DNA from: Candidatus Woesebacteria bacterium RIFCSPHIGHO2_01_FULL_39_32
GTDB taxonomy: Bacteria > Patescibacteriota > Microgenomatia > UBA8517
Direction of reading: 5' to 3'
DNA length: 64,000 nt
Assembly (NCBI GenBank): GCA_001792345.1
Contig: MGGJ01000009.1
Coordinates: 3,711 to 67,710, forward strand
A program made the translations under genes and the position numbers. The notes under the pieces were generated by a model. The model had not been told where the DNA came from. It was given only the letters and a program-made list of their open reading frames with translations, and did no database searches. How positions within the stretch are numbered: the stretch's first letter is position 1; the number at the start of each line of letters is the position of its first letter. Positions 1-64,000 of the stretch are shown here, piece by piece.

Positions 1-373
1 CTCCTGATTATTTGAGAAAATTCTTCTTCAAGTTTTGGTTTCTCTCGCCAATCAACTTCATTTTTATACGGAGATTTAGCGAAAGTAAAGGATTCGTTTG
101 CATAAGCTTTCCTTGTTTTACCATCAGCGCTAACTACAATGGCACCGTTAAGCTGAGGGTCTCCTTGGACCAAACCAGAAAATACATACCCGTCGCTTGA
201 CTTCGGAGCAAAGGGAGTGGGAGATATCCTGTACTTCTTGAGATCGGCGTTATATGGAGCAGCTATAACCAGTAAAACAAAAACGAATAGGATTAGTAAT
301 AGAAAGGCAAAAGTCAGTTTTTTAAATATTTTCAATAACCTGGGTACTTTAAGTTTGATTTCTCTTATATCCA
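1..373 (-). CDS. Hypothetical membrane-anchored protein. Partial: the start codon is at 371-373 and the gene continues past the window start.
   Basis: The reverse-strand reading frame is open from an ATG at 373 to the window edge. Its N-terminus is hydrophobic (LTFAFLLLILFVFVLLVIAAP). The ORF track omits it because there is no stop codon inside the window. Confidence 0.45.
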
Positions 374-375
374 TA

Positions 376-705
376 TTATTTCCGAATCTGCTCCAATATC
401 TCTTTCTCCAACATTTTTATTTCTTCTCGAATAACCTCCTCTATATCCTTCTCTGTCTTTTCATTAAGATATTTGAGGTGCCTCTCGTCATGTGGTGCTT
501 GATGAAACCTTATTAAGAATTCCTCGTGATGTTCACGAGGTAAAGCGTCAAGAATCAAACCTAAAATCCTGTGGTGAATTATTTCATCGACCAAATTCCA
601 TAGCTCTTCTTTCTCTTCAGGAGATTCGGTAACATTTTTAATTTCCGTTTCAACTTCAGTAAGTATTATTAGATGATCGTAAAAAATGTTACTCATACTT
701 CGCAA
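376..705 (-). CDS. Hypothetical acidic protein of about 106-109 aa. The likely start is the second ATG, at 696.
   Basis: ORF in the track. I recognise no motifs. Its start region is duplicated by a 19-bp direct repeat (see findings). Confidence 0.4.
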   Translation of the reverse strand: MRSMSNIFYDHLIILTEVETEIKNVTESPEEKEELWNLVDEIIHHRILGLILDALPREHHEEFLIRFHQAPHDERHLKYLNEKTEKDIEEVIREEIKMLEKEILEQIRK

Positions 706-785
706 TATCTTATAGCTCTGAGTTCAATTCATCCAACAAAAATTTGTCGGGTTCTTGAAACCATAGTAAAAAATGTTACTCATAA

Positions 786-1748
786 TTAATTCCTCAGCAT
801 GGCTATTTCCTGATTATTATACTCAACCGGTCCTAAAGAAATTTTATTTTCAGGGTCGTCAACAAAAAATACGATAACCGGACCCTTTTTGTATTTTGTA
901 CCACCAAGCGCGTCCATTACCTCAGGACTCCCTCCATATTGCTTTCCCGTCCAAGCGGCAGGACCTGAATCGGCAACTGCGGCAACTACCGCATTACCAT
1001 TTCTAACATTTACTATAAAAACTTTTCTATGTTTATACCAATCTTTCAAGTAAGGTTGGCGCGTATTCCAGTCAGGTAGATAAAGTGTTTGTACAACAGC
1101 ATACCAGCGTTCAACCTCCTCAAGACCTTCGGTTAATTCTTCTTTTGAAGGGGCAATATACCCCCATGCGGAAAACCCCGGTGCAATTCCCGCTTTAACA
1201 ACATCTTTGTCACCATGATTTTTAAGATTGTCCCCTGGATAACGTCTCAGGTGTTGTTCCGCACCTATAAATCCATAAGTTGTATTTAAATGCTCTCCCT
1301 CAAGCGTCGCCCTCGCCGGAATTCCAACAACATTACCGAAAACTTGTTCCAACAATTTCTCTTCTGTACGGCTCAATGATCTCGGACGAGTAGGCAAAAT
1401 CGAATTAAAAGTATCAACTAGTATCTTTTTTGAATTTTCATTTTTGGCTTTTTCATCGGTAAATTTGGCCAATATTTCATGGGGGGCTGGCAACATTTTT
1501 ATATTTGTGGGGGGATTAAGCAAAAGTGCACCGGTCAATGCACCGGCTCCGATAATTTTTGCCGAATGCTCACGAATCTTTCCAAGATCTAACCCTTTTC
1601 CTCGGAAAAATTTTTCGGCGTGAGGGTGTGTTTCCCGAATTTTCTCTTTCGCCTCAAGATTTTTTAATTTTAATCTCTGACGCAAGAGTTCAGTATCTAT
1701 TTTATTTGTATTAATACCAAAATATGTTTGTGCGGGCAGTTTCCCCAT
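786..1748 (-). CDS. RlpA-like double-psi beta-barrel (DPBB) domain protein, a putative cell-wall lytic transglycosylase-like factor.
   Basis: The C-terminal segment VFIVNVRNGNAVVAAVADSGP matches the RlpA/DPBB core pattern (V.N..NG..VV..V.D.GP). The N-terminal part is helical and charged. Confidence 0.4.
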   Translation of the reverse strand: MGKLPAQTYFGINTNKIDTELLRQRLKLKNLEAKEKIRETHPHAEKFFRGKGLDLGKIREHSAKIIGAGALTGALLLNPPTNIKMLPAPHEILAKFTDEKAKNENSKKILVDTFNSILPTRPRSLSRTEEKLLEQVFGNVVGIPARATLEGEHLNTTYGFIGAEQHLRRYPGDNLKNHGDKDVVKAGIAPGFSAWGYIAPSKEELTEGLEEVERWYAVVQTLYLPDWNTRQPYLKDWYKHRKVFIVNVRNGNAVVAAVADSGPAAWTGKQYGGSPEVMDALGGTKYKKGPVIVFFVDDPENKISLGPVEYNNQEIAMLRN

Positions 1749-1771
1749 AGATAGACTGTTATCGTAAGTAG

Positions 1772-3193
1772 TTATTTGTCAGATAAAATTTTATTGATTC
1801 TTTTTAATGTTTCTTCTTTACCTAAAATTACTATCGAATCGTTAATTGGCGGAGTAAATTTACTTCCAGCTATTGCTATTCGCAAATCCATAAAAAAATC
1901 TCCCGTTTTAAATCCCTTTTTTTCAATTTTTTTCATTAAATTATCATTCAAGTTCTCCAGATCCCAAGAATCCAGATTTTCAATAATATTATGTGCCGCT
2001 TGCAAGTGTTCTACCCAATTTTTTCCTAACATTTTCTTATCAACCCTCGGTTTTTCAAAAAAGAATCCAGCGAGTTGCCTTAATTCTGAAAGTTTTTTTA
2101 TTCTAGACTTAACGAGGGGCGATAACTTAATCAATAATTTTTTATCTATACCCACTGGAGCAAACTTGAGAGACCTTTGGGCAAAATCTTCATCTGTTAA
2201 TTTTTGTATGTACTGATTATTCATCCAAAGAAGTTTATCCCTATCAAAAGCGACTAAATCAGTCTTGTGAATTTTCTCAATCGAAAAAACTCGAATAAAC
2301 TCCTCTAAACTATAAAACTCCCTGTCAGTACCTGGATTCCAACCCAAAAACATTAGAAAATTAAGAAGTGCTTCAGCCAGATAACCTTCGTCTAGAAATT
2401 CTCTAGCTGAAACTGCTCCAAAGCGCTTTGATAACTTTTTCCCAGCACCCATTTCTTTTAAATTTGGAATATGAGCAAAATAAGGCATTTTCCAACCAAA
2501 TGCCTCATAAAGAAGAATATGTTTTGGAGTTGAAGGAATCCAATCATTTCCACGCATAACATGAGAAATTTTCATTAAATGATCGTCAACTACAACTGCA
2601 AAATGGTAAGTTGGGAACCCATCCGATTTAATTAGAACCTGATCATCTATGTTGTTTGAGGAAATTGATATTTTACCTGTAATTAAATCGTTGAAAGTTA
2701 CCTCTTTGTTTTCAGGAACTTTCATACGGATTACATAGGGTAACTTATTTACTAATTTTTCTTCAATTTCTTGCTTCTTAAGTTTTAGGCACAACCTATC
2801 ATACTTTGTAGAAACCACACCACGAGCCTTTTGTTCCTCACGCATTTTTGCCAATCGCTCTTCGGAACAAAAACAGTAGTATGCTGCTTTTTTCTTGAGA
2901 AGAATTTGGGCATGTTCTTGATAAATATCGAGTCGTTCAGACTGAATATAGGGTCCGTATGGACCTCCGACTCTAGGACCTTCGTCCCAACTGAGACCGT
3001 AATCGGAAATTACGTCTAAAATTCTATCAGTTGCACCTTCCACATAACGCTCTCTATCGGTATTTTCAATTCGAATAATAAAATCTCCCTTATTTTTTTT
3101 AGCAAAAGCCCAATTGTAAAGAAGTGTCCTTATATGACCAATATGGTATTCGCCTGTTGGGCTGGGGGCCATTCTTGTTCTTACCTTAGTCAT
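1772..3193 (-). CDS. gltX: Glutamyl-tRNA synthetase
   Basis: Class I HIGH motif (PSPTGEYHIGHIRT) and KMSKS-type motif (KKLSKRFG). Length 473 aa. Confidence 0.9.
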   Translation of the reverse strand: MTKVRTRMAPSPTGEYHIGHIRTLLYNWAFAKKNKGDFIIRIENTDRERYVEGATDRILDVISDYGLSWDEGPRVGGPYGPYIQSERLDIYQEHAQILLKKKAAYYCFCSEERLAKMREEQKARGVVSTKYDRLCLKLKKQEIEEKLVNKLPYVIRMKVPENKEVTFNDLITGKISISSNNIDDQVLIKSDGFPTYHFAVVVDDHLMKISHVMRGNDWIPSTPKHILLYEAFGWKMPYFAHIPNLKEMGAGKKLSKRFGAVSAREFLDEGYLAEALLNFLMFLGWNPGTDREFYSLEEFIRVFSIEKIHKTDLVAFDRDKLLWMNNQYIQKLTDEDFAQRSLKFAPVGIDKKLLIKLSPLVKSRIKKLSELRQLAGFFFEKPRVDKKMLGKNWVEHLQAAHNIIENLDSWDLENLNDNLMKKIEKKGFKTGDFFMDLRIAIAGSKFTPPINDSIVILGKEETLKRINKILSDK

Positions 3194-3288
3194 TTCAATT
3201 GAATTTTACAATTTTTAACCTTAATTTACTATAAATAGTAAAAATTGAATTTTCTCACGAGTGTAGTTATACTCAAAAGGATCCGTAT

Positions 3289-4422
3289 TTGTTTTCTTTG
3301 CCAAACTTTCTTTTTCGAAAAGAAAGTTTGAAAATGTGTATGGCGTCATTAACTTCCGTCTCAGTTTCAGCTCGCAAAGTAATCCGTTATGGAGTCTACG
3401 CGGTTATTCTCATTCTAATTTTGCGCTTTGCTTTTAATGTAAGTCTTAATTTATATCGGAGATTTTTTCCTCCCAGGCAACCAGAACCTACTCTCGCTTT
3501 TGGGAAGCTACCAAAATTAGCTTTACCAGATAGACCTACTCCACAAAATATTGCTTACACTCTCGAATTACCAGAAGGCAACCTTCCAACACTTATCGAG
3601 CAAGCCGTTGTGTATACTATGCCTCCATTTCAGTCAGATATTGAAGTAGTAGATAACGCCAAAAAGACAGCCCAATCTTTGGGTTTTCGACCCGATGGTA
3701 AGGTTATTGTTGAAAGCATCCCAAACGTATATATCTTCGAAAAATCTGGTGGGTTATCGAACCTAACTATGAATGTGATAACCGGAGTATTTTCTATAAG
3801 TTACAATATTAACCAAAATCCGAGTGTTGTGAGAGATACGGCTTCTACACCTGAGGCAGCAATTGAATTCGTGCGATCATTTTTAGAAGGTGCGAAATTA
3901 CTCCAAAGTGATCTAAGTGATGGACCAGCTACACATGGATTTTTAAAATATGAAGCAGGAAAATTTGTTCCTGCAATTTCTCAATCTGAAGCAAACGCAA
4001 TTAAAGTAAATTTATTTAGAAAAGGCTATGGAGCAAAAAATCAAGATATTCCAAGTGTAACTCCTGACATGCCGGAATCAAATGTTTGGTTTATTGTTGC
4101 AGGTAGGTCAAGACAAATTATTGCTGCCGAGTATCATTATTTCCCGATCGATAAAGACAAAATCGCAACTTACCCACTTAAGACGTCAGAAGCAGCTTTT
4201 GAAGAACTAAAGCAGGGTAAAGCCTTCATTACAAATTTACCGAGCATTACAGGAGGTTCTGTAATTATTAGGAAGGTATATCTTTCCTATTACGACGCCG
4301 GCCAGTACGCAGAATACTATCAACCCGTAATAGTATTTGAGGGAGATAATAACTTTTACGGCTTCGTGCCCGCAGTCATCGACGAGCATTATGGAAAAGA
4401 ACAGACTGTTAATCAGCAGTAA
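3289..4422 (+). CDS. Hypothetical membrane-anchored protein
   Basis: ORF with an N-terminal transmembrane segment (VYAVILILILRFAF). No recognisable catalytic motifs. Confidence 0.5.
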   Translation: MFSLPNFLFRKESLKMCMASLTSVSVSARKVIRYGVYAVILILILRFAFNVSLNLYRRFFPPRQPEPTLAFGKLPKLALPDRPTPQNIAYTLELPEGNLPTLIEQAVVYTMPPFQSDIEVVDNAKKTAQSLGFRPDGKVIVESIPNVYIFEKSGGLSNLTMNVITGVFSISYNINQNPSVVRDTASTPEAAIEFVRSFLEGAKLLQSDLSDGPATHGFLKYEAGKFVPAISQSEANAIKVNLFRKGYGAKNQDIPSVTPDMPESNVWFIVAGRSRQIIAAEYHYFPIDKDKIATYPLKTSEAAFEELKQGKAFITNLPSITGGSVIIRKVYLSYYDAGQYAEYYQPVIVFEGDNNFYGFVPAVIDEHYGKEQTVNQQ

Positions 4423-5344
4423 GGGGTGTTACTAGTCCTTTCCATTCAAAGCTTTCCCAAATCCAATCGATCAGTTGTTTGGTTTCTCCAAATCTGTCCT
4501 GACTTCCCAAAATTGCAATCATAATTTTTTTATCCTCACGTTCGACATAAGTCACCAAATTTTCCTGCGCGTTTTCAGTCCAACCAGTTTTTACTCCAAG
4601 AACGCCATCAACCTGTCCTAATAATTCATTTATGTTAAATAACCTGTGAGAAGTTTTACCATCGACACTTTTTACTGTTATCTGCCTGGTTCCAACCATT
4701 TCGCGAAATGTAGGATTTTTCATAGCAACGGATGATACGCGCACCAAGTCCCGCGCACTTGTGACATGTCCTACACCATCAAGTCCAGAAGGATTATAAA
4801 ATGATGAATTTTCAAGATAGAGTTCTTTTGCTTTCAAATTCATTGAAGTAACGAATGAGGCACGACCACCTGGATAGTTTTTTGCCAAAACTTCGGCTGC
4901 ATCATTAGCACTATAAACTAAAAGTCCGTACAGAAGATCTCTAACGGTAATTTTTTCGCCTAATTTAAGGTTCATTTTTTGTCCATCAATTGCTACCTCG
5001 TTGCCTGCGGTTAAAACCTCATCTGGATGATAATAGTCCATTGATACAAGTGCCGTGACAATTTTTGTCGTTGACGCCGGTAAAAGCGCGTTATCTGGAT
5101 TTTTTTCGTATAATGTAACACCCGACGGCAAATCCACAACTAAGGATGCGGAAGCTGAAAGTTCGGGAAAACTTGATTTATTTACTAAAACTGGAATTGG
5201 GGGCAAAATCATGTTTTCATCTTTCTGCGAGACTTTTGTTTTGGGAATTTCCTTTTTGGGAGCAATAAAACCGAATCTAGTTATCGCAAGAGTTGAGGTT
5301 GCAATAAAGAAAAAGGATAAGGCAGATAAAAGAAGTAATTTCAT
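4409..5344 (-). CDS. D-alanyl-D-alanine carboxypeptidase (S11 peptidase, PBP5/6-like)
   Basis: N-terminal signal peptide. SxxK motif (ASTTK), SxN motif (YSANDAA) and KTG motif (KTGWT). Confidence 0.8.
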   Translation of the reverse strand: MKLLLLSALSFFFIATSTLAITRFGFIAPKKEIPKTKVSQKDENMILPPIPVLVNKSSFPELSASASLVVDLPSGVTLYEKNPDNALLPASTTKIVTALVSMDYYHPDEVLTAGNEVAIDGQKMNLKLGEKITVRDLLYGLLVYSANDAAEVLAKNYPGGRASFVTSMNLKAKELYLENSSFYNPSGLDGVGHVTSARDLVRVSSVAMKNPTFREMVGTRQITVKSVDGKTSHRLFNINELLGQVDGVLGVKTGWTENAQENLVTYVEREDKKIMIAILGSQDRFGETKQLIDWIWESFEWKGLVTPLTAD

Positions 5345-5386
5345 GACAAATACAAATGTAACCCTAAAGAATTATTTTTGCAATGT

Positions 5387-7192
5387 CTAGCCAAGAGTAA
5401 TTAACTCCGGTTTCTCAACTTTTACAAAATCATGATATTTCATCTTTATCGATCTGTCGTGTCGTCCGGCGTTAAACGCAATTTCTTCAACATCACCCAA
5501 TCTTGAATCAACATATGTTTTTAAACCAACAGATGAGCCAATGGGTGGAACTGCTCCGACTTCCAACCCCGTCTTTGCTTTTACTGACTCTTTGGAAGCC
5601 ATTCTTAACTTTTTAACTTTCAACTTGTTTTGAAGTTTTTCTAAATCAGCTTGAATGTCAGCCGGTAAGACATACAAAATAAAATCTTTGTCCGCTTGTA
5701 ATACTAGAGCCTTTGCTCCCTGGTGAATATCCGTACCACGAACTATGGCGGCTTGTTCACTTGTGTAAACCGGCTCATGTTCATACTTTTCAAATAAAAT
5801 CTCGTTTGACTTTAATAAATCGATAATTTTTTCGTATATATCTTTTTCTTTAGTTTCCGATCCTTTAGTTCCTTTCCGCAAAGTTGAAAGACGAATATCT
5901 ACCCTCTCCATATCCCTTGGGAAAATAGAGGCCTCACGAATATTTTTTAGACCTAATATATGCATCGTTATTCTCTCAGCACCGAACGCAAATCCACCTA
6001 GTGGCGGCATACCATACTTAAATGCCTGTAGATAAAGTTCAATATTTTCAGGAGTTACCCCCCACTTTTTGGCGTGCTCAACTAGTGTATCGTAATCATG
6101 AATTCTCCGACCACCTGTCATCCACTCAGTACCTCGCCCAATTAGATCAAAGCCTTGGTTATATTCTGGTTCATCGGGATCAGGATATGTATAAAATGGT
6201 CTTGCATAGGTTGGATAATGACTAACAAAAACCAAATCCGATCCATGAACTTCCTTTGACCATAAACAAATTTCTCTCTCATCATCTGGTGCCAAATCTT
6301 TTTCGCGACGTACATCGCGACCAGTTCTTTCAAAAATAGTTTGTTGGGCATCTCTGAGTTTTATTATTGGAATATTTTCGGCAACTGACGGGGTTGTTGC
6401 ATTATACATTGCAAGTTCCTTTTTACACTTCTCGTCAACTTCTTTCAAAATAAACTTTATTACGTACTCCGCCATTCCTTTAACTTCCAAATAATCTTTG
6501 ATAAAGCCGAATTCTGCGTCCAAACTTATTACTTCAGTTAAATGTCTCGTTGTGACCGAAGGTTCAGCACGAAAAACTTTATTGACGCTAAATACCCTCT
6601 CAAAGACACTAACCAACAGAGACTTATAAAGTTGAGGGCTCTGGGCAAGATAAGTTTTATGATCAAAATACTTAACCTCAAAGATTTCCGCTCCTCCTTC
6701 TGGGGCTGAAGATATGATTGAAGGAGCTTGAAATTCAACGAATTCCTTTTGCTGAAGCGCTCTTCTGAAAGCGTCTACAACTACTTCTTGAACTTTAAAA
6801 ATTGCCTTAATTTTTGGGTGCCTTAGAGTGAGAGATCTATAATCAAGTAGCGTTGGCAACTCTAACTCCAGATTTTCGACTCCCATATCAAACGGAAGCT
6901 CTGCAGATTTGGATAAAATATTTAAGTTTTCAATTTCAATCTCAATGGTTCCAGTTTCCATTCTCGGATTGACCAAGTTTTCCGGTCTTTTTTTGACTAA
7001 ACCGCTTATTTCAACTACTGACTCGGGATTAACTTTAGTTAAATCTTTTCCTACACATTGAACAATTCCGCTTCTGTCTCGAAGATCTATGAAGGTGATC
7101 TTTCCGTGATCACGGATAGTATTTACCCAACCGGCTAAGGTAACTTTCTCTCCAACTTTATTGACAGTTTCCTTAACTAAAGTTCTTTCCAT
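5387..7192 (-). CDS. aspS: Archaeal/eukaryal-type aspartyl-tRNA synthetase with a fused C-terminal YbaK/ProX-like aminoacyl-tRNA deacylase domain
   Basis: OB-fold anticodon-binding N-terminus (GWVNTIRDHGKITFIDLRDRSGIVQ). Class II motif 2 (FRAEPSVTTRHLTEV) and motif 3 (GGFAFGAERITMHILGLKNIREASIFPRDMERVD), the latter of the archaeal AspRS type (FPRD..R). The C-terminal ~150 aa (YEHEPVYTSEQA...KALVLQ...TGLEVGAVPPIG) matches the YbaK/ProX fold. The first in-frame ATG is at 7192; the track used a TTG at 7210. Confidence 0.8.
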   Translation of the reverse strand: MERTLVKETVNKVGEKVTLAGWVNTIRDHGKITFIDLRDRSGIVQCVGKDLTKVNPESVVEISGLVKKRPENLVNPRMETGTIEIEIENLNILSKSAELPFDMGVENLELELPTLLDYRSLTLRHPKIKAIFKVQEVVVDAFRRALQQKEFVEFQAPSIISSAPEGGAEIFEVKYFDHKTYLAQSPQLYKSLLVSVFERVFSVNKVFRAEPSVTTRHLTEVISLDAEFGFIKDYLEVKGMAEYVIKFILKEVDEKCKKELAMYNATTPSVAENIPIIKLRDAQQTIFERTGRDVRREKDLAPDDEREICLWSKEVHGSDLVFVSHYPTYARPFYTYPDPDEPEYNQGFDLIGRGTEWMTGGRRIHDYDTLVEHAKKWGVTPENIELYLQAFKYGMPPLGGFAFGAERITMHILGLKNIREASIFPRDMERVDIRLSTLRKGTKGSETKEKDIYEKIIDLLKSNEILFEKYEHEPVYTSEQAAIVRGTDIHQGAKALVLQADKDFILYVLPADIQADLEKLQNKLKVKKLRMASKESVKAKTGLEVGAVPPIGSSVGLKTYVDSRLGDVEEIAFNAGRHDRSIKMKYHDFVKVEKPELITLG

Positions 7193-7210
7193 GGTTTTAT
7201 TATGACACAA

Positions 7211-7402
7211 AATAAAAAGCCCCTGTAAAATCCGACAAAAAATCGGAGCTTACAGGGGCCCTTTGAATAAGGACGGTACCACCCTAATTTGTAACTTAAT
7301 TTTGTGCTGTTACGGGCACTTCCCGAAAGGTTCTACTTGCCTTAAAGGCTTTCTTCCTTCGGCTCTCCCGATGTTTGTCGGGATCAAACGCCTTTATTTA
7401 TT
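7211..7402 (-). promoter_or_regulatory. T-box riboswitch leader upstream of aspS
   Basis: The minus strand carries the T-box consensus AAUUAGGGUGGUACCG (plus-strand coordinates 7274-7289). It overlaps the 5' half of a strong terminator hairpin (GCCCCUGUAA...UUACAGGGGC, 7219-7259) that is followed by a U-run ending just before the aspS start. Confidence 0.7.
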
Positions 7403-7408
7403 CTGGTA

Positions 7409-7437
7409 AGTATAAAACCGATATTATTTTCTGTCAA
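7409..7437 (-). promoter_or_regulatory. Sigma70-like promoter for the T-box/aspS transcript
   Basis: On the minus strand: TTGACA (7437-7432), a 17-nt spacer, then TATACT (7414-7409). It lies inside the 3' end of rel. Confidence 0.45.
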
Positions 7438-8929
7438 CATCAGTTTTTCTCAAAGCTTTACCAATTTCTCGACGGGCTTGGGTAGTTACGACAAACTCCA
7501 ACCAATCATGATTTGGACTTCTTTTTTCTTTAGATTTCAAAATTTCTACAACCTGTCCACTTTTTAACTTATAATTTAAAGGAATTATTTTCCCGTCGGC
7601 TTTAGCAGCTTTTAAATAATCTCCCAAATCAGAGTGAAGCGCGTATGCAAAGTCTATGGGTGTGCTACCAACTGGTAGATCAAAAACGTCTCCTCGCGGC
7701 GAAAAAACAAAAATTCGCTCTCTTAATGCATCGAATTTCACCGCCTGAAGAAATTCCTTAGAGTCTGAAATTTCCTTTTGCCATTCGGCAAGTTGCTTTA
7801 TCCAAGAGAGTTTTTCCTCTGAGGCGGTCACACCTCTCTTATCAAGTTCTTGATCATTAATTACGGCCTTTCTCTTTGCGTCAGAGTAAGCCCAATGCGC
7901 AGCAACCCCATGCTCTGCCTGTTCATGCATATCAAAAGTACGTATCTGAACCTCAGTAATTTTTCCTCTTGGTCCAAAAACTCTTGTATGAATCGATTGG
8001 TAGCCGTTTGGTTTTGGCTGGGCTATGAAATCGGAAATTCCAAAGTGTGGAACTAGCTTAAAAGATCTATGAACAACTCCCAGCGCCGTATAGCACTCTG
8101 TAACGGTTTTTACCAGAATCCTGAGTGCGACAATGTCATAAATCTTACCGAAATTCCATTCTATTCCAAGTCTTTCCAGTTTTTTCCAAAGAGAGTAAAA
8201 ACTCTTCTTTCTCCCATCTATTTTTGCTTCAATACCTTCAGATGACAGCGCTTTTAGAAGGCTTCGTTTCATTTTCCTTATATTTTCTTCGGCCTTTTTA
8301 TAGTAGATTGTGGCGCCCTTTTTTACCCTCACATATTCACTAGGGAAAACATAGGGAAATGCCAAGTCCTCAAGTTCAGAACTCACCTGCCCCATTCCCA
8401 GTCTTTCAGATAGCGGAGCATAAATCTCCAAGGTTTCTAGAGCAATTTTTTCTTGTCTATCCTTTGGAACATATGAAAGAGTTCTCATATTGTGAAGTCT
8501 GTCGGCAAGTTTCACTAAAACTACCCGCAAATCCTTTGCCATCGCCAAAAACATTTTTCTTAAATTCTCGATATACTCTTCTTCAATCTCTTGCTTCTTA
8601 AGTTTTATGTGAGAAACTTTTGTAACGCCATCAACTAGACGTGCAACCTCTTCACCAAATTCTTTTTTTATATCGGATAGATCTGCGGCCCCGTCTTCAA
8701 CTACGTCATGTAAAAATCCCGCAACAATTGTGTCTGTATCAAGTTTCCAAGAAGTTAGAATCTTTGCAGTTTCAAGTTCGTGAATAACGTAAGGTTCTCC
8801 ACTATATCTTTTTTGTCCGGTATGGGCTAGTTTGGCAAATTTCCACGCCTTTTTAATCAAATCCAAGGCAAGTTTGTTGTCGTTGTAGCTTTTAACTATC
8901 TTTAATACTTCCCTAAAATCATTCTCCAT
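7424..8929 (-). CDS. rel: Bifunctional (p)ppGpp synthetase/hydrolase, Rel/SpoT homolog. Short form ending after the TGS domain.
   Basis: HD hydrolase domain (HTGQKR...HDVVED), synthetase domain (YQSIHTRVF...EVQIRTFDMH) and TGS domain (IFVFSPRGDVFDLPVGSTPIDFAY). Only 501 aa, with no ACT/RRM C-terminal region. Confidence 0.85.
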   Translation of the reverse strand: MENDFREVLKIVKSYNDNKLALDLIKKAWKFAKLAHTGQKRYSGEPYVIHELETAKILTSWKLDTDTIVAGFLHDVVEDGAADLSDIKKEFGEEVARLVDGVTKVSHIKLKKQEIEEEYIENLRKMFLAMAKDLRVVLVKLADRLHNMRTLSYVPKDRQEKIALETLEIYAPLSERLGMGQVSSELEDLAFPYVFPSEYVRVKKGATIYYKKAEENIRKMKRSLLKALSSEGIEAKIDGRKKSFYSLWKKLERLGIEWNFGKIYDIVALRILVKTVTECYTALGVVHRSFKLVPHFGISDFIAQPKPNGYQSIHTRVFGPRGKITEVQIRTFDMHEQAEHGVAAHWAYSDAKRKAVINDQELDKRGVTASEEKLSWIKQLAEWQKEISDSKEFLQAVKFDALRERIFVFSPRGDVFDLPVGSTPIDFAYALHSDLGDYLKAAKADGKIIPLNYKLKSGQVVEILKSKEKRSPNHDWLEFVVTTQARREIGKALRKTDVDRK

Positions 8930-10639
8930 TTAACTAAGCTTTAAATCTTTAACTTTTAACTGCAAACTTTTGTTACCATTCCAGGTATCAAGAGATAGAT
9001 TGTAGGCAATACCAACTTTCTTATTGGGGGAGAGCAGAGGAGCGATTTCACCTTTCCCAAAAGCAATTGCGTTAAATATTTTATCGTCTTTTTCAAGTGT
9101 AAGTTTTAAATGCTTCCCTTCTGCCCCAACCGTTCGAGCATCGACAACACTTACATTTTTTGTAATAAATACGGGCGTGGGGTTCCCAATTCCTGTTGGT
9201 TCAAATTTTGAAATCTCCGCTTCAAGTTCCACATTTAAGTTCTTAAATTCTACCTCCGTATCGACCTTCAATTTTTTGGTTAATACATCGTCCGTAAGTA
9301 ACGGCGAAGTAATTTCTTCAAATTTTTTTGCGAAAATTTCTATCTTTCCGGTTTCAATACTAAACCCTGCAGCCATTGGGTGACCACCTCCACCCAAAGT
9401 AATACTATCAAGCTTCCTTATCGATTCGATAATGTTAAACCCCGAAATTGAACGAGCGGAAGCTTTACTAATCTTTTTTCCTTTTGACAAAACTATAGCT
9501 GGTCTATAAAACTCTTCAACCAATTTTGATGCAGCTAAACCAATTACTCCTTCGTGATAGCTCTCGTGCGCTAAAACTATAGCGCCGCTCCATTCATTTT
9601 TTTGTGCCATTTTTCGGGCATGCAAAACCACTTCATCAACAACCCTTTGACGTTCTCTATTTGTTCTTCCCAAGAAATTCGCAAGTTCTCTCGCTTTTTG
9701 AGAATTTTTGGTGCATAAAAGTCGTAAGGAATCGATGGCATGCTCCATTCGTCCCATCGCATTTATCCGTGGGGCAATAATAAAGTTAACTTCGTAAGTT
9801 CCAATCTTTGCACCTTGCAGGGTACGACCCTGCAAATTTCTTAAACCAGCTTCTTCATACAAAGCAAGCAGGCCAGGCCTTCCCGTATAGTTCAAAGCTT
9901 CTAAGCCATATTTTGCAAAAGAACGGTTTGGACCAAGCAAAGGCAATTGATCCGCAATAGTGCCCATGGCAGCCAGTTCTAAACTGTTTCCTATTAGGAT
10001 TTGGGATTTGGGATTTGGGATTTTTTTAATAATCTCTCTTGCTAATATCCAAGCCACTCCCGCTCCGGAAATCTTGTCCGTATGAATAATGGAATATGCC
10101 TTCGGAAGTTTTTTTCCTTTCTGGTGATGATCAGTAATAATTACGTCGATTCCAAGTTTGTTCGCCTTATCAACAGCATCATTTGCTACAATACCGTTAT
10201 CTACAGTAATTAAAAGTTTGAAATTTGGAAATTGGGATTTGAGATTTCCAATGCTTCCAGCATTGGCGCCATAACCTTCATCAAACCTGTTTGGAATGTA
10301 CGGGATAACGTTCTTAGTTAAGGAATACAGACATTCCCACAAAACTGCTGTTGCGCAAATACCATCTGCATCATAATCGCCGTATATAATTATTTGCTCT
10401 TTATTCTTTATCGCATTTTTAACTCGTTTTATAGCTTTATCAAGCTGTTTTTGATCCAAATTTAAACTTTTAACTGTAATTTTTCCGGGATGTATAGGAT
10501 TAAAAAACTCCTCTTTTTGGCTTTTAGTTTTCAAGCCACGATTCTCCAGCAAGATATTAATAATTTCGTTTATTTGAAATTTGGATTCTGGATTCTGGAT
10601 TTTCTTGAGTATCTCCCACCTTAAATCTTTATTTACCAT
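8930..10639 (-). CDS. recJ: Single-stranded-DNA-specific exonuclease RecJ
   Basis: DHH motifs (IIIYGDYDADGICA; ITDHHQ) and a DHHA1-like C-terminal region (GGGHPMAAG). Confidence 0.85.
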   Translation of the reverse strand: MVNKDLRWEILKKIQNPESKFQINEIINILLENRGLKTKSQKEEFFNPIHPGKITVKSLNLDQKQLDKAIKRVKNAIKNKEQIIIYGDYDADGICATAVLWECLYSLTKNVIPYIPNRFDEGYGANAGSIGNLKSQFPNFKLLITVDNGIVANDAVDKANKLGIDVIITDHHQKGKKLPKAYSIIHTDKISGAGVAWILAREIIKKIPNPKSQILIGNSLELAAMGTIADQLPLLGPNRSFAKYGLEALNYTGRPGLLALYEEAGLRNLQGRTLQGAKIGTYEVNFIIAPRINAMGRMEHAIDSLRLLCTKNSQKARELANFLGRTNRERQRVVDEVVLHARKMAQKNEWSGAIVLAHESYHEGVIGLAASKLVEEFYRPAIVLSKGKKISKASARSISGFNIIESIRKLDSITLGGGGHPMAAGFSIETGKIEIFAKKFEEITSPLLTDDVLTKKLKVDTEVEFKNLNVELEAEISKFEPTGIGNPTPVFITKNVSVVDARTVGAEGKHLKLTLEKDDKIFNAIAFGKGEIAPLLSPNKKVGIAYNLSLDTWNGNKSLQLKVKDLKLS

Positions 10640-10732
10640 ATCTACTTTCCTAATATCTTAAGTATATTAATATCCTACGACTATGTAGTAGTCGAACAAA
10701 TATCTAATTATCTGAAGTATAATGGTATCACG

Positions 10733-12154
10733 ATGAAAGTAGAAATACCCTCCAAGGTTGAGGAAATTGTAGACAAATTTGAGCAAACCGGCTATGAAAT
10801 TTATATAGTCGGAGGGGCAGTGCGAGATATTTTGATGGGTAAGTCGGTCTACGATTGGGATTTCGCAACAAAAGCAACTCCCGATGAAATTCTCAAGTTA
10901 TTTAAAGATGCGTATTACACTAACGAATTCGGAACGGTAGGAATACCAAATGAAAATAAAGACGAAAGACCTTATGAGATAACAACCTTTAGAACAGAAC
11001 ATGGATACTCAGACGCCAGACGTCCGGATAAAGTCGAATGGGGAAAAACTCTTGAGGAAGACTTGAAAAGACGCGATTTTACTTGGAATGCAATGGCCTT
11101 AAAACCAGAGCATGAGAGTAAAAGAGTAAAAGAGTTTAAGTCTGAAAAAACTAAGACCACTCAAGCTCTTACACTATCAAGCCCTTTCACTCTAATTGAT
11201 CCCTTCGCTGGCCAAGAAGACATTAAAGACAAGCTAGTCCGAGCAGTTGGTGATCCTAACGAACGCTTTTCTGAAGATGGACTCCGACTGATGCGAGCTA
11301 TTCGAATAGCGACGGAACTTATGTTTACTATCGAAGAAAAAACATTTGAGGCTATAAGGGTAAACGCTTCTTTAATCAATAAAATTTCAAAAGAAAGAGT
11401 GAGGGATGAACTTTTTAAAATACTTAAATCTCCTAATCCGTACGAGGGGATATTACTTTTTAAAAATTCGGGTTTAATGCAGGAGATTTTACCTGAAATG
11501 GAAAAAACATTTGGAGTCGAGCAGAAATCTCCGGGGAGACATCATATTTACGATGTCGGAACTCATAGTCTTTACTCGCTGAAGCATGTTGCTGAAAGAA
11601 ACTCGGATCCTGTCGTACGATTCGCAACTTTAATCCATGACATCGGTAAACCTCAAACATTTAAAAAATTGGGTAACGGGACAATTACCTTTTATAACCA
11701 TGAAATTATTAGCGCTCAAATTGTCAAAAGAATTGCGGATAGACTCAGGTTTTCTAACAAAGAAAAGGATAAATTATACAGACTAGTCAGATATCACCAA
11801 TTTAGTGTTGACGAAAGGCAAACTGATTCAGCCCTTCGAAGATTTTTAAGAAAAGTTGGGTTGGAAAACGTTGGCGACATGCTCGACCTACGGGTTGGAG
11901 ACCGTCTCGGAGGAGGAGCAAGAGAAACAAGCTGGCGCTTGGAAGAATTCAAAAAAAGACTTATCGAAGTTCAGAAACAACCTTTCACTGTCCACGATTT
12001 AAAAATTAAAGGTAATGATGTAATGAAAGTATTAGGAATAGAACCCGGACCTATGGTTGGAAAGGTATTAGATAAATTATTCGAAGAAGTCGTCGAGAAA
12101 AAAATTGAAAATGAAAAAAGCGTGCTTCTTAATAGAATCAAAAATCTATCGTAA
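10733..12154 (+). CDS. cca: CCA-adding tRNA nucleotidyltransferase with an HD domain
   Basis: PolyA-polymerase head domain (IYIVGGAVRDILMG...DWDFAT) and an HD domain (RHHIYDVGTHSL...LIHDIGKP). Confidence 0.8.
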   Translation: MKVEIPSKVEEIVDKFEQTGYEIYIVGGAVRDILMGKSVYDWDFATKATPDEILKLFKDAYYTNEFGTVGIPNENKDERPYEITTFRTEHGYSDARRPDKVEWGKTLEEDLKRRDFTWNAMALKPEHESKRVKEFKSEKTKTTQALTLSSPFTLIDPFAGQEDIKDKLVRAVGDPNERFSEDGLRLMRAIRIATELMFTIEEKTFEAIRVNASLINKISKERVRDELFKILKSPNPYEGILLFKNSGLMQEILPEMEKTFGVEQKSPGRHHIYDVGTHSLYSLKHVAERNSDPVVRFATLIHDIGKPQTFKKLGNGTITFYNHEIISAQIVKRIADRLRFSNKEKDKLYRLVRYHQFSVDERQTDSALRRFLRKVGLENVGDMLDLRVGDRLGGGARETSWRLEEFKKRLIEVQKQPFTVHDLKIKGNDVMKVLGIEPGPMVGKVLDKLFEEVVEKKIENEKSVLLNRIKNLS

Positions 12155-12178
12155 AAATCATTTTAAATTTAGTCCTAC

Positions 12179-12208
12179 TTGTTCTATTGTTCTAGAACAG
12201 TAGAACAA
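12179..12208. promoter_or_regulatory. 30-bp near-perfect palindrome TTGTTCTATTGTTCT/AGAACAGTAGAACAA. A putative operator; first of two copies.
   Basis: Read directly from the sequence: 14 of 15 half-site positions are self-complementary. It sits 12 bp upstream of the 12220 ORF. Confidence 0.4.
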
Positions 12209-12219
12209 ATTGTAAAGAA

Positions 12220-12519
12220 ATGTTTGAAAAAATTTTACAAGTTGTAGAACGTTCTAATGCGAAATTAACTGGAAATCTTGATCAATTTTTCAAACGTTTT
12301 GCTCCTTTCAAAGAGTTGCCTTTTTTCGCCACACACTTTACGGATTTTACAAAAGTAATTATTTATTCTTTCTTTGTGCTTATTCCACTCCTGATACTTA
12401 AAATACTTTTTCCTTACAAACGTCGTTTCACTTACCCTATTTTGCTGATTCTCGGAATAATAGGCTTAAGTCTTTTTGGAATTTTCCTCGGCTTTCTCCA
12501 ACTTTTATATGGTTTCTGA
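12220..12519 (+). CDS. Small hypothetical membrane protein
   Basis: ORF with two hydrophobic segments. Confidence 0.4.
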   Translation: MFEKILQVVERSNAKLTGNLDQFFKRFAPFKELPFFATHFTDFTKVIIYSFFVLIPLLILKILFPYKRRFTYPILLILGIIGLSLFGIFLGFLQLLYGF

Positions 12520-12651
12520 TTTTTTGTAGAAAAACCTTAAATTTCAAATTCTTTAATTCTATGTTGAGATGTGAGAAATGATGAGAAGTTTGACACTTGG
12601 CATAGACTTTCCTTGATTTTAGACCCTTACTTGGTGCTAATATAATAGACA

Positions 12652-13311
12652 GTGAAAAAGAAAAAGTTTGTAAAAAATCATTTAATTTTTATTCTTTTGT
12701 CTATTATATTTCTTATAGTAGGAGTATTAGTAATTTTAAAATCTCAATTTGGAACTCGTTTACTTTCACAAATCACACAAAATGCAAATAATTATTTTGA
12801 GGTAGATAATAAAGTTGAAGAATATAATCCAAATTGGGATAAAAGACCGACGTTACCTCAACCTTTAAGTAAATGGGAGGTTAATACATCACCTAATTAT
12901 TATTCTGAGTTTTTAGCAAAATACTCGTGCTCGGACTTTAACTGTCTCGCTGATCAATCAGCATATGACCTGAATATGGCTGATATCAAAGCATACTATA
13001 TCCAAGATACCTGGGAAGACACTTTTAAAAGGATTATGTGGTATTGTGGGGCTTCTGGACTAGGTGGAGAAGTTTGGTGTGAGTATGTAAACTACAAAGA
13101 CTTCACAAGTAGCCGTGGTGCAAAGGGATTTGTTATCACTCAGACTAGAAATTATACTGGTATTCGAACTGAAGTCGTTGAAGATAGAAGTTACGTATTT
13201 CCGGTAAACGATAAGAATTTTCCGGCAGTAATTCTTTATACGGGTTTACCAAATCCGGACAATTTAGCCTTTTTGGATAAAGTAGCAGATTCCTTCTTGG
13301 CAGGGGAATAA
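12652..13311 (+). CDS. Hypothetical secreted/membrane-anchored protein
   Basis: N-terminal transmembrane segment (LIFILLSIIFLIVGVLVIL). An upstream TAATATAAT -10-like element is present. Confidence 0.45.
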   Translation: MKKKKFVKNHLIFILLSIIFLIVGVLVILKSQFGTRLLSQITQNANNYFEVDNKVEEYNPNWDKRPTLPQPLSKWEVNTSPNYYSEFLAKYSCSDFNCLADQSAYDLNMADIKAYYIQDTWEDTFKRIMWYCGASGLGGEVWCEYVNYKDFTSSRGAKGFVITQTRNYTGIRTEVVEDRSYVFPVNDKNFPAVILYTGLPNPDNLAFLDKVADSFLAGE

Positions 13312-13344
13312 CGCCAACTTCAATAAATGCAATTATTAAAACAC

Positions 13345-14178
13345 TTAGGGCAAACTTTCGCAGGCAACTCCGTCACCGTCGGAATCGAGTTTATGAATAT
13401 CATTTGATGCACCGCCGCAGGAATCAAAAACTGACTGAGCTTCTGCATGAATCTTAAAATCAGTACAATTATATTTATTTGAACTACAATCTGCTGTACC
13501 CGTGGACTGTATCACGGTAACATCGTTCTTCGCTTTTTCGTCACCGGTGTTTACCTGAAGCTTAACATCTTGCTCGGACCCACTCACACATTTACTCCAA
13601 AGCCCTCGATTATTATCCCGAGCGTCTTTTTCGGCAGCTCTAAATAATTCGGAATACCTTACATCTGGCGGATACGTAACCGCTGTCGCATATCCCTCAC
13701 GCACTAAATACTCATTAACAAAAAGCTCTCCTTGTCCTGACTCTAAGGGTACCCATACATATCGTAAAAGTCTATTGTATCTATCTGTTTCCGAGACATC
13801 TTTTTCCAGACGAATTTCTTTACCTAATACCAGTTCGGTATTTTTCGCAGTCGACTCGTTAGCAAAACACTCTCGACCTCCGGAAATTTCAGGTGTATCT
13901 ATACCGATATAGCGAACAGTTTCACTATTCTCTAATCGTATCGTATCCCCGTCAATAACCTTTGTCACCTTGATTAAATCTCCTACAACCTCTTGCTTCT
14001 CACCAATAACTTGAGGGGTAACATTCGAAATATTTTGGGTAATCTCCGAAGGTCCATTCTTGTCAGAGATCTGTCTAATAACAGGCTTTTGCAACCGACC
14101 GACGAAAACAATAATGAAAATAAAATTCAGTAAAACTGAGAAAAGGAGAAAATAATTTCTCTTGCTGATATAAGCCAT
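13345..14178 (-). CDS. Secreted thermonuclease (SNase-like) with a C-terminal Excalibur Ca-binding domain
   Basis: SNase core (DGDTIRL...RYIGIDTPE...NEYLVREGYA). C-terminal DxDxDGxxCE motif (LDSDGDGVACE). N-terminal transmembrane/signal segment. Confidence 0.75.
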   Translation of the reverse strand: MAYISKRNYFLLFSVLLNFIFIIVFVGRLQKPVIRQISDKNGPSEITQNISNVTPQVIGEKQEVVGDLIKVTKVIDGDTIRLENSETVRYIGIDTPEISGGRECFANESTAKNTELVLGKEIRLEKDVSETDRYNRLLRYVWVPLESGQGELFVNEYLVREGYATAVTYPPDVRYSELFRAAEKDARDNNRGLWSKCVSGSEQDVKLQVNTGDEKAKNDVTVIQSTGTADCSSNKYNCTDFKIHAEAQSVFDSCGGASNDIHKLDSDGDGVACESLP

Positions 14179-14183
14179 AAAGC

Positions 14184-15062
14184 TTACTTTTTAAACTTCA
14201 GTCTTTTTGAAAGGTTATCCCAAGTTACCAAAAGCGGGACTGCCACGAATGGAGACGAATAGGTTCCAAGAACTGTCCCTATAAAAAGTGCAACGGCGAA
14301 CCATCTTATGGTCGAACCACCCAAAAGAATGAGTGCAACTAACATAAAGGTAATTGTGAACGAATTATTAAGAGATCTAACCATTGTTTCGGTAATTGAT
14401 TTGTTTGCTAAATCATATAAATTTACTCCGAATCTCTTCTGAGACTCTCTAATTCTGTCATAAACAACAATTGTGTCGTGAACCGAAAAAGAAAGTGTAG
14501 TTAAAACAGCAGTAACAAAAAGGAAGTCGACCTCCGCGCCCCAAAAATGTCCGAGAATAGCAAATAATCCGACTAAATTAAACGTATCATGAAACATTGC
14601 AAGTATTGCCGAGGCGCCAAACATAATACTTTTGAATTGGTAGGCAACCCAGAGAAGTATAACTACCGCAGCTATTGTAATAGCATAAATTGTCTTTTTG
14701 ACCAGTTCTGGGCCAATCGATGGACCTACTGTTTCAAACCGCAATTCTTCAAAAGTTTTGCCAGATCCTTCTAATACCGATTTAAATTTGTCTTTTTCTT
14801 CAGGGTTGAGTGGAGATAAACGGAAAATATACTGTTTCTCACCTGTGGTTTGAACACTTGAAACTTCAATCCCCTCATTTTCTAGACTCTTTGAAACTTC
14901 TTCTGTGGAAAGAGATTCTTGGAATTTATATTCTGCAATTGTTCCTCCTTTGAAGTCGACTCCAAGATTAAATCCCCACGAAACTAAACTGTAAACTCCA
15001 ATAACAATCAAAATTATTGAAATTACAAAATAAATTTTCCTGTATTTCATCCAATCAATCAT
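14184..15062 (-). CDS. secF: Protein-export membrane protein SecF
   Basis: Six-transmembrane SecF topology. Overlaps secD by 4 nt. Confidence 0.8.
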   Translation of the reverse strand: MIDWMKYRKIYFVISIILIVIGVYSLVSWGFNLGVDFKGGTIAEYKFQESLSTEEVSKSLENEGIEVSSVQTTGEKQYIFRLSPLNPEEKDKFKSVLEGSGKTFEELRFETVGPSIGPELVKKTIYAITIAAVVILLWVAYQFKSIMFGASAILAMFHDTFNLVGLFAILGHFWGAEVDFLFVTAVLTTLSFSVHDTIVVYDRIRESQKRFGVNLYDLANKSITETMVRSLNNSFTITFMLVALILLGGSTIRWFAVALFIGTVLGTYSSPFVAVPLLVTWDNLSKRLKFKK

Positions 15063-16393
15063 TTTATTTTTTTCTCTTTAATGAAAATCCTTAGTAAATT
15101 TCTACTTACTACTATTCCGGTGAATAAACTGATCAGAATACCCAAAGATAGGGTAATTGCAAATCCTCTTACAGGACCAGATGTGTGTAAAAATGATAAA
15201 TCAAGTGGATTTGCCAAAATAAATGCAGTAACAAGCGTTGCTATATTTGCATCCCTTATGGAGTCCCAGGCTCTACCGAATGAAACTTCCAGTGCATTTT
15301 TATATGCACGTAACTTACGCTCTTCTTTAAATCGCTCGAAAATAAGGATATTTGAGTCAACTGCCATTCCTACTGATAGAAGAAATCCCGCAATTCCGGG
15401 TAATGTCAAAACTACAGGAATAAGTTTGTAAAGGGCTAAAGTTAGCACGCCAAAAATAGTAAGCGCTATGTTGGCAACTACACCCAACCTACCGTAGGCA
15501 AGTACCATAAAGACTAATACCATAAAAAGTCCGGTTAAGCCTGCACGTATACTTTTTGTAACGGACTCGGCTCCCAGTGTTGCTCCAACCGTACGTTGTT
15601 CAACTAGACTAACCGGGACAGGTAATGCCCCCGCGTTTAACTGAATTGACAAATTTTTAGCCGCCTCCAGTGTAAACTCCCCGCTTATAATAGCGGATCC
15701 TCCGGTAATTTTTTCTTGTACAATAGGGGAAGATACTGGATCGCTATCAAGAAATATATGAACTGGCTTACCGATATTCCGTTCTGTGATCTCTGCAAAT
15801 TTTCTTGCACCCTCGTCTGTAAACTGCAATTGCACAACGGGTTTTCCCGTATTCGTGTCAAAAGTAACATCGGATTTTTTCAAATCCGCTCCAGTTAAAT
15901 CGGTTGGAAAAATTCCGGGTTCTTCTTCTGTGCCGCTTTCTGCAAAAGACAGTTGTGCTGTTTGTCCGATGAGATCTATCGCTTCTTTTGTATCTTTAAC
16001 TCCTGGAAGTTCTACAATAACCCTGTCCTTACCTTCAAAGGAGGAAATTTGGACGTTTGGCTCGGATATACCAAAAAAATTTACTCTCCGCTCGATTACA
16101 CTTCTTAAACTCGTCATGGCGACTTTACGTTCCGACTCACCCAAATTGCCAGCTTGCGCTTCAAAAACAAGGTGACTTCCACCAGCCAGATCAAGGCCCA
16201 GGACCAATTCGAAGTTATTTTTAATTGAAATTTTTTGCGTTTCTATATTAATTCCAGGTCTTACTATTTTCTTTTCGATTTGAACCGAACCTTTATGGAT
16301 AGATACAGGAATTTCAGGAGGTAAACTTATATACGCTGCAAAAAAACTTAATACAAATATTATTACTACTTTTATAAATGGAGATAGTTTCAT
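15059..16393 (-). CDS. secD: Protein-export membrane protein SecD
   Basis: SecD periplasmic and transmembrane regions. Tandem with secF. Confidence 0.8.
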   Translation of the reverse strand: MKLSPFIKVVIIFVLSFFAAYISLPPEIPVSIHKGSVQIEKKIVRPGINIETQKISIKNNFELVLGLDLAGGSHLVFEAQAGNLGESERKVAMTSLRSVIERRVNFFGISEPNVQISSFEGKDRVIVELPGVKDTKEAIDLIGQTAQLSFAESGTEEEPGIFPTDLTGADLKKSDVTFDTNTGKPVVQLQFTDEGARKFAEITERNIGKPVHIFLDSDPVSSPIVQEKITGGSAIISGEFTLEAAKNLSIQLNAGALPVPVSLVEQRTVGATLGAESVTKSIRAGLTGLFMVLVFMVLAYGRLGVVANIALTIFGVLTLALYKLIPVVLTLPGIAGFLLSVGMAVDSNILIFERFKEERKLRAYKNALEVSFGRAWDSIRDANIATLVTAFILANPLDLSFLHTSGPVRGFAITLSLGILISLFTGIVVSRNLLRIFIKEKKIK

Positions 16394-16408
16394 ATCGCGT
16401 ATGAGGAG

Positions 16409-16993
16409 TTAACTAACTAACTCTTGTTCATCACCAATTATCATAACTCGACTTCCGGACAAAATCCCAGTTAAGAATGGATCACGTCTTTTCTTCCGAA
16501 AATCAAACTCTTCTCTACTCATCACCGTGTAATTAATTTCTTTACTTCTTTTTGATTCTTCCTTTCGAATTAAAGCCGCAAGCTCAGGAAGAACTATATC
16601 CCCAACCACCAGAATATCAACTTCATCGTCACGCTTTCTTTCCTTTCTTCTAACAAAACGGCCTGAAAACATGATGAAGTTGACTTTTCCAATCTTACCT
16701 TTATTGGAAATTAAATCTAACCCCAAGTTTTTGGTTTTTGCAACCATCGACAAAAGGTCTCCGAAAAACGGGTACTCGGTGCGAAGCCAATAATAAACCC
16801 TATTCCCACGAGGCTCTTTCTTCAGAATTCCAGCTTTTTCAAAGCGTTCAAGTTCCCTTCGAACTGCGTTTATTTCTTCTTGAGTCTCCCTGACTACACC
16901 CCGAACATGATACATTTCGGTAATATCCGCCAGGAAAAGTTCCAATATCTTAATTCGAACTTTTGAAGTAATTATGTCTGAAAGATCTGCCAT
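16409..16993 (-). CDS. Winged-helix DNA-binding domain fused to a minimal nucleotidyltransferase fold. Putative regulator.
   Basis: N-terminal wHTH-like region (VRIKILELF...). Nucleotidyltransferase motif FSGRF-x10-DDEVDILVVGD, matching hG[GS]...DhDhhh. Confidence 0.4.
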   Translation of the reverse strand: MADLSDIITSKVRIKILELFLADITEMYHVRGVVRETQEEINAVRRELERFEKAGILKKEPRGNRVYYWLRTEYPFFGDLLSMVAKTKNLGLDLISNKGKIGKVNFIMFSGRFVRRKERKRDDEVDILVVGDIVLPELAALIRKEESKRSKEINYTVMSREEFDFRKKRRDPFLTGILSGSRVMIIGDEQELVS

Positions 16994-17017
16994 TTAATTT
17001 GGGCAGTGAGGGGCAAT

Positions 17018-18238
17018 TTAATAACTTATATCATTCCCTGCCGGAACTGCTTCGATCCAAATTTCTCCCCGTACAAAACTTATCTCTTTATCATCTTCGT
17101 CAAAAAATCTGGTTCTGTCATCTTGTGTCCTTTTTTTCCACGAACCGGAAATTACATCGCCGTTTTGGAAAATTAGTGCTTCGCCGGATCCTACTGTTGT
17201 ATAGAACATATGGCCTTCTTTGTCAACAGGTCCCTTTTCGGCAACAAATTGAACTATTACGTTTTTAGATGAAATTTGCTCTTTTCTTTCAAAATCCTGG
17301 TGTTCCTTGCCACCATTTAACCGAAGATATTTATTGCCTTCCTGCTTGTATTTCCAAGTCACATTGTAGTCAGGTTTATTACTCCAAAATTCGAAAGAAA
17401 TCTCGCTGTAGGCGGGTGTGGATAAGGGTTTTTCGTCCACAAATTTCCATACTGCAAAATCCTCGCCCCACGGATTGTCTTCAGAGTCGTTGAAACCAAA
17501 TCCTCTTTTTTCCGCTTCTTCGAATATTTTATCCGTAAATCCTTCGTATGAGTGTTCCCAAAGTGCTTTCTCGCCTAATCGATACTGATTCCGTACAACT
17601 GCCGGTGCCCCTAAATTAGTACCAGCATCCATTGCGTTACCGCTAGCTACTCTCCAACCTAGCTTGGTTAACATTTTGAAAGCATCAACCTCAGGCGCAA
17701 CGTCACCCCTTGTCTTTATCCCACCCGGACAATCTTTACAAATATTATTAGCTCCTCCGGAGTGGACAAATACAGGAAACTTACTGTATTCAGATGCCCA
17801 ATCAATAAAATAAACCCTAACACTTCTAATCGGTGCAATTCTTATATCTTTTATAGATGTCCCGCAGTAAAGCACTGCCAAAAATCTCGTAATACCACCC
17901 TCGGCAACCGCTTCATACACTACATCTGCATAGGACAAACCGGATTGAGGCCGCGAATCTAAATGATTCTCAATTATTGCTGTCATGGGCCGCCTTTTTT
18001 CCCAAATATCTCTTTCGGGTTTACTAAACATCTTTCCATTAATAGGACATTCCTCGGTTTTAGGTAAATTAGGGTCAATTCTTCCTCTTTCCTCTGCAAC
18101 TTTTTTTGCGCCCCCCTCAGGTCCACTTTTGAGATAAGAAAATAACGCCAAGCTTGTTCCGGTAGAAAATAAATAGACTCCTAACAAACTCACAAAAAAC
18201 ATGAACTTTTTGTTAGAAGTTAGGTTTTGTATATTCAT
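17018..18238 (-). CDS. Secreted protein resembling the DUF3048/YerB lipoprotein family
   Basis: Signal/transmembrane N-terminus. The segment LSYADVVYEAVAEGGITRFLAVLY is reminiscent of the DUF3048 core. The call is from pattern memory only. Confidence 0.35.
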   Translation of the reverse strand: MNIQNLTSNKKFMFFVSLLGVYLFSTGTSLALFSYLKSGPEGGAKKVAEERGRIDPNLPKTEECPINGKMFSKPERDIWEKRRPMTAIIENHLDSRPQSGLSYADVVYEAVAEGGITRFLAVLYCGTSIKDIRIAPIRSVRVYFIDWASEYSKFPVFVHSGGANNICKDCPGGIKTRGDVAPEVDAFKMLTKLGWRVASGNAMDAGTNLGAPAVVRNQYRLGEKALWEHSYEGFTDKIFEEAEKRGFGFNDSEDNPWGEDFAVWKFVDEKPLSTPAYSEISFEFWSNKPDYNVTWKYKQEGNKYLRLNGGKEHQDFERKEQISSKNVIVQFVAEKGPVDKEGHMFYTTVGSGEALIFQNGDVISGSWKKRTQDDRTRFFDEDDKEISFVRGEIWIEAVPAGNDISY

Positions 18239-18241
18239 AAT

Positions 18242-18709
18242 TCAATTTTTGCTTTTTTTCGCCTCTAGTAACGATTTCTTTTCCTCGCTGGAAAGCTCTA
18301 CATCCACTTTACCCTTTTTGACATTCTTTATATATACCCTAGTTCTCTCCCGAGTATGCAATCCTGTAATAATAACTCCGTTATCGTCTGCATCCAAAAG
18401 AGTTAGTACAAAGCTATGTTCTCCTCCCAATTCTTTAAAGGGATTAAATCGAAGCAAACTTATCTTTTGTAAATTCTTTCTACTTTTTTCTTCGAAATTT
18501 TGTAATGAACGAGAAAGCTCTTCAATCCCTCTGCTGTTTTGTTTTTCCCTATCAACCACTCTTTCAAGAATCGTTATAAGATTATCCTTCGTAACATCTT
18601 TTGAAAGAGACTTGAAATATCTAAAAATTCGATAATTTACAATACTCAAAGCGGTAAGCCAGATACCAAGCACCGCAAAAATAAAAAAAATAATCCCTTG
18701 CAAATCCAT
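18242..18709 (-). CDS. DUF4446-like membrane-anchored protein
   Basis: N-terminal transmembrane segment, then RFNPFKELGGEHSFVLTLLDADDNGVIITGLHTRERTRVY, which resembles the DUF4446 signature. Confidence 0.4.
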   Translation of the reverse strand: MDLQGIIFFIFAVLGIWLTALSIVNYRIFRYFKSLSKDVTKDNLITILERVVDREKQNSRGIEELSRSLQNFEEKSRKNLQKISLLRFNPFKELGGEHSFVLTLLDADDNGVIITGLHTRERTRVYIKNVKKGKVDVELSSEEKKSLLEAKKSKN

Positions 18710-18897
18710 AATTCAAAGGGCAGTCAGATCTTCGAGTACAATAATGACTCAAACATTTTTACATCTTGCACTTGGGGTGTCAAGCCACAATCATATAAAT
18801 TCATTGAGAAGCAACACAGTGAAATTGCGGAGATAAAATCTAAACCCCCCACTGAAAGGAAGGGAATTAACAATAAAGTCGTTAGACGTTTGGGTTC

Positions 18898-19101
18898 TTA
18901 CCCTTCAGAGGATCTTATTACCCTAGAAACTCCATACTTAACATTGATACTTTCGCTACCTTCTGTGGATTTATGACCCACATCCTCTAAATCCTCTGCT
19001 GCAATTGAAGTTTCTTTTCTTTCGTATAATACTAAAGTAACCTCTTCATCTCCAATCGTTGCTTTAACAGTGAATTCACCTGGTTCTAATCTTTCACTCA
19101 T
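18898..19101 (-). CDS. Small acidic hypothetical protein (67 aa)
   Basis: ORF lying 6 nt downstream of the preceding small ORF. Contains AAEDLEDV. Confidence 0.35.
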   Translation of the reverse strand: MSERLEPGEFTVKATIGDEEVTLVLYERKETSIAAEDLEDVGHKSTEGSESINVKYGVSRVIRSSEG

Positions 19102-19107
19102 AATTTT

Positions 19108-19335
19108 TTATATGGCACAGCCACCAGCTCCCCAATCGTCTTTTTCCTTCACCTCTATCCCTTTTAATTCAGCTATTGTTCCCACTGGTAACCCAGATTT
19201 AACCGCTCCTAAGCTATCTATCACCTCCCCACTACTCATTCTACTCAAAGCCTCAAGATCCTCTGCACTAAGCCTATTTAAATCTTCAGAGCTCAAGGAA
19301 ACGAATGGGCCTTCAATTTCTACCATTCTTCTCAC
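19108..19335 (-). CDS. Small acidic hypothetical protein (75 aa). C-terminus is ...DDWGAGGCAI.
   Basis: ORF containing SAEDLEALS. Transcribed divergently from the 19446 gene. Confidence 0.35.
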   Translation of the reverse strand: MRRMVEIEGPFVSLSSEDLNRLSAEDLEALSRMSSGEVIDSLGAVKSGLPVGTIAELKGIEVKEKDDWGAGGCAI

Positions 19336-19445
19336 CCCCTCTCAAAATATTTCGTATTTTATGAGCAAAATAAACATCGTGCTTGACCTCATCTGTCATA
19401 AAATTGATACTTCTGACTGAAAATGTTATTATTCCTGACATTTTT

Positions 19446-20594
19446 ATGGGATACCATTTAAGTAAAATCGACGAGCATATTGCGAGATTTTACGCAAAAC
19501 CCCTTTTTCAATCCGCGCTTCTTGGGGAAAGCCAATTGTGTGTTTGGTTTCCCGCTTCGGGAAAGTCAACTGTTTCAAGAGATATTGCATCTTCCAAAAA
19601 ACTACAAAAGGAAGCTTTGGGGATGCTGTATGGAAGGATAAAATTAATATTTATAAATTGTCTCGAAACTCAGAATGCAACTTCTGAAGAAATTATTAAG
19701 CAAATTTCTAAACGACTTAAAACTCCTGAAGACTCCGAAGACACAATCGGAAAAATATCCCAAAAATGCAAAATTCTTATTGAAAACGGTCAAGAAATAC
19801 TTATCATTATCGATGCTATTGATGAACTCTCGGAAGATGAACGCAAAAGCCTGCTTTTGAATCTCTCAAAAATTGTCCAAATTAATAAACGTAGAATTCA
19901 TACCGTCATAAATACTGTCAATAAATTTGCGATTGAAAAAACCGCGCTAGAAAATCCTTCAGTTTTTGCACTACTAAACAAAATAATCTTTATGCCAGTA
20001 ATTTCAGGAAGTTTATTGTATCAATATTTAGATCATCACGAAAAAGCTTTTGGAGTAAAGTTAAACCCAAATAAAAAGAAAGAAATCGAAGTAAGAACTG
20101 GTGGGATACTTTTCCTCACAAGAGAAATTATTAGGAGTTCCGGAGATGATGGTCAGCTTGAATTAAAACTTCAATCTATATGGAATAGACTTCCCCCTTT
20201 TTATAAAGATGTTCTCAAAAAGTATTATCTAGGTAAAAGATTAGATACTAAAGAAGACAAGGTATACAACGAAATTCAAAAACTCGGTATAGGTAAAATG
20301 GCTATTTTTAAAGAGAAACTTGCACTTTTGGAAAAAGACACCGACTCGCTTTTAAAACAACTACTAACACAAAAAGAAAAGGAAATTTTTACCTATTTCA
20401 AAAAGAACAAGGGAAGGTTGGTTCCCAAAGACAGAATAGCCTCAATTTTGTGGAGAAATAAAGTTGATGAACTTTACTCCGATTGGGCAATAGATAAGAC
20501 CATTTCCCGCCTTCGAGAAAAATTGATAATGGCCGGTTTTGGAAACGATTGTCTTATTACTTTAAAAGGAAAGGGGTATAGATGGCTATTGTAA
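19446..20594 (+). CDS. Deviant P-loop NTPase fused to a C-terminal OmpR/PhoB-type winged-helix DNA-binding domain
   Basis: Walker A-like motif (FPASGKST) and Walker B motif (ILIIIDAIDELSED). The C-terminal ~90 aa match trans_reg_C (LVPKDRIASILWRN...IDKTISRLREKL...LITLKGKGYRW). An alternative TTG start lies at 19383. Confidence 0.6.
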   Translation: MGYHLSKIDEHIARFYAKPLFQSALLGESQLCVWFPASGKSTVSRDIASSKKLQKEALGMLYGRIKLIFINCLETQNATSEEIIKQISKRLKTPEDSEDTIGKISQKCKILIENGQEILIIIDAIDELSEDERKSLLLNLSKIVQINKRRIHTVINTVNKFAIEKTALENPSVFALLNKIIFMPVISGSLLYQYLDHHEKAFGVKLNPNKKKEIEVRTGGILFLTREIIRSSGDDGQLELKLQSIWNRLPPFYKDVLKKYYLGKRLDTKEDKVYNEIQKLGIGKMAIFKEKLALLEKDTDSLLKQLLTQKEKEIFTYFKKNKGRLVPKDRIASILWRNKVDELYSDWAIDKTISRLREKLIMAGFGNDCLITLKGKGYRWLL

Positions 20595-21556
20595 AAGAAT
20601 ATTTATCACCAATTACTCAAATTGATATTGATCCGCAATCAAAAGAAGGATTAATACATGGCGGAAAACTCGACGTTACTTCATTATTGCTCGAGCGATT
20701 TTCTACTTACGGCGAAAGAATAAATGAAGCCTTTGCAGAAATTATTAATCAAGGAGGAACTTTTCATCTCTTCGGAAACACACTTATCTTAAATTTAGGA
20801 CCAGAAATAGAAGTTATTGATTTCAGGGATACTGCCTCGTATTTCGCATCTGATTCGTTATATAAACCTGTATATGCAGGAAGAGACGAAGAAGGTCAAC
20901 CTCTCACTTTAATAGGCTTAATTAATAATGGTGTATATAACAGAAAAACCCTACTAAAAATTGCGGGACAGATTAGGCGAGACTTAGATTTATCTCTCGA
21001 AGGATTGTCTCTTGACGAAATGCAAAAAATACTTAACAGTCACGAGGTAGTTAGTTCTGACGATCGTTCCATATCCACACCCAACCTGAAATTATTGAGA
21101 ATAGTCAAAAACCACCCGTTTGCACCTGCACAAATAACTATCATTAGACATAACGATAAGGAAAGCTATAGAACTCCTCCTGGGATAAATCTTGACATAG
21201 CTCACGCTGATATAAGCTTAGAAAATGGAAGGCTAGTAGCATCACTGGATGACGAAAATCAAGCTTTAATCGGCTATCCTCCAACAATACGGATTATTAA
21301 TTGGCAACAACTCGAACAAAAGAGACTTGATCAAATTATCGCACGAGGTCTAAGACATGCTCACACAATTATTGTTAACGGTAATCCAATCGATTTATCT
21401 TCTGATTTTGAAGAATACGGATCTGTTTTAGCTGCAAAACAAGATTTTCTTCGACGCGCTAGTGATAATGATCCTTCCATTGAAGCTTTTCAACACGAAA
21501 TTGCTGTTGCAGTTCTTGGTGCAATTAAAAGTAATCTCGATAGAATAAATTGGTGA
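20582..21556 (+). CDS. Hypothetical protein (324 aa), translationally coupled to the NTPase-wHTH gene
   Basis: ORF overlapping the upstream stop by 13 nt. No recognisable motifs. Confidence 0.5.
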   Translation: MAIVKEYLSPITQIDIDPQSKEGLIHGGKLDVTSLLLERFSTYGERINEAFAEIINQGGTFHLFGNTLILNLGPEIEVIDFRDTASYFASDSLYKPVYAGRDEEGQPLTLIGLINNGVYNRKTLLKIAGQIRRDLDLSLEGLSLDEMQKILNSHEVVSSDDRSISTPNLKLLRIVKNHPFAPAQITIIRHNDKESYRTPPGINLDIAHADISLENGRLVASLDDENQALIGYPPTIRIINWQQLEQKRLDQIIARGLRHAHTIIVNGNPIDLSSDFEEYGSVLAAKQDFLRRASDNDPSIEAFQHEIAVAVLGAIKSNLDRINW

Positions 21557-21578
21557 ATTAGTATTATAATCATTCAAT

Positions 21579-21872
21579 ATGGCTAAAAGAAGAACAAGAG
21601 CTCAAAAAGAAAGTGCCCGACATTCATTCTCTATCTCATGGTCTCCCAATAATTCCAAAGCTAAAAAAAGTATTTCTGAGCCTGATGTCAAGGGGCAATT
21701 ATTAGATTCCGTTAAACGAACTTCGCAAAAGATTGAAAAAGGTGAAAGTGCCAAATATTCGGAGAAAGATGTTAATTTAGCCTCGATCAAAAAAGATATT
21801 GCACGAAGCCTGATATTAGCAGGCTTCATTCTTACAACGGAGCTAGTGCTATACTTAATATGGAAAGCTTAA
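21579..21872 (+). CDS. Small basic protein with a C-terminal transmembrane anchor (tail-anchored)
   Basis: Lysine-rich N-terminus. C-terminal hydrophobic segment (LILAGFILTTELVLYLIW). Confidence 0.4.
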   Translation: MAKRRTRAQKESARHSFSISWSPNNSKAKKSISEPDVKGQLLDSVKRTSQKIEKGESAKYSEKDVNLASIKKDIARSLILAGFILTTELVLYLIWKA

Positions 21873-21886
21873 GACTTGTTTCAGAT

Positions 21887-21953
21887 CCCCAAGTCTTTGC
21901 ACTTGGGGTGAATGAACCAAGACTAGAAGCCTTCCGCCGTAGGCGGTATCTTT
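21887..21953 (+). terminator. Two consecutive hairpins after the 21579 gene, the second followed by a U-rich tail
   Basis: First hairpin: CCCCAAGU-cuuugc-ACUUGGGG (21887-21908). Second: CCGCC-gua-GGCGG followed by UAUCUUU (21934-21953). Confidence 0.4.
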
Positions 21954-22032
21954 AAAAGATGTTTTAAGCTCAATTGCTTGAAAAAGGCTTCATTACTTTC
22001 CTGCCCTAATGAGAGGAGGTGACGGATAGAAA

Positions 22033-22170
22033 ATGTATTGTGTAAAATGTAGAGCCAAAAGAGAAGGAAAGAATCAGGAAACTGTTACCATGAAGAATGG
22101 AAAGAAAGCCATGCGAGCCGTTTGTGAAGTTTGTGGTACCAAGATGTTCAAGATCATGGGTAACGCCTAA
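22033..22170 (+). CDS. Small Zn-ribbon protein (45 aa, CxxC...CxxC), DUF5679-like. Not in the ORF track.
   Basis: Translation: MYCVKCRAKREGKNQETVTMKNGKKAMRAVCEVCGTKMFKIMGNA. GGAGGTG RBS 7 nt upstream. Intrinsic terminator directly downstream. Confidence 0.55.
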   Translation: MYCVKCRAKREGKNQETVTMKNGKKAMRAVCEVCGTKMFKIMGNA

Positions 22171-22194
22171 GATTTTACCTTCTTGAAAATTCTT

Positions 22195-22238
22195 CCAAGA
22201 GTAACCCTGAGCGAAGTCGAAGGGTTTCTCTTGGTTTT
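22195..22238 (+). terminator. Rho-independent terminator downstream of the Zn-ribbon gene
   Basis: Nested stem (CCAAGAG...ACCCU-gagcgaagucga-AGGGU...CUCUUGG) followed by UUUU. Confidence 0.55.
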
Positions 22239-22256
22239 AAAAAACTTCCTCATAAG

Positions 22257-22862
22257 ATGAATTATAAATTCGACAAGGTTTTTGAATCCTTTAGTAAAAA
22301 TTACAAACTAGTTCCGCTTGAAGTTTTTAAAAAAGATCCGTACAAAACCTTAATCTCTACTGTACTTTCATCACGCACTAAAGATGAAACAACATCAGAA
22401 GCATCAAAAAGATTATTTAAAGTTGCACCGAATGTTATCCGCTTAAATCAGTTATCAATCCGCGAAATCCAACACCGGATTTATCCGGTGGGATTTTACA
22501 AAACAAAAGCAAGACATTTAAAAATGCTGTCCGAAAGGATTTTAAAGGAATTTAGAGGAGAAATTCCACTTACAGGATCGGATCTTATAAGTCTACCTGG
22601 AGTTGGGATAAAAACGGCAAATCTTGTTCTCAATCGAGCTTTCGATATTCCTGCAATTGCAGTTGATACTCATGTTCACAAAATAAGTAATCTCTTGGGA
22701 TGGGTTAAAACAAAGACACCAGAACAAACTGAAAGAGACCTTGTAAAAATTGTTCCTAAAAAATATTGGAGTGATATGAACCGTCTTTTCGTCTCTATCG
22801 GCCGCCAGTTTACGACAAAGAAAAAGCTTGAAGATTTTTTAAAAGGAGAAGATCTAATATAA
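22257..22862 (+). CDS. HhH-GPD superfamily DNA glycosylase (endonuclease III-like, lacking the C-terminal 4Fe-4S cysteine cluster)
   Basis: Helix-hairpin-helix followed by a Gly/Pro-rich loop and a catalytic Asp (LPGVGIKTANLVL...AVDTHV). No Cx6Cx2Cx5C motif. Confidence 0.65.
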   Translation: MNYKFDKVFESFSKNYKLVPLEVFKKDPYKTLISTVLSSRTKDETTSEASKRLFKVAPNVIRLNQLSIREIQHRIYPVGFYKTKARHLKMLSERILKEFRGEIPLTGSDLISLPGVGIKTANLVLNRAFDIPAIAVDTHVHKISNLLGWVKTKTPEQTERDLVKIVPKKYWSDMNRLFVSIGRQFTTKKKLEDFLKGEDLI

Positions 22863-22884
22863 GAAAAAACAGAAATATGATTCT

Positions 22885-22914
22885 TTGTTCTACTGTTATA
22901 TAACAGTAGAACAA
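22885..22914. promoter_or_regulatory. Perfect 30-bp palindrome TTGTTCTACTGTTAT/ATAACAGTAGAACAA. Second copy of the putative operator.
   Basis: Read directly from the sequence. Lies 32 bp upstream of the 22946 ORF. Its half-site is nearly identical to the 12179 copy. Confidence 0.4.
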
Positions 22915-22945
22915 AGTCAATAGTAGTAGGTAGTATAATTATCTC

Positions 22946-23530
22946 ATGAACCAGGTAAAAATATTGGTCAAGGGATATGCAAAACCAAGAGGGGAAGGTT
23001 GGATTGCAACTTCTAATACAATTTTAGTTCAAACGGGTAAGTTAAACATTGTTGTTGATCCTGGAGTTAATAAAAAGCTTCTTTTAAAAAATTTAAAAAA
23101 AGTAAATCTTAAAACTTCAGATGTAGATTATGTATTTATGACTCATTACCACCCTGATCATGTATTTTTGGCGAGTTTATTTGAAAAGGCAAAAGTATTA
23201 GATGGAGACACTATTTATGAAGATGATAAAGAAACTCCTTTTGAAAATTTTTTACCATCAACAAATATTGAAGTCTTTCCAACTCCTGGACACGCCCATG
23301 AACATGCTTCCCTCCTCGTACAAACAAAAGACAAAGGCAAAATTGTCGTCGCAGGAGATGTTTTTTGGTGGATGGATAATGAGAAACAAAGGATAGACGA
23401 AAAGTCACTATTAGCCAAAAAGGATCCATTTACTAAAGATTGGGAAGCTTTGCAAGAAAGTAGAAAGAAAATCCTTAAAATTGCCGACTGGATAATCCCG
23501 GGGCACGGTAAAACATTCCGAGTAAGATGA
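22946..23530 (+). CDS. MBL-fold metallo-hydrolase
   Basis: HxHxDH motif (HYHPDH) plus downstream His residues (PGHAHEH, GHG). Confidence 0.7.
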   Translation: MNQVKILVKGYAKPRGEGWIATSNTILVQTGKLNIVVDPGVNKKLLLKNLKKVNLKTSDVDYVFMTHYHPDHVFLASLFEKAKVLDGDTIYEDDKETPFENFLPSTNIEVFPTPGHAHEHASLLVQTKDKGKIVVAGDVFWWMDNEKQRIDEKSLLAKKDPFTKDWEALQESRKKILKIADWIIPGHGKTFRVR

Positions 23531-23712
23531 CAGAATTAGAAGATGGCTTTGCAAGACAGCTGGAGGTGGATCAACAACGAGCCTTAGAACTTATTAAACC
23601 GGAATCAACTGCAGCTACGATAATTACAGGTCTTTATCCCCTGCTTAGGGGAAGACTTTATCCAGAAGGAAAAAGTGGAGAGATTTCCTTGGCGGTTAGA
23701 AGATTGCATTGA
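23527..23712 (+). CDS. Short ORF (61 aa) overlapping the next ORF in another frame. Possibly the 5' part of a frameshifted gene.
   Basis: ATGA overlap with the MBL gene stop. The reading frame shifts relative to the 23675 ORF. Confidence 0.25.
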   Translation: MTELEDGFARQLEVDQQRALELIKPESTAATIITGLYPLLRGRLYPEGKSGEISLAVRRLH

Positions 23713-24229
23713 AGGAGAAATCCCTTTTAACCTTTTAGCAGTTTTGGTTCAGCAAACCACCAAAACAGAACTTCCGTATGTAGTTAGGGCTATCGAGGCG
23801 ATTCGTAAACCTGGGATAAATATTGTCTCAACGGCCATCCTGGTGGATTGGCCTGAAAAATCATCAAGAACGATTATAGAGCCTGCCGAAAATTATGAGG
23901 CAAAAGATAAAGTTATGGAAACGGGGGTGTTTGATAGAATCAAAAATGTAAATTTCGAATTCGAGGATTTAGATAATTTAGATCCAAAATTACTTGGTTG
24001 GTTAGTAAATTTTTATAGTCGCCAGAGGACAATGGCCGATGTCAAGCGAGTGATAGGCTTCGAAGCCAAATTTGATTTAGCAATGAGACAAAAAATCGGA
24101 AGAATTATATCCTTCGCCTCAAAAAACGGTTTCTCACTTAGGTTAACTACAGAGCTTAATCCTAATCTTTTAAGATGCTATGGCCAGGATATTTATTTAG
24201 CAAATTTAGATGTAAAACCCAAAGCATAA
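23675..24229 (+). CDS. Hypothetical protein (184 aa, GTG start as listed). It may join with the 23527 ORF through a frameshift.
   Basis: ORF in the track. The upstream frame-2 sequence is open from 23624. Confidence 0.4.
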   Translation: MERFPWRLEDCIEGEIPFNLLAVLVQQTTKTELPYVVRAIEAIRKPGINIVSTAILVDWPEKSSRTIIEPAENYEAKDKVMETGVFDRIKNVNFEFEDLDNLDPKLLGWLVNFYSRQRTMADVKRVIGFEAKFDLAMRQKIGRIISFASKNGFSLRLTTELNPNLLRCYGQDIYLANLDVKPKA

Positions 24230-24259
24230 AATCCGCGAAGAAGTTTTAAAAAAACAGGT

Positions 24260-24946
24260 TTAGAAATCCTCTTCAATGATTTGTCCTTCCTCAATTTCCG
24301 AATTACCCAATCCTCGATACAGCTTAGCAATAATCCACCCGCTTGCAAATCCCCCGACATGTGCCCAAAAGGCAACGCCGCCCGTTTGGGCAATTGCTAT
24401 TGATCCTACTCCTGAAAATAGCTGAGTTATAAACCAGTACAAAAGCATGATGGACGCAGGAATATTTACGGTTGTTATAAAAAATCCTAACGGCACAAGA
24501 GTTTCAATCCTATGGTGTGGGAAAAATACTAAATATGCTCCCAAAACTCCAGCTACTGCGGCCGAAGCGCCAAGCATGGGTATAGTTGAATCAACTGCAA
24601 AAAGATATTGAATAAAAATTCCAACCGTTCCCGTAAGAAGATAGATAAAAAGGTATTGTATGTGCCCAAATCTTTCCTCAACATTGTCCCCAAAAATTTT
24701 TAAAAACCACATGTTGGAAATTATGTGTAAAAATCCTCCATGCAAAAATTGGCTGGTTATAAAAGGAATAAGCGTAAGATAATTTGAAAAATTAATCTTA
24801 GCGGGAATTAAAGCGTAGCTTTCTATAAATGCATCGGGCTTCACGGAAGTTATCTCAAGAAAGAAAACTACAACGTTAATAATAATAATTACATAAGTTA
24901 TTAGTGGAATAATCTTAGCTTTTTGTGTATCACGAAGAGGAAACAT
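24260..24946 (-). CDS. Rhomboid-family intramembrane serine protease
   Basis: Multi-transmembrane protein. Rhomboid motifs: HGGFLHIISNMWFL, the catalytic Ser region (GASAAVAGVLGAY) and the His region (AHVGGFASG). Confidence 0.75.
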   Translation of the reverse strand: MFPLRDTQKAKIIPLITYVIIIINVVVFFLEITSVKPDAFIESYALIPAKINFSNYLTLIPFITSQFLHGGFLHIISNMWFLKIFGDNVEERFGHIQYLFIYLLTGTVGIFIQYLFAVDSTIPMLGASAAVAGVLGAYLVFFPHHRIETLVPLGFFITTVNIPASIMLLYWFITQLFSGVGSIAIAQTGGVAFWAHVGGFASGWIIAKLYRGLGNSEIEEGQIIEEDF

Positions 24947-24949
24947 GAT

Positions 24950-25591
24950 TTAATATGCCGTAATTGCTACTGCGAATGTGTTTTGAGCGTAGATGCAGCC
25001 CCATACAAATTCTCCACCTTCCAAAAGTTTTTTATGTCCCAAAGTGTTCTCCCAGAGTGCTACGGTTTCTTCGGGCGTATCTCCGCCTACTGCCAAAAAT
25101 TCTGCAAGCGTAGAGTATTTTTCAAAAATCCATTTCAAATCGGAACGTCTCTCCAGCATATTACTAAAACCTTCATGACCATCAAGTTTTCCTAATTCTA
25201 ACAGTTCATTTAATCGAATCGAGGCAATTGTACATAGTTCATCTCTTTGTTGGAGTGGGTTAACCCCAAGTTCACCTCTTTTCTTATTAACAGCCTCCCA
25301 CAATTCAGGTCCACCCCAATCTATCTTTTGAACCGAAGTAGGTCGTGGAAGAGAAGTCGGTTTAGCTTGGGGAGTCGGCGAAATCGTGGGGCTTACAGAA
25401 ACTTGAACTTTCTCTTGATTTAGATATGCAATTAATTGCTCCTCGCCTCTTTTTTTCCCAGCGACATATCCTTGCATCATACCTAAAATATATACAGCAA
25501 CAAAAAGAGTGATAATTATCGAAACGCTGATTACTGAAAGAATACTATTTAATATATCTTTGATCGAAAAATTTAGCTTAAATAAGTTCAT
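24950..25591 (-). CDS. Membrane-anchored CAP/SCP (YkwD-like) domain protein
   Basis: N-terminal transmembrane segment. The C-terminal WENTLGHKKLLEGGEFVWGCIYAQNTFAVAITAY matches the CAP-domain C-terminal pattern (W.NS.GHR.NIL...G..Y.TQ.F). Confidence 0.5.
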   Translation of the reverse strand: MNLFKLNFSIKDILNSILSVISVSIIITLFVAVYILGMMQGYVAGKKRGEEQLIAYLNQEKVQVSVSPTISPTPQAKPTSLPRPTSVQKIDWGGPELWEAVNKKRGELGVNPLQQRDELCTIASIRLNELLELGKLDGHEGFSNMLERRSDLKWIFEKYSTLAEFLAVGGDTPEETVALWENTLGHKKLLEGGEFVWGCIYAQNTFAVAITAY

Positions 25592-26025
25592 AGAATTATT
25601 GTTACAGGCCCATCAAGTTCTATTGAAATCTTCATGTAATCTCCGAAGCTTCCCGTCTCTACTTTAACTTGAAGACTTTTGAGTTTTTCCACAAAACGAT
25701 TATAAAGTTTTTCGGCAGCTTCAGGAAAAGCTGCTTTAATAAATGATGGCCTGTTACCTCCGGAGGTATCTGCATATAGTGTGAACTGCGATACCACCAA
25801 AACTTGTGCATTTAAATCCTTCACCGACAAGTTCATTTTGTCATTGGAATCCGACATAATGCGTAATTTTGAAAGCTTATCGGCTAATACTTCCGCATCC
25901 TTTTCCGAATCATTTTCACCTATACCTACTAGAACGAATAAACCTTTTCCTATTTTGCCAACTATCTTTCCTGTTTCAACAATCACAACTTCGGCGCTTT
26001 CAACTCGTTGAACCACAAGTCTCAT
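25588..26025 (-). CDS. dtd: D-aminoacyl-tRNA deacylase
   Basis: MRLVVQRV N-terminus, SQFTL motif and C-terminal DGPVT. The track start at 26040 is probably over-extended. Confidence 0.8.
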   Translation of the reverse strand: MRLVVQRVESAEVVIVETGKIVGKIGKGLFVLVGIGENDSEKDAEVLADKLSKLRIMSDSNDKMNLSVKDLNAQVLVVSQFTLYADTSGGNRPSFIKAAFPEAAEKLYNRFVEKLKSLQVKVETGSFGDYMKISIELDGPVTIIL

Positions 26026-26063
26026 ATGCATATTGTACAAAATATTACCTAGATTGCGTAGTT

Positions 26064-26288
26064 TTAGGGGTTTTTAGGAGAATTTTTATTATTATCGAGT
26101 ATTTCCCAAAAATACTTAATCAAAAAGACAATCCAACCAATAACTATAATTAAAAATATTGCATTAAAAATAATCCCCTCAGGTCGAATATATGCATACA
26201 AAATCCCAATCACAAAAATAAATAAAAGTCCTCCCACAAAAACGAAGTACTCGGCAATAAATCTTAACAGTTTCTTTAAAATATTCAT
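26064..26288 (-). CDS. Small membrane protein
   Basis: Two hydrophobic helices in 74 aa. Confidence 0.35.
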   Translation of the reverse strand: MNILKKLLRFIAEYFVFVGGLLFIFVIGILYAYIRPEGIIFNAIFLIIVIGWIVFLIKYFWEILDNNKNSPKNP

Positions 26289-26374
26289 GACTCTTTTAAT
26301 TTTACCATTCAGATAGCAAGTATTCGAGACAATAATCTATTAATACACCAGTTGTTTTTTGTTAGAATACGCTT

Positions 26375-27064
26375 ATGTACACGTATTCTAAAGAGAATGC
26401 TGAGACTTATAGCCAACTAGGTATTAAAGGAACAACTTACGAGCCTGGTTTTAACGAAGCTAGCAAAATTCTGGGAGATTTAACAGGTAAGGTTGCTCTG
26501 GATTTTGGTTCTGGTGCCGGTAGAACTGCACAGTTGTTGTTATCCATGGGTGCTAAGAAAGTTGTGGGAATAGATCATAGTCAAATCATGATCGAACAAG
26601 TCAAGAGATTAGAGAGTAATAAACTGAAGTTCGTAAAGATTGATGAGAAAATTCCTTTTTATAATAACACTTTTGACGTATCTCTATGTGCTCATGTATT
26701 TGTGGAAGTAAGCAGTTTGGAAGAAATGACACAAATATCAAATGAGGTATTTAGAGTGTTAAAACCAGGAGGACTTTGGGTAATTATTACTAATAATTCT
26801 AAAGCCATTGGTAGAGAATATATTAGCTATGGTTATAAAAAGAAAAATAATTTAAAAAGTGGTGATGAAATTACCTGCACTATTAAAAAAGGAGATGATG
26901 GTTTTGATATAGGTGATTACTACTGGTCAGAAGAGGATTATAAAAGAGTTTTAGAAAAGGTAGGATTTAAGGTAGAATCAATGACTTTTCCAAAAATGAC
27001 TGGTGACGGCTGGTTGGATGAAACTGAAGTTGCTCCACATGTTGTAATAAAGTGTTTCAAATAA
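26375..27064 (+). CDS. Class I SAM-dependent methyltransferase
   Basis: Motif I (LDFGSGAGRTA) and post-I acidic residue (IDHS). Confidence 0.7.
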   Translation: MYTYSKENAETYSQLGIKGTTYEPGFNEASKILGDLTGKVALDFGSGAGRTAQLLLSMGAKKVVGIDHSQIMIEQVKRLESNKLKFVKIDEKIPFYNNTFDVSLCAHVFVEVSSLEEMTQISNEVFRVLKPGGLWVIITNNSKAIGREYISYGYKKKNNLKSGDEITCTIKKGDDGFDIGDYYWSEEDYKRVLEKVGFKVESMTFPKMTGDGWLDETEVAPHVVIKCFK

Positions 27065-27162
27065 CAGTTACATTTTAAAATTGCTTAAATAATAACTAAG
27101 AATCAACTAATTAATATCACAAAATACCATCACCGAAAATAGTTTTTTTAATTTACTCCATT

Positions 27163-27390
27163 CTATCTTCTGTCTCTTTTCCAAACATGCGTAATAATGT
27201 AATCCCCCGATCTGGTGTTAACCTTGTAAAATAATCCTACTTCGTAACTAGTGTATCTTTTTACTAATACTTCAGCACCCGAAGGTAGTATTACGACTTT
27301 TCCATTATGTAATACCTCGGATACCTTTGCTTCACTCAACCCAATTCGCTTCATTTTATCAATTGTCTTTTCCGGAAAATACACTCCCAT
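27163..27390 (-). CDS. Small hypothetical protein, DUF4258-like
   Basis: 75 aa. Pattern EKTIDKMKRIGLSEAKVSEVLHNG...ITHVWKR. Confidence 0.3.
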   Translation of the reverse strand: MGVYFPEKTIDKMKRIGLSEAKVSEVLHNGKVVILPSGAEVLVKRYTSYEVGLFYKVNTRSGDYIITHVWKRDRR

Positions 27391-27452
27391 ATTTTGAATC
27401 TTACGCCCAGCTGTTAATCTAGGAATACAAGTTACGGAATCTTACTTTTTAC

Positions 27453-29009
27453 CTAGAATTCTGTATCTTTTGGTCTATACTGAAGTGCTTCGGCTAGATG
27501 GTTGAAGGAAATATCTTTTGTTCCTTCCAAATCGGCAATTGTGCGGGCAATTTTAATAATTTTAAAATAAGAACGTGCGGAAAGATTCATAGTTGCCGCT
27601 GCACTTAGTAACATTGTGCGACATTCGGGGGGTAGGGAACAGAACTCTTTTACATTTCTTGTGCTCATTTCACTATTACTTTTTAATTTAGTTGCCTTGA
27701 ATCTTTTAGTTTGTATATTGCGAGCTGACTGAACTTTCCTCTGAATATCTTTTGAAGACTCAGAATCATCTGTCTTACCGACTAACTTTTGTGTTTCGAC
27801 AGAAGGAACATCTACATGTAAATCAATTCTATCCAAGATCGGCCCAGAAATTCTTTTTTGATATCTTTGAATTTGTCCTGGCATACACTTACAGGCTCTT
27901 TTGGGATCTCCAAAATATCCGCAAGGGCAAGGATTGCTCGCTGAAACCAACAAAAACTGTGCGGGATAGGTAACAGAACCTTTCGCTCGTGATATTGTCA
28001 CAACCCCATCCTCCATTGGCTGCCGCAAAGATTCAAGAACATGTCTAGGAAATTCAGGAAATTCGTCCAAAAAGAGTACTCCTCTATGGGCCAGCGATAT
28101 TTCGCCAGGAGAAGGATTCGAACCACCTCCGATAAGACCAATTCTACTTGTCGTATGGTGTGGACTGCGAAATGGTCTTGTGGTTATTATCGCTTGACCA
28201 GGAGATAAATTTCCGGTTATAGAATAAATTTTTGTAACTTCTAAAGCTTCATCTTCGGTTAATCTCGGTAAAATTCCGGGAAGAGCGCGAGCTAACATAG
28301 TTTTTCCGGATCCGGGTGTCCCTTTCAAAAAAATATTGTGATTCCCAGCAGCAGAAATCTCCATGGCCCGTTTGGCATGTTCTTGTCCTATTATTTCTGA
28401 AAAATCAAACTCTGCCTGCGTTGTACTAAGCAAAGCTGAGAGACTAACTTTTGAAGCCGGAAGTATATCGATTGTTTTATTGAAAAATCTTACTAGCTCC
28501 AGAAGTGATTCGATAGAATAAACTTTAACTCCCGACACAACAGATGCTTCTTTTTCGTTAACTTTTGGGATAAATACTTTTTTAAAATTTTTCTCCTTTG
28601 CAAGATAGGTCATTGGTAATATTCCGTTTGTGTGTCGCAAATTCCCATCAAGTGAAAGCTCGCCAAAAAATAATGAATCGGAAACATCCGGTGCGATCTG
28701 ACCTCCCGCAATCAAAATTCCCAAGGCAATAGGTAAATCATAAGACGGTCCTGCTTTTGGTAAATCTGCTGGTGCTAAATTAACCGTAATCCTCGTTGAC
28801 GGAAAATCTGCTCCTGAATTTTTTATGGCAGCTCTAACCCTTTCCTTACTCTCCTCTACCGCTTTATCCGGAAGTCCTACGATTGTAAAAGAGGGAAGTC
28901 CATCTGCGATATCAACCTCAACGTCAATTAGAGTTGCATTTAACCCAACAGTTGCCCCGGAAGTAATTTTCGCAAGCATTAAATTTACTATACACCGAAA
29001 TTTATTCAA
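27453..29009 (-). CDS. comM: YifB/ComM family Mg-chelatase-like AAA+ ATPase
   Basis: Lon-like N-terminal domain. Walker A (GTPGSGKT), Walker B (LFLDEFPEF) and a C-terminal ChlI-like region. Confidence 0.8.
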   Translation of the reverse strand: MNKFRCIVNLMLAKITSGATVGLNATLIDVEVDIADGLPSFTIVGLPDKAVEESKERVRAAIKNSGADFPSTRITVNLAPADLPKAGPSYDLPIALGILIAGGQIAPDVSDSLFFGELSLDGNLRHTNGILPMTYLAKEKNFKKVFIPKVNEKEASVVSGVKVYSIESLLELVRFFNKTIDILPASKVSLSALLSTTQAEFDFSEIIGQEHAKRAMEISAAGNHNIFLKGTPGSGKTMLARALPGILPRLTEDEALEVTKIYSITGNLSPGQAIITTRPFRSPHHTTSRIGLIGGGSNPSPGEISLAHRGVLFLDEFPEFPRHVLESLRQPMEDGVVTISRAKGSVTYPAQFLLVSASNPCPCGYFGDPKRACKCMPGQIQRYQKRISGPILDRIDLHVDVPSVETQKLVGKTDDSESSKDIQRKVQSARNIQTKRFKATKLKSNSEMSTRNVKEFCSLPPECRTMLLSAAATMNLSARSYFKIIKIARTIADLEGTKDISFNHLAEALQYRPKDTEF

Positions 29010-30075
29010 CTATCCAACCATAGAAGCTCTTTTTACTACCGTCTTCAGCTATATCCTTACTACAAAAATATGATTCTCTTCCCAATATACCTAAGTTTAC
29101 TACTACATAACATGCAGAGTCTTTACCAGCTCCAATTTCTTGGAAAAGAGCATATTTAAAATCGGGTGAAACATCTACAAAATAAAATACCGTTTCATTA
29201 TTACTTTTCTCCAATACAATTTTTTCTGAAAATATATCATTTCTAATGTCATAGATTACAAATTCATTTTTCCCTAACCCCTCTGATAATATGATTTTTC
29301 CATTTACAAATTCGTAAGAAAAAACCTCGAAATCCTCCCAACCGGCTACTTGAATCTTCCTGATGGTTAACTCGCTCAAATCAATCAGATTCTCGCCTAC
29401 TAACAATCTATTCGAATCACTATCCAAAAAATAAGGATATAAACTAATGGTCTCTCTTGGAATAGTCAATTTCTCTAAGACTTTCCCGGATTCTAAATCG
29501 ATTATGCAAAACTCTTCCACAAAAAGAATACTCCCAATGTCTTCGACATTTGCTGAGTATATCTCTTGCCTTTCGGGACCATAATTAAGTATTTCACCAC
29601 AATTATAATCTGAAAATTTTCCAGATATTTTCTCAGATTCCTTTGTCTCCAAGTTAAGCATCCATAAATCAAAGCTTATATAATCGTTTTTGTAAGCTTT
29701 AACAAGCATATTTTTCTTGTCTTTCGTAAGAAAGACGGCTTCAGTAATAGTCTCATTATTTTTTATTTTGAATTCCTCGATCTCGTGTCTATATGTCCAG
29801 TCCATGCCGAAGTAAGGATTTTTTGTTGTAGTTTTAGAATATTTCTCTTCCCCATACTTTTTAAAAGTCTTACCATCAAAACCCACAACCACCGCTTCTT
29901 CCAAATTGGGACCTATTTGGGGAAAATATTCTGCAAAAACAAGTCCACTACTTAACTTCGAGTCTTTAATTGGAAATAATAAAGGAAGAGCTATAAATAA
30001 TATTGCAACAAAAACTATAAGTATCAATATTAACTTTATTAAATTTCTTACTCCTGCAATAATTTTGGCAGTCAT
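29002..30075 (-). CDS. Hypothetical secreted/membrane-anchored protein
   Basis: N-terminal transmembrane segment. Composition rich in beta-strand-forming residues. Confidence 0.45.
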   Translation of the reverse strand: MTAKIIAGVRNLIKLILILIVFVAILFIALPLLFPIKDSKLSSGLVFAEYFPQIGPNLEEAVVVGFDGKTFKKYGEEKYSKTTTKNPYFGMDWTYRHEIEEFKIKNNETITEAVFLTKDKKNMLVKAYKNDYISFDLWMLNLETKESEKISGKFSDYNCGEILNYGPERQEIYSANVEDIGSILFVEEFCIIDLESGKVLEKLTIPRETISLYPYFLDSDSNRLLVGENLIDLSELTIRKIQVAGWEDFEVFSYEFVNGKIILSEGLGKNEFVIYDIRNDIFSEKIVLEKSNNETVFYFVDVSPDFKYALFQEIGAGKDSACYVVVNLGILGRESYFCSKDIAEDGSKKSFYGWIVE

Positions 30076-30130
30076 TAATTTAAGTTATCACAATCCAAAT
30101 ATGTAAAGTGCCGACTCCGACTCTCCAACC

Positions 30131-30355
30131 CTAAAAAATTACAAAAAACATATAGCCTAGGATAAAAATGAAAGGCAGTGTACCTAAAACAAAGTAAAAC
30201 CGATACTCCCTTGCCATTTCTTCACCCAAAACTTTTTTAAATCCTTTATAGGCTAACCCAATAATCATTGAACCTGCCGCAAAAAATCCCATAACTGCAG
30301 TTGCCTTAACTATGGATAAAAATTCCGGTGGAAGTAAACCACCACTAATATTCAT
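30131..30355 (-). CDS. Small membrane protein
   Basis: Two transmembrane helices. Overlaps the next small ORF. Confidence 0.35.
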   Translation of the reverse strand: MNISGGLLPPEFLSIVKATAVMGFFAAGSMIIGLAYKGFKKVLGEEMAREYRFYFVLGTLPFIFILGYMFFVIF

Positions 30356-30671
30356 TTAAACCTCTGCTTCCAAAAACCCTAAGTACCAATCTTCCGTATT
30401 TTTCCAGGTCAAGTCTTCCAAAAAGAAAGTTAAAGACAAACAAGAAAAGAAGCAACGGAAGTACAGAAAAAACTAAAAAAAGCCACCAGAGGGATTTTGA
30501 TCTATACCCAAAAAAATTACTAAAAGCTTTATGGTTAAAATTCATCAAAAGTGTAGTAGTAGCAAGTAAGCCCGCAATCGCGCTGAAGCGCAAGAAAGAA
30601 AGTAACTCAGGAGGCAACCCTTTGACAACTTCCATTAAGGTAATTTTCTCACACGTTTCAATACCAAACAA
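30345..30671 (-). CDS. Small membrane protein
   Basis: Hydrophobic ORF of 108 aa. Confidence 0.35.
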   Translation of the reverse strand: MFGIETCEKITLMEVVKGLPPELLSFLRFSAIAGLLATTTLLMNFNHKAFSNFFGYRSKSLWWLFLVFSVLPLLLFLFVFNFLFGRLDLEKYGRLVLRVFGSRGLNEY

Positions 30672-30702
30672 CCATATCTGGAAATTTAAGTGAAAGGAAA
30701 GT

Positions 30703-32352
30703 ATGCTAAAAGTAATGAAGCTTCGTGAAGTCAGTAGTCCTGTTGCCTATTTCTGCGCTGAATTTGCCATAGATAACGAACTTCCAACATATTCGGGTGG
30801 CCTGGGTATTTTGGCGGGAGATGTTATGCATGAGGCAGCGCAGGAACACTATCCAATGGTTGGTATAGGAATATTGTATAAGGGCAAAGAGTTCATGCAA
30901 CACATAACTGGTGCTGGTCGCGAAGAACAAAGAGATTCGGAATTTGACCACGATACCTCTTTTTTACGGCCTACAACTATAGAAGGGAAGCCACTTATAC
31001 TGAATCTTTCGTTGGAAGCAAGCGTTGTTAAAATTAAGTCATATCATATAAGGCTTTCCGATACCACCCTTCTTTTTTTCCTTTCAACGGACGTGGATGG
31101 TAATCCTTCTGAATGGATTAGTGATATGGACGCGTTATATAAAGGGGACGTAAATAGTCAAATTAGACAACAAATTCTTCTGGGTGTAGGTGGTATAAAA
31201 CTTTTGAAAGCTCTTAGTATCACCCCCTCCTTTTATCATATAAATGAGGGTCGTCCCGCTTTTTGCATATGGGAAATTGTAAAAAATGAAATGGAAGATA
31301 AACAAAAATCTTTTGAGGATAGTTGGGAAAAAGCTATCAAAAAAATAGTCTACACAAACCATACTTTAGTTGCAGCAGGAAATCCTACCTATTCAATAGA
31401 ACTGATCGAACGCTGGGCTACACCATTTGCACGAAAAATGAAGGTAGATACAAACCTTTTAATCAAAGATGGACTAGTTGATCCCGGCACCTTTAGTATC
31501 TCCCAGTTCGCGTTGAATATCTCTAGCAAACACTCTAGCGTCAGCAAAGTACACGCAGATTACGCAAAAAGACAATATCCAGATTATAAATGGATAGCAA
31601 TAACCAATGGAGTATATATGCCCAGATGGCAGGATAGTGACTTTAGGGACCCTTCATTAACAGATAAGCAAATTTGGGATATGCATTTAGCCAAAAAATA
31701 CGAACTTATGGAAACTGTTGTAAAACGTACCGGGTTCGGTTACGACCCTGAACGACTGGTTATTACCTGGGCGAGAAGGCTAGCTGAATATAAACAACCT
31801 AAGGCTATTTTTAAAGATATTGAAAGGCTAAAAAAAATCCTTTCCAAAGCCGATCGCCCGATACAGCTACTTTTTGCAGGAAACACACACTCGGGTGATC
31901 CAAACGCAAAATCCATAGTCGAAGATATCATTAGTATTTTTTCAGGAGAACTTTCTGGACACGCAATTTTTGTACCTAACTACAATATATCTTTAGCAAA
32001 TCATTTTGTCTCCGGAAGCGACGTATGGCTAAATACTCCGAAAGGAAACCTCGAAGCTTGTGGAACATCGGGAATGAAAGCAATAAGTAACGGTGTATTA
32101 AACTGTACTGTCCACGACGGGTGGACATACGAGGTTGATTGGGAAGGAATCGGTTGGACTCTAGATCCTGAAAATGTGGCTGATAGTCTTTATAAGCTTA
32201 TTGAGGATGATATTGCACCCTCTTATTATCGGAGAAACGAAGAAGGTTTGCCCATAGAATGGATTGGTCGAATGCGAAAATCCATCGAAGTCTCAAAAAA
32301 GTTTAGCACTAAACGGATGCTTGAAGGATATAAAAAGCTACTTTACTGCTAA
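30703..32352 (+). CDS. glgP: Alpha-glucan (glycogen/maltodextrin) phosphorylase, short GT35 form
   Basis: N-terminal AYFCAEFAID...GGLGILAGD. PLP-binding lysine context (EACGTSGMKA). Confidence 0.8.
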   Translation: MLKVMKLREVSSPVAYFCAEFAIDNELPTYSGGLGILAGDVMHEAAQEHYPMVGIGILYKGKEFMQHITGAGREEQRDSEFDHDTSFLRPTTIEGKPLILNLSLEASVVKIKSYHIRLSDTTLLFFLSTDVDGNPSEWISDMDALYKGDVNSQIRQQILLGVGGIKLLKALSITPSFYHINEGRPAFCIWEIVKNEMEDKQKSFEDSWEKAIKKIVYTNHTLVAAGNPTYSIELIERWATPFARKMKVDTNLLIKDGLVDPGTFSISQFALNISSKHSSVSKVHADYAKRQYPDYKWIAITNGVYMPRWQDSDFRDPSLTDKQIWDMHLAKKYELMETVVKRTGFGYDPERLVITWARRLAEYKQPKAIFKDIERLKKILSKADRPIQLLFAGNTHSGDPNAKSIVEDIISIFSGELSGHAIFVPNYNISLANHFVSGSDVWLNTPKGNLEACGTSGMKAISNGVLNCTVHDGWTYEVDWEGIGWTLDPENVADSLYKLIEDDIAPSYYRRNEEGLPIEWIGRMRKSIEVSKKFSTKRMLEGYKKLLYC

Positions 32353-32354
32353 TT

Positions 32355-32771
32355 CTAGGATTTTATATATTTCTTAATTTTTTCAACAACCTGCTCAGGA
32401 GTCTGCATTGCTTTTACCAAATATTCTTTTACACCAAGTTTCATTGCTTTTTGCCGCTCCGTATCCTCGGCAAGATTCGTTAGTGCAACAACCGGTAAAT
32501 TTTTTCCCTTAGTACTTTCCCGGAATTTTTCCAAAAAATCAGTACCCGACATTCTCGGAAGCATGATATCCAAAAGGATTATGTCAATTGGTTCAGCGAG
32601 AGCCATTGTAAGCGCCTCTTCCCCATCCTTTGCATTAAGAACCTTAAATCCTTCAAAGGAGAACTTTTCAGTATACATTTTCAAAAGGACCGGATCATCC
32701 TCAACTATTAAAATTACCTGTTCAGGCTTTTGTGCTGACTCATTATTAGTTGGTTCCGGATGATCTGCCAT
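32355..32771 (-). CDS. Response regulator, receiver domain only (CheY-like)
   Basis: Acidic pocket (VEDD), phospho-acceptor Asp (ILLDIMLP), conserved T/S (ALTNL) and K (LVK). No output domain. Confidence 0.8.
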   Translation of the reverse strand: MADHPEPTNNESAQKPEQVILIVEDDPVLLKMYTEKFSFEGFKVLNAKDGEEALTMALAEPIDIILLDIMLPRMSGTDFLEKFRESTKGKNLPVVALTNLAEDTERQKAMKLGVKEYLVKAMQTPEQVVEKIKKYIKS

Positions 32772-32963
32772 AGTATATGCTCACACTAATATTACTTTTT
32801 GTCGAACTTATTTTCAAATAGAGAAATTACATTATCAAATAAAACATTGTGTGTAATTTCTATAGCATATATCACATTTTTTGTTTGATTTCAAAATGTG
32901 ACATCTGTGGGAGTTTTCGACAAACACTTGTGAAGAGTCGCAGCTCCAGTATACAATTAACAA

Positions 32964-33584
32964 TTGAGGGTTATGAAAAAACTTTGTTTCTTAATCTTTA
33001 TTCTCGCAGCTACCCTACTTTTTTTTGCAAAAACCTTAAAGGCATCTGAGGGAGTAATTGAAATTGTAAGCACAACCGATGACGTGTATCGCTGTTGGGC
33101 TTCCTCGGTAAGAATGCAAAATCAGGAATTTAGAATTCCTTTTACTTGTAGAAACCTAATCTATCCAGCAAATGATAATGTATTTAACTATGTAGCGTGG
33201 GCAACACCTCAAAACGGTGGCGAAACAATTAAATTGGGAGCTTTAGGTCTGGGAAGAGGAGAATTCAGGACCAAAAAAGCATTTGCCAATCTTTTCGTCA
33301 CGACAGAAAGGTCAAAAGATGTAAAAACACCTCAAGGGACTGTAGTTATGCGAGGCAACGTTGAATCCATAGAACCATTTTTCCAAGAAGGACCTACAGC
33401 TACTCCCACGCCTAGCACCGAAGGTGGAGAAGAAGAGTTGCAGCAAGAAGAACCAGAGCAGCCAAGCGAACTTACCACAAGACAAAAATTCCTGCTCGCA
33501 TTAAGACGAGCTGGTGTTGCAGCCTTGATTGCACTTGTGGCACTTGTTGGTTTAATCTTCGTGGTAACCAGGTCAAGAGGATGA
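32964..33584 (+). CDS. Hypothetical secreted protein with a C-terminal transmembrane anchor
   Basis: Signal peptide, an acidic E-rich linker and a C-terminal hydrophobic helix. Confidence 0.45.
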   Translation: MRVMKKLCFLIFILAATLLFFAKTLKASEGVIEIVSTTDDVYRCWASSVRMQNQEFRIPFTCRNLIYPANDNVFNYVAWATPQNGGETIKLGALGLGRGEFRTKKAFANLFVTTERSKDVKTPQGTVVMRGNVESIEPFFQEGPTATPTPSTEGGEEELQQEEPEQPSELTTRQKFLLALRRAGVAALIALVALVGLIFVVTRSRG

Positions 33585-35174
33585 CTCGGTAAGGGGTAGT
33601 TCAAACCAAAACGTACTTCCCTTACCCACCACAGAATCTACGTCAATTTTTCCATTGAATTTCTCAACTAAAAGTTTACAAATATATAACCCCAATCCTG
33701 TTCCTGTGGTTTTGCCAACATTTGTTTCTATCCTATGAAACTTTTGAAAAAGCTTTACCTTCTCATCTTCGGAAATCCCCGGACCAGAATCTATTACTTC
33801 GACGCGGACAGATTTTGGATTTGGTTGCCTTAGCTTCACTTTAACAAAACCCGTATCTGTATACTTAACGGCATTACTGATTAAGTTACCTATCACTTCT
33901 TGTACACGATCCGGGTCAACGCTAATTTTATCTTTAATTTCTGGCGGGATTTCAAGATCATACTTTAAACCTTTCCTTTCCAATTCGGGTGCAAATTGAT
34001 TAAAAACCGCTCTCACTACGCGCGATAAATTTTCTTCCTCAACCTGGTAAACCATTCTCCCCTCCTCAATTCTACTCACGTTAAGCATGTTATTAACCAG
34101 ACGAACCAGTCTATCAGTTATATTATTGGCATCTGCCAAAAATCCTCGAGCTTTTTCAGGGATATCTCCAGTATCACCCTCCATGACCATAGAAACATAT
34201 CCCTTGATAGCCGTCATCGGAGCCCTAAGTTCATGCGCCGCCATGGATATGAATTCATCCTTTTGTGCATCAAGTTGTTTTAGTCTCTGATTCAATTCAG
34301 CAAGCTTTTCTTTTTGTTCAATTTCTTTTGTTATACTTTTGATAAGGAGAATACTAAAAATCAATACAATTACAAAAATTGTCATATCAACAATCAATTC
34401 TCCTATAGATACATAAGTAAATATTTTAGCCAGAAGAATTAACAAAATTACTCCAACAAATAATTGTGTAGCAAGCAGTTTTATATTTAATAATTTGTGC
34501 TTAACTATGGCGTAAGCTATAAATCCAATCATTATTAAAGTAAAAATGGGTCCGAAAAATGTTAGCTTAATAGATTTGAAAACTACAACAGCAATAAAAT
34601 TGGTTAAGGTCATTAAAGAAAACGACACAAAAAGCCCAATAATAACAATTCCCAGCTGCCGTTTTAGTAATCCTTCACTTTTTCTATATCTGCGAAAAAG
34701 AATAATAAATCCCCATGTTAAAAAACCAATGAGGTTAACCGCATACAACACAATTGCAGGACCCGGGAAAAGTTTAAATCCCCCATCATTATCAGGCGAA
34801 TTCACTAGACCAGAGAATATATAAGGGGTAAAACTTAAAAGGGCTATTGCTATATTCAAAGTCAGCATAATAATAAGTAAGTTTCTTTTAACATTAATTT
34901 TCTCCCCTGGAATAGTCGACGATAGAAGAAATATTAAAGGACCAAGGGGAGTAGTAATAAACATTACTGACCTTACCCAAAGTAGGCGTATTGATTCGTT
35001 ACGAGGTAACAACGCAAGGTAATTAAAAACTGCCCAAAACATTAGAAGTGTTGCCAATATAGAGAGAAGTTTGTTACTCGCTGACTTGGGATTGTTTCGG
35101 TAAACAACAAATGCGATAAAAAGATCGGCAAAGATAGTAAAAATAACAGCTAATAAACCTAGGGCATCTAACAT
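33573..35174 (-). CDS. Sensor histidine kinase with a multi-transmembrane N-terminal domain
   Basis: H-box (SMAAHELRAPMTAI). HATPase N, G1 and G2 boxes (NAVKYT; IDSGPGI; GTGLGL). Confidence 0.8.
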   Translation of the reverse strand: MLDALGLLAVIFTIFADLFIAFVVYRNNPKSASNKLLSILATLLMFWAVFNYLALLPRNESIRLLWVRSVMFITTPLGPLIFLLSSTIPGEKINVKRNLLIIMLTLNIAIALLSFTPYIFSGLVNSPDNDGGFKLFPGPAIVLYAVNLIGFLTWGFIILFRRYRKSEGLLKRQLGIVIIGLFVSFSLMTLTNFIAVVVFKSIKLTFFGPIFTLIMIGFIAYAIVKHKLLNIKLLATQLFVGVILLILLAKIFTYVSIGELIVDMTIFVIVLIFSILLIKSITKEIEQKEKLAELNQRLKQLDAQKDEFISMAAHELRAPMTAIKGYVSMVMEGDTGDIPEKARGFLADANNITDRLVRLVNNMLNVSRIEEGRMVYQVEEENLSRVVRAVFNQFAPELERKGLKYDLEIPPEIKDKISVDPDRVQEVIGNLISNAVKYTDTGFVKVKLRQPNPKSVRVEVIDSGPGISEDEKVKLFQKFHRIETNVGKTTGTGLGLYICKLLVEKFNGKIDVDSVVGKGSTFWFELPLTESSS

Positions 35175-35246
35175 AGGCTTAATACACTATATCATTGAAA
35201 ACATTACAAAGAAAACAAAAGAGAATAGGGAATTCCCCGCAAATAC

Positions 35247-36665
35247 TTAAATTGAAAAATCTTCTTGTCGTTCCTGAGGTATTGAAATATTAAACAATTG
35301 TGTCATTATTTTACGAAGAATCTCTGATTTTCCACGATCAAATTCATCGACTAATGTTTTTGGAGCTTCGTCGCTATGAAAATTTTTACCACTCATATCC
35401 CTTCCACCTAGCTGAAACAAAACTAATTTGGCAGCAATTGCAGCAGATTCCCTCGAAGCTATTGGTGTTTGAGAGAAGTAAGGCACCAATCCAAGACGAG
35501 TAAAAAGAAGTTGAAGCCTATGGTCGTCAGGTAAATCTCTATTCACCATCATATAAATTGCACGAAGTTGATTTAAGGAAAATTCTAATCCTTGTTGCAT
35601 TGTTTCTTTTTCAACTCGGGTTAAGTTCTGATTAAACCAATTACCATTCCCTGGAATCTCTATTCCAACAAAAGGATCGCTTCCAGCGTCGGCAATCCAT
35701 AGAAGCGGTGTTGATGGTAAAAACTTCTCGGAATAGGTCCGTGTATTTACTTTTCCTACAGCGCTATCTATAACTTCAAATAGAAATTCTAAACCCTCCG
35801 ACATGTCTTCAATCTTAGTATCGAATTCGCCTTCTGTTTCTTGTTTGGAAAAAATAACGTTTCCCGGAACACCCAAGTATTTACCATAAGGGTTTCTTCC
35901 TTGAAGTGTCCGCATTAAAAGGAGTGCTTTAGGCAAGCCAGAATTTCTAAAATCCCCCATACCTCCTGGAGCTCTTGCGATATCTTGTGGATCAAGCTTC
36001 CCTTTGTCAAAAGCAGTTATATCCTCAGCTCCTAAACATGCTAATAAATCCAGTTCCGTCGCAACAACACTCGCTCCGATGCTTCCTATTTTTGTAACCC
36101 GCAATGTGTCAATGTAAGAAAAAGGTATAAGACCAAGAAGTCTAGATTTATTCAATATCCTATTTTCTTCAGGACCAATATACATAAATAGCTCTTTCTT
36201 TAAAGGATCCCAAATAAATCTTGAGTTTTTCTCTACCAATTCAGGATCTTCTCTGTAAGGCTGCGTGGCTGAAGCAAGAATAGCCAAATCATCCGCAATA
36301 GGACCTATCTCTACTACCGAGCGTATTTCTTCCTGTGATATTCCTTGAGTTTGGGCTGTTATTTGTTGTGTTACTAAATCAAGTATTCCTTCGCGTGTCC
36401 TAGGAACTCTTTCATACATTGCAGCGTGTTTGAAAAATTGCTCTACTCCAGTAAGATAGGGTCTCAAAATATCATCTCGGGAATTTACAGCTTCTTTCGC
36501 TAATTGGACTAACTCATTTCTTCCTTCAGAAGTCTGATGATCAACAACTCTTAGTTGCCATTTGAGTGGATCCAAATCTGGTTCACCAAGAAACTTATCA
36601 ACGGCTAGTTCCTGAATATCTTGTACACTTTTTAATATCCAACCTTCTTGGTCAATCCGAGACAT
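35247..36665 (-). CDS. Hypothetical protein (472 aa) of unknown function
   Basis: ORF. The only faint motif is IGSIGASVVATELDLLACLGAEDITAFD, which might reflect a degenerate Rossmann/E1-like nucleotide-binding segment. Speculative. Confidence 0.5.
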   Translation of the reverse strand: MSRIDQEGWILKSVQDIQELAVDKFLGEPDLDPLKWQLRVVDHQTSEGRNELVQLAKEAVNSRDDILRPYLTGVEQFFKHAAMYERVPRTREGILDLVTQQITAQTQGISQEEIRSVVEIGPIADDLAILASATQPYREDPELVEKNSRFIWDPLKKELFMYIGPEENRILNKSRLLGLIPFSYIDTLRVTKIGSIGASVVATELDLLACLGAEDITAFDKGKLDPQDIARAPGGMGDFRNSGLPKALLLMRTLQGRNPYGKYLGVPGNVIFSKQETEGEFDTKIEDMSEGLEFLFEVIDSAVGKVNTRTYSEKFLPSTPLLWIADAGSDPFVGIEIPGNGNWFNQNLTRVEKETMQQGLEFSLNQLRAIYMMVNRDLPDDHRLQLLFTRLGLVPYFSQTPIASRESAAIAAKLVLFQLGGRDMSGKNFHSDEAPKTLVDEFDRGKSEILRKIMTQLFNISIPQERQEDFSI

Positions 36666-36703
36666 AACTGATTATAGGACAGTATAATTAATTCCTGCAT
36701 AAT

Positions 36704-37723
36704 TTAAGTAGCAATCGATTCTAATGAGGGAAGCTCAATTTGCCTTCTGGTGAAGTATTCTAACGATTTTTGTAAGAACCCATTAGTATCGAAAGCCCCA
36801 ACTATTATTTGTCCCTGATAACCACCGATTTCTGAAGGACCATAATGGTATCTTAAAATTGTTTCCAGAATTTGAGGTGTGGGAATAACGCCATCTCTGT
36901 CTGCTACTACCCGTGCCCCGAAATGTCTCCTAACAAAATCTGCTGTATCTCTCCTGTGAATATCAAAAACTGCTAGCTCTGGAGTCACTAATCTTCCATT
37001 ATTTCCGCTTGCTAAAACATAAGCCAAAGGCATTGCAGCTATAACATCGGCTGGAGTTGAACGTCTATCTACTCCCAGCGTTGTGGTGATATCAGCTCTT
37101 TGTGCCCAATATCTTGTTATACATACTGCATTTTCTTCTGGAACTTCAAGTACAGTTGTTTCAAAATCTCTATTTATATCAACTAGATTAACTGCCTGGA
37201 AGGTGGGAAGGGTGGAATTATTATCAAAAGCCGAAATGTTTACTAACCTATCCCCACGACCGTGAACAATACGAGTCCCTGCTATAGGCTTTATTCCCTC
37301 TTGAGTTTCGTATTCAACAATGATTAGTAAATCATCAGACGAAAAATCTCCCATAAAAAGCCTGAGAAGTTCCTGTTCCGATTCTAAATCTCCTATCGGA
37401 AAACCTTTACCCATAGTATCTTGATGTACGTAATTCCATGCTAGCTCTTGTATCCATGCTGCTGTTTTTCGAGTCGAATATGCTCCTATTCTCCCCGCTG
37501 TCATTTTCAAACTTCCTAAATTTAAATAAAAAGTTGGTTCTTGCTCTCTTTCGGTGAAATTGTAATAAGGATTCGCTATTGAAAATCCGTCGGATAAATC
37601 AATATGGTAACCTAATAATCCCTCGAGCTCATTATCGGAGTAGAAGGGAGGAGCCGAAAATCCGGCAAACTCTTGTCTTGGTACTGCTTGTCTTAACTCG
37701 GTCTTACGGTCAGTTATCATCAC
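36704..37723 (-). CDS. Hypothetical protein (339 aa) of unknown function
   Basis: ORF separated from the upstream ORF by 38 nt. No motifs recognised. Confidence 0.5.
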   Translation of the reverse strand: MMITDRKTELRQAVPRQEFAGFSAPPFYSDNELEGLLGYHIDLSDGFSIANPYYNFTEREQEPTFYLNLGSLKMTAGRIGAYSTRKTAAWIQELAWNYVHQDTMGKGFPIGDLESEQELLRLFMGDFSSDDLLIIVEYETQEGIKPIAGTRIVHGRGDRLVNISAFDNNSTLPTFQAVNLVDINRDFETTVLEVPEENAVCITRYWAQRADITTTLGVDRRSTPADVIAAMPLAYVLASGNNGRLVTPELAVFDIHRRDTADFVRRHFGARVVADRDGVIPTPQILETILRYHYGPSEIGGYQGQIIVGAFDTNGFLQKSLEYFTRRQIELPSLESIAT

Positions 37724-37912
37724 CTATATTTTATATTACTCGAATAAGTAAAATGATTTGTCAGAAGTTTATGAATTTTACACCTATAATGAACTACAAA
37801 TCAAACTCCTGTATTATTCGATAATCTACTTAACATTTCTTTCTCTAAAAAGATATTCCATTAGTATTGTTTTGTAAAAAATCATTGATATTTTATTAAA
37901 CTAGTCATAACA

Positions 37913-38221
37913 TTGGCTGAAATGAGTCCCGAAGCTAGACTTCCGACGCCAGAAGAAGTTCAAAAATTTAAATCCAGTGTCAATTTCAAGAATATCATGG
38001 ATTTAGATCCACACGACCAAACGTTATACCAGCTAATGGTGGAGTCAGAATTCGGTATTGTAACAATACCCTTTCAAGGACAAATCTGTGGACTCCAAGC
38101 ATCCCAGGAGAGAGATCGCCTAACCCTATCATTTCTTGAAGCGGGGATAGCAACTAGCACCTTTATAATTACAGACGTAGAAAGGGATATTGTACTTTTA
38201 GTTGTAGGGTTAAACCGCTAA
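37913..38221 (+). CDS. Small hypothetical protein
   Basis: ORF of 102 aa. Confidence 0.35.
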   Translation: MAEMSPEARLPTPEEVQKFKSSVNFKNIMDLDPHDQTLYQLMVESEFGIVTIPFQGQICGLQASQERDRLTLSFLEAGIATSTFIITDVERDIVLLVVGLNR

Positions 38222-38288
38222 TTATCTATCCACAGTAATTGGGTCGTCGATTTCACCAGTTGCGGAAGCGTGGAGGGTGAAGTTAAGT

Positions 38289-38669
38289 TCACAGTGGATA
38301 TATTGATATGCCTGGAATTTTTTCGAAGTGCTTTTTGTTGAGAGTTAAGACAGACCCACCTATCTCAAAGGAAGATGCTGCTATAATACAATCTGCAGCT
38401 TCAATATCCTTTGTTTGACTTCTGTAAATTTCGGCAGATCTCTTTGCAATATCCCAGGTCAGCTCTATTTGTTGGAAACACTTCCGAAGTTCTCCAATTT
38501 TTTTCTCCACATCCTTTCTTTGCGAGCTTGAACCTAAAAATAATTCAAACACCACAATGGTTGGCAAAAAAATCTCTGAATCCTCATCTACTTTCTCCTG
38601 AAACTTATTCCACTTATCTCCCCCCCTAAGGTTATCTATTAAGATTGAAGTATCTACAATAATTTTCAT
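38289..38669 (-). CDS. vapC: PIN-domain toxin (VapC-like)
   Basis: Begins MKIIVDTSILID with acidic residues typical of a PIN domain. A 1-nt overlap with the upstream antitoxin gives a classic toxin-antitoxin layout. Confidence 0.7.
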   Translation of the reverse strand: MKIIVDTSILIDNLRGGDKWNKFQEKVDEDSEIFLPTIVVFELFLGSSSQRKDVEKKIGELRKCFQQIELTWDIAKRSAEIYRSQTKDIEAADCIIAASSFEIGGSVLTLNKKHFEKIPGISIYPL

Positions 38670-38935
38670 TAATACTTACTTATTCTGGAGAGCCAAGCCT
38701 TAGATTTCTTTCCCCTAAGGGGACTTTTACTCAAATCAAAGTCTTTCAATATCCCGTGAGCATCGTCCATCACTTTTTTAAGTCCTTCCCAATCAACTTT
38801 ACTTTTTCTGGGAACGATGACAGCAACAAGTTTATTGTTTCTCTCGACTAAAACCTGAGTCCCCATAGAAACTTTTTCCAAAAGTTCGAAAAAGTTATTT
38901 CTGGCATGAGTTGCTGATACCCTTATTGTATTCAC
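38669..38935 (-). CDS. Antitoxin (Phd/YefM-type)
   Basis: MNTIRVSATHARNNFFELLEKV...VLVERNNKLVAVIVP matches the Phd/YefM pattern. Confidence 0.65.
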   Translation of the reverse strand: MNTIRVSATHARNNFFELLEKVSMGTQVLVERNNKLVAVIVPRKSKVDWEGLKKVMDDAHGILKDFDLSKSPLRGKKSKAWLSRISKY

Positions 38936-39004
38936 GCTCCAAATTTAGCATCTAATGTACATCTTGTCAACAGAAATTGGAAGAAAAAATCCGAAAAAGA
39001 GATT

Positions 39005-39532
39005 TTAGGGAGTATAACGAAACGACTGGGCAATTTGATCCAGGTCAGAGTAAAGAGATTCTGATTTGGTTGAAAAAACATAAACTATCTTATCAACGTC
39101 CGAAACGTATATATAATACGCTTTTTTATTTATTCCTCCTCTCACCTCGTTCCTTGACGCTGCTTGGTATCCATTTATAACTAATTCCTTTTTCCCCGAA
39201 GTAGATTTTATCTCGTTCTTGCTGTCAGCATAATCGAGGTACTCTCCCAATGACCCATTCCCAATCGGATCATAATTTCTTATTACCGAAATAATATTTT
39301 CTCCGAGCTTTAAATCAGCAAATGTTGTATCCTCGTCAACAACATAGTTTTCAGGCAATTGAACAGTGAAATCTAACGTCTCAGATTGAAAAGTTTTTAA
39401 CTGTGAACCGATTGGTACTGAACTTTCAGTTAACGAGGTATCATCTTGGGCTTTTTGGAAGCTTAACCAATAAACAAATATTGCAAGGATAATAAAAACA
39501 GTGATTAGTAGGAATATATTTTTTCTTTTCAT
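39005..39532 (-). CDS. Hypothetical secreted/membrane-anchored protein
   Basis: N-terminal transmembrane segment. Overlaps the upstream large gene by 4 nt. Confidence 0.45.
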   Translation of the reverse strand: MKRKNIFLLITVFIILAIFVYWLSFQKAQDDTSLTESSVPIGSQLKTFQSETLDFTVQLPENYVVDEDTTFADLKLGENIISVIRNYDPIGNGSLGEYLDYADSKNEIKSTSGKKELVINGYQAASRNEVRGGINKKAYYIYVSDVDKIVYVFSTKSESLYSDLDQIAQSFRYTP

Positions 39533-42285
39533 TCGTATCCGAATTCCAGATTACCATGATTGGTTTTTATATACAATAAAATAAGTCCCTGTTTTGTTTC
39601 TTTTTGCAACTTTTCACCAGGATTTTTTTTGAAAAGGTAACTTTTATCTTCTTTGGGATTGTAAATTATTGCCAGACGGGTTTCACCTTTATCAAACCAG
39701 CTTTGTAAAATGTGATTAAAGCCTTGAGATTTTTTGTTTAAAGTAAAACTCGCCGAATATAAATTCCTATCGAAGTTGAAAGTTTCGCCATCGTTATATT
39801 GAACAGTCTCGATAGAATAAGTGTCAAGTTTGTCCATTCTCCTGAATTTTCCTTCAAGTTCCAAAGTATTTCCGGATTTATCTTTAATGACTATCGAATC
39901 CGACTTAAATCTTCCTCTGCCTTCTCCAAAAGTTACTTCCGTTTCATTTTCATCAACCCCTGAAACTAATGCGTCTTCCTTTTCAGGACTGAATTCTATT
40001 TTTACTTCGGGAGGAGTCTTATTGATATAGAAAGTAACTGACTTTATTTCTTCGATATTTTCGTCGTTATCAACCGAATAATATTCAATTGTATGCTCTC
40101 CTTCTTCAGTAATAATAAAAGGCTGACTATATTCGCCAAAATAACCATCGTCAACTTTGTAACCAGTGTAATACACACCTGATCCTCCTTCATTATCTTC
40201 TGAGTTAAGAGTTACTTTAACATCGGATCTGAACCAACCGCTTTCTCCTTCGACACCAGTTAATAAAACTTGAGTGTTGGGAGGAATTGTATCAGCCCTT
40301 TCTCCTACTAAAGCAAAGTAGCTTGCATGGTTTAAGTAAGCAGTAGCAATACCATTTTCAAGATCAACATCTGTTTCTTCTTTAACCCAGGTAAGTCCAT
40401 CTTCGCTTGAATAAATTGAAATAGAATCAGCTTTATATTTACTTATATCAAAATCATTAAAATCTATTGTAAGAGTAAAGTTTTCAGGAAAGGTTGTGAT
40501 CGGATTTCCTGTTGCGTCAACTACATTTAAATAAAGGGTTGAACCCAGAGATTCGAAAGATTCAGAAATTGTTACGGTTGGAGAATATTGCATATTAACA
40601 TTAAGTGGGTCGGTGGTTTCATCCTCGGGAAAGGAAAGATTATAGCGCTCAAGTCGAAAATATCCACCGTTGCTTGTCAGTCCCTCTGACAAATTTGCGA
40701 TGGGTTTGGTCCAAAGGTAATAGCTTTTATTGCCTGTCCTATTAACACCCTTATATTCAAAAGCGTAACTTGGCCAAGGGTCTTCCTGACTACTTTGCCA
40801 ACCGAAAGGATCCGTTAAGCCGTCTGGTCTATTGTCATTAAAATTACCGTCTGCGTTTTTATCCTCTATAACGGAAAAGTGAATGTGCGGAGCGCTTGAC
40901 TTACCGGTTGATCCTACTTTGCCTATTACCTCGCCTTTATTTACGAAGCGTGGAGTAGTAAAGCTTTGAGCAATCGGGTCATTATCCTGAAGATGATAGT
41001 ACCTTGTCTGGTACCCATTACCATGGTCGATTACGATTACATTCCCGCAAGCTTTTGTCCCACAAATAGGATTATCATCACTTACTTTGTAAAAAGATGC
41101 TATTCCTAAGGCGGCAGCTAAGACTGGATCGCCATTGTAAACACGGGCTCCTGACCCAAACCAATCATAGCCGTCGTGTTTTGAATAGTTTAAGTCAGAT
41201 CTGAATTTTCCTTGATAATTTGTAAGCGTACCTTGTGCGTATTCCGGTTCACTCAAAACACTTCCCACATCGACAAACGGATACTCATGGTCAAAATATG
41301 ACCCAATTGCAGTTGCCGCTTCAGAAAAACTTAATCCTTTTCCCTCATAATCCCACGGCAAATCCAAAAAAGGCAGCGGAGCTTGTGTAGTTCCTCCCGG
41401 ACATCCGAGAGCAAACAAATTCAAAAAGTAATTTTTAATATTTTGGTCAAGGTTAGAATATGTATAGAGGGCTTCTCCTGAAACTGATAAATACCCTTTA
41501 TCAAATTTCCCTTCCGCCAAAATAGTCCTGTCATATTGACTAGTGTTTACAGAAAGAGGAGAAACAACTCCCGGATCAAGCGAATTTCCAATAAAACAAA
41601 GGTCATCAAATCCTGTAGCCACACTTTGTAAGCTCGAAGTATTTATCGGATTATATGTGTCGTGCCATAATGCACCAATAATTCCGAAGGGTCCTGTTGT
41701 AACTGGAGTTCCAATTGGAATTGAAGAACTACCACAAGACCAAAAATCAATCACTTCTCCGGGTGGAAAAGTGTCGGAAATTCCTAAGGCCGAAAAAAGA
41801 TTATTAAACCTTGACCCATCATATCCTGGCAATCCTAAGCCTTGATGACTAGAATAGCCTCCGCCAGCGATGTAAACTACACCTCCAGATCTGATAAAAG
41901 CTGCAAGTTCGTTAGCTTCCTCGTCAGTCAAATCTGTATCCGAAAGACCTGCAAAAAATACTTCCATTTTCTTTTGACCGTTTGCGACAAGCGACCCCGA
42001 AGTTATATTTGTTACAAAAGGCTCAAGATTAACAGAGCAACTTACACCTCCACCTGCTCCAAAGTTTGATTCATTTAACAACGCATCCCTTAATGGCTGT
42101 GAAGGATCTTCTTCAAAATCATCACTTGGAATAAAACCGACTAAAGGAAAAAAGTTCCTTGGCGAAGCAAAACCAGACACCCGGATGCTGGCTGCTTGAG
42201 CTTTCGCCGGAGTTGAAAGAAGAAGTACCAGGCAGAAAATTGCCGAAAGTAAGGCCTTAAAAATAAAGGTCGGTCTATACTTCAT
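39529..42285 (-). CDS. Large secreted multidomain protein (918 aa) with a central M23 (LytM-like) peptidase domain
   Basis: Signal peptide. M23 motifs (HDGYDW...; GKVGSTGKSSAPHIHFSV). Long N- and C-terminal beta-rich extensions. Confidence 0.7.
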   Translation of the reverse strand: MKYRPTFIFKALLSAIFCLVLLLSTPAKAQAASIRVSGFASPRNFFPLVGFIPSDDFEEDPSQPLRDALLNESNFGAGGGVSCSVNLEPFVTNITSGSLVANGQKKMEVFFAGLSDTDLTDEEANELAAFIRSGGVVYIAGGGYSSHQGLGLPGYDGSRFNNLFSALGISDTFPPGEVIDFWSCGSSSIPIGTPVTTGPFGIIGALWHDTYNPINTSSLQSVATGFDDLCFIGNSLDPGVVSPLSVNTSQYDRTILAEGKFDKGYLSVSGEALYTYSNLDQNIKNYFLNLFALGCPGGTTQAPLPFLDLPWDYEGKGLSFSEAATAIGSYFDHEYPFVDVGSVLSEPEYAQGTLTNYQGKFRSDLNYSKHDGYDWFGSGARVYNGDPVLAAALGIASFYKVSDDNPICGTKACGNVIVIDHGNGYQTRYYHLQDNDPIAQSFTTPRFVNKGEVIGKVGSTGKSSAPHIHFSVIEDKNADGNFNDNRPDGLTDPFGWQSSQEDPWPSYAFEYKGVNRTGNKSYYLWTKPIANLSEGLTSNGGYFRLERYNLSFPEDETTDPLNVNMQYSPTVTISESFESLGSTLYLNVVDATGNPITTFPENFTLTIDFNDFDISKYKADSISIYSSEDGLTWVKEETDVDLENGIATAYLNHASYFALVGERADTIPPNTQVLLTGVEGESGWFRSDVKVTLNSEDNEGGSGVYYTGYKVDDGYFGEYSQPFIITEEGEHTIEYYSVDNDENIEEIKSVTFYINKTPPEVKIEFSPEKEDALVSGVDENETEVTFGEGRGRFKSDSIVIKDKSGNTLELEGKFRRMDKLDTYSIETVQYNDGETFNFDRNLYSASFTLNKKSQGFNHILQSWFDKGETRLAIIYNPKEDKSYLFKKNPGEKLQKETKQGLILLYIKTNHGNLEFGYE

Positions 42286-42349
42286 GCCTTTTATTTATTA
42301 AAAAGCTGCTTTTCTAAAAATACAATACCTAAATTTTTCCCAAACCTAT

Positions 42350-42817
42350 TTATCTATCCACCGTGATTGGATCATCTATCTCACCTGTTGCTGAAGTGTG
42401 GAGGCGGCCATTGGCGTCAACATAAATTGTGTAACCGGTATTGCCTGCAGGATCAGTCGCTTGCGGATCTGAGGGCATTTCTACCAGGTAAACAGGGACT
42501 ATCTCGTCTCCAACGTCTCCTGCACCTGCAAGATTAAAACAACCTACATCTATCCCAACGCAGGTGGCAGCTCCCGGAAAGTTACTAGTATCAGGATCTC
42601 CATCCGTATCTGGTAAATCGCCACTGTGTTCAGAAGCATATTGCATAACCGCGGCCAAAATTGCGATGAGATCGGTTTCTCTCTCGGCGTCGCGAGCCTT
42701 TGCGAGCTGTCTACCTGGATTTACGGCTACCACAATAATCGTCGACATTACCCCCATTATTGCAATTACTACCAAAAGTTCAATCAACGTAAAGCCTCTT
42801 TTAATTTTTTCCATCAT
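42350..42817 (-). CDS. Type IV pilin (prepilin with class III signal)
   Basis: KRGFTLIELLVVIAIMGV: a prepilin peptidase cleavage/methylation site, then a hydrophobic helix. Confidence 0.8.
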   Translation of the reverse strand: MMEKIKRGFTLIELLVVIAIMGVMSTIIVVAVNPGRQLAKARDAERETDLIAILAAVMQYASEHSGDLPDTDGDPDTSNFPGAATCVGIDVGCFNLAGAGDVGDEIVPVYLVEMPSDPQATDPAGNTGYTIYVDANGRLHTSATGEIDDPITVDR

Positions 42818-43050
42818 TTTATCTCCAAGGGTAAAGTTTCTTTAGTAAAAACCCAAGAATATGCCTCCTCTAGCTTTTCTTTATCGATACGCACGTCGCC
42901 ACTTATCTCCCTTTGGTCTATTTCATATGCAGTAATATACGCGGAAAAAAGGCCTCTGAAAGTTAGTATTACCATTACCGAAAGCAATGTCAACGTAACC
43001 ATCAAAACTATATAAAATTTATCGACCTTGTCCCAATTTACAGATATCAT
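42814..43050 (-). CDS. Small membrane protein in the pilus operon
   Basis: Single transmembrane segment. Overlaps the pilin gene start by 4 nt. Confidence 0.35.
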   Translation of the reverse strand: MISVNWDKVDKFYIVLMVTLTLLSVMVILTFRGLFSAYITAYEIDQREISGDVRIDKEKLEEAYSWVFTKETLPLEIK

Positions 43051-43067
43051 GTGTTATAAAAATCGCA

Positions 43068-43817
43068 CTATTGTGCGATTTTTTTATCGTCAACATATAA
43101 AAACAAACCGTATTTAAATACTAACACTCCCGGATCCGTCTCGGAAGGCTCAATACTAATATTTGCAGCTCTAAATAGAAATGGCAGTTTATCGATTTTT
43201 TGTAAATCGCGATCTATTGCTTCCCAAGTTCCAGTTAGCTCGATCACTACCGGAATTCCAAAATTGCCGGTCCTATCTTTAACAGACTGCTGACTCGCGA
43301 ATGCAACTTTTTTAAGAGCCGATTCTTCACTTCTAATTTTTTCTGCTTCATTCACAAAATCAACCAAACCAGATTCTTCCAAAAACAGACCTTGAAGAGT
43401 ATTGGCTTTTTCCAGACTTTTTTCAACTTCCGTAAACTCAAAGGCGACGCTGCTTTCATTCAAAAATTCTTCTGTCCGAAGTTTTCTTAACTCCTCAGCT
43501 TTTTTGGGGAACTGAAAAAGAATGAAAATCAATAAACCAATGGAAATAAGATTTATAATCCCTAAGATAACATCTTTAGAAGATAAAATTGATCTACCTT
43601 CCGAATCTTCCATATCAGACGAATCCTCATCAAAACCGTCTGGAACTTTCACCTTCACATCTTCATTACCTATTTTCTCCGCATCTTTTCTCGGTAGTTT
43701 CTTTTTCTCAGATAAATTTTCTTCGTCGCCTCTTTCGCTTTTAGATTTCGTCGCCGCTTCCTCCTCAGTCTCAGGAGGAAGCTCTTTCATTTGAGTAAGA
43801 TATTTTGTATCTTTCAT
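43068..43817 (-). CDS. PilO-like type IV pilus assembly membrane protein
   Basis: Acidic N-terminus, single transmembrane segment, periplasmic coiled-coil/alpha-beta region. Location after pilM/N. Confidence 0.35.
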   Translation of the reverse strand: MKDTKYLTQMKELPPETEEEAATKSKSERGDEENLSEKKKLPRKDAEKIGNEDVKVKVPDGFDEDSSDMEDSEGRSILSSKDVILGIINLISIGLLIFILFQFPKKAEELRKLRTEEFLNESSVAFEFTEVEKSLEKANTLQGLFLEESGLVDFVNEAEKIRSEESALKKVAFASQQSVKDRTGNFGIPVVIELTGTWEAIDRDLQKIDKLPFLFRAANISIEPSETDPGVLVFKYGLFLYVDDKKIAQ

Positions 43818-43822
43818 AGTCT

Positions 43823-45244
43823 TTACTTACCTTTCTTTTTTGTAGGTTCCGGCGGAACGAGAGGTTTATATAAAAAGCTTAACGTAAATTCCAAGTTAAT
43901 CTCTTTTTCAAAACTGGAGATGGGAATAGTAACGCTTGTGTAGTCCGTATTTGTCTCAAGTTTTTGTTTAAAATTAATAAGAGAAGCTCTATCGACAGAT
44001 ATCCCAGTAAGACTTACTTCTCCCCTATCAAGATCAAGATTATAGCCGGATATTGCTATACCCTGAGGCTTCGACATATCGATAGTGTTCAGTATCTTTT
44101 GCGGTAATACCGATATCTTTTTAATGGCAAGAATTTTTTCGGAGATTTTATTTATTGTCTTTATGTTAGAGACTGCTTCTTCGCGTTTTTTGGTAGTTTC
44201 TGCATTTACCTTACTTACCAACTTCAAACTATTAATATTTTGTACCATGAATAGATATGCTCCTAAGGTTATTAAAAATGATATCCAGGTGAATAAAGTA
44301 ATTGTAAGTGTTAAACCCCACACCTGTAACCTGAGCCGTTCTTTCTTATATTTTTCTACTAAAGAAAAGGGTAGAAGATTTAAAGAATTTGGGTCCGAAG
44401 GCTCTGCAGGCTCTGACAATTGCATTGATAATGGAATTAAATATTCCTGAAGTTTCGCTTTTTCAATCCCGGAAACTTCAGGTTGAATCAATAAAAATTG
44501 AAGTTTTAATTGATCTGTCAGTCTAGCAACTAATTCTTCTGTAATTTGCGTTCCCCCTAAAGAGAGTGTCTTTATTTGAACTTCTTTAAAGTGGGTAAGC
44601 ATTTGAGAGCTTGTTTTTATAATTTGCTTGGGGTCGGCACCTTTAATAACCGATGTTCCAACAATTCTTTCTCCTTGAGCGACTACAAGAAGTGCTTCCC
44701 CAAAATTTTTATAAATAATAAGGCTTCCAGAAGAATCTTTTTTAGATAGCCTCACAAGACAAGTCGACGGAGTTTCAACTACAAGCGGAAATAGTCCAGC
44801 TTCCTCACACGCACTAACGTATTGACTAAGAACTTCCTTACTTACAGCTACTATCAAAATTTCATAGCCTTCGGGAGTCTTATCTATTATCTTCCAGTCG
44901 GTAATCGTTTCAGCCTGCGAACTTGGCAGAAATTCCTGAGCTTGCCAATTAACTGCTTCCGCAAGTTCGGAAATAGCAAGTTTTGGAAGTTTAAAAAATT
45001 TAGTGAATGTTGATGCTTCGGGCAAAATAATCCCAATTGCGCGTTCTTTAATGTGAAGTTTTGCCCAAACATTTTCTAAAATCCGGGACAAAGCCGCGCT
45101 ATCTATTATCCTGGCTCCTTCGATAATTCCCTCTGGCAAATCCACCGTCGACTCCCTGATAACTTTTTTCTTACTTGAAGAAAGTTGCAAGATAAGAAGT
45201 TTGTTACTCAAAAAATATATCGATACGAATGATCTTTTGAACAT
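43823..45244 (-). CDS. pilM: PilM-PilN fusion protein (actin-like ATPase fold, then a transmembrane segment and a PilN-like periplasmic region)
   Basis: N-terminal PilM-like region (ILQLSSSKKKVIRESTVDLPEGIIEGARIID). Mid-protein transmembrane segment (GLTLTITLFTWISFLITLGAYLF), then a PilN-like C-terminus. Confidence 0.6.
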   Translation of the reverse strand: MFKRSFVSIYFLSNKLLILQLSSSKKKVIRESTVDLPEGIIEGARIIDSAALSRILENVWAKLHIKERAIGIILPEASTFTKFFKLPKLAISELAEAVNWQAQEFLPSSQAETITDWKIIDKTPEGYEILIVAVSKEVLSQYVSACEEAGLFPLVVETPSTCLVRLSKKDSSGSLIIYKNFGEALLVVAQGERIVGTSVIKGADPKQIIKTSSQMLTHFKEVQIKTLSLGGTQITEELVARLTDQLKLQFLLIQPEVSGIEKAKLQEYLIPLSMQLSEPAEPSDPNSLNLLPFSLVEKYKKERLRLQVWGLTLTITLFTWISFLITLGAYLFMVQNINSLKLVSKVNAETTKKREEAVSNIKTINKISEKILAIKKISVLPQKILNTIDMSKPQGIAISGYNLDLDRGEVSLTGISVDRASLINFKQKLETNTDYTSVTIPISSFEKEINLEFTLSFLYKPLVPPEPTKKKGK

Positions 45245-45345
45245 GGACAGAATAGTTATTCGTTAGTAGTTCGTTGTTTGGCGTACAGAAAAACAGTGAA
45301 CTCTTTTTTCATTATCCCAAATGTTATACTTAATATCAATTACCT

Positions 45346-46683
45346 ATGCTGCCCCAAAGGGAAAATCAATACGCCAAAGGACAATCGTTAATTGGAATCC
45401 TGGTGAGCTTAGCAATATTTTCAATTCTTTCCCAGGCAATATTTACGGTAGTCTCGACCTCTCTTAATCTGGTATCTTTCAATAGATCTCGTATCACAGC
45501 ACGCCATCTAGCCCAGGAAAAAATCGAGCTAATCAGAAATCTTCCCTATAACGACGTCGGAACAGTTAGTGGAATTCCTGCTGGCCCACTACTTCAAGAA
45601 GAAAATATAGTCAGAAATAAGCTTAGCTATACAGTTAAAACGACGATAATTTATATCGATGATTTCTTTGACAACACGGCACCGAACGACCTTTTGGCAA
45701 CGGACTATAAAAGAGCTCGCGTTGAAGTTTCCTGGCAAGGACTTGCGGGTTCCAGAAACAATCCGGTTGTTATCTTAAGTGATATAGCACCCAAAGGAAT
45801 AGAAACAACAACAGGGGGCGGAACATTATCAATAGTTGTATTTGACGCAGACGGAGATCCTGTCCCCCAGGCAGGTGTAAGTATCGTTGCCCCGGAGACC
45901 GGAGTAAATTTAAATTTACAAACGGGAGATAACGGCAGAGTAATTCTCCCGGGAGCCCCTACATGCATAGCCTGTTATCAAATAACTGTATCAAAAAGTG
46001 GATTTAGCTCTGAGAGAACTTATTCTACCTCCGAAGTTCCAAATCCTATTAAACCTCACCAAACAATTTTAGAAGGTCAACTAACAGAAATAAGTTTTGC
46101 AATAGACACTCTATCAACTTTAGCCATTTCAACTTATAAAGGAAGGGAGAATAACTTCGAGACTTTAGCGAACGCAAGTTTCAATTTTAGAGGCCAAAAG
46201 ACTATAGGAATGGATGCCGGAGGCCAACCTATTTATAAATACGAAGAAGTTTTAACAACCGATGCATCTGGAAATTTGACAGAGGCTTTAGAATGGGATA
46301 ACTATCAGGCAACACCGAGCGCCAGCATTTACAACATTTCCGGTACCAATCCTCTGCAACCCTTAACAATAGTGCCCGGAACTTCCTCATCGTTTAAACT
46401 GGCTTTATCAGCTTTTTCCACTAATAATCTTCTTATCTCATTTGTCAATTCGTCCTCAAATCCAATTGCATCGGTTTCTGCAACTCTGACAGGTCCGGCA
46501 GGATTCGATGAGACAAAATTAAGTGGTGCAACCACAGATCCGGATTTCGGACAGGTATTTTTCTCAAATCTACTAAACCAAGACTATACCCTTTTAGCTA
46601 CAGCATCCGGATACCTTGACTACAATGCAACAATAAGCGTATTAGGTGAAACCCTAGAGCAAGTTAATTTAACAGCACAATAA
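45346..46683 (+). CDS. Large pseudopilin/minor pilin-like protein
   Basis: N-terminal prepilin-like segment (GQSLIGILVSLAIFSI), then beta-rich repeats. Confidence 0.5.
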   Translation: MLPQRENQYAKGQSLIGILVSLAIFSILSQAIFTVVSTSLNLVSFNRSRITARHLAQEKIELIRNLPYNDVGTVSGIPAGPLLQEENIVRNKLSYTVKTTIIYIDDFFDNTAPNDLLATDYKRARVEVSWQGLAGSRNNPVVILSDIAPKGIETTTGGGTLSIVVFDADGDPVPQAGVSIVAPETGVNLNLQTGDNGRVILPGAPTCIACYQITVSKSGFSSERTYSTSEVPNPIKPHQTILEGQLTEISFAIDTLSTLAISTYKGRENNFETLANASFNFRGQKTIGMDAGGQPIYKYEEVLTTDASGNLTEALEWDNYQATPSASIYNISGTNPLQPLTIVPGTSSSFKLALSAFSTNNLLISFVNSSSNPIASVSATLTGPAGFDETKLSGATTDPDFGQVFFSNLLNQDYTLLATASGYLDYNATISVLGETLEQVNLTAQ

Positions 46684-46686
46684 AGT

Positions 46687-47310
46687 ATGAAAACCAAAAA
46701 CTCACCGATCACCGATTCTGGTTTTACTTTAATCGAGGTCCTTATAACCTCCTCCATACTGGTCGTTCTTGGCGGTTTAGTTTTAACTCTAATTTATATT
46801 ACTACTCGAACTCGCCTCAGCACATTTCAAAACCTTATGAATGTTGACCAAACAAATTCACAGGTAAGTATTATGGTACGAGAATTACGAAACATCCAAA
46901 CTGGAGACAACGCGGCATACCCCCTTGAAAAAGCGCTGGATCAGGAAATTATTTTTTATTCCGACATGGACTACGATGGAGAAACCGAAAAAGTGCGTTA
47001 TACCCTCTCGGCAAATCAGTTTGTAAAAGGTGTAATAGAACCTGTCGGTTTCCCTGCAACATATCCATCGGCTAACGAAAAGGTTAAAATTCTTACTGAG
47101 GATGTAAGAAATGGAATCGATCCTATTTTTTATTATTATAATGGTGATTGGCCTGCAGATACACTCAATAATCCTTTGGCCCAACCGGTTCGTCTATCTG
47201 ACACTAAATTAATGAAGGTGTATCTCAAACTAAACACCGAAGATGATCCAAGTTCTGACTTTATTCTCGAATCCTATACTCAACTTAGAATATTAAAGGA
47301 AAATCTTTAA
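46687..47310 (+). CDS. Pseudopilin (prepilin-type N-terminal cleavage/methylation domain)
   Basis: GFTLIEVLITSSILVV class III signal. Confidence 0.7.
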   Translation: MKTKNSPITDSGFTLIEVLITSSILVVLGGLVLTLIYITTRTRLSTFQNLMNVDQTNSQVSIMVRELRNIQTGDNAAYPLEKALDQEIIFYSDMDYDGETEKVRYTLSANQFVKGVIEPVGFPATYPSANEKVKILTEDVRNGIDPIFYYYNGDWPADTLNNPLAQPVRLSDTKLMKVYLKLNTEDDPSSDFILESYTQLRILKENL

Positions 47311-47320
47311 AGAAATTGAT

Positions 47321-48754
47321 ATGATGAAAGTACCTGCCATGGTAAGAAGGATTTGGAAAGGCACAATTACACCTGCATTACTTGTCATAACCGGTGCTTT
47401 CTTGGTTGTACTATACGGAATCCTGTTTGTTTTAAGTTTGCAGTTTGACTACTCCAATAGACAAGTAGGTGGTGAGCAAGCATTACATGTTGCCGAAGCG
47501 GGAGTAAATTATTACCGTTGGCATCTGGCACATGATCCCGACGATTTTACCGACGGAACAGGACAAGCCGGTCCTTACGAGCATGAGTATTATGACCCTC
47601 AAGGTAATGCTGTTGGAAAGTATAGTCTTACAATTTCTCCGCCGGAGGAAGGTTCTTCCATAGTAACAATAAAATCAAACGGCTGGACATACCAGTATCC
47701 TAAAATAAAAAGAGCTGTAACTGTCCAATACGGAATACCCTCATTCGCTCGTTACTCATTCTTGTCAAACTCAAGTAGCTGGTATGGAAGTGGAATAACA
47801 GTTAATGGTTTGGTTCACTCAAATAACGGCATCAGAATGGACGGAACAAACACTTCACTGGTAACAAGTGCTCAAGAAACTTATATGTGTGGAAGTGAAA
47901 CGGGTTGTTCTCCGCCACAGCAGCGACCCGGCGTTTGGGGAAGTGGTGGAGATCAAGGCCTTTGGCAGTATCCAGTCACAGCGGTTGATTTTGATGAAAT
48001 TTCTCTTGATTTGACCAACATGAGAGATGCGGCTCAAACTGAAGGATTATATCTTGGACCATCAACAAAAAGTGGTTATCATATTATATTTTCCAGCAAT
48101 GGAACATTTACACTTAAGCGAGTGAATTCAACAAACTATATTCGAGGTTACAGTACACCAGGACAAGGTATCGGAGCAGAAGGACAAGGCGGTTGCAGAA
48201 GACTTTATCAACTAATAACAGGGGAAACAACACTCGGGACGTACAATGTTTCAGACACACCAATTGTTTTCGCAGAAGACGACCTTTGGGTAGAGGGGGC
48301 AATTCGAGGAAGAATTACAGTTGTATCAGCCTCTTTTCCAATACAATCAAGTCAAAGAGATATCTGGATTCGCAACAATCTTACTTACACGGCTTATGAC
48401 GGCAGCGATGTATTAGGATTGGTATCCCAAGATAATATATTTTTTATTCGAGACGTGCCGAATGATTTCAAAATCGATGCGGTTCTTATGGCACAAAAGG
48501 GGAAAATTATCCGCCATGGTTATTATTCATCCTGTAGTGGAACTTCCAGTGGCGCTGTAAAAAATAGTCTTACAATAAATGGAGCTCTAATCAATTACTA
48601 TAAATCCTACTGGAACTTTGTTTCTGGCTCAACTCTTGTCTCGGGCTTTACAACACGCACGATAAACTATGATACAAATCTTTTATACGCTCCCCCGCCT
48701 TATTTCCCAACTTCGGGCGAGTACGAATTTATATCCTGGAGAGAAGAAAGGTAA
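47321..48754 (+). CDS. Pilus-associated protein (PilX-like N-terminus), large
   Basis: N-terminal transmembrane segment (ALLVITGAFLVVLYGILFV). Sits in the pseudopilin operon. Confidence 0.4.
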   Translation: MMKVPAMVRRIWKGTITPALLVITGAFLVVLYGILFVLSLQFDYSNRQVGGEQALHVAEAGVNYYRWHLAHDPDDFTDGTGQAGPYEHEYYDPQGNAVGKYSLTISPPEEGSSIVTIKSNGWTYQYPKIKRAVTVQYGIPSFARYSFLSNSSSWYGSGITVNGLVHSNNGIRMDGTNTSLVTSAQETYMCGSETGCSPPQQRPGVWGSGGDQGLWQYPVTAVDFDEISLDLTNMRDAAQTEGLYLGPSTKSGYHIIFSSNGTFTLKRVNSTNYIRGYSTPGQGIGAEGQGGCRRLYQLITGETTLGTYNVSDTPIVFAEDDLWVEGAIRGRITVVSASFPIQSSQRDIWIRNNLTYTAYDGSDVLGLVSQDNIFFIRDVPNDFKIDAVLMAQKGKIIRHGYYSSCSGTSSGAVKNSLTINGALINYYKSYWNFVSGSTLVSGFTTRTINYDTNLLYAPPPYFPTSGEYEFISWREER

Positions 48755-48756
48755 AT

Positions 48757-49062
48757 TTACTCCACACAGGTTGAATCATAAACAGCTGTTCCTTGACTAA
48801 CAACTTTCCCAAACAACTCACAAGTTTTGAGTTCATCTTTTTTAATTCCACCAGTAATCTCGGAGCTATCTTTTCTTCTTTCAAATTCCTCCTTAAAATA
48901 GTCGCTAATAGAAGAATCGCTGTCGGGCAAATTATTAAATTCTATATTGTTGACTGAAGTAGGAACGTTATTTCTTGGGGGTGTTTTTAGTGATCTAATA
49001 ATTAATATCGATGTGACAACTAATACAAGAGATAAAATAATGAAAACTAAATATCTTCGCAT
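48757..49062 (-). CDS. Small transmembrane protein
   Basis: N-terminal transmembrane segment. Downstream of pilC. Confidence 0.35.
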   Translation of the reverse strand: MRRYLVFIILSLVLVVTSILIIRSLKTPPRNNVPTSVNNIEFNNLPDSDSSISDYFKEEFERRKDSSEITGGIKKDELKTCELFGKVVSQGTAVYDSTCVE

Positions 49063-50273
49063 TACAACCCACTTTCCAACCCTCCAACAATACTGTATAT
49101 CGGTGTAATTAGAAGAACTACCATAGCGCCTACCGCAACACCTATTATAAGCATAAGTAAAGGTTCGAGTAGAGCCGTGGCTCGTTTTAGTCCGTAATCA
49201 ACTTCCATTTCATAAAATGAAGCAAGTTCTTCAAGAACCACTTCCAAACTTCCCGTCTTTTCACCTGCTTTTATAGATTGAACCATAGTAATTGAAAATG
49301 AACGCTTCTTAGACGAAATTATATCTGAAAGTGATTCTCCTTTTGCTACTCCTTCACTAAATTCTTTGGCTTGCTTTCTCAAATGTGGCTGCTTTAATAC
49401 ATCAGAGCTTACATCCAGAGCAACCATGATTGGAACTCCACTTTTTAGTAAAGTTGAAAGTGTACGAGCAAAACGTGCTGTATCCAACTGATCCATTACT
49501 TTGGATATGACTGGAAGCTTTACCATATAAGAAAAAATAAAGGTTCGGCTTGCGCGTATTAGAAAAAGCAAAATTACAATAAAAATAATTGCAAAAAATA
49601 TTCCGAAAGTAAGTGCTAGGTTTGCTCCAACTGTCTTCCCAAAATTTAATACAAATTTAGTCACGGGAGGGATATCTGCGTTTAATGAAAGGAAAACGTC
49701 GGACATTTTCGGAAGGACAAATCCAAGCATGATAAATGCGTTAGCAATCATGGCACCAATAATAATTATCGGATACATCATCGAACTTTTAACTTTTTGG
49801 CTAAGCTCGTAACTCGTGAGGAGCTGTTTGGCAAGATAATCAAAAGACTTTTCAAGCGTACCAGATTCTTCTCCGGCTTTTACCATAGTTAGAAAAACCG
49901 CATCAAATTCCTTTTTGTAATTTGCAAGAACAGAAGATATAGTAGCACCTTTCTTGATATGAAATGATATATCAAAAAGAACCTCTTTAAGTTTTTTACT
50001 TTGGGTTTCCTGGCGGATGATATCCAAGGCCTCCGGGAGGGGAAGTCCTGCCCGAAGCATAGTTGCCATGAAGCGACAAAAAGCAGCTTTTTCTGCTATA
50101 GAAATGCCTCCTCCAAAGATATTAATGTCCTTTCTTCCAAGACCCTTTATTGAAAATATCTGATATTCGTCAGATTTTAAAAGTGACGCCGCCTCGCGTC
50201 TTGTCGCAGCCTGAATGACGTCCTCAATTATCTCTCCTTTTTTATTTTTAGCTTTGTACTTATAGAGTGGCAT
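49062..50273 (-). CDS. pilC: Type IV pilus platform protein PilC (GspF family)
   Basis: Two GspF repeats and three transmembrane segments. Confidence 0.8.
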   Translation of the reverse strand: MPLYKYKAKNKKGEIIEDVIQAATRREAASLLKSDEYQIFSIKGLGRKDINIFGGGISIAEKAAFCRFMATMLRAGLPLPEALDIIRQETQSKKLKEVLFDISFHIKKGATISSVLANYKKEFDAVFLTMVKAGEESGTLEKSFDYLAKQLLTSYELSQKVKSSMMYPIIIIGAMIANAFIMLGFVLPKMSDVFLSLNADIPPVTKFVLNFGKTVGANLALTFGIFFAIIFIVILLFLIRASRTFIFSYMVKLPVISKVMDQLDTARFARTLSTLLKSGVPIMVALDVSSDVLKQPHLRKQAKEFSEGVAKGESLSDIISSKKRSFSITMVQSIKAGEKTGSLEVVLEELASFYEMEVDYGLKRATALLEPLLMLIIGVAVGAMVVLLITPIYSIVGGLESGL

Positions 50274-50333
50274 ATATATTTCAGACTTTCTTTTAGGAAA
50301 CGTAAGTCTGGTAAAGAAAAAAACAAAAATTAC

Positions 50334-52022
50334 TTAGTTTTCTCGAACAACCCTTAATACTTCCTCAATTGTGGTCAACCCAGAAGAAACTTTATCGAGA
50401 CCATCCTGAAGCATTGTAACCATCCCCTCGGCAACTGCCTCTTTTTGGATTTCGTCGCTCGTTGCTTTTTGAGTAATTAAAATTCTTATTTTTTCTGTGA
50501 CGGCAAGAACCTCATATATTCCGATTCTCCCAGTATAACCCTTGTGGTTACATTGCTCGCAACCTTGGCCTCTATAGAATTTTTGTTCTCCAAGATCAAT
50601 TCCCAAGTCTTTGGAAAGCTTTTTTCGGACTACTTCCTCGGGAGAATATTTAACGATACAGTTAGAGCAAATTTTTCGAACCAGCCGCTGAGCAATAATT
50701 GCATTAACAGTTGAGGCCAGTAAAAAATCCTCTGCACCCATGTCCAAAAATCGCGGAATTGCACCTGCTGCTGTATTTGTATGAAGAGTTGACAAAACCA
50801 AATGTCCGGTGAGTGCGGAGTGTATCGCAATCTCAGCCGTTTCTTTGTCTCGTATCTCCCCTACCATAATAATATCAGGATCATGCCGCATAAGAGCCCG
50901 AAGTCCTGTAGAAAACTCCAATCCTGTTTTGGGATTTACCTGAAATTGTGTAACTCTACCTATCGCATATTCAATTGGGTCCTCAATGGTACAAATCTTT
51001 ACCTCTATGGTATTTAAAATATTCAATATTGAATACAATGTCGTTGTCTTTCCTGATCCCGTTGGACCTGTTACAAGAATCATTCCGTAAGGCCTTGTAA
51101 TATTTTCCCGAATAATTTCTAAGTTGTGACCGGTTAATCCCAGCTCCTCAAGAGACAGAGGTCTATTTGTTTCTTGCAAAAGTCGCATAACAACGTTTTC
51201 CCCATAAAACCCAGGAATTATTGAAATTCTTAGAGATATTACGTCGTCATCGAGTAGAAATTTATATCTACCATCCTGAGGAATTCTGTGTTCATCTATT
51301 TTTAAATTTGAAAGAATTTTTATTCTAGCTATAAGAGCCGTCTCTATCCCTCTCGGAAACTTAACAATATCCCTGAGCACCCCATCAATCCTAAATCGTA
51401 CTACAACTTCTCCTTCTTGTACTTCAATATGAATATCTGATGAACGCTCTGATATAGCGTATCCTAATATCGTGTCGAAAATTTTTACAATTGGGACCTT
51501 TTCGGCTGCTTTTGCAAGATCTTCTTCATCGCTCCCTGGGGCTACACGTTTTATATTTTCTGCTATTATTTTTTCAAAGTCCTCCTTTATTCCCTTTTTA
51601 TATTGCCCTAGTGCTTTGACTATATCGTCACGAGTAGAATAATAGCTTTCTATTTCGAGTCCGGTGTGGCGTTTTGCGAACTCCATTGCCTCGAAGTCTT
51701 CAGGGTTTTCCATAGCAAGCTTAAGTACACCTGCCTCTTTTTCAAAAGGAACAATCCTGTAGACTCGTGCCATTTTTTCGGGGATGAGGGAAAGAACCTC
51801 GGGGGGAATATTTAAGCGACGGACATTACCAAATGGAACATTAAAATGTTCAGCTATGAGCTTCCCGACAGTTTCTTCGTTAATTAAACCCCTAAAAATT
51901 AATACGTCAATGGGTTCTTTTGCAAGTTCAGTCGCGGTTTTCGCAGCTTGATCAAATTCTTTTTCGCTTACAAATCCACTTCCAACAATTATCTTTTTAA
52001 GTGTTTCTGTTGTTAACTGCAT
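50334..52022 (-). CDS. pilB: Type IV pilus assembly ATPase PilB (GspE family)
   Basis: Walker A (GPTGSGKTTTLY), Asp box, Walker B, His box and a tetracysteine motif (CSNC...CEQC). Confidence 0.85.
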   Translation of the reverse strand: MQLTTETLKKIIVGSGFVSEKEFDQAAKTATELAKEPIDVLIFRGLINEETVGKLIAEHFNVPFGNVRRLNIPPEVLSLIPEKMARVYRIVPFEKEAGVLKLAMENPEDFEAMEFAKRHTGLEIESYYSTRDDIVKALGQYKKGIKEDFEKIIAENIKRVAPGSDEEDLAKAAEKVPIVKIFDTILGYAISERSSDIHIEVQEGEVVVRFRIDGVLRDIVKFPRGIETALIARIKILSNLKIDEHRIPQDGRYKFLLDDDVISLRISIIPGFYGENVVMRLLQETNRPLSLEELGLTGHNLEIIRENITRPYGMILVTGPTGSGKTTTLYSILNILNTIEVKICTIEDPIEYAIGRVTQFQVNPKTGLEFSTGLRALMRHDPDIIMVGEIRDKETAEIAIHSALTGHLVLSTLHTNTAAGAIPRFLDMGAEDFLLASTVNAIIAQRLVRKICSNCIVKYSPEEVVRKKLSKDLGIDLGEQKFYRGQGCEQCNHKGYTGRIGIYEVLAVTEKIRILITQKATSDEIQKEAVAEGMVTMLQDGLDKVSSGLTTIEEVLRVVREN

Positions 52023-52107
52023 GGGCGGGGTTTGATAATTCCATTATATATGATAAGTGAGGCATAGAAAAAGAAGCTAACTTCACACCTCAAAAGAATT
52101 AGGTAAA

Positions 52108-52803
52108 CTACTTCTTTATCTTTTGATACCAATCGGTTAGTGCTTTCGAAACCAAATCTTTTGCTCCAAGACCAACTGATAGCCCCACAATTAGAACAAT
52201 TGTATAGGTCAAACCTTGGAAAAAAGTCGCAATGAGACCCTGGGCAATTTGCAGTTGATCAACAGCCGCAAAAAATGTAACCAAAATTACAAGGAAGCGG
52301 GATAGTTTTGAAACCGGTTTTGCGACTTCATGATCTACTGAAGTCAGTGCGCCGCGAACAAGGGTTTCCACAAGTCTTGCAACATAGTATCCTGCCCCGA
52401 ATATTAAAGCAGCGGCTAAAATATTGGGAATATAGGATAGAACTTGGGTAAGCACAACCGAAACGCTAGATAGTCCCAGAATGTCTGTAGCAGCCAGGAA
52501 AAAAACCAGTATTATAAGCCATTGAGCAAATACTCCTAGGATTTCGGCTAGATTTAACTTAACATCAGCTTTTTTCAAAAATTGTTCAATTCCTAAAGAG
52601 CCTGAAAGTTTTTCGATTCTTAAAACTCCCAAAACTTCCATTATTAATCGTTTTACCCAATAGGCTAGAATTAGTCCAATTGCAAAAACTACAACAGCCC
52701 CCAATACTGCCGGCAGGATAGTCAAAAATGAAGTCCAAACCTGGTCCCAGGCAGATATTAGTGCTTCTTGCCAAACATTTACTCCTCTCATTAATTTACT
52801 CAC
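52108..52803 (-). CDS. Membrane protein with conserved transmembrane-helix repeats
   Basis: Several hydrophobic helices. Repeated LIIL/LVIL-type helix segments. Confidence 0.4.
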   Translation of the reverse strand: MSKLMRGVNVWQEALISAWDQVWTSFLTILPAVLGAVVVFAIGLILAYWVKRLIMEVLGVLRIEKLSGSLGIEQFLKKADVKLNLAEILGVFAQWLIILVFFLAATDILGLSSVSVVLTQVLSYIPNILAAALIFGAGYYVARLVETLVRGALTSVDHEVAKPVSKLSRFLVILVTFFAAVDQLQIAQGLIATFFQGLTYTIVLIVGLSVGLGAKDLVSKALTDWYQKIKK

Positions 52804-52880
52804 CCCCCTCCAATCTAAAGTTATTTTTGCTTATTTTTCACGAAATTGCAAGACTATAAGGTAAAAGGGGGTTAAATCAA

Positions 52881-52908
52881 AAAATCCACCCATTGGTGGA
52901 TTTTTTAG
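52881..52908 (-). terminator. Symmetric hairpin terminator (AAAAAAUCCACC-cauu-GGUGGAUUUUUU) at the 3' end of rnpB
   Basis: Perfect 8-bp GC-containing stem flanked by A and T runs on both sides. Confidence 0.6.
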
Positions 52909-53212
52909 TCTCTGGAGGCTAGTAAGCCAGGTTCTGTTTCTCGACGGTAATCTGTCTAGTGCCCTTCATTGGAACTTGGGAAGGCATCCTTAAAACGTCC
53001 CGGTCGAAGGTTGCAGCGGAGGGGATTGCCCTTTTCACTCGTGTTCTTTTACCTTTAGGGTAAAAGAGTCGACATAGTCTCTGTTGCTCTAACCAGCCCT
53101 TTCGGGTCACGGCTTACGCCGCGTCTCCTGCCTTCTGCTGCCTGGACTTTCCTGACCATTAGATAGCGAGTATTCGCTTTATCTCACAGCCTAACCGTCC
53201 TTCCTCCAGAGC
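52908..53212 (-). ncRNA. rnpB: RNase P RNA (bacterial type, reduced size, about 300 nt)
   Basis: On the minus strand: the 5' P4 strand CAGGAAAGUCCAGGC (plus-strand 53144-53152 region); the conserved GUGAAAAGGGCAAUCCCCUCCGC module; and the 3' motif ACAGAACCUGGCUUAC (52923-52937). The CCAG/CUGG pair is a compensatory covariation against the E. coli P4 pairing CCGG/CCGG. P1 pairing is GGAGG/CCUCC. The region has higher GC than its flanks. Confidence 0.8.
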
Positions 53213-53272
53213 AACGATATTATATCAAAATGAGGTCAATTTCTCAAGTTTACGGTACAATGAATAATCAAA

Positions 53273-54505
53273 ATGGAAGTGAAAAAAATCGATTTTTTTA
53301 AATCCTTTTTACTAGTGGGATTAGTTATCTTGCCTCTTTTTTACTGGCCGTCGGCTCCGATTCCATATGAGCTTCCTAAAGTCTACTTTGTAGATAGATG
53401 GATAGAAATGCTAGTGGTATTAGGGGTTGTAACAAATTTAAATCGTCTACAAAAAGAAAAATTGGACATGCTACTTATTATACTTGTCGGAAGCTTTCTA
53501 ATTATTGCAGCAACGTCTTCGTATCTTGGAGTTAATTTTCAAAAAAGCATCTTCGGTAATCATTACAGAAGTGACGGATTAATAACGCTAAGTCACCTTG
53601 TAGGACTTTTCTTAACTGTATTAGTTTTTGTAAAAAAGGATTGGATTAAAGACATCGCTTTCTCAATTTCACTGGGTGCGTTTTTGGTAAGCATTTGGGC
53701 TTTATTTGATTCATTTAAACTTTATGTATTGAATGTCATTTCGGTTCCTAATTGGGACGGAGCAATAGGAGTAAGTTTTGGTAATCCTAATTTCCTTGCA
53801 GGCTATCTGGTTGTAACTCTTCCTTTTACAGCATATGTCATAAATTATTTTGAAAGACCGAAAAAACTTTTATATTTTGTGTTCATTACTCAAATTGTAG
53901 CGATTTTAGCCACCCGTGCATTGGCGGGAATCTTGGGTGTTTTAGTGTTTTTTTTCTTACTTTTGTTCTTTCAAAAAACGAGGTATCACAAGATTTTTTT
54001 GTCTCTCACTATGGTACTCCTTTCAATGGTGTCATTTGTATTCATCTCCCAGATTAAAGACCAAAGAATTGATCGGCTTTTTGCAGCAGAAGGTCGTGAG
54101 AGGATTATCCGAAAAGGTCTTTTGGCATTTGAGAAACGTCCTATTTTGGGATGGGGTTGGGCGAACTTCGACTATGCTTTTGACTCTGTAGTTTGGCCTG
54201 TCAGACTAGATCACGATGTTTATGTCGATAAAGCGCATTCCCTTTTTCTTGAAATATTAGTTAGCACCGGAATTATCGGTTTTATATTTTATAGTGCAAC
54301 TATCTTTAGATCTTTTACAAATCTGCTTAAGATGAAAGATTTTCAAAATCCTCTAATTTATGTTTTAATTCTTTTTATTGTTCACTCGCAAACAAATATT
54401 ATATCAATCGGTGAAGAGATAATATTTTGGACTGTGTTAGGAATTTCAGCGAAGAAATTTAAAAATAGTTATTTACCTAACTTATCAACCGAGAAGTACT
54501 CATGA
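53273..54505 (+). CDS. O-antigen ligase/Wzy-like polytopic membrane protein (possible pilin or surface glycosylation ligase)
   Basis: About ten transmembrane segments with a large loop. Sits next to the pilus locus. Confidence 0.45.
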   Translation: MEVKKIDFFKSFLLVGLVILPLFYWPSAPIPYELPKVYFVDRWIEMLVVLGVVTNLNRLQKEKLDMLLIILVGSFLIIAATSSYLGVNFQKSIFGNHYRSDGLITLSHLVGLFLTVLVFVKKDWIKDIAFSISLGAFLVSIWALFDSFKLYVLNVISVPNWDGAIGVSFGNPNFLAGYLVVTLPFTAYVINYFERPKKLLYFVFITQIVAILATRALAGILGVLVFFFLLLFFQKTRYHKIFLSLTMVLLSMVSFVFISQIKDQRIDRLFAAEGRERIIRKGLLAFEKRPILGWGWANFDYAFDSVVWPVRLDHDVYVDKAHSLFLEILVSTGIIGFIFYSATIFRSFTNLLKMKDFQNPLIYVLILFIVHSQTNIISIGEEIIFWTVLGISAKKFKNSYLPNLSTEKYS

Positions 54506-55461
54506 AGGATTACTCTCAAGGTAATTAGTACTGGTACCGAAAGCATGGCTCCCACTATTCCTCCTAATCTAAAACCAATTAAAAGAGCCAAAAGAGTCAC
54601 AACCGGACTTATCCCGACCGATTTTTCCATTATCTTTGGAACAAAAAAATAGTTCTCCACTTGTTGAACCAAAAATGATAATGCTAAAACTGCAAGTCCA
54701 GTTATAGGCGATATCCCAAAACCAACTACTATAGCGGGAATCGCAGCTACTACAGGACCTATATTTGGAATTACTTCTAAAAATCCTGATAGAACCGCAA
54801 GTGGCACCGCATATGGTATCCTCAACAACCTTAAACCCACGTAAGTAGAAATTCCCACCAAAAACATCAACGCTAGTTGTCCTCTTGTCCACCCACCCAA
54901 CTCTATCTCCAGTCGATCTAATATCGTCTCAACTCGCTTTGCTTGATTGGAGGCTAGGATAATTCGAAGTTGATCGGCCAACTTTTCTCTGGCAATAGAA
55001 AAATATAAAGATATGATTAGAACAGCAAAAACGGTCAAAATATTAGAAAAAATCGAAACTCCGATTTTTAATATCTGAGATGAGATACTTCCAATTTCGG
55101 AAGTAATTTCGGTAGTGATCTGTTCAATTAGATACTCAGGTATCTGCAATCTCTCAAGAAATATGGGAAAGTTAGTAGCAAAATTTCTACTTTGTTCAAC
55201 TAGCGGACTTATCACAGTCCCTATAGAAAAAATCAATAATGCCGCACCAGTAAGATATACAATTATTACAGACATACCTCTTGGGATTTTCAGACGACTC
55301 AGTTTTTTTACGGCCGGATTTAAAATTGTTGCTATAAGAATAGAAATAAAGAATAAAAGTATAATATCTAAGATCGAATATAAAAACCAAAGAAATATTA
55401 AGAAAAATACCGTAAATATTATTGTTTTATGGGAGATTTCAATTTTTCTTGGCATTGCCAT
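54469..55461 (-). CDS. AI-2E family transporter (PerM/UPF0118)
   Basis: Eight-transmembrane topology with charged central loops. Confidence 0.6.
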   Translation of the reverse strand: MAMPRKIEISHKTIIFTVFFLIFLWFLYSILDIILLFFISILIATILNPAVKKLSRLKIPRGMSVIIVYLTGAALLIFSIGTVISPLVEQSRNFATNFPIFLERLQIPEYLIEQITTEITSEIGSISSQILKIGVSIFSNILTVFAVLIISLYFSIAREKLADQLRIILASNQAKRVETILDRLEIELGGWTRGQLALMFLVGISTYVGLRLLRIPYAVPLAVLSGFLEVIPNIGPVVAAIPAIVVGFGISPITGLAVLALSFLVQQVENYFFVPKIMEKSVGISPVVTLLALLIGFRLGGIVGAMLSVPVLITLRVILHEYFSVDKLGK

Positions 55462-56419
55462 TATAGTACCAACTTCTTACCAACTTTTCCACGTCCTTCT
55501 GCAAATGGCTCTTATCAAAATCAAACCATTTAATTCTTTTATCCTTCTTAAACCATGTGATCTGTCTCTTCGCATAATTTTTCTCTGATAGAAACCACCG
55601 CTTCATAGCTTCATTTTTGCTTTCTTTCTCCAGAATATAAGACTTCAACTGTCTATAACCAAGCGAGCCCATCGACTGATGCTCCCAGGAAATTCCCTTC
55701 AAAAGTAATTTCATTATCTCCTCTTCTATTCCCTCTTGTAATCTTTTTTCTATTCTTCTTGAGATTACCGAATTAAAACTCTCTCTGGGCATAGTTAAAC
55801 CAATCATTAATATATCTCGTTTCTCTTTATACTTTTCTATTTGCTTTTTTCTCTTATGCAATACTCTCCAAAGTGCTACTTCTATCGCGCGAATAAGCCT
55901 TCTGGGATTTTTTCTGTCCGAGATATTAAGAGATGCGGCCCGAGTAGAGTCGAGCTGAGCCAAATTTTCAAAAAGGTCATCTACATTTTTACCCTCTAAT
56001 CTTTTTCTTATCTTTGAGTTTTTTGGGATTATAGCGGTGGGAATTCCATCTACTATACTTTTAATGTAAAGTCCTGTTCCTCCAACAAGAATTGGTAATT
56101 TTCCTCTTTTTTCTATGTCAAAAATAATTTTTTTAGCGATTTCAACATACTTTGATACGCTAAATTCCTCCTTTGGTGAGACCAAATCATATCCCCATAT
56201 TCGTATGTGGTTTTTGGTTTCCCAAAAACCAATTGGAAATTTCGCAAGGTGCCACTTGGAACCTTGCGGTAAGTCTTTGCCTGTCCCTATATCCATATTT
56301 TTATAAACCTGTCTAGAATCAGCAGAGACGATCTCTCCGTTAAATTTCTTGGCCAATAAAAGTGCCAAAGACGTCTTTCCTGTAGCCGTAGGTCCGCAAA
56401 TGACTAGAAGCTTTTTCAT
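55439..56419 (-). CDS. miaA: tRNA dimethylallyltransferase
   Basis: P-loop (ICGPTATGKTSLA) and SADSRQVYKNMDIGTGK. The likely start is MKKLLVICG at 56419; the track start at 56497 is over-extended. Confidence 0.85.
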   Translation of the reverse strand: MKKLLVICGPTATGKTSLALLLAKKFNGEIVSADSRQVYKNMDIGTGKDLPQGSKWHLAKFPIGFWETKNHIRIWGYDLVSPKEEFSVSKYVEIAKKIIFDIEKRGKLPILVGGTGLYIKSIVDGIPTAIIPKNSKIRKRLEGKNVDDLFENLAQLDSTRAASLNISDRKNPRRLIRAIEVALWRVLHKRKKQIEKYKEKRDILMIGLTMPRESFNSVISRRIEKRLQEGIEEEIMKLLLKGISWEHQSMGSLGYRQLKSYILEKESKNEAMKRWFLSEKNYAKRQITWFKKDKRIKWFDFDKSHLQKDVEKLVRSWYYNGNAKKN

Positions 56420-56420
56420 T

Positions 56421-57215
56421 TTAGGAAGAAGCACTCGTATATTTTTTAAGCGCAAAATTCCAAAATCGAAGTGCGACAAACATAAATACTCCTCCAATTA
56501 CTATCGCCGAAAGTAATCCTTGAAAGTTTACAAGTCCCATAAAAGCTTTTGCAGGAAACGTCATCATTATGGCAACGGGGATGAAATAAGTTAAAATTCC
56601 TTTCAAAGGCTCCTTATAGATATCAATAGGAAATCTTCCCATTGCCGTAATATCTCGATAAATCATTATTGAATGATCAACCTCCAAAGTGATTATTCCG
56701 AAAGAAATTACTATTATATGAAATGCCGTTGTTATCAAAAGTCCTGTCAAAAGCAATAGAAGATAAATAAAAACTTGAAAAGGTGTTGGTGAAAGTAAAT
56801 TCCCAACATAACTTGTTGCAGCATAAAGAGGCGGAAGAGTAATTAAGTCAATTACATCCGCTCCTCCCATTAAAACTCTAAATAAAGCGCTCATTGGCTT
56901 TGCCAAAATAAGGTCAAAGTCTCCTGTTACAACATATGTGCGAAACCTATAAACTTCCCTGAAAAAAAATTGAGACGTTGTATCAATAATCATAAATGAT
57001 AAGAAGAAAAAAATTGATTGAGTCGAATTATAACCCGCAAGATTTTCTGCCCCACTGACCAAAAAGAATAAAAAGGCAATAAAGAATAAAAATCGCAGAA
57101 CTTTACCAATTAAAAAAATTAACAGCACACTTTTTTGATTAAGAACCATTAGAAAAGAATTCTTACTCATAAAAAGCCAAATTTTAAAATAGTAAAATAA
57201 TCTTCTAACGTCCAT
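56421..57215 (-). CDS. ABC-2 family transporter permease
   Basis: Six transmembrane segments. Operon with a second permease and an ATPase. Confidence 0.65.
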   Translation of the reverse strand: MDVRRLFYYFKIWLFMSKNSFLMVLNQKSVLLIFLIGKVLRFLFFIAFLFFLVSGAENLAGYNSTQSIFFFLSFMIIDTTSQFFFREVYRFRTYVVTGDFDLILAKPMSALFRVLMGGADVIDLITLPPLYAATSYVGNLLSPTPFQVFIYLLLLLTGLLITTAFHIIVISFGIITLEVDHSIMIYRDITAMGRFPIDIYKEPLKGILTYFIPVAIMMTFPAKAFMGLVNFQGLLSAIVIGGVFMFVALRFWNFALKKYTSASS

Positions 57216-58008
57216 ATGCCTGGTAGGCTTTAAAACCTTTACTCCAAACCCAGTTCATGAAAAACCATAAAACAATAATCCAAAAAATAGCGACTACAAT
57301 TCCTTTGAAAAGTAAAATCCCTGTAACTTTCCCTAGATAAACTTGTAGTGGAAAGAAAATTATATATGGAAAAGGTGTAAAACTTAAAACATTTTGTATG
57401 TTAACGGGAAGTATATCCAAAGGAAATAGAGATCCTGAAAGAAACTCGACTAATATCACCGTAACCAAAAAATGCCCTCCCCAACCCATTTCGGGTGCCC
57501 AAAAAGGAATCGCATTTACAATAAATAAAAGTAAAAAATATGTAAGGATTGCCAAACCTATACTTATTAAAAATAAGGTTATTTGAACTGGATTAGTTTG
57601 GAAATAAAAGGGTGGCTTTAATATTAAATACAGCAGGATAAACTCCCCAACTGCAAAAATTAAATTCAAGGTCTTACTCGATATATCTCTTGTCAACCAA
57701 TATTTGAAATAATTCACAGGTTTGAGTAAGTAATTTATGATCTCTCCTCTAGCAATTTCTCCCGCAACATCCTGCGCTCTTGCCGATAAAACAAAAGCTT
57801 TAATAAATATTAAACCAAAAACATAGGTTAGGATTCTATCTCTGTCGTATCCGAAAAGTACACTTTCCCGAAAAGAAAAAACAGTATCCCACAAAAAAAA
57901 TACAACAAAAATTTGTAAGACATTTCTCACTCTCCACATTACAAAGCTCAGTGGATAAGCGAATTCTTGTTGGAAAGAAATCTTAAAAACTTGGAGATAT
58001 TTATTCAT
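57205..58008 (-). CDS. ABC-2 family transporter permease
   Basis: Six transmembrane segments. Overlaps its neighbours. Confidence 0.65.
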   Translation of the reverse strand: MNKYLQVFKISFQQEFAYPLSFVMWRVRNVLQIFVVFFLWDTVFSFRESVLFGYDRDRILTYVFGLIFIKAFVLSARAQDVAGEIARGEIINYLLKPVNYFKYWLTRDISSKTLNLIFAVGEFILLYLILKPPFYFQTNPVQITLFLISIGLAILTYFLLLFIVNAIPFWAPEMGWGGHFLVTVILVEFLSGSLFPLDILPVNIQNVLSFTPFPYIIFFPLQVYLGKVTGILLFKGIVVAIFWIIVLWFFMNWVWSKGFKAYQAYGR

Positions 58009-59039
58009 GACTTTTTCTTAACAGTCTCACCTTTAAAGACACGACGGATAATGTCTTCAATGGGCTCTTCTTCGATTGTCAGATCAGCAACAGGAAAGTT
58101 TTGAAGTAGTTCGGAAGCAGCAACAGCTGATGCTTCACGAGGAACTCTGATGATTGCCTGCGGATAATCATATTTTTTTACTTTTCCAATCTCTGAGAAT
58201 TTTTTAATGTCCGCCGGTTTGTCAAGATAAACTTTAATGATCTTTTCTCTAGCAAATTGCCCAACCAGTTCCTTCAAATCTCCATCAAAAAGTATTTCAC
58301 CTTTATAAACAACGATTACACGTTTTGCTAAGTCAATAAGATCATCCATATTATGGGAGGTTAACATTATTGTGGCTTTAAAGCGGCGGTTGTAATCAAA
58401 AATAAAATCACGTACTTTCTGTTGAGCGACAACGTCCAAACCAATTGTCGGCTCATCAAGAAATAATACCTTTGGTTTGTGAAGTAGGGCTGCGACCAAT
58501 TCAAGTCTCATTCGCTGACCCAGAGAAAGCCTTCTAACTTGAGTATTAAGTAATTTTTTTACCTCAAGAATTGTTGTCAATTCCTCAAGATTCTCTTTAA
58601 ATTTGTTATCGGGTATCTCATAAATTGCCTTATTTAATTCGAATGTGTCTATTGCCGGAAGATCCCACCAAAGCTGATTCTTTTGTCCCATAACCAAAGA
58701 AATTTGTTTTAAAAATTCAGGGCGTCTCACCCAAGGATCAAAACCCAAGACTTGAACAAAGCCGGAAGACGGATAAAGAAGTCCTGAAAGAATTTTTAAA
58801 GTTGTTGTTTTACCCGCACCATTTGGACCGATAAAACCAATCAGTTCTCCTTGTGAAATAGAAAATGAAATAGATTTGAGTGCACGAACAGTCTTTTTAG
58901 TGGGCACAATCAGAGTTTGCAGACTTCCAATTAAACCTGATTTTTTCTCCGTAATTTCAAAGTTTTTTGCTAAACGCTCAACAATTATGGCTTTTTCAAA
59001 TTCTTCCCTTTCAGACTTACCCATAAGTGAATTATACAA
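58005..59039 (-). CDS. ABC transporter ATP-binding protein
   Basis: Walker A (GPNGAGKTT), ABC signature (LSLGQRMRL) and Walker B (LFLDEPT). Confidence 0.85.
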   Translation of the reverse strand: MYNSLMGKSEREEFEKAIIVERLAKNFEITEKKSGLIGSLQTLIVPTKKTVRALKSISFSISQGELIGFIGPNGAGKTTTLKILSGLLYPSSGFVQVLGFDPWVRRPEFLKQISLVMGQKNQLWWDLPAIDTFELNKAIYEIPDNKFKENLEELTTILEVKKLLNTQVRRLSLGQRMRLELVAALLHKPKVLFLDEPTIGLDVVAQQKVRDFIFDYNRRFKATIMLTSHNMDDLIDLAKRVIVVYKGEILFDGDLKELVGQFAREKIIKVYLDKPADIKKFSEIGKVKKYDYPQAIIRVPREASAVAASELLQNFPVADLTIEEEPIEDIIRRVFKGETVKKKS

Positions 59040-59057
59040 TGAAGAGACTCGTTGGAG

Positions 59058-59348
59058 TTAGCGAGTGACCTGTCTTTTTAATCTCTTACCTGGGGTGAAA
59101 CGAGGAGAAAGATGAGGCTTTATGGTAACCATTTTATCAGTCTCCGGAATCTTGACAGTTTTTCCTTTCATCCTAATTACTCTAAATGTTCCAAATCCGG
59201 AAAGAACTACTTTTGTATCTACTCCCTTTGCTAGAAACCTGCCTATCTCGTTTAAAAATACATCAACTGCTTCAGACCCTGCTCTTTTAGTTAAATGCGC
59301 CTTTCGGGAAACTACATCGACTAATTCTCTTTTTGTGATTTTCGCCAT
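59058..59348 (-). CDS. hup: HU-family DNA-binding protein
   Basis: GFGTFRV arm motif and basic C-terminal arm. Confidence 0.75.
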   Translation of the reverse strand: MAKITKRELVDVVSRKAHLTKRAGSEAVDVFLNEIGRFLAKGVDTKVVLSGFGTFRVIRMKGKTVKIPETDKMVTIKPHLSPRFTPGKRLKRQVTR

Positions 59349-59364
59349 ATTTTAAATGTAGAAA

Positions 59365-59394
59365 AAGGATACCCTAACGTATAAATTATGTCAA
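59365..59394 (-). promoter_or_regulatory. Sigma70-like promoter of hup
   Basis: On the minus strand: TTGACA (59394-59389), a 18-nt spacer, then TATCCT (59370-59365). About 17 nt upstream of the ATG. Confidence 0.4.
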
Positions 59395-59455
59395 GCAGGT
59401 GGTGTTTTCCGCAGCTTACCCGACACCGTCTTTTTTACATAACTTCCTTTTACTT

Positions 59456-60733
59456 TTACTTCGCAGCAGTTGTATCTGTTGCTCTTACTTCCCGAATTGC
59501 GGTAACTTTAATCTGGCCTGCATATTCCGCTTCTTTTTCAAGCTTTTTCGCGATATCGTGAGCCAAAACTGTTAGCGCGTCGTCGTCTACCTCTTCTGGA
59601 GAAACAACTACCCTGACGTCACGACCAGCTTGAAATGCATAAGCTTCTGCAACTCCCTGAAATGTTTTAACAATCTCCTCTATCTTTTCCATCCTCTTCA
59701 CATAATCCTCATGCGGTTCATAGCGAGCTCCAGGTCGGGAACCTGAAATTGCGTCCGCAATCCAAACCACAATAGACTCAACTGAAGAAAAGGATTTATC
59801 TTCATGATGTTCAGCAACAGCTGCGACCACCTCTTTCGGAAAACCATGTCGCTTTAAAACTGTAACTCCCGCATCAACGTGGGTCCCTTCCTCCTCGGTT
59901 ACGACTTTTCCAATGTCATGTAGTAAACACCCCAAACGCACTGTTTCAATATTTGCACCGATTTCGGAAGCTATAGCAATTCCTATTTTTGTCTCTTCAA
60001 TTGTATGGAGACCTAAATTTTGTCCGTATGAAGTTCGGAATTTGTACCTACCAATAAGCATCAGGATGTCCGTCGGGAGGTTATATACCCCGCATTCGGC
60101 CGAAATTTTTCTTCCTTCTTCCAATAAAACGTCATCCATTTGAGTTTTAACTTGACGAACAACTTCCTCAATTCGCGAAGGCTGAATGCGGGTGTCTTTG
60201 ATAAGAATTTCAAGAGCTCTTTTTGCGCTTTCCCTCCTAACCGAATCAAAAGAAGAAAGACGAATTTCATTAGTTTCGTCTAGTTCGAGTTCGACTCCGG
60301 TTTCACGCTCGAAAGCGCGAATATTTCGCCCCTCTTTTCCAATAATTCTACCCTTAACTTCTTCGTTCGGAACAGCTATAGTCGAAACGGTATATTCTGC
60401 AACATAGGAAGTTGCGCCATGCTTCATGGCATCGGCCAGAATTTCCTTCGCACGCTCGTTGGCTTCCTGTCGAACTCTTTCTTCGGCCGAGCGAATTCTC
60501 TTTGCAATATCTCCTTTTAAATCTCTTTCAACCTCTTCCAGAAGCACTTTCTTTGCTTCATCAATAGTCATCTTAGAAGCCCTTTGAAGCTTTTCTAGAA
60601 GATCTTCCTGTCGTTTTTTCAGTTGAGTTTCTTTACGTTGTAATTCTTCTCGCTCACGTTTTATTTCTCCGACTAATATTTTGATATCGTCTGTAGCCAT
60701 AATTTTTTTAGGAGAAAAGGAAGTCCCGCTCAA
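59456..60733 (-). CDS. rny: Ribonuclease Y
   Basis: Coiled-coil N-terminus, KH domain (IIGKEGRNIRAFE) and HD domain (LLHDIGK...HH). Confidence 0.8.
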   Translation of the reverse strand: MSGTSFSPKKIMATDDIKILVGEIKREREELQRKETQLKKRQEDLLEKLQRASKMTIDEAKKVLLEEVERDLKGDIAKRIRSAEERVRQEANERAKEILADAMKHGATSYVAEYTVSTIAVPNEEVKGRIIGKEGRNIRAFERETGVELELDETNEIRLSSFDSVRRESAKRALEILIKDTRIQPSRIEEVVRQVKTQMDDVLLEEGRKISAECGVYNLPTDILMLIGRYKFRTSYGQNLGLHTIEETKIGIAIASEIGANIETVRLGCLLHDIGKVVTEEEGTHVDAGVTVLKRHGFPKEVVAAVAEHHEDKSFSSVESIVVWIADAISGSRPGARYEPHEDYVKRMEKIEEIVKTFQGVAEAYAFQAGRDVRVVVSPEEVDDDALTVLAHDIAKKLEKEAEYAGQIKVTAIREVRATDTTAAK

Positions 60734-60811
60734 ATATTAAGCGGCGAGGCTGTATAAGTTACTCTAAAAAAGGTCGTAACAACCATATTTTCTAATCTCC
60801 TACATTGAATT

Positions 60812-61447
60812 TTACACACTATCGTTAAATTCGTCAATTCTTTTTATTGCTGTTTTTATTGTTTCCCAGCCAAATCCGTGTCGGGCTAAATATTCAGACA
60901 TCTTTTTACGAGCGGTGGAATCATCTAACTTTTCCCATATATATTTCTTCTTTTCTATCAGTTTTTTGGCTTGGGCTACCTCATCTATATTTGCCTCATC
61001 TAAAACTTCGTTGATGATTTCCTTTTTTATTCCCTTACTTATTAATTCATAATTTAGAATTCTTTTCGACTTTGGCCGAAACGTCTGCCTTTGATCTACC
61101 CACCATGCAGCAAATTTTTTATCATTCAAAAAATCCAAGCGCTTTAGTCTATTGAAGAGCTCTTCATGAAGACTTTTGTGAACTTTGTGCTTTCTCAACC
61201 AATATATATATTCATTCTCGCTTCTTGGACGCAAGCTGCCGAATCTTAAAATCTTATCGTAAATTTGTTGAAATTCTCCTTCTCTGACTATCTTCTCTAT
61301 CTTTTCTTCGGATAGCTCCTGTTCAACCTTCAAACCTAGTTTTACAAAAGTCTCCAAATCCAACCCAAATCCATATTTATCATCTAGATAAATATTAACC
61401 CTTTTACCATTCCTTTGAGGTTTAACAGAAGTAATAGTTGGCATCAA
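60812..61447 (-). CDS. recX: Recombination regulator RecX
   Basis: Three-helical-repeat RecX pattern. Located immediately downstream of recA. Confidence 0.65.
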   Translation of the reverse strand: MMPTITSVKPQRNGKRVNIYLDDKYGFGLDLETFVKLGLKVEQELSEEKIEKIVREGEFQQIYDKILRFGSLRPRSENEYIYWLRKHKVHKSLHEELFNRLKRLDFLNDKKFAAWWVDQRQTFRPKSKRILNYELISKGIKKEIINEVLDEANIDEVAQAKKLIEKKKYIWEKLDDSTARKKMSEYLARHGFGWETIKTAIKRIDEFNDSV

Positions 61448-61580
61448 TTAATATTAACTTGTACGGGAACGTAACTCAAAATTCAAATGTCGAAAGTCAA
61501 ATCTAAAAGCCTTGAAAATTTTAAGTTAAGGGTTTAAAGTTGTGGTTTTGAAATTTGAGTTTTGCACTTTGAGTTAAATT

Positions 61581-62663
61581 CTATTCTTCTTTCTCTTCCC
61601 CAATCTCTTTCGGTACTTTTTTTCCTGCCGCAACTGCTTCTCGAATCCTTCTTTCAATTTCTTCTGCTAGTTTTTTATCATCACGGATTGCCATTTTAGC
61701 TCCTTCCCGTCCCTGAGCCAAAGGCTTGCCATCATAATTGAAAAAGGAGCCCTTTTTCTCAATCAAAGCAAGGTCGACTGCAACATCTAAAAGCCCGCCA
61801 GTTTTAGAAATTCCTTCTTCATTCATTATGTCAAATTCAGCTACTCTCAAGGGTGGGGCAACTTTATTTTTGACAATCCTTGCACGATGACGCGAACCGA
61901 TAACTGTGTCTCCATCTTTGAGTACTTCAATGCGTCGAACATCGATTCTTACAGATGAATAAAACTTTAGGGCAAGTCCACCCGGTGTCGTTTCAGGATT
62001 ACCAAACATTACTCCAATTTTTTGGCGAAGTTGATTTGTAAAAATTAGAACGGTTTTTGATTTAGAAATTGCACCGGTTAACTTCCGTAGCGCTTGACTC
62101 ATAAGACGGGCTTGCAAGCCCATTACCGCATCTCCCATCTCCCCTTCCAGCTCGGCACGGGGAACAAGTGCGGCAACTGAGTCAACAACTATGACATCGA
62201 GCCCTCCCGAACGTATTAAAGTTTCGGTAATCTCTAAAGCTTGTTCTCCTGTATCGGGCTGTGACATCAATAAATCGTCTAAATTAACTCCTATTGTTTC
62301 AGCTCGTTCCGGATCTAGCGCGTGTTCGGCATCGATAAACGCACACTGTCCTCCCCGTTTTTGTGCCTCGGCAATAACATGTAGTGCTAGGGTAGTTTTT
62401 CCCGAAGCTTCTGGCCCATAGATTTCTACTATACGACCCCTCGGAAGTCCGCCGACACCAAGTGCCAAGTCGATTGCGATTGATCCAGTCGGGATTGTGT
62501 CGACTTTATAACGTTCATCCATCCTTTCACCCAACTTCATAATTGAGCCTTTACCATACTGCTTCTCGATCTGTTCCATCGCAAGTTTGATTGCTGCAAG
62601 TTTTCCTGAAGTATCTGTCTTTTGTTCCGGAGCTTTTACTTCTTCCTTTTTAGGACGTGCCAT
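61581..62663 (-). CDS. recA: Recombinase RecA
   Basis: Walker A (GPEASGKTT), the [14 protein letters not shown] region, and L1/L2 loops. Confidence 0.95.
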
Positions 62664-62729
62664 TTGTTATCTTATAGCATCGTTTATAGTAAAATACAAG
62701 ATATAATTATCCGATAGAATTTAAGAAAT

Positions 62730-63047
62730 ATGAAAGTAATACTTCAAAACGCAATCACTTTAAACGGATTAATTGCCGGAAAAAACCATGATACAAGCTG
62801 GGTATCTGATGCTGATTGGGAAAACTTCATGAATTTGGTAAAAAGAATTGGTGTAATGATTATAGGAAGAGTTACATATGACGTGATGAAAAAGGAAGGA
62901 GAACTTAAAAATTATTCGTATATTTTAACGGTGGTTATGACTGGAAATCGTAAACTGGAAAAGGAAGATAAAAATTTAATCATTAGCTCAAAATCTCCTA
63001 AACAAATACTGGAATTTTTAAAAAAACGTTATCCAACTTCATTATAA
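62730..63047 (+). CDS. Short DHFR/RibD-C-like protein (105 aa)
   Basis: MKVILQNAITLNGLIAG...SW resembles the dihydrofolate-reductase-family N-terminus. Much shorter than a canonical FolA. Confidence 0.35.
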   Translation: MKVILQNAITLNGLIAGKNHDTSWVSDADWENFMNLVKRIGVMIIGRVTYDVMKKEGELKNYSYILTVVMTGNRKLEKEDKNLIISSKSPKQILEFLKKRYPTSL

Positions 63048-63056
63048 AGTTAAGAA

Positions 63057-63581
63057 ATGAAAAATTACAAATTTTGTCCATATTGCGGAAAGCCTTCAAA
63101 AAAATATAAGGAATATTTTGCGTGTACAAATTGCGGCAAGGTAGTTTATCTCAATTCGTATCCTACAGCGTCGGCATTTATTGTAGAAAACTCAAAATAT
63201 CTAATTTCCAAACGCGCAATAGAACCCAGCAAAGGAAAATATGACGTAGTCGGAGGATTTTTAAAGGAGGGAGAAACTCCTGAAAAAGGTTTAAGAAGAG
63301 AATTTAGAGAAGAAACAGGTTCATCCGTAAAAATAATTGATCTCTTGGGAATTTACTTGGGTAAATACGATTACCAAGGAGATATTATAACTACATTCAA
63401 CGTTTGCTATATTGCAAAATTAACAAATCCTAAAATCGACCCCCGCGATGATGTGGCTTCTTTTCATTGGTTCCCAATTAATAAAATTCCGAAAAACTTG
63501 TCAGACCCATGGCTAGCAAAAGCACTAAAAGATCTCCAGATTTGGTATGCCAAACAACAAAAAATTAAAACTAATCATTGA
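63057..63581 (+). CDS. Nudix hydrolase with an N-terminal Zn-ribbon
   Basis: CPYCG...CTNCG zinc ribbon. Nudix box GGFLKEGETPEKGLRREFREETG. Confidence 0.8.
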   Translation: MKNYKFCPYCGKPSKKYKEYFACTNCGKVVYLNSYPTASAFIVENSKYLISKRAIEPSKGKYDVVGGFLKEGETPEKGLRREFREETGSSVKIIDLLGIYLGKYDYQGDIITTFNVCYIAKLTNPKIDPRDDVASFHWFPINKIPKNLSDPWLAKALKDLQIWYAKQQKIKTNH

Positions 63582-64000
63582 ACTCGTTCCCGCCTCTTCT
63601 TGGCAAAATAATTTAAGAAGTCTACTTAAACCCCAAATGTGGGAGAATTTAAGAAAAGAAGTCTACAAAAAAAATAATTACAAGTGTGTTATTTGTGGCG
63701 CCGGGGAAAAATTACACGCTCATGAAGTTTGGGAATATGATGATGAAAAACATATTCAAAAACTTGTTAACTTAATAGCCATTTGTTCCAAATGCCACGC
63801 AGTCGAACATATTGGTCTTGCCGGGATTCAAGCGAGTCAAGGAAAAGTAAATTTTGAAAATTTAGTAAAGCATTTTATGAAGGTAAATAATTGCGATCGC
63901 GAAACCTTTGAAAAACACCAAAAAGAAGCTTTCAAAAAATTCGAAGAAAGAAGTCGGTTCGACTGGGGGTTAGATTTATCTAACTATAAAAATAGATTAA
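63547..64000 (+). CDS. HNH-endonuclease-domain protein (partial, runs off the window end)
   Basis: CxxC...HAHEVWEYDD...CSKCHAVEH, an HNH-like motif. The start at 63547 overlaps the Nudix gene 3' end by 35 nt. An alternative ATG lies at 63637. Confidence 0.5.
   Translation, partial: MPNNKKLKLIIELVPASSWQNNLRSLLKPQMWENLRKEVYKKNNYKCVICGAGEKLHAHEVWEYDDEKHIQKLVNLIAICSKCHAVEHIGLAGIQASQGKVNFENLVKHFMKVNNCDRETFEKHQKEAFKKFEERSRFDWGLDLSNYKNRL

Follow-up and report, generated by a model that had tools for sequence, protein, structure and literature searches.

On the minus strand of the window (the whole 64,000-nt stretch of DNA analysed), positions 7437-7209 hold a sigma-70-like promoter, a T-box leader and an intrinsic terminator, ending 17 nt before aspS. 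Our analysis confirms that the aspS leader is a real but stripped-down T-box riboswitch in an ultrasmall bacterium of the Patescibacteria (CPR). Its sequence, folds, energies, conservation, covariation and codon register, as well as the identity of the gene, were determined directly; we infer tRNA binding, sensing of the charging state, read-through and the choice of tRNA-Asn as ligand. The features of the locus are as follows.

7437-7409, minus strand: sigma-70-like promoter, with TTGACA (7437-7432), a 17-nt spacer and TATACT (7414-7409), matching at 11 of 12 positions
7392-7361, minus strand: ultrashort Stem I of 32 nt, with basal helix GGC/GCC, a K-turn, a 6-bp helix UCCCGA/UCGGGA and the 6-nt apical loop CAAACA
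7375-7373, minus strand: specifier AAC (Asn codon) in the loop CAAACA, followed by the conserved purine A7372 and then the 3' strand of the Stem I helix
7360-7326, minus strand: Stem II, with lower helix GAAGG/CCUUU, internal loop AAGAAA opposite AAGUAGAA (S-turn) and upper helix GCCU/AGGC
7325-7304, minus strand: Stem IIA/B element, with an F-box-like CCGUAA
7325-7313, minus strand: Stem IIA hairpin CGGG-AAGUG-CCCG
7319-7317 with 7306-7304, minus strand: IIB pseudoknot, loop GUG paired with CAC
7303-7286, minus strand: A-rich linker AAAAUUAAGUUACAAAUU replacing Stem III, with a 4-bp A-U mini-helix at most
7289-7274, minus strand: T-box sequence AAUUAGGGUGGUACCG, placed from the sequence and the RF00230 alignment
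7285-7254, minus strand: antiterminator (minimum-energy fold, -8.7 kcal/mol), with helix A1 AGGG/CCCU around the bulge and helix A2 GUCCUU/AAGGGC closed by the loop AUUCA
7281-7275, minus strand: T-box bulge UGGUACC, 7 nt, with variable base U7278
7259-7219, minus strand: intrinsic terminator hairpin GCCCCUGUAA...UUACAGGGGC, composed of GCCCCUGUAAGCUCCGA-UUUUUUG-UCGGAUUUUACAGGGGC (fold -32.2 kcal/mol)
7218-7209, minus strand: U-run UUUUUAUUUU, directly after the terminator hairpin
7192-5387, minus strand: aspS, with its ATG at 7192, 17 nt past the U-run

An initial annotation had read this region as a promoter-bearing T-box leader with an antiterminator/terminator switch ahead of an archaeal-type AspRS, in a host lineage without described T-boxes. 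The core of that reading is supported, and a T-box is the sole significant Rfam cis-regulatory match. The proposed TTGACA-17-TATACT promoter is present, its -35 hexamer lying in the last codons of rel (stop codon 7426-7424), and TTGACA/TATAAT-like pairs read from the sequences also precede related leaders L093, L087, L089, L007 and L011. The leader fold has a z-score of -4.96 relative to shuffled sequences. As for the host, our literature search on T-boxes in CPR, Patescibacteria or Saccharibacteria found no reports.

The match to the Rfam T-box model is significant but low-scoring. RF00230 scored 33.4 bits over the full model, with E = 7.6e-6 for the local region and E = 0.0011 when all 4227 families were searched against the complete 64-kb window, so that the significance expected from the initial annotation was found, but not a score at the gathering threshold of 93 bits. 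Since the score falls below this threshold, a default Rfam scan of the window is silent on the T-box and reports RNase P only, the T-box surfacing under permissive thresholds. Seven relatives likewise scored 36-54 bits. The low score reflects the reduction of Stem I to a K-turn, a 6-bp helix and a 6-nt loop: the 72 model positions of distal Stem I correspond to 4 nt in the window.

Sixteen Patescibacteria aspS leaders, the window's included, share this design and covary strongly. A covariance model built from 12 relatives with the window left out (model R2) found the window leader at 118.9 bits (E = 3e-26) as its single match in 64 kb. In the leader alignment, for which a structure was imposed and the sequences realigned with covariance models (MAFFT alone misplaced Stem I), 93.7% of cells were paired vs 68.8% in shuffles, compensatory changes occurred in 24 of 30 pairs, and the covariation score was 0.695 vs 0.18 or less when partners were slid; a separate calculation gave a similar result.

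Stem I is where the leader departs most from canonical T-boxes. Its K-turn is formed by G7385 and A7384 opposite G7365 and A7364, and the AG bulge, distal loop and tRNA-elbow-binding platform are absent. Both helices covary, with double changes in all five pairs examined in the upper helix, and the window's Stem I aligns to the relatives-only model without any non-standard pair. Stem I is thus not canonical, and the element is a Class III-type T-box with an apical specifier loop. Relatives' apical loops are 6-7 nt long, and the loop reads NN-[G/A]AC-A in all 16 leaders, GAC (Asp) in nine and AAC (Asn) in seven, including the window; these were the only two codons seen, and they are the codons of both predicted tRNA substrates of the downstream enzyme, which is typed as an aspartate--tRNA(Asn) ligase. 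(The related leader L005 was assigned to Asn on its loop CCAACA alone, and L038 and L005 are weak, divergent matches with an uncertain specifier or bulge parse.) Comparison with the 15 related leaders identifies the window's specifier as AAC (Asn) within CAAACA. Its register is that of canonical T-boxes, in which codon, purine, helix and K-turn follow one another (TBDB rule, PMC7778990). As in T-boxes generally, codon and purine lie just 5' of a Stem I helix seated on a K-turn, and the codon fits the amino acid that the regulated gene handles. The two specifier candidates proposed earlier are both wrong: AGUAGAACC belongs to the Stem II S-turn, of which it forms the 3' strand, and the G and A of the proposed GAC are paired in the Stem I helix, the adjacent AAC being the codon.

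Downstream of Stem I, the GAAGAAA and UAGA of Stem II are conserved throughout the 14 leaders with this stem, which L004 and L011 lack. The two Stem II helices (helices 3 and 4 of the alignment) are 98% and 95% paired, with compensatory changes in all nine pairs. Excluding L085, a perfectly complementary pseudoknot triplet lies 5-8 nt downstream in 9 of the 12 leaders parsed, and the triplets themselves vary (GUG:CAC, CGC:GCG, UGC:GCA, AAA:UUU and AAC:GUU). Stem III, which in the T-boxes studied so far belongs to the domain that senses charging, is nearly gone: the 17 nt of the Rfam Stem III correspond to 3 nt in the window, a true hairpin occurs at this site only in L087 and L085, and the linker motif AAAUNAAG is conserved among the related leaders.

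The minus-strand T-box sequence noted in the initial annotation was borne out, with AAUUAGGGUGGUACCG in the expected place; as in T-boxes generally, a conserved AGGGUGGNACCGCG-like sequence supplies the 5' side of an antiterminator whose UGGNACC bulge is 7 nt long. The antiterminator helices (helices 6 and 7) are 95-96% paired in the leader alignment, with double changes in eight of nine pairs. The overlap with the terminator also held: GCCCCU (7259-7254) is at once the 5' strand of the terminator and the 3' strand of the antiterminator, and folding showed that the antiterminator does form with this strand, at -8.7 vs -32.2 kcal/mol for the terminator. The two structures are mutually exclusive, as in other T-boxes, and an equivalent hairpin and U-run overlap the antiterminator in nearly all related leaders.

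The bulge departs from the relatives at one base. UGGU is unique to the window, with UGGC in 14 of the 15 other leaders and UGGA in the divergent L005, and U7278 would need A73 in the tRNA, or G73 as a wobble. Escherichia coli tRNA-Asn has G73. If the host tRNA-Asn does too, the fourth bulge pair would be a G-U wobble, which may make the response weaker or be a sign of drift. We considered whether GAC became AAC in the specifier in step with a C-to-U change at the bulge base, so as to fit different discriminators; this is ruled out by L089, L093, L095, L096 and L085, all of which combine AAC with UGGC. There are no tRNA genes within the window, and the 54 related loci hold only a tRNA-Glu.

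The regulated gene encodes an archaeal-type AspRS, as originally proposed. Residues 1-431 form an archaeal-type AspRS, predicted to be non-discriminating, matching NF003483 (aspartate--tRNA(Asn) ligase) at 470 bits against a cutoff of 353 and TIGR00458 at 369.1 bits, which passes its cutoff of 368.4 by less than 1 bit. Residues 472-591 form a YbaK-like aminoacyl-tRNA editing domain, a feature absent from the earlier reading and closest to YbaK-family structures (domains PF01336, PF00152 and PF04073 across the protein). The closest named relatives of this AspRS come from Woesebacteria, Amesbacteria and Microgenomates; a literature search on the AspRS-YbaK fusion found nothing relevant. All seven AAC (Asn) leaders precede AspRS-YbaK fusions and are found only there. 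Enzymes of this kind, which charge tRNA-Asn, are accompanied by GatCAB and often occur where AsnRS is lacking. We infer use of the indirect Asn pathway from the family assignment of the AspRS; neither GatCAB nor AsnRS was found among the ten largest candidate ORFs of the window.

Gene contexts in two relatives fit an Asp/Asn regulon: in L085 the leader heads a string of aminotransferase, PEP carboxylase and aspS genes, and in L087 it precedes an asparaginase-like ORF followed by aspS. The leader is nonetheless dispensable across relatives. The closest relative, L084, has an AspRS 82% identical to the window's and keeps the rel-aspS synteny, with a 63-nt spacer and no leader, and the leader is also absent from L090, L091 and L094 and from the position directly upstream of aspS in L085. 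A metagenome scan with a single protein returned three loci and no new leader.

We compared this architecture with the established T-box types. Class III T-boxes have a short Stem I without the interdigitated double T-loop platform (IDTM), carry the specifier in an apical loop of five or six nucleotides and depend on Stem II; most control translation initiation via a Shine-Dalgarno sequestrator (PMC10482949). In Class III crystal structures, the groove between Stem I and Stem II clamps the anticodon stem-loop. The window leader has the 6-nt loop CAAACA on a 6-bp helix over a K-turn with no IDTM, its Stem II S-turn is present and conserved, and both the Stem II helices and the IIA/B pseudoknot covary. 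It matches in architecture the ileS elements of Nocardia farcinica and Mycobacterium tuberculosis, with a short K-turn Stem I lacking the double T-loop elbow platform, a hexanucleotide-loop specifier, a Stem II S-turn, a IIA/B pseudoknot and a UGGNACC bulge (PMC10482949, PMC7583486). Unlike those elements, which mostly act through a Shine-Dalgarno sequestrator, it places an intrinsic terminator (hairpin plus U-run) before any possible ribosome-binding site; it governs aspS with an Asn/Asp specifier in Patescibacteria rather than ileS with an Ile specifier in Actinobacteria, and Stem III is vestigial in most Patescibacteria members. The actinobacterial ileS T-boxes are those whose 'ultrashort Stem I' was reportedly described by Sherwood and colleagues in 2015.

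With Class I T-boxes (RF00230, Bacillus subtilis tyrS type), the leader shares the K-turn, the specifier and purine, the Stem II S-turn, the IIA/B pseudoknot and the T-box, in that order, as well as an exclusive antiterminator/terminator pair, transcription attenuation and a site upstream of an aminoacyl-tRNA synthetase gene. It lacks their long Stem I, with about 70 nt of distal structure (AG bulge, distal loop and elbow contact), and its specifier is apical, whereas Class I members have an internal specifier loop with its own S-turn. A third point of comparison is the NT-box of Clostridium acetobutylicum, the 'two-codon T-box' that Saad and colleagues reportedly described (JBC in 2012 and PNAS in 2013, as cited in PMC4574755). 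Like the NT-box, which reportedly responds to tRNA-Asn, the window leader would respond to this tRNA and govern the tRNA-dependent Asn-tRNA-Asn route with a non-discriminating AspRS, and the logic by which uncharged tRNA-Asn raises the supply of indirect-pathway enzymes would be alike. The NT-box, however, is a Firmicute element with a long Stem I, an 8-nt specifier loop, two overlapping codons and operon control, whereas the window leader has a minimal single-codon hairpin loop and serves a single AspRS-YbaK fusion gene.

Taken together, we consider the aspS leader quite probably best explained as a T-box that senses tRNA, attenuates transcription and is of Class III architecture. The same T-box could instead respond to tRNA-Asp, or to both tRNA-Asp and tRNA-Asn, which we regard as unlikely. 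A tRNA-Asp response would use GAC (7379-7377) plus A as specifier in the Stem I top, GACAAACA, if its top two pairs opened; a dual response would read two codons alternately, as in the two-codon NT-box. T-boxes with dual specificity are reportedly documented by Saad and colleagues (2012 and 2013), GAC-A and AAC-A both lie within CCCGACAAACAUCGGG, the same GA|C junction recurs in L095 and L096, and the gene is an AspRS whose related leaders favour GAC (9/16). However, G7379 forms a G-C pair and A7378 an A-U pair in a covarying helix, and every Asp-type relative places GAC at loop positions 3-5, followed by A and the 3' strand, the register in which the window holds AAC. Moreover, the other Asn-type leaders, L089 (UUAACA), L085 (UCAACA) and L005 (CCAACA), have no GAC at the 5'-side junction.

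The element might also be a decaying, non-functional relic whose hairpin and U-run end rel transcripts or constitutively attenuate aspS while sensing nothing. Loss of the leader in the very close, same-synteny relatives L084 and L094 would fit, as would the UGGU found in the window alone, the missing Stem III and a position immediately behind rel, a gene lacking its own terminator. This seems improbable to us, given that all helices are intact, with zero non-standard pairs against the relatives-only model, that a near-consensus promoter of its own lies upstream, and that the T-box bulge, S-turn, specifier and purine are under purifying selection across lineages with AspRS sharing 48-82% identity with that of the window; placed 17 nt ahead of an aaRS gene that is essential and present in one copy, a constitutive terminator of -32 kcal/mol would also be harmful unless it could be overridden. 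Reviews associate translational control with a short Stem I (PMC7583486, PMC11297988), and a translational T-box like Class III ileS would make the 3' hairpin a sequestrator of the ribosome-binding site. That reading is very improbable: UUUUUAUUUU straight after the hairpin is a hallmark of intrinsic terminators and the post-hairpin U-run is kept in relatives, the ATG lies 27 nt past the end of the hairpin and 17 nt past that of the U-run, and there is no Shine-Dalgarno-like sequence in the hairpin or in the intervening stretch UGUGUCAUAAUAAAACC.

Under the preferred reading, a transcription attenuator of Class III type, the leader most likely reads uncharged tRNA-Asn with a hairpin loop of six bases and operates a transcription terminator. 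Transcription would start a few bases past the TATACT box, and the nascent leader would fold into the short, K-turn-based Stem I, whose 6-nt apical loop would display AAC and the purine. Stem II, with its S-turn, and the IIA/B pseudoknot may dock alongside, clamping the anticodon stem-loop of tRNA-Asn (anticodon GUU) and leaving the tRNA elbow uncontacted. If the tRNA is uncharged, its 3' NCCA end would pair with UGGU of the 7-nt bulge, steadying the weak antiterminator (-8.7 kcal/mol) and allowing RNA polymerase to read into aspS; if it is aminoacylated, the far stabler terminator (-32.2 kcal/mol) would form and transcription would stop 17 nt before the start codon. Since the non-discriminating AspRS is predicted to make both Asp-tRNA-Asp and Asp-tRNA-Asn, the switch would adjust the enzyme to how far the Asn branch is charged. 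With one A-to-G substitution in the loop (giving GAC), sister lineages would have it follow the Asp branch instead.

We give roughly even chances to a broader interpretation, in which Patescibacteria hold an unrecorded minimal T-box lineage whose Class III-type decoding module (hairpin-loop specifier, Stem II and pseudoknot, with no elbow contact and almost no Stem III) drives an intrinsic terminator, and in which one G-to-A loop change repeatedly retargeted the aspS switch between tRNA-Asp and tRNA-Asn. If true, an elbow-docking platform is not needed for co-transcriptional tRNA sensing. The field's view pairs a short Stem I with slow, equilibrium-type translational control and a long, elbow-binding Stem I with kinetic transcriptional control, and reviews hold that fast capture of tRNA by transcriptional T-boxes depends on contact with the elbow (PMC7583486). 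A Class III element coupled to a terminator runs counter to this expectation. Here Class III architecture is joined to a transcription terminator, in a phylum for which our literature search found no T-box; as a conserved element of this kind, the leader would be a natural counter-example, in which the need for elbow docking is testable with an RNA of about 190 nt.

At the sequence level, the aspS leader also looks like evidence that ultrasmall, host-dependent bacteria with few known regulators control genes in an amino-acid-specific way, and suggests that supply of Asn-tRNA via the non-discriminating AspRS is a controlled bottleneck. The toggle between GAC and AAC ahead of one enzyme may represent natural retargeting of a specifier between the two substrates of a dual-specificity synthetase. 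With scores of 33-54 bits where the threshold is 93, these leaders leave T-box regulation across the very large Patescibacteria radiation invisible to Rfam-based pipelines and to the TBDB-style resources that build on them; model R2 could recover such leaders. Reduction may have gone further in L004, which seems to lack Stem II too: its sensing part, from Stem I through the antiterminator, seems to span about 85 nt, and the whole leader with its terminator 123 nt.

The leader between rel and aspS in the window is a T-box. All of its features lie on the minus strand, and the 231-nt rel-aspS spacer holds every feature named in the initial annotation, whose overall interpretation was of a real element and was essentially right.

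7424-8929, minus strand: rel, RelA/SpoT protein of 501 aa (HD, synthetase and TGS domains)
7437-7409, minus strand: promoter TTGACA-17-TATACT, matching at 11/12 positions
7392-7361, minus strand: Stem I, with basal helix GGC/GCC, GA/GA K-turn, 6-bp helix UCCCGA/UCGGGA and 6-nt apical loop CAAACA
7360-7326, minus strand: Stem II, purine-rich AAGAAA facing AAGUAGAA (S-turn)
7325-7313, minus strand: Stem IIA, CGGG-AAGUG-CCCG
7306-7304, minus strand: CAC, pairing with GUG of the Stem IIA loop (IIB pseudoknot)
7303-7286, minus strand: A-rich linker, replacing Stem III
7289-7274, minus strand: T-box sequence AAUUAGGGUGGUACCG
7285-7254, minus strand: antiterminator, AGGG[UGGUACC]GUCCUU-AUUCA-AAGGGC-CCCU
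7259-7219, minus strand: terminator, a long G+C-rich hairpin (-32.2 kcal/mol), then U-run UUUUUAUUUU at 7218-7209
5387-7192, minus strand: aspS (product 601 aa), start ATG at 7192
~5420-5779, minus strand: YbaK-like aminoacyl-tRNA editing domain PF04073 (aa 472-591), a C-terminal fusion to AspRS

The promoter, T-box sequence and overlapping intrinsic terminator that had been picked out by eye are all present. The antiterminator is the minimum-energy fold of 7285-7254 (-8.7 kcal/mol), and it and the terminator are mutually exclusive because 7259-7254, shared by both folds, forms the terminator 5' strand. The U-run stops 17 nt upstream of the aspS ATG, and no Shine-Dalgarno-like sequence occurs within the terminator hairpin. 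Compared with shuffled versions, the leader is much more stably folded (z = -4.96).

At curated thresholds, an Rfam scan of the window reported RNase P RNA alone and no T-box. With permissive filters, the T-box model RF00230, proposed as a check in the initial annotation, matched 7397-7251 over its full length with a significant E-value (7.6e-6 when the local region was searched; 0.0011 when the whole window was run against all families), but its 33.4 bits fell below the gathering score of 93. The alignment is good at the K-turn base, at Stems II and IIA, and at the T-box sequence and antiterminator; the score is low because 4 nt stand where the model has distal Stem I (72 positions), and 3 nt where it has Stem III (17 positions). 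Seven relatives' leaders likewise score 36–54 bits in Rfam, all sub-threshold. A covariance model built from 12 relatives with the window excluded (R2) found the window leader as its sole match in 64 kb (118.9 bits, E = 3e-26) and aligned it without any non-standard pair. The leader is outside the Rfam Class I model by both score and Stem I architecture.

Covariation among relatives supports the structure. In the 12 best relatives, window excluded, 93.7% of pair cells are standard (68.8% in shuffles), both-sided changes occur at 24/30 pairs, and the covariation score is 0.695, versus at most 0.18 with partners slid by 1–3 columns; a 19-sequence alignment gives 91.3% standard pairs and a score of 0.512, all from alignments that were fitted to the model and so are biased towards the structure. 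The slid controls and the number of different pair types nevertheless speak for a genuine signal. The IIB pseudoknot, which lies outside the model, is formed by complementary triplets of varying sequence in 9/12 leaders.

The specifier was read from the same comparison. All 16 distinct leaders have NN-[G/A]AC-A as their apical loop, with the 3' strand of the K-turn-borne helix immediately after; this codon-purine-helix register is that of canonical T-boxes, and TBDB calls specifiers by the same rule (PMC7778990). The codon is GAC (Asp) at the related aspS loci L002, L004, L007, L011, L014, L016, L087, L092 and L097, and AAC (Asn) in the window (CAAACA), L096 and L095 (CUAACA), L093 (AAAACA), L089 (UUAACA), L085 (UCAACA) and L005 (CCAACA); no other codon occurs among the 16. 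Both specifiers suggested initially were wrong: in the candidate GAC (7379-7377) the G and A lie inside a covarying helix, and the other, in AGUAGAACC, belongs to the Stem II S-turn. The folds, their overlap and energies, their conservation and the codon register are direct results of this analysis.

GAC and AAC are the codons of the two tRNAs charged by a non-discriminating AspRS, and the enzyme encoded downstream is predicted to be of this type. Residues 1-431 are archaeal-type, as the initial annotation had stated, and NCBIfam assigns them to aspartate--tRNA(Asn) ligase (NF003483, 470 bits, cutoff 353; TIGR00458, 369.1 bits, cutoff 368.4). The enzyme's nearest homologues occur in Woesebacteria, Amesbacteria, Microgenomates and other Patescibacteria. 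Proteins with the fusion (~600 aa; dozens in Microgenomates and related Patescibacteria) and proteins without it (~440 aa) are both common; the fused enzyme lies downstream of 7/7 Asn-type leaders, while Asp-type leaders precede both forms. Among solved structures, the editing domain is closest to 3op6 (uncharacterised) and to YbaK (1dbu, 2dxa), and our literature search found no publication on an AspRS-YbaK fusion.

The antiterminator bulge is UGGC in 14/15 related leaders, UGGA in the divergent L005 and UGGU in the window. This change does not track the Asn specifier, as other Asn-type leaders retain UGGC. Both tRNA-Asp and tRNA-Asn of E. coli carry G73; if the same holds here, the bulge base would pair with it as G-C in the relatives and as a G-U wobble in the window. 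ARAGORN found no tRNA genes in the 64-kb window.

The sample comprised 80 aspS loci taken from reference genomes, plus 16 whose products are the nearest homologues with the fusion. A second covariance model (R1) located leaders upstream of aspS or its operon in L093, L089, L096, L007, L016, L014, L095, L092, L087/88, L002, L085/86, L097-99, L011, L005 and L004, with a doubtful match in L038. All loci with a leader are from Patescibacteria, including, by record title, Shapirobacteria (L005), WWE3 (L007), Paceibacteria (L016) and "Saccharibacteria" bins (L011, L014), and, via the Amesbacteria-named protein P0014, L097-99; R1 had zero matches in L039-L080 (Chloroflexota, Deinococcota, Actinobacteria and archaeal loci). 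The distribution is patchy: L084, with an AspRS 82% identical and the same recJ-rel-aspS order, has a rel-aspS spacer (L084:2937-3001) of just 63 nt and no T-box, L090, L091 and L094 similarly have no room for a leader, and none was seen in L001, L003, L031 or L081. Absence from such close relatives implies recent loss or gain. Two gene contexts fit an Asp/Asn regulon: an Asn-type leader (L085:42-249) followed by an aminotransferase, an archaeal-type PEP carboxylase (PF14010) and aspS, and an Asp-type leader (L087:2247-2425) followed by a 174-aa asparaginase-like ORF (PF00710) and aspS.

From what is established for T-boxes, the anticodon stem-loop of uncharged tRNA-Asn would be gripped by the Stem I loop on one side and the Stem II S-turn on the other, and the tRNA 3' end would pair with UGGU, stabilising the weak antiterminator so that RNA polymerase passes; charged tRNA could not pair in this way, and the strong terminator would form. 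A 2023 paper split T-boxes into four classes and describes Class III as acting mostly on translation, a "mostly" that leaves room for known transcriptional exceptions (PMC10482949), and the link between short Stem I and translational control was repeated in 2024 (PMC11297988). The window element shares its decoding module with Class III T-boxes but differs in its conserved intrinsic terminator, gene (aspS), specificity (Asn/Asp), phylum and vestigial Stem III. The most fitting label for it is a Class III-type, terminator-coupled T-box whose specifier is Asn. Its proposed regulatory logic resembles that of the NT-box of Clostridium acetobutylicum, a precedent for tRNA-Asn control of the indirect Asn pathway (Saad et al., as cited in PMC4574755). 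Our literature search, of incomplete coverage, returned no paper mentioning T-boxes in CPR, Patescibacteria or Saccharibacteria.

Some related leaders merit separate description. The L085 terminator (CCCCUGUAAGUUAC...) closely resembles that of the window. A still smaller aspS leader (L004:2361-2483; R1 score just 25 bits) begins with a Stem I hairpin whose loop is UUGACA and, past a linker of ~20 nt, goes straight into the antiterminator and terminator, with neither Stem II nor IIA/B pseudoknot; the putative tRNA-sensing part is ~85 nt of 123 nt. If functional, it would work without both known auxiliary tRNA contacts (elbow platform, Stem II). The doubtful R1 match, L038:1435-1564, reads as a T-box in which the UGGCACC antiterminator is clear and a terminator follows; it precedes an unannotated ORF of 233 aa, which shares 17 nt with aspS. 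The Stem I of this leader is rich in A/U, with neither GAC nor AAC in any obvious loop.

A hairpin cap, CYGAGC-N3-4-YCGARG (a small loop on a helix that contains tandem G-A/A-G pairs, with covarying Y and R positions), occurred 14 times in the sequences examined against ~0.5 expected from shuffles. Sites include window 22207-22222 (plus strand), L092:1411-1426 and 1448-1462, L093:2818-2833, L095:2925-2940, L085:171-186 and 225-240, L002:2427-2442 and L024:2384-2369 (minus strand). Its placement varies among T-box leaders (3' of Stem I, Stem II tip, Stem III, antiterminator loop), and it has the look of a portable module with a structural or protein-binding role. The window copy tops a terminator-like hairpin (~22194-22233) 3' of a small ORF (22034-22170, plus strand; ~45 aa) that is zinc-ribbon-like, with two CxxC pairs (MYCVKC...CEVCG).

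The RelA/SpoT homologue directly upstream of the putative tRNA-sensing leader is short, without the regulatory C-terminal region that long RSH enzymes carry; recJ (8930-10639) lies upstream of it, and the recJ-rel-leader order is kept in several relatives. Elsewhere in the window, the bacterial class A RNase P RNA (52907-53210, minus strand; 304 nt) scores 101.4 bits, just over its gathering score of 100, and is a reduced form, with 43 model positions deleted in one block along with the hairpin at model positions ~284-303. The window also encodes GluRS (1772-3193), a CCA-adding enzyme (10733-12154), type IV pilus proteins (PilB-like, 50334-52022; PilM-like, 43823-45244) and several ORFs of ~470 aa with no NCBIfam match.

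What the first reader, a model, noticed from the sequence alone, without database searches (positions are those of the whole stretch)
35247..37723. Two-gene operon of large uncharacterised proteins next to the histidine kinase
Two co-directional ORFs (472 aa and 339 aa, 38-nt gap) lie immediately downstream of the sensor kinase gene. Neither shows a recognisable catalytic motif. The only hint is a glycine-rich IGSIGASVV...LGAEDITAFD segment in the 472-aa protein. It faintly resembles a degenerate E1/ThiF-like Rossmann motif. Their placement beside a kinase and receiver-only regulator pair suggests a regulated accessory function.
Basis: inference. Interest (0 to 1): 0.55.

Follow-up and report, generated by a model that had tools for sequence, protein, structure and literature searches.

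The report
Acyltransferase–ThiF enzyme pair wired to kinase
The two "uncharacterised" genes encode an acyltransferase-fold enzyme and an ATP-using ThiF-like enzyme that always travel together, sometimes fused, with a seven-helix membrane sensor kinase in tiny CPR bacteria, so they probably make a small acyl-amino-acid-type molecule tied to signalling, a circuit not described before.

Summary
Both ORFs are real, on the minus strand, 38 nt apart. They lie upstream of the kinase gene, not downstream.

The 472-aa protein (T) is a divergent but apparently intact E1/ThiF-like adenylating enzyme. Its ATP/Mg residues are invariant in 24 relatives, and it has no conserved cysteine.

The 339-aa protein (G) has a GNAT acyltransferase fold. 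Its family has 92 representatives in 1.84 billion proteins, and no Pfam or NCBIfam model detects it.

G and T are adjacent in every CPR locus examined. They are fused, G then T, in about ten family representatives. In nine loci a conserved HisKA_7TM histidine kinase follows directly, and all but one also carry a receiver-only regulator nearby.

The closest known system is the oxazolone pathway OxzAB/TyzACB/TrzAS: an N-acyltransferase plus a ThiF-like cyclase. Its flavin oxidase is absent here, and the kinase coupling is new.

Best reading: G N-acylates an amino acid, T adenylates or cyclises the product, and the product is linked to the 7TM kinase as a candidate signal. The chemistry and the sensing step are inferred, not shown.

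Verdict: new variant of a known kind, of moderate to high interest.

The parts
36704..37723 (-). G: 339-aa (probably 338-aa, ATG at 37720) GNAT-fold acyltransferase-like protein, founding member of a family with no curated model
   Evidence: ORF. AlphaFold model pTM 0.81. Foldseek PDB hits are all GNAT acyltransferases, including AHL synthases and FeeM. The family has 92 representatives. No Pfam or NCBIfam GNAT model hits any of 90 members. Nearly invariant residues are Y53, Y98, R204, D254, H293 and Y294; E196 is kept in 71 of 89 members.
35247..36665 (-). T: 472-aa divergent ThiF/E1-like adenylating enzyme with an N-terminal helical domain, a Rossmann core and a C-terminal helical domain
   Evidence: Model pTM 0.85. 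Foldseek gives 229 PDB hits at E<=1e-3, all E1/ThiF, with the best being AclA, MccB, ThiF and PaaA. The profile aligns to the Atg7 ATP-binding motifs. Ten of 11 family members hit the NCBIfam Rv1355c/TrzS model. G197, S199, D220, K246, E297, D300, K305, D326 and Q399 are invariant in 24 sequences, and there is no conserved Cys.
36006..36089 (-).
   Evidence: translation. It aligns to the G-x-G-x-x-G loop and the ribose-binding Asp of Atg7. G197, S199 and D220 are invariant.
33573..35174 (-). HisKA_7TM sensor histidine kinase, a conserved third gene of the module
   Evidence: Pfam HisKA_7TM, HisKA and HATPase_c. Orthologues lie directly downstream of G/T in nine loci and are 38-61% identical, with a highly conserved 7TM domain.
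32355..32771 (-). Receiver-only (CheY-like) response regulator, fourth member of the module
   Evidence: Pfam Response_reg only. Orthologues at 41-54% identity occur in L001, L004, L018 and L022, with an intact phospho-acceptor pocket.
33494..33511 (-). Terminator-like hairpin about 60 nt after the kinase stop codon; none lies between G, T and the kinase
   Evidence: This is a consensus scan only, not proof of termination.

Best explanation
G, T, the 7TM kinase and the receiver-only regulator form one conserved module of CPR/Patescibacteria.

**Shown**
- G has a GNAT acyltransferase fold.
- T is an E1/ThiF-fold enzyme with a complete ATP/Mg2+ site and no catalytic cysteine.
- G and T are adjacent, tightly spaced or overlapping, and sometimes fused in the order G then T.
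- A specific orthologous HisKA_7TM kinase follows them.

**Inferred, by analogy with OxzA/OxzB, TyzA/TyzB and TrzA/TrzS**
- G transfers an acyl group, probably from an acyl thioester, onto the amino group of an amino acid or similar amine-carboxylate.
- T then adenylates the carboxylate of that N-acyl product. The adenylate collapses by intramolecular attack to a cyclised product, or is captured by another nucleophile. The cyclised product would be a saturated 5(4H)-oxazolone, because no oxidase is present.

**Further inferred, from the obligatory kinase linkage**
- The hydrophobic product is the ligand of, or is otherwise functionally coupled to, the 7TM receptor kinase.
- The kinase signals through the single-domain regulator by protein-protein contacts.
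- This would be a synthase-receptor circuit of the kind seen in kinase-based quorum sensing.
For: - **Fold of G:** one search gives only GNAT acyltransferases, including LasI (TM-score 0.62 normalised to the target), EsaI, TofI, BjaI, MesI and FeeM. PMC10404671 reports FeeM and BjaI as the nearest solved structures to TyzA.
- **Fold and site of T:**
- **Subfamily of T:** the NCBIfam Rv1355c (TrzS) model is hit by 10 of 11 members, best E 6.4e-17, more than any other E1/ThiF model.
- **Gene order:** acyltransferase immediately upstream of ThiF on the same strand, as in oxzAB and trzAS.
- **Fusions:** eight fusion proteins hit the T profile at 1e-81 to 1e-144, plus two more divergent ones.
- **Module conservation:** G and T, a HisKA_7TM kinase and (in all but L020) a receiver-only regulator occur in the window, L001-3, L004, L010, L018, L017, L019, L020 and L022. 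These include members only about 22-28% identical to the window's G.
- **Co-inherited partners:** the kinases are orthologous with a conserved 7TM domain, and the regulators are orthologous.
- **One transcription unit:** no terminator-like site lies between G, T and the kinase.
- **Chemistry without an oxidase:** the ThiF domain of TrzS alone yields the cyclised saturated oxazolone, and oxazolones have been proposed as signals.
Against: - No chemistry was tested.
- G has no sequence-level link to OxzA/TyzA or to any GNAT model. Its best Foldseek E-values are to protein N-terminal acetyltransferases (NatD), so the acceptor could be a protein or peptide.
- T scores only 17 bits against the Rv1355c model (cut-off 476). 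In the fusion proteins the ThiF and Rv1355c models score about equally.
- T's best structural matches (AclA, MccB, PaaA) are enzymes that modify peptides.
- The flavin oxidase that defines the known oxazolone pathways is absent from all ten loci.
- A saturated oxazolone is hydrolytically labile.
- Gene adjacency does not show that the kinase senses the product. The kinase could instead control the enzymes, or the enzymes could modify the kinase or regulator.
- CPR bacteria often lack fatty-acid and CoA synthesis, so the acyl donor is unclear (my own knowledge).
Confidence: 0.45

Rival explanations
1. Peptide or protein modification. T adenylates the C-terminal carboxylate of a peptide or protein, as MccB, PaaA and E1 enzymes do. 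G acylates an amino group of the same substrate. The substrate could be a RiPP precursor encoded elsewhere, a pilin, or the kinase or regulator itself.
For: T's top structural matches are peptide-modifying ThiF-like enzymes: AclA in complex with substrate, MccB and PaaA. G's best Foldseek E-values are to the N-terminal protein acetyltransferase NatD and a lasso-peptide acetyltransferase. In four loci the module sits beside pilin or type IV pilus genes. T has a 145-residue N-terminal domain that could bind a macromolecule.
Against: No small ORF is conserved on the module strand in ten loci; the only conserved small ORFs are antisense shadows of the coding genes. There is no conserved cysteine, ubiquitin-like partner, E2 or JAB gene. 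Pilus genes are absent from L017, L019, L020 and L022, so that link is lineage-specific. T's N-terminal domain is all-helical and does not look like the beta-rich MccB peptide clamp (the comparison rests on my own knowledge).
Confidence: 0.2
2. Membrane lipid or envelope function. G and T make an N-acyl amino acid lipid or a derivative that becomes part of the membrane. The 7TM kinase monitors membrane state rather than a diffusible signal.
For: The chemistry is the same as in the best explanation. N-acyl oxazolones of M. tuberculosis are described as lipids and found mainly inside cells. The kinase sensor is entirely membrane-embedded.
Against: A strict one-to-one linkage of a biosynthetic pair with one kinase and one CheY-like regulator is more typical of signal circuits than of bulk lipid synthesis. 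No transporter, flippase or other lipid gene is conserved in the module.
Confidence: 0.15
3. The pair is a regulatory accessory with no small-molecule product. For example, T could be an ATP-binding scaffold or sensor that modulates the kinase or regulator, and G a ligand-binding pseudo-enzyme.
For: The Gly-rich loop is atypical (G-A-S-V-A-A rather than G-x-G-G-x-G). The window protein has Asp where most relatives have the Asn of the S-N-x-x-R motif. Pfam ThiF does not detect the window protein. G lacks the canonical GNAT Q/R-x-x-G-x-G/A motif by eye.
Against: D220, K246 and D300 are invariant and R231 is kept in 21 of 24 sequences, including the window protein. G keeps a set of nearly invariant polar residues across 90 members that are only about 20-40% identical. 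That pattern points to catalysis rather than decay.
Confidence: 0.08
4. Nucleoside or tRNA modification of the TcdA type. TcdA is a ThiF-like enzyme that cyclises t6A to ct6A, and G would supply or alter the carbamoyl or acyl amino acid moiety.
For: TcdA performs the same kind of cyclodehydration on an N-carbamoyl amino acid. The T profile weakly matches the ThiF-like C-terminal part of a t6A-synthase fusion protein in the PDB (8ide, E 0.012). Two fusion members hit the TcdA model at about 1e-3.
Against: TcdA is among the weakest of the E1 models matched. TcdA does not appear in the top 50 structural hits. The obligatory link to a membrane kinase has no rationale for a tRNA enzyme.
Confidence: 0.04

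Closest known systems
Oxazolone synthetase pathways: OxzA/OxzB (Pseudoalteromonas rubra), TyzA/TyzB/TyzC (Rv2336, Rv2338c, Rv2337c) and TrzA/TrzS (Rv1356c/Rv1355c) of Mycobacterium tuberculosis
   Same: An acyltransferase with a GNAT/AHL-synthase-like fold is encoded immediately upstream of a ThiF-like ATP-dependent enzyme on the same strand. The ThiF-like part is most often matched by the Rv1355c model. It has no catalytic cysteine. The physiological role is unknown, and signalling has been proposed.
   Different: No flavin-dependent oxidase (nitroreductase superfamily) is fused or adjacent in any of ten loci. G is 339 aa and has no detectable sequence similarity to known acyltransferase models. 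T has extra N- and C-terminal helical domains and a G-A-S loop. G and T are fused to each other, rather than ThiF to an oxidase. The module is hard-wired to a HisKA_7TM kinase and a receiver. The hosts are CPR/Patescibacteria rather than Proteobacteria or Actinomycetota.
Kinase-based autoinducer circuits with the synthase next to a polytopic receptor kinase: CqsA/CqsS, LuxM/LuxN, PhcB/PhcS/PhcR, RpfF/RpfC (my own knowledge)
   Same: Biosynthetic gene(s) for a hydrophobic small molecule are co-located, and probably co-transcribed, with a multi-pass membrane histidine kinase and a response regulator.
   Different: The enzymes are unrelated to CqsA, LuxM, PhcB and RpfF. The sensor is a HisKA_7TM domain with no known ligand. 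The regulator has no output domain. No signal has been demonstrated.
Peptide-modifying ThiF-like enzymes MccB and PaaA, and AclA (PDB 9egb)
   Same: These are the best structural matches of T. They adenylate a carboxylate without an E1-type thioester.
   Different: No conserved precursor peptide gene was found. T's N-terminal domain is helical. AclA's function could not be retrieved from the paper library.
TcdA/CsdL (tRNA ct6A synthase)
   Same: It is a ThiF-like enzyme that cyclodehydrates an N-carbamoyl amino acid to an oxazolone or hydantoin ring.
   Different: It acts on tRNA, stands alone, and gives only weak sequence matches here.

Membership tests
E1/ThiF-like adenylyltransferase superfamily (PF00899) | Rossmann-type E1 adenylation fold | tested here: met
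   Foldseek gives 229 PDB hits at E<=1e-3, all E1/ThiF. TM-scores normalised to the target are 0.78-0.79 to AclA and 0.72 to ThiF 1zfn_D.
E1/ThiF-like adenylyltransferase superfamily (PF00899) | ATP/Mg2+ binding residues: Gly-rich loop, Asp after strand 2, Arg of S-N-x-x-R, Lys, and the Mg-binding Asp | tested here: met
   The profile aligns to the Atg7 motifs. G197, S199, D220, K246 and D300 are invariant, and R231 is kept in 21 of 24 sequences, including the window protein. The loop is the G-A-S-V-A-A variant, and the motif Asn is Asp in the window protein.
E1/ThiF-like adenylyltransferase superfamily (PF00899) | Detection by the Pfam ThiF model above the gathering score | tested here: inconclusive
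   The window protein gets no Pfam hit even at E<=1. Six of ten homologues carry precomputed PF00899 hits. L016 scores 49.5 bits against a cut-off of 28.1. Eight fusion members hit ThiF.
Canonical E1 / MoeB / ThiF (protein-activating, sulfur-transfer) | Catalytic cysteine or CxxC zinc motifs, and a ubiquitin-like (ThiS/MoaD) partner | tested here: not met
   No position has Cys in at least 50% of 24 sequences. No ThiS/MoaD-like or other conserved small ORF lies in the loci.
Oxazolone synthetase pathway (OxzAB / TyzACB / TrzAS) | An acyltransferase gene adjacent to, typically immediately upstream of, the ThiF-like gene | tested here: met
   The order G then T on one strand, with gaps from -59 to +38 nt or as a fusion, holds in all module loci. 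The arrangement in oxzAB and trzAS is described.
Oxazolone synthetase pathway (OxzAB / TyzACB / TrzAS) | Acyltransferase with the AHL-synthase/FeeM-like alpha/beta/alpha fold (TyzA, OxzA) | tested here: inconclusive
Oxazolone synthetase pathway (OxzAB / TyzACB / TrzAS) | ThiF domain belonging to the OxzB/TyzB/TrzS sequence cluster | tested here: not met
   The window protein scores 17.4 bits against the NCBIfam Rv1355c equivalog model (cut-off 476). It is the most frequently matched model (10 of 11 members, best 6.4e-17), but scores are far below membership level. The SSN cluster cut-off in PMC12856293 is 1e-65.
Oxazolone synthetase pathway (OxzAB / TyzACB / TrzAS) | Flavin-dependent oxidase (nitroreductase superfamily) fused to or adjacent to the ThiF-like gene | tested here: not met
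   No nitroreductase family appears among the Pfam annotations of any neighbour in ten module loci. The fusion proteins carry only the G and ThiF domains.
Oxazolone synthetase pathway (OxzAB / TyzACB / TrzAS) | ATP-dependent cyclisation of an N-acyl amino acid to an oxazolone | not testable with these tools
   This needs enzyme assays or LC-MS.
GNAT acyl-CoA N-acyltransferase superfamily | GNAT fold (mixed beta-sheet with flanking helices) | tested here: met
   The 15 Foldseek PDB hits at E<=1e-3, and the weaker ones listed, are GNAT-fold acyltransferases at probability 1.00. The model has pTM 0.81.
GNAT acyl-CoA N-acyltransferase superfamily | Recognition by a curated GNAT-clan sequence model, and the canonical Q/R-x-x-G-x-G/A CoA-pyrophosphate motif after strand 4 | tested here: not met
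   None of 90 members hits a general GNAT model; one has a marginal match to Rv0428c_C, a probable acetyltransferase C-terminal domain (E 0.0069). No such motif follows strand 199-207, and no Gly is conserved there. That the motif is typical of GNATs rests on my own knowledge.
Kinase-based quorum-sensing circuit (CqsA/CqsS type) | Synthase gene(s) co-located with a polytopic membrane histidine kinase and a response regulator | tested here: met
   Nine loci show this arrangement, with orthologous kinases and regulators.
Kinase-based quorum-sensing circuit (CqsA/CqsS type) | A released product is sensed by the kinase and changes its activity | not testable with these tools
   This needs biochemistry or genetics.
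RiPP pathways with ThiF-like enzymes (MccB, PaaA) | A precursor peptide gene in the cluster | tested here: not met
   An all-against-all comparison of 1348 small ORFs from ten loci found conserved ones only antisense to the G, T and kinase genes.

The most novel reading that the evidence does not exclude
G/T is a new two-enzyme autoinducer synthase, sometimes fused into one protein. Its product would be an acyl-amino-acid-derived molecule such as a saturated oxazolone, or a lactone or lactam formed through the adenylate. The dedicated HisKA_7TM receptor kinase would sense that product and signal through a CheY-like regulator. This would be the first cognate synthase-receptor signalling circuit described in CPR/Patescibacteria. 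It would also give oxazolone-type acyl amino acid derivatives, whose role is an acknowledged open question, and the ligand-less HisKA_7TM sensor domain a testable signal-receptor relationship.
Probability: 0.25. Interest if true: 0.85.

Novelty: new variant of a known kind. Interest (0 to 1): 0.62.

Why it matters
- **An open question becomes testable.** Acyltransferase plus ThiF-like pairs that make N-acyl oxazolones were discovered only in 2021-2025. Their physiological role is called "a major unresolved question", with signalling as one suggestion (PMC12856293).
- **A receptor candidate.** Here a remote variant of such a pair is genetically locked to one receptor kinase and one regulator across lineages that have diverged to about 22% identity. 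That offers a concrete ligand-receptor hypothesis.
- **A new enzyme family.** G is a GNAT-fold family that no curated model recognises.
- **A possible ligand for HisKA_7TM.** This widespread sensor domain has no known ligand.
- **CPR signalling.** CPR bacteria are reduced, mostly uncultured organisms, often epibionts, whose signalling is almost unknown. In some lineages the module sits beside type IV pilus genes.

Tried and rejected
- **Direct family scans of the two window proteins.** Pfam, PADLOC and PHROGs gave nothing. NCBIfam gave only the weak Rv1355c hit for T. Neither protein is a known defence or phage protein.
- **Sequence search of the PDB.** The single sequences gave nothing meaningful. 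The 90-member G profile also gave nothing.
- **Widening the G family.** A word-indexed profile search added only one protein; the exhaustive search was needed.
- **Collection scans.** The species-representative genome scan returned only two loci, both already known. The metagenome scan returned four, and the only new one, L016, is a lone ThiF-like gene among housekeeping genes.
- **A hidden G domain in G-less loci.** The 657-aa sigma-54-activator-like protein upstream of T in L007 showed none (hhalign probability 0.1; broader HMM). The 395-aa neighbour of P0057 is not ThiF-like.
- **AclA (9egb).** Three literature searches failed to find what it does.
- **Prior descriptions.** Searches for the module in CPR bacteria or linked to HisKA_7TM found nothing relevant.
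- **Readings rejected.** An E1/ubiquitin-like conjugation system is rejected because there is no Cys, Ubl, E2 or JAB. A RiPP cluster is rejected as the leading reading because no precursor is conserved.
- **Nearby ORFs.** The 102-aa and 206-aa ORFs are not conserved in any other locus.
Full report
**Observation.** The window carries two co-directional ORFs on the minus strand. G runs 36704-37723 and is 339 aa from a GTG start. The identical database protein, P0012, has 338 aa, which matches the ATG at 37720 preceded by AGGTG. T runs 35247-36665 and is 472 aa. They are 38 nt apart. Continuing along the minus strand, 72 nt further on, is a 533-aa histidine kinase with HisKA_7TM, HisKA and HATPase_c domains (33573-35174). 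After an 801-nt interval comes a 138-aa receiver-only response regulator (32355-32771). The quoted glycine-rich segment is at 36006-36089. No terminator-like hairpin separates G, T and the kinase, and one lies about 60 nt past the kinase stop codon. This suggests a three-gene transcript. Source names attached to the identical proteins place the window in Candidatus Woesebacteria, a CPR/Patescibacteria lineage.

**What T is.** Pfam does not detect T, and NCBIfam gives one weak hit, to the Rv1355c family. Of its ten homologues (30-47% identity), six carry precomputed ThiF hits. The AlphaFold model built from that alignment is confident (pLDDT 85.8, pTM 0.85). Foldseek returns 229 solved structures at E<=1e-3, all E1/ThiF enzymes. 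The best are AclA (9egb, target-normalised TM-score 0.78-0.79), MccB, the SUMO/NEDD8/ISG15 E1s, ThiF and PaaA.

The family profile aligns to the ATP-binding motifs of Atg7. Across 24 relatives, including the ThiF halves of fusion proteins, G197, S199, D220, K246, E297, D300, K305, D326 and Q399 are invariant. R231 is kept in 21 of 24, including the window protein. No position has a conserved cysteine. T thus looks like a working carboxylate-adenylating enzyme that forms no E1-type thioester and has no zinc or sulfur-transfer site. The glycine loop reads G-A-S-V-A-A, a family signature rather than a sign of decay. At family level the most frequently matched NCBIfam model is Rv1355c (10 of 11 members, best 6.4e-17), ahead of ThiF (5 of 11, best 2.2e-7). 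In the fusion proteins the two models are about level.

**What G is.** No Pfam, NCBIfam, PADLOC, PHROG or PDB sequence match exists for G. An exhaustive profile search of 1.84 billion representative proteins finds only 92 relatives. None of 90 members matches a general GNAT model; one has a marginal hit to a probable acetyltransferase domain, Rv0428c_C. The 90-member profile hits no solved structure. The structure model (pLDDT 78.7, pTM 0.81) nevertheless matches GNAT acyltransferases only. The hits include NatD, PA3270, a lasso-peptide acetyltransferase, AAC(2')-Ia, the AHL synthases MesI, EsaI, TofI, LasI and BjaI, and the N-acyl amino acid synthase FeeM. About half of G aligns to them (query-normalised TM-score about 0.34, target-normalised 0.5-0.62), so G is a GNAT core with extensions. 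The GNAT subfamily is not resolved. The family keeps nearly invariant polar residues (Y53, Y98, R204, D254, H293, Y294), and E196 is kept in 71 of 89 members, although overall identity is only about 20-40%. That pattern suggests an active site.

**G and T work together.** G sits directly upstream of T in every CPR locus examined, with E values of 1e-65 to 1e-125 against the G profile and gaps from a 59-nt overlap to 38 nt. Among the 92 family representatives, eight proteins of 731-876 aa are G-then-T fusions that match the T profile at 1e-81 to 1e-144. Two more carry a more divergent ThiF-like half. The fusion order equals the gene order.

**The kinase and regulator belong to the module.** A HisKA_7TM kinase follows G/T directly in nine loci:
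- the window;
- L001-3 (a second Woesebacteria genome);
- L004 (Patescibacteria UBA1449; its 670-aa protein is HisKA_7TM-GAF-HisKA);
- L010 and L018;
- L017 and L019 (fusions);
- L020 (a divergent fusion);
- L022 (G only about 22% identical to the window's).

Receiver-only regulators lie next to all of these except L010, where the contig ends, and L020. The nine kinases are orthologous at 38-61% identity, and their 7TM domain is as conserved as the catalytic core. The regulators of the window, L001, L004, L018 and L022 are 41-54% identical and keep the phospho-acceptor pocket. The one exception is P0057. There the G domain is fused to a cyclic-nucleotide-binding domain, no ThiF-like gene is present, and the next-but-one gene downstream is a Ser/Thr kinase. 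All module loci have 35-47% GC. Named members come from Woesebacteria, Pacebacteria and Patescibacteria. Type IV pilus genes flank the module in the window, L001, L004 and L010 but not elsewhere, so that link is lineage-specific.

**Comparison with known systems.** The only validated case of a ThiF-like enzyme acting on a small molecule is oxazolone synthesis (PMC12596934). OxzA, TyzA and TrzA N-acylate an aromatic amino acid from acyl-CoA. The ThiF-like TyzB, or the ThiF domain of OxzB and TrzS (TrzS is Rv1355c), then cyclises the product with ATP. A flavin-dependent oxidase of the nitroreductase superfamily, fused or adjacent, desaturates it. The closest solved structures to TyzA are reported to be FeeM and BjaI, and FeeM and BjaI are also among G's hits.

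The window pair shares several features with that system: the gene order, the two folds, the lack of cysteine, and the Rv1355c model as the commonest match. It fails three membership criteria. Scores are far below the Rv1355c cut-off (17 against 476 bits). G has no sequence link to known acyltransferases. No oxidase is present in any of ten loci. In TrzS the ThiF domain alone yields the cyclised, saturated intermediate, so chemistry without an oxidase is plausible.

**Mechanism proposed.**
- *Shown:* the folds, the intact adenylation site, the G-T coupling, and the linkage to the kinase and regulator.
- *Inferred:* G N-acylates an amino acid. T adenylates its carboxylate, and the adenylate cyclises to a saturated oxazolone or is captured by another nucleophile.
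- *Further inferred:* the product is coupled to the 7TM kinase, most simply as its ligand. This follows the pattern of synthase-receptor pairs such as CqsA/CqsS, LuxM/LuxN, PhcB/PhcS and RpfF/RpfC (my own knowledge). The output would pass through a CheY-like regulator by protein contacts.

**Rivals.**
- *Peptide or protein modification.* This is favoured by T's best structural matches (AclA, MccB, PaaA) and by G's NatD hits. However, a search of 1348 small ORFs in ten loci found no conserved precursor on the module strand. There is also no Ubl, E2 or JAB gene.
- *Membrane-lipid role, non-catalytic accessory role, TcdA-like tRNA role.* All three remain possible at lower probability.

**Novelty and score.** I found no description of this module in the literature available here, and all database members are labelled hypothetical. 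It is a new variant of a known kind: an acyltransferase plus ThiF-like pair, without the oxidase, built on a new GNAT-fold family, and locked to a receptor kinase. The role of oxazolone-type acyl amino acid derivatives is an acknowledged open question, and HisKA_7TM has no known ligand, so the module offers a direct ligand-receptor test. The chemistry and the sensing step are untested. Interest: 0.62.

Noticed in passing
window 38218-38276 and 42346-42404; segment 38277-42345: A 59-nt copy (83% identical) of the 3' end of the pilin gene (42350-42817, minus) lies just upstream of G. The 4.1 kb between the copies carries a Phd/YefM-PIN toxin-antitoxin pair, a 175-aa gene and a 918-aa M23-peptidase protein. 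In related loci the pilin gene abuts G directly, so this looks like an insertion that left a pilin remnant.
   Followed up: partly
window 32964-33584 (+): A 206-aa ORF with hydrophobic N- and C-terminal segments lies between the kinase and the regulator on the opposite strand. It overlaps the kinase stop by 12 nt and contains the terminator-like hairpin. It is absent from all other module loci, where the regulator follows the kinase closely.
   Followed up: partly
window 37913-38221 (+): A 102-aa ORF runs divergently in the 520-nt spacer upstream of G. It has no family hit and no counterpart in other loci, so it may not be a gene.
   Followed up: partly
L006 821-3619; L009 98-1429; L007 6028-14677: High-GC relatives of T (58-67% GC) lack G. 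In L006 and L009, T sits next to a convergent PEP-utilising enzyme gene, and in L006 an FAD-linked oxidase (FAD_binding_4) lies directly upstream (L009's contig starts at T). In L007/L008, T starts at the last base of a 657-aa sigma-54-activator-like gene and precedes a receiver-STAS, kinase and receiver cluster, a second independent link between T and two-component signalling.
   Followed up: partly
L021 4411-6441 (protein P0057): A 676-aa protein joins an N-terminal region, a cyclic-nucleotide-binding domain and the G-family domain. It has no ThiF-like neighbour, and the next-but-one gene downstream is a Ser/Thr kinase. The layout recalls the cAMP-regulated mycobacterial acetyltransferase Pat.
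   Followed up: partly
L020 3800-7880: Next to the divergent G-T fusion (P0066), three ATP-grasp (RimK-like) genes (two on the opposite strand, one on the fusion's strand) and a 7TM_transglut gene form a cluster. This may be an additional peptide or amino-acid ligation activity near the module.
   Followed up: no
window 36704-37723: The mechanical ORF call starts G at GTG 37723 (339 aa). The database protein starts at the adjacent ATG 37720 (338 aa), preceded by an AGGTG Shine-Dalgarno-like sequence.
   Followed up: yes
PDB 9egb (AclA, Tenacibaculum discolor): The best structural match of T is a roughly 250-residue stand-alone ThiF-like protein crystallised with its substrate and released in August 2025. 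Its function could not be found in the paper library. Knowing its substrate would sharpen the choice between the small-molecule and peptide readings.
   Followed up: partly
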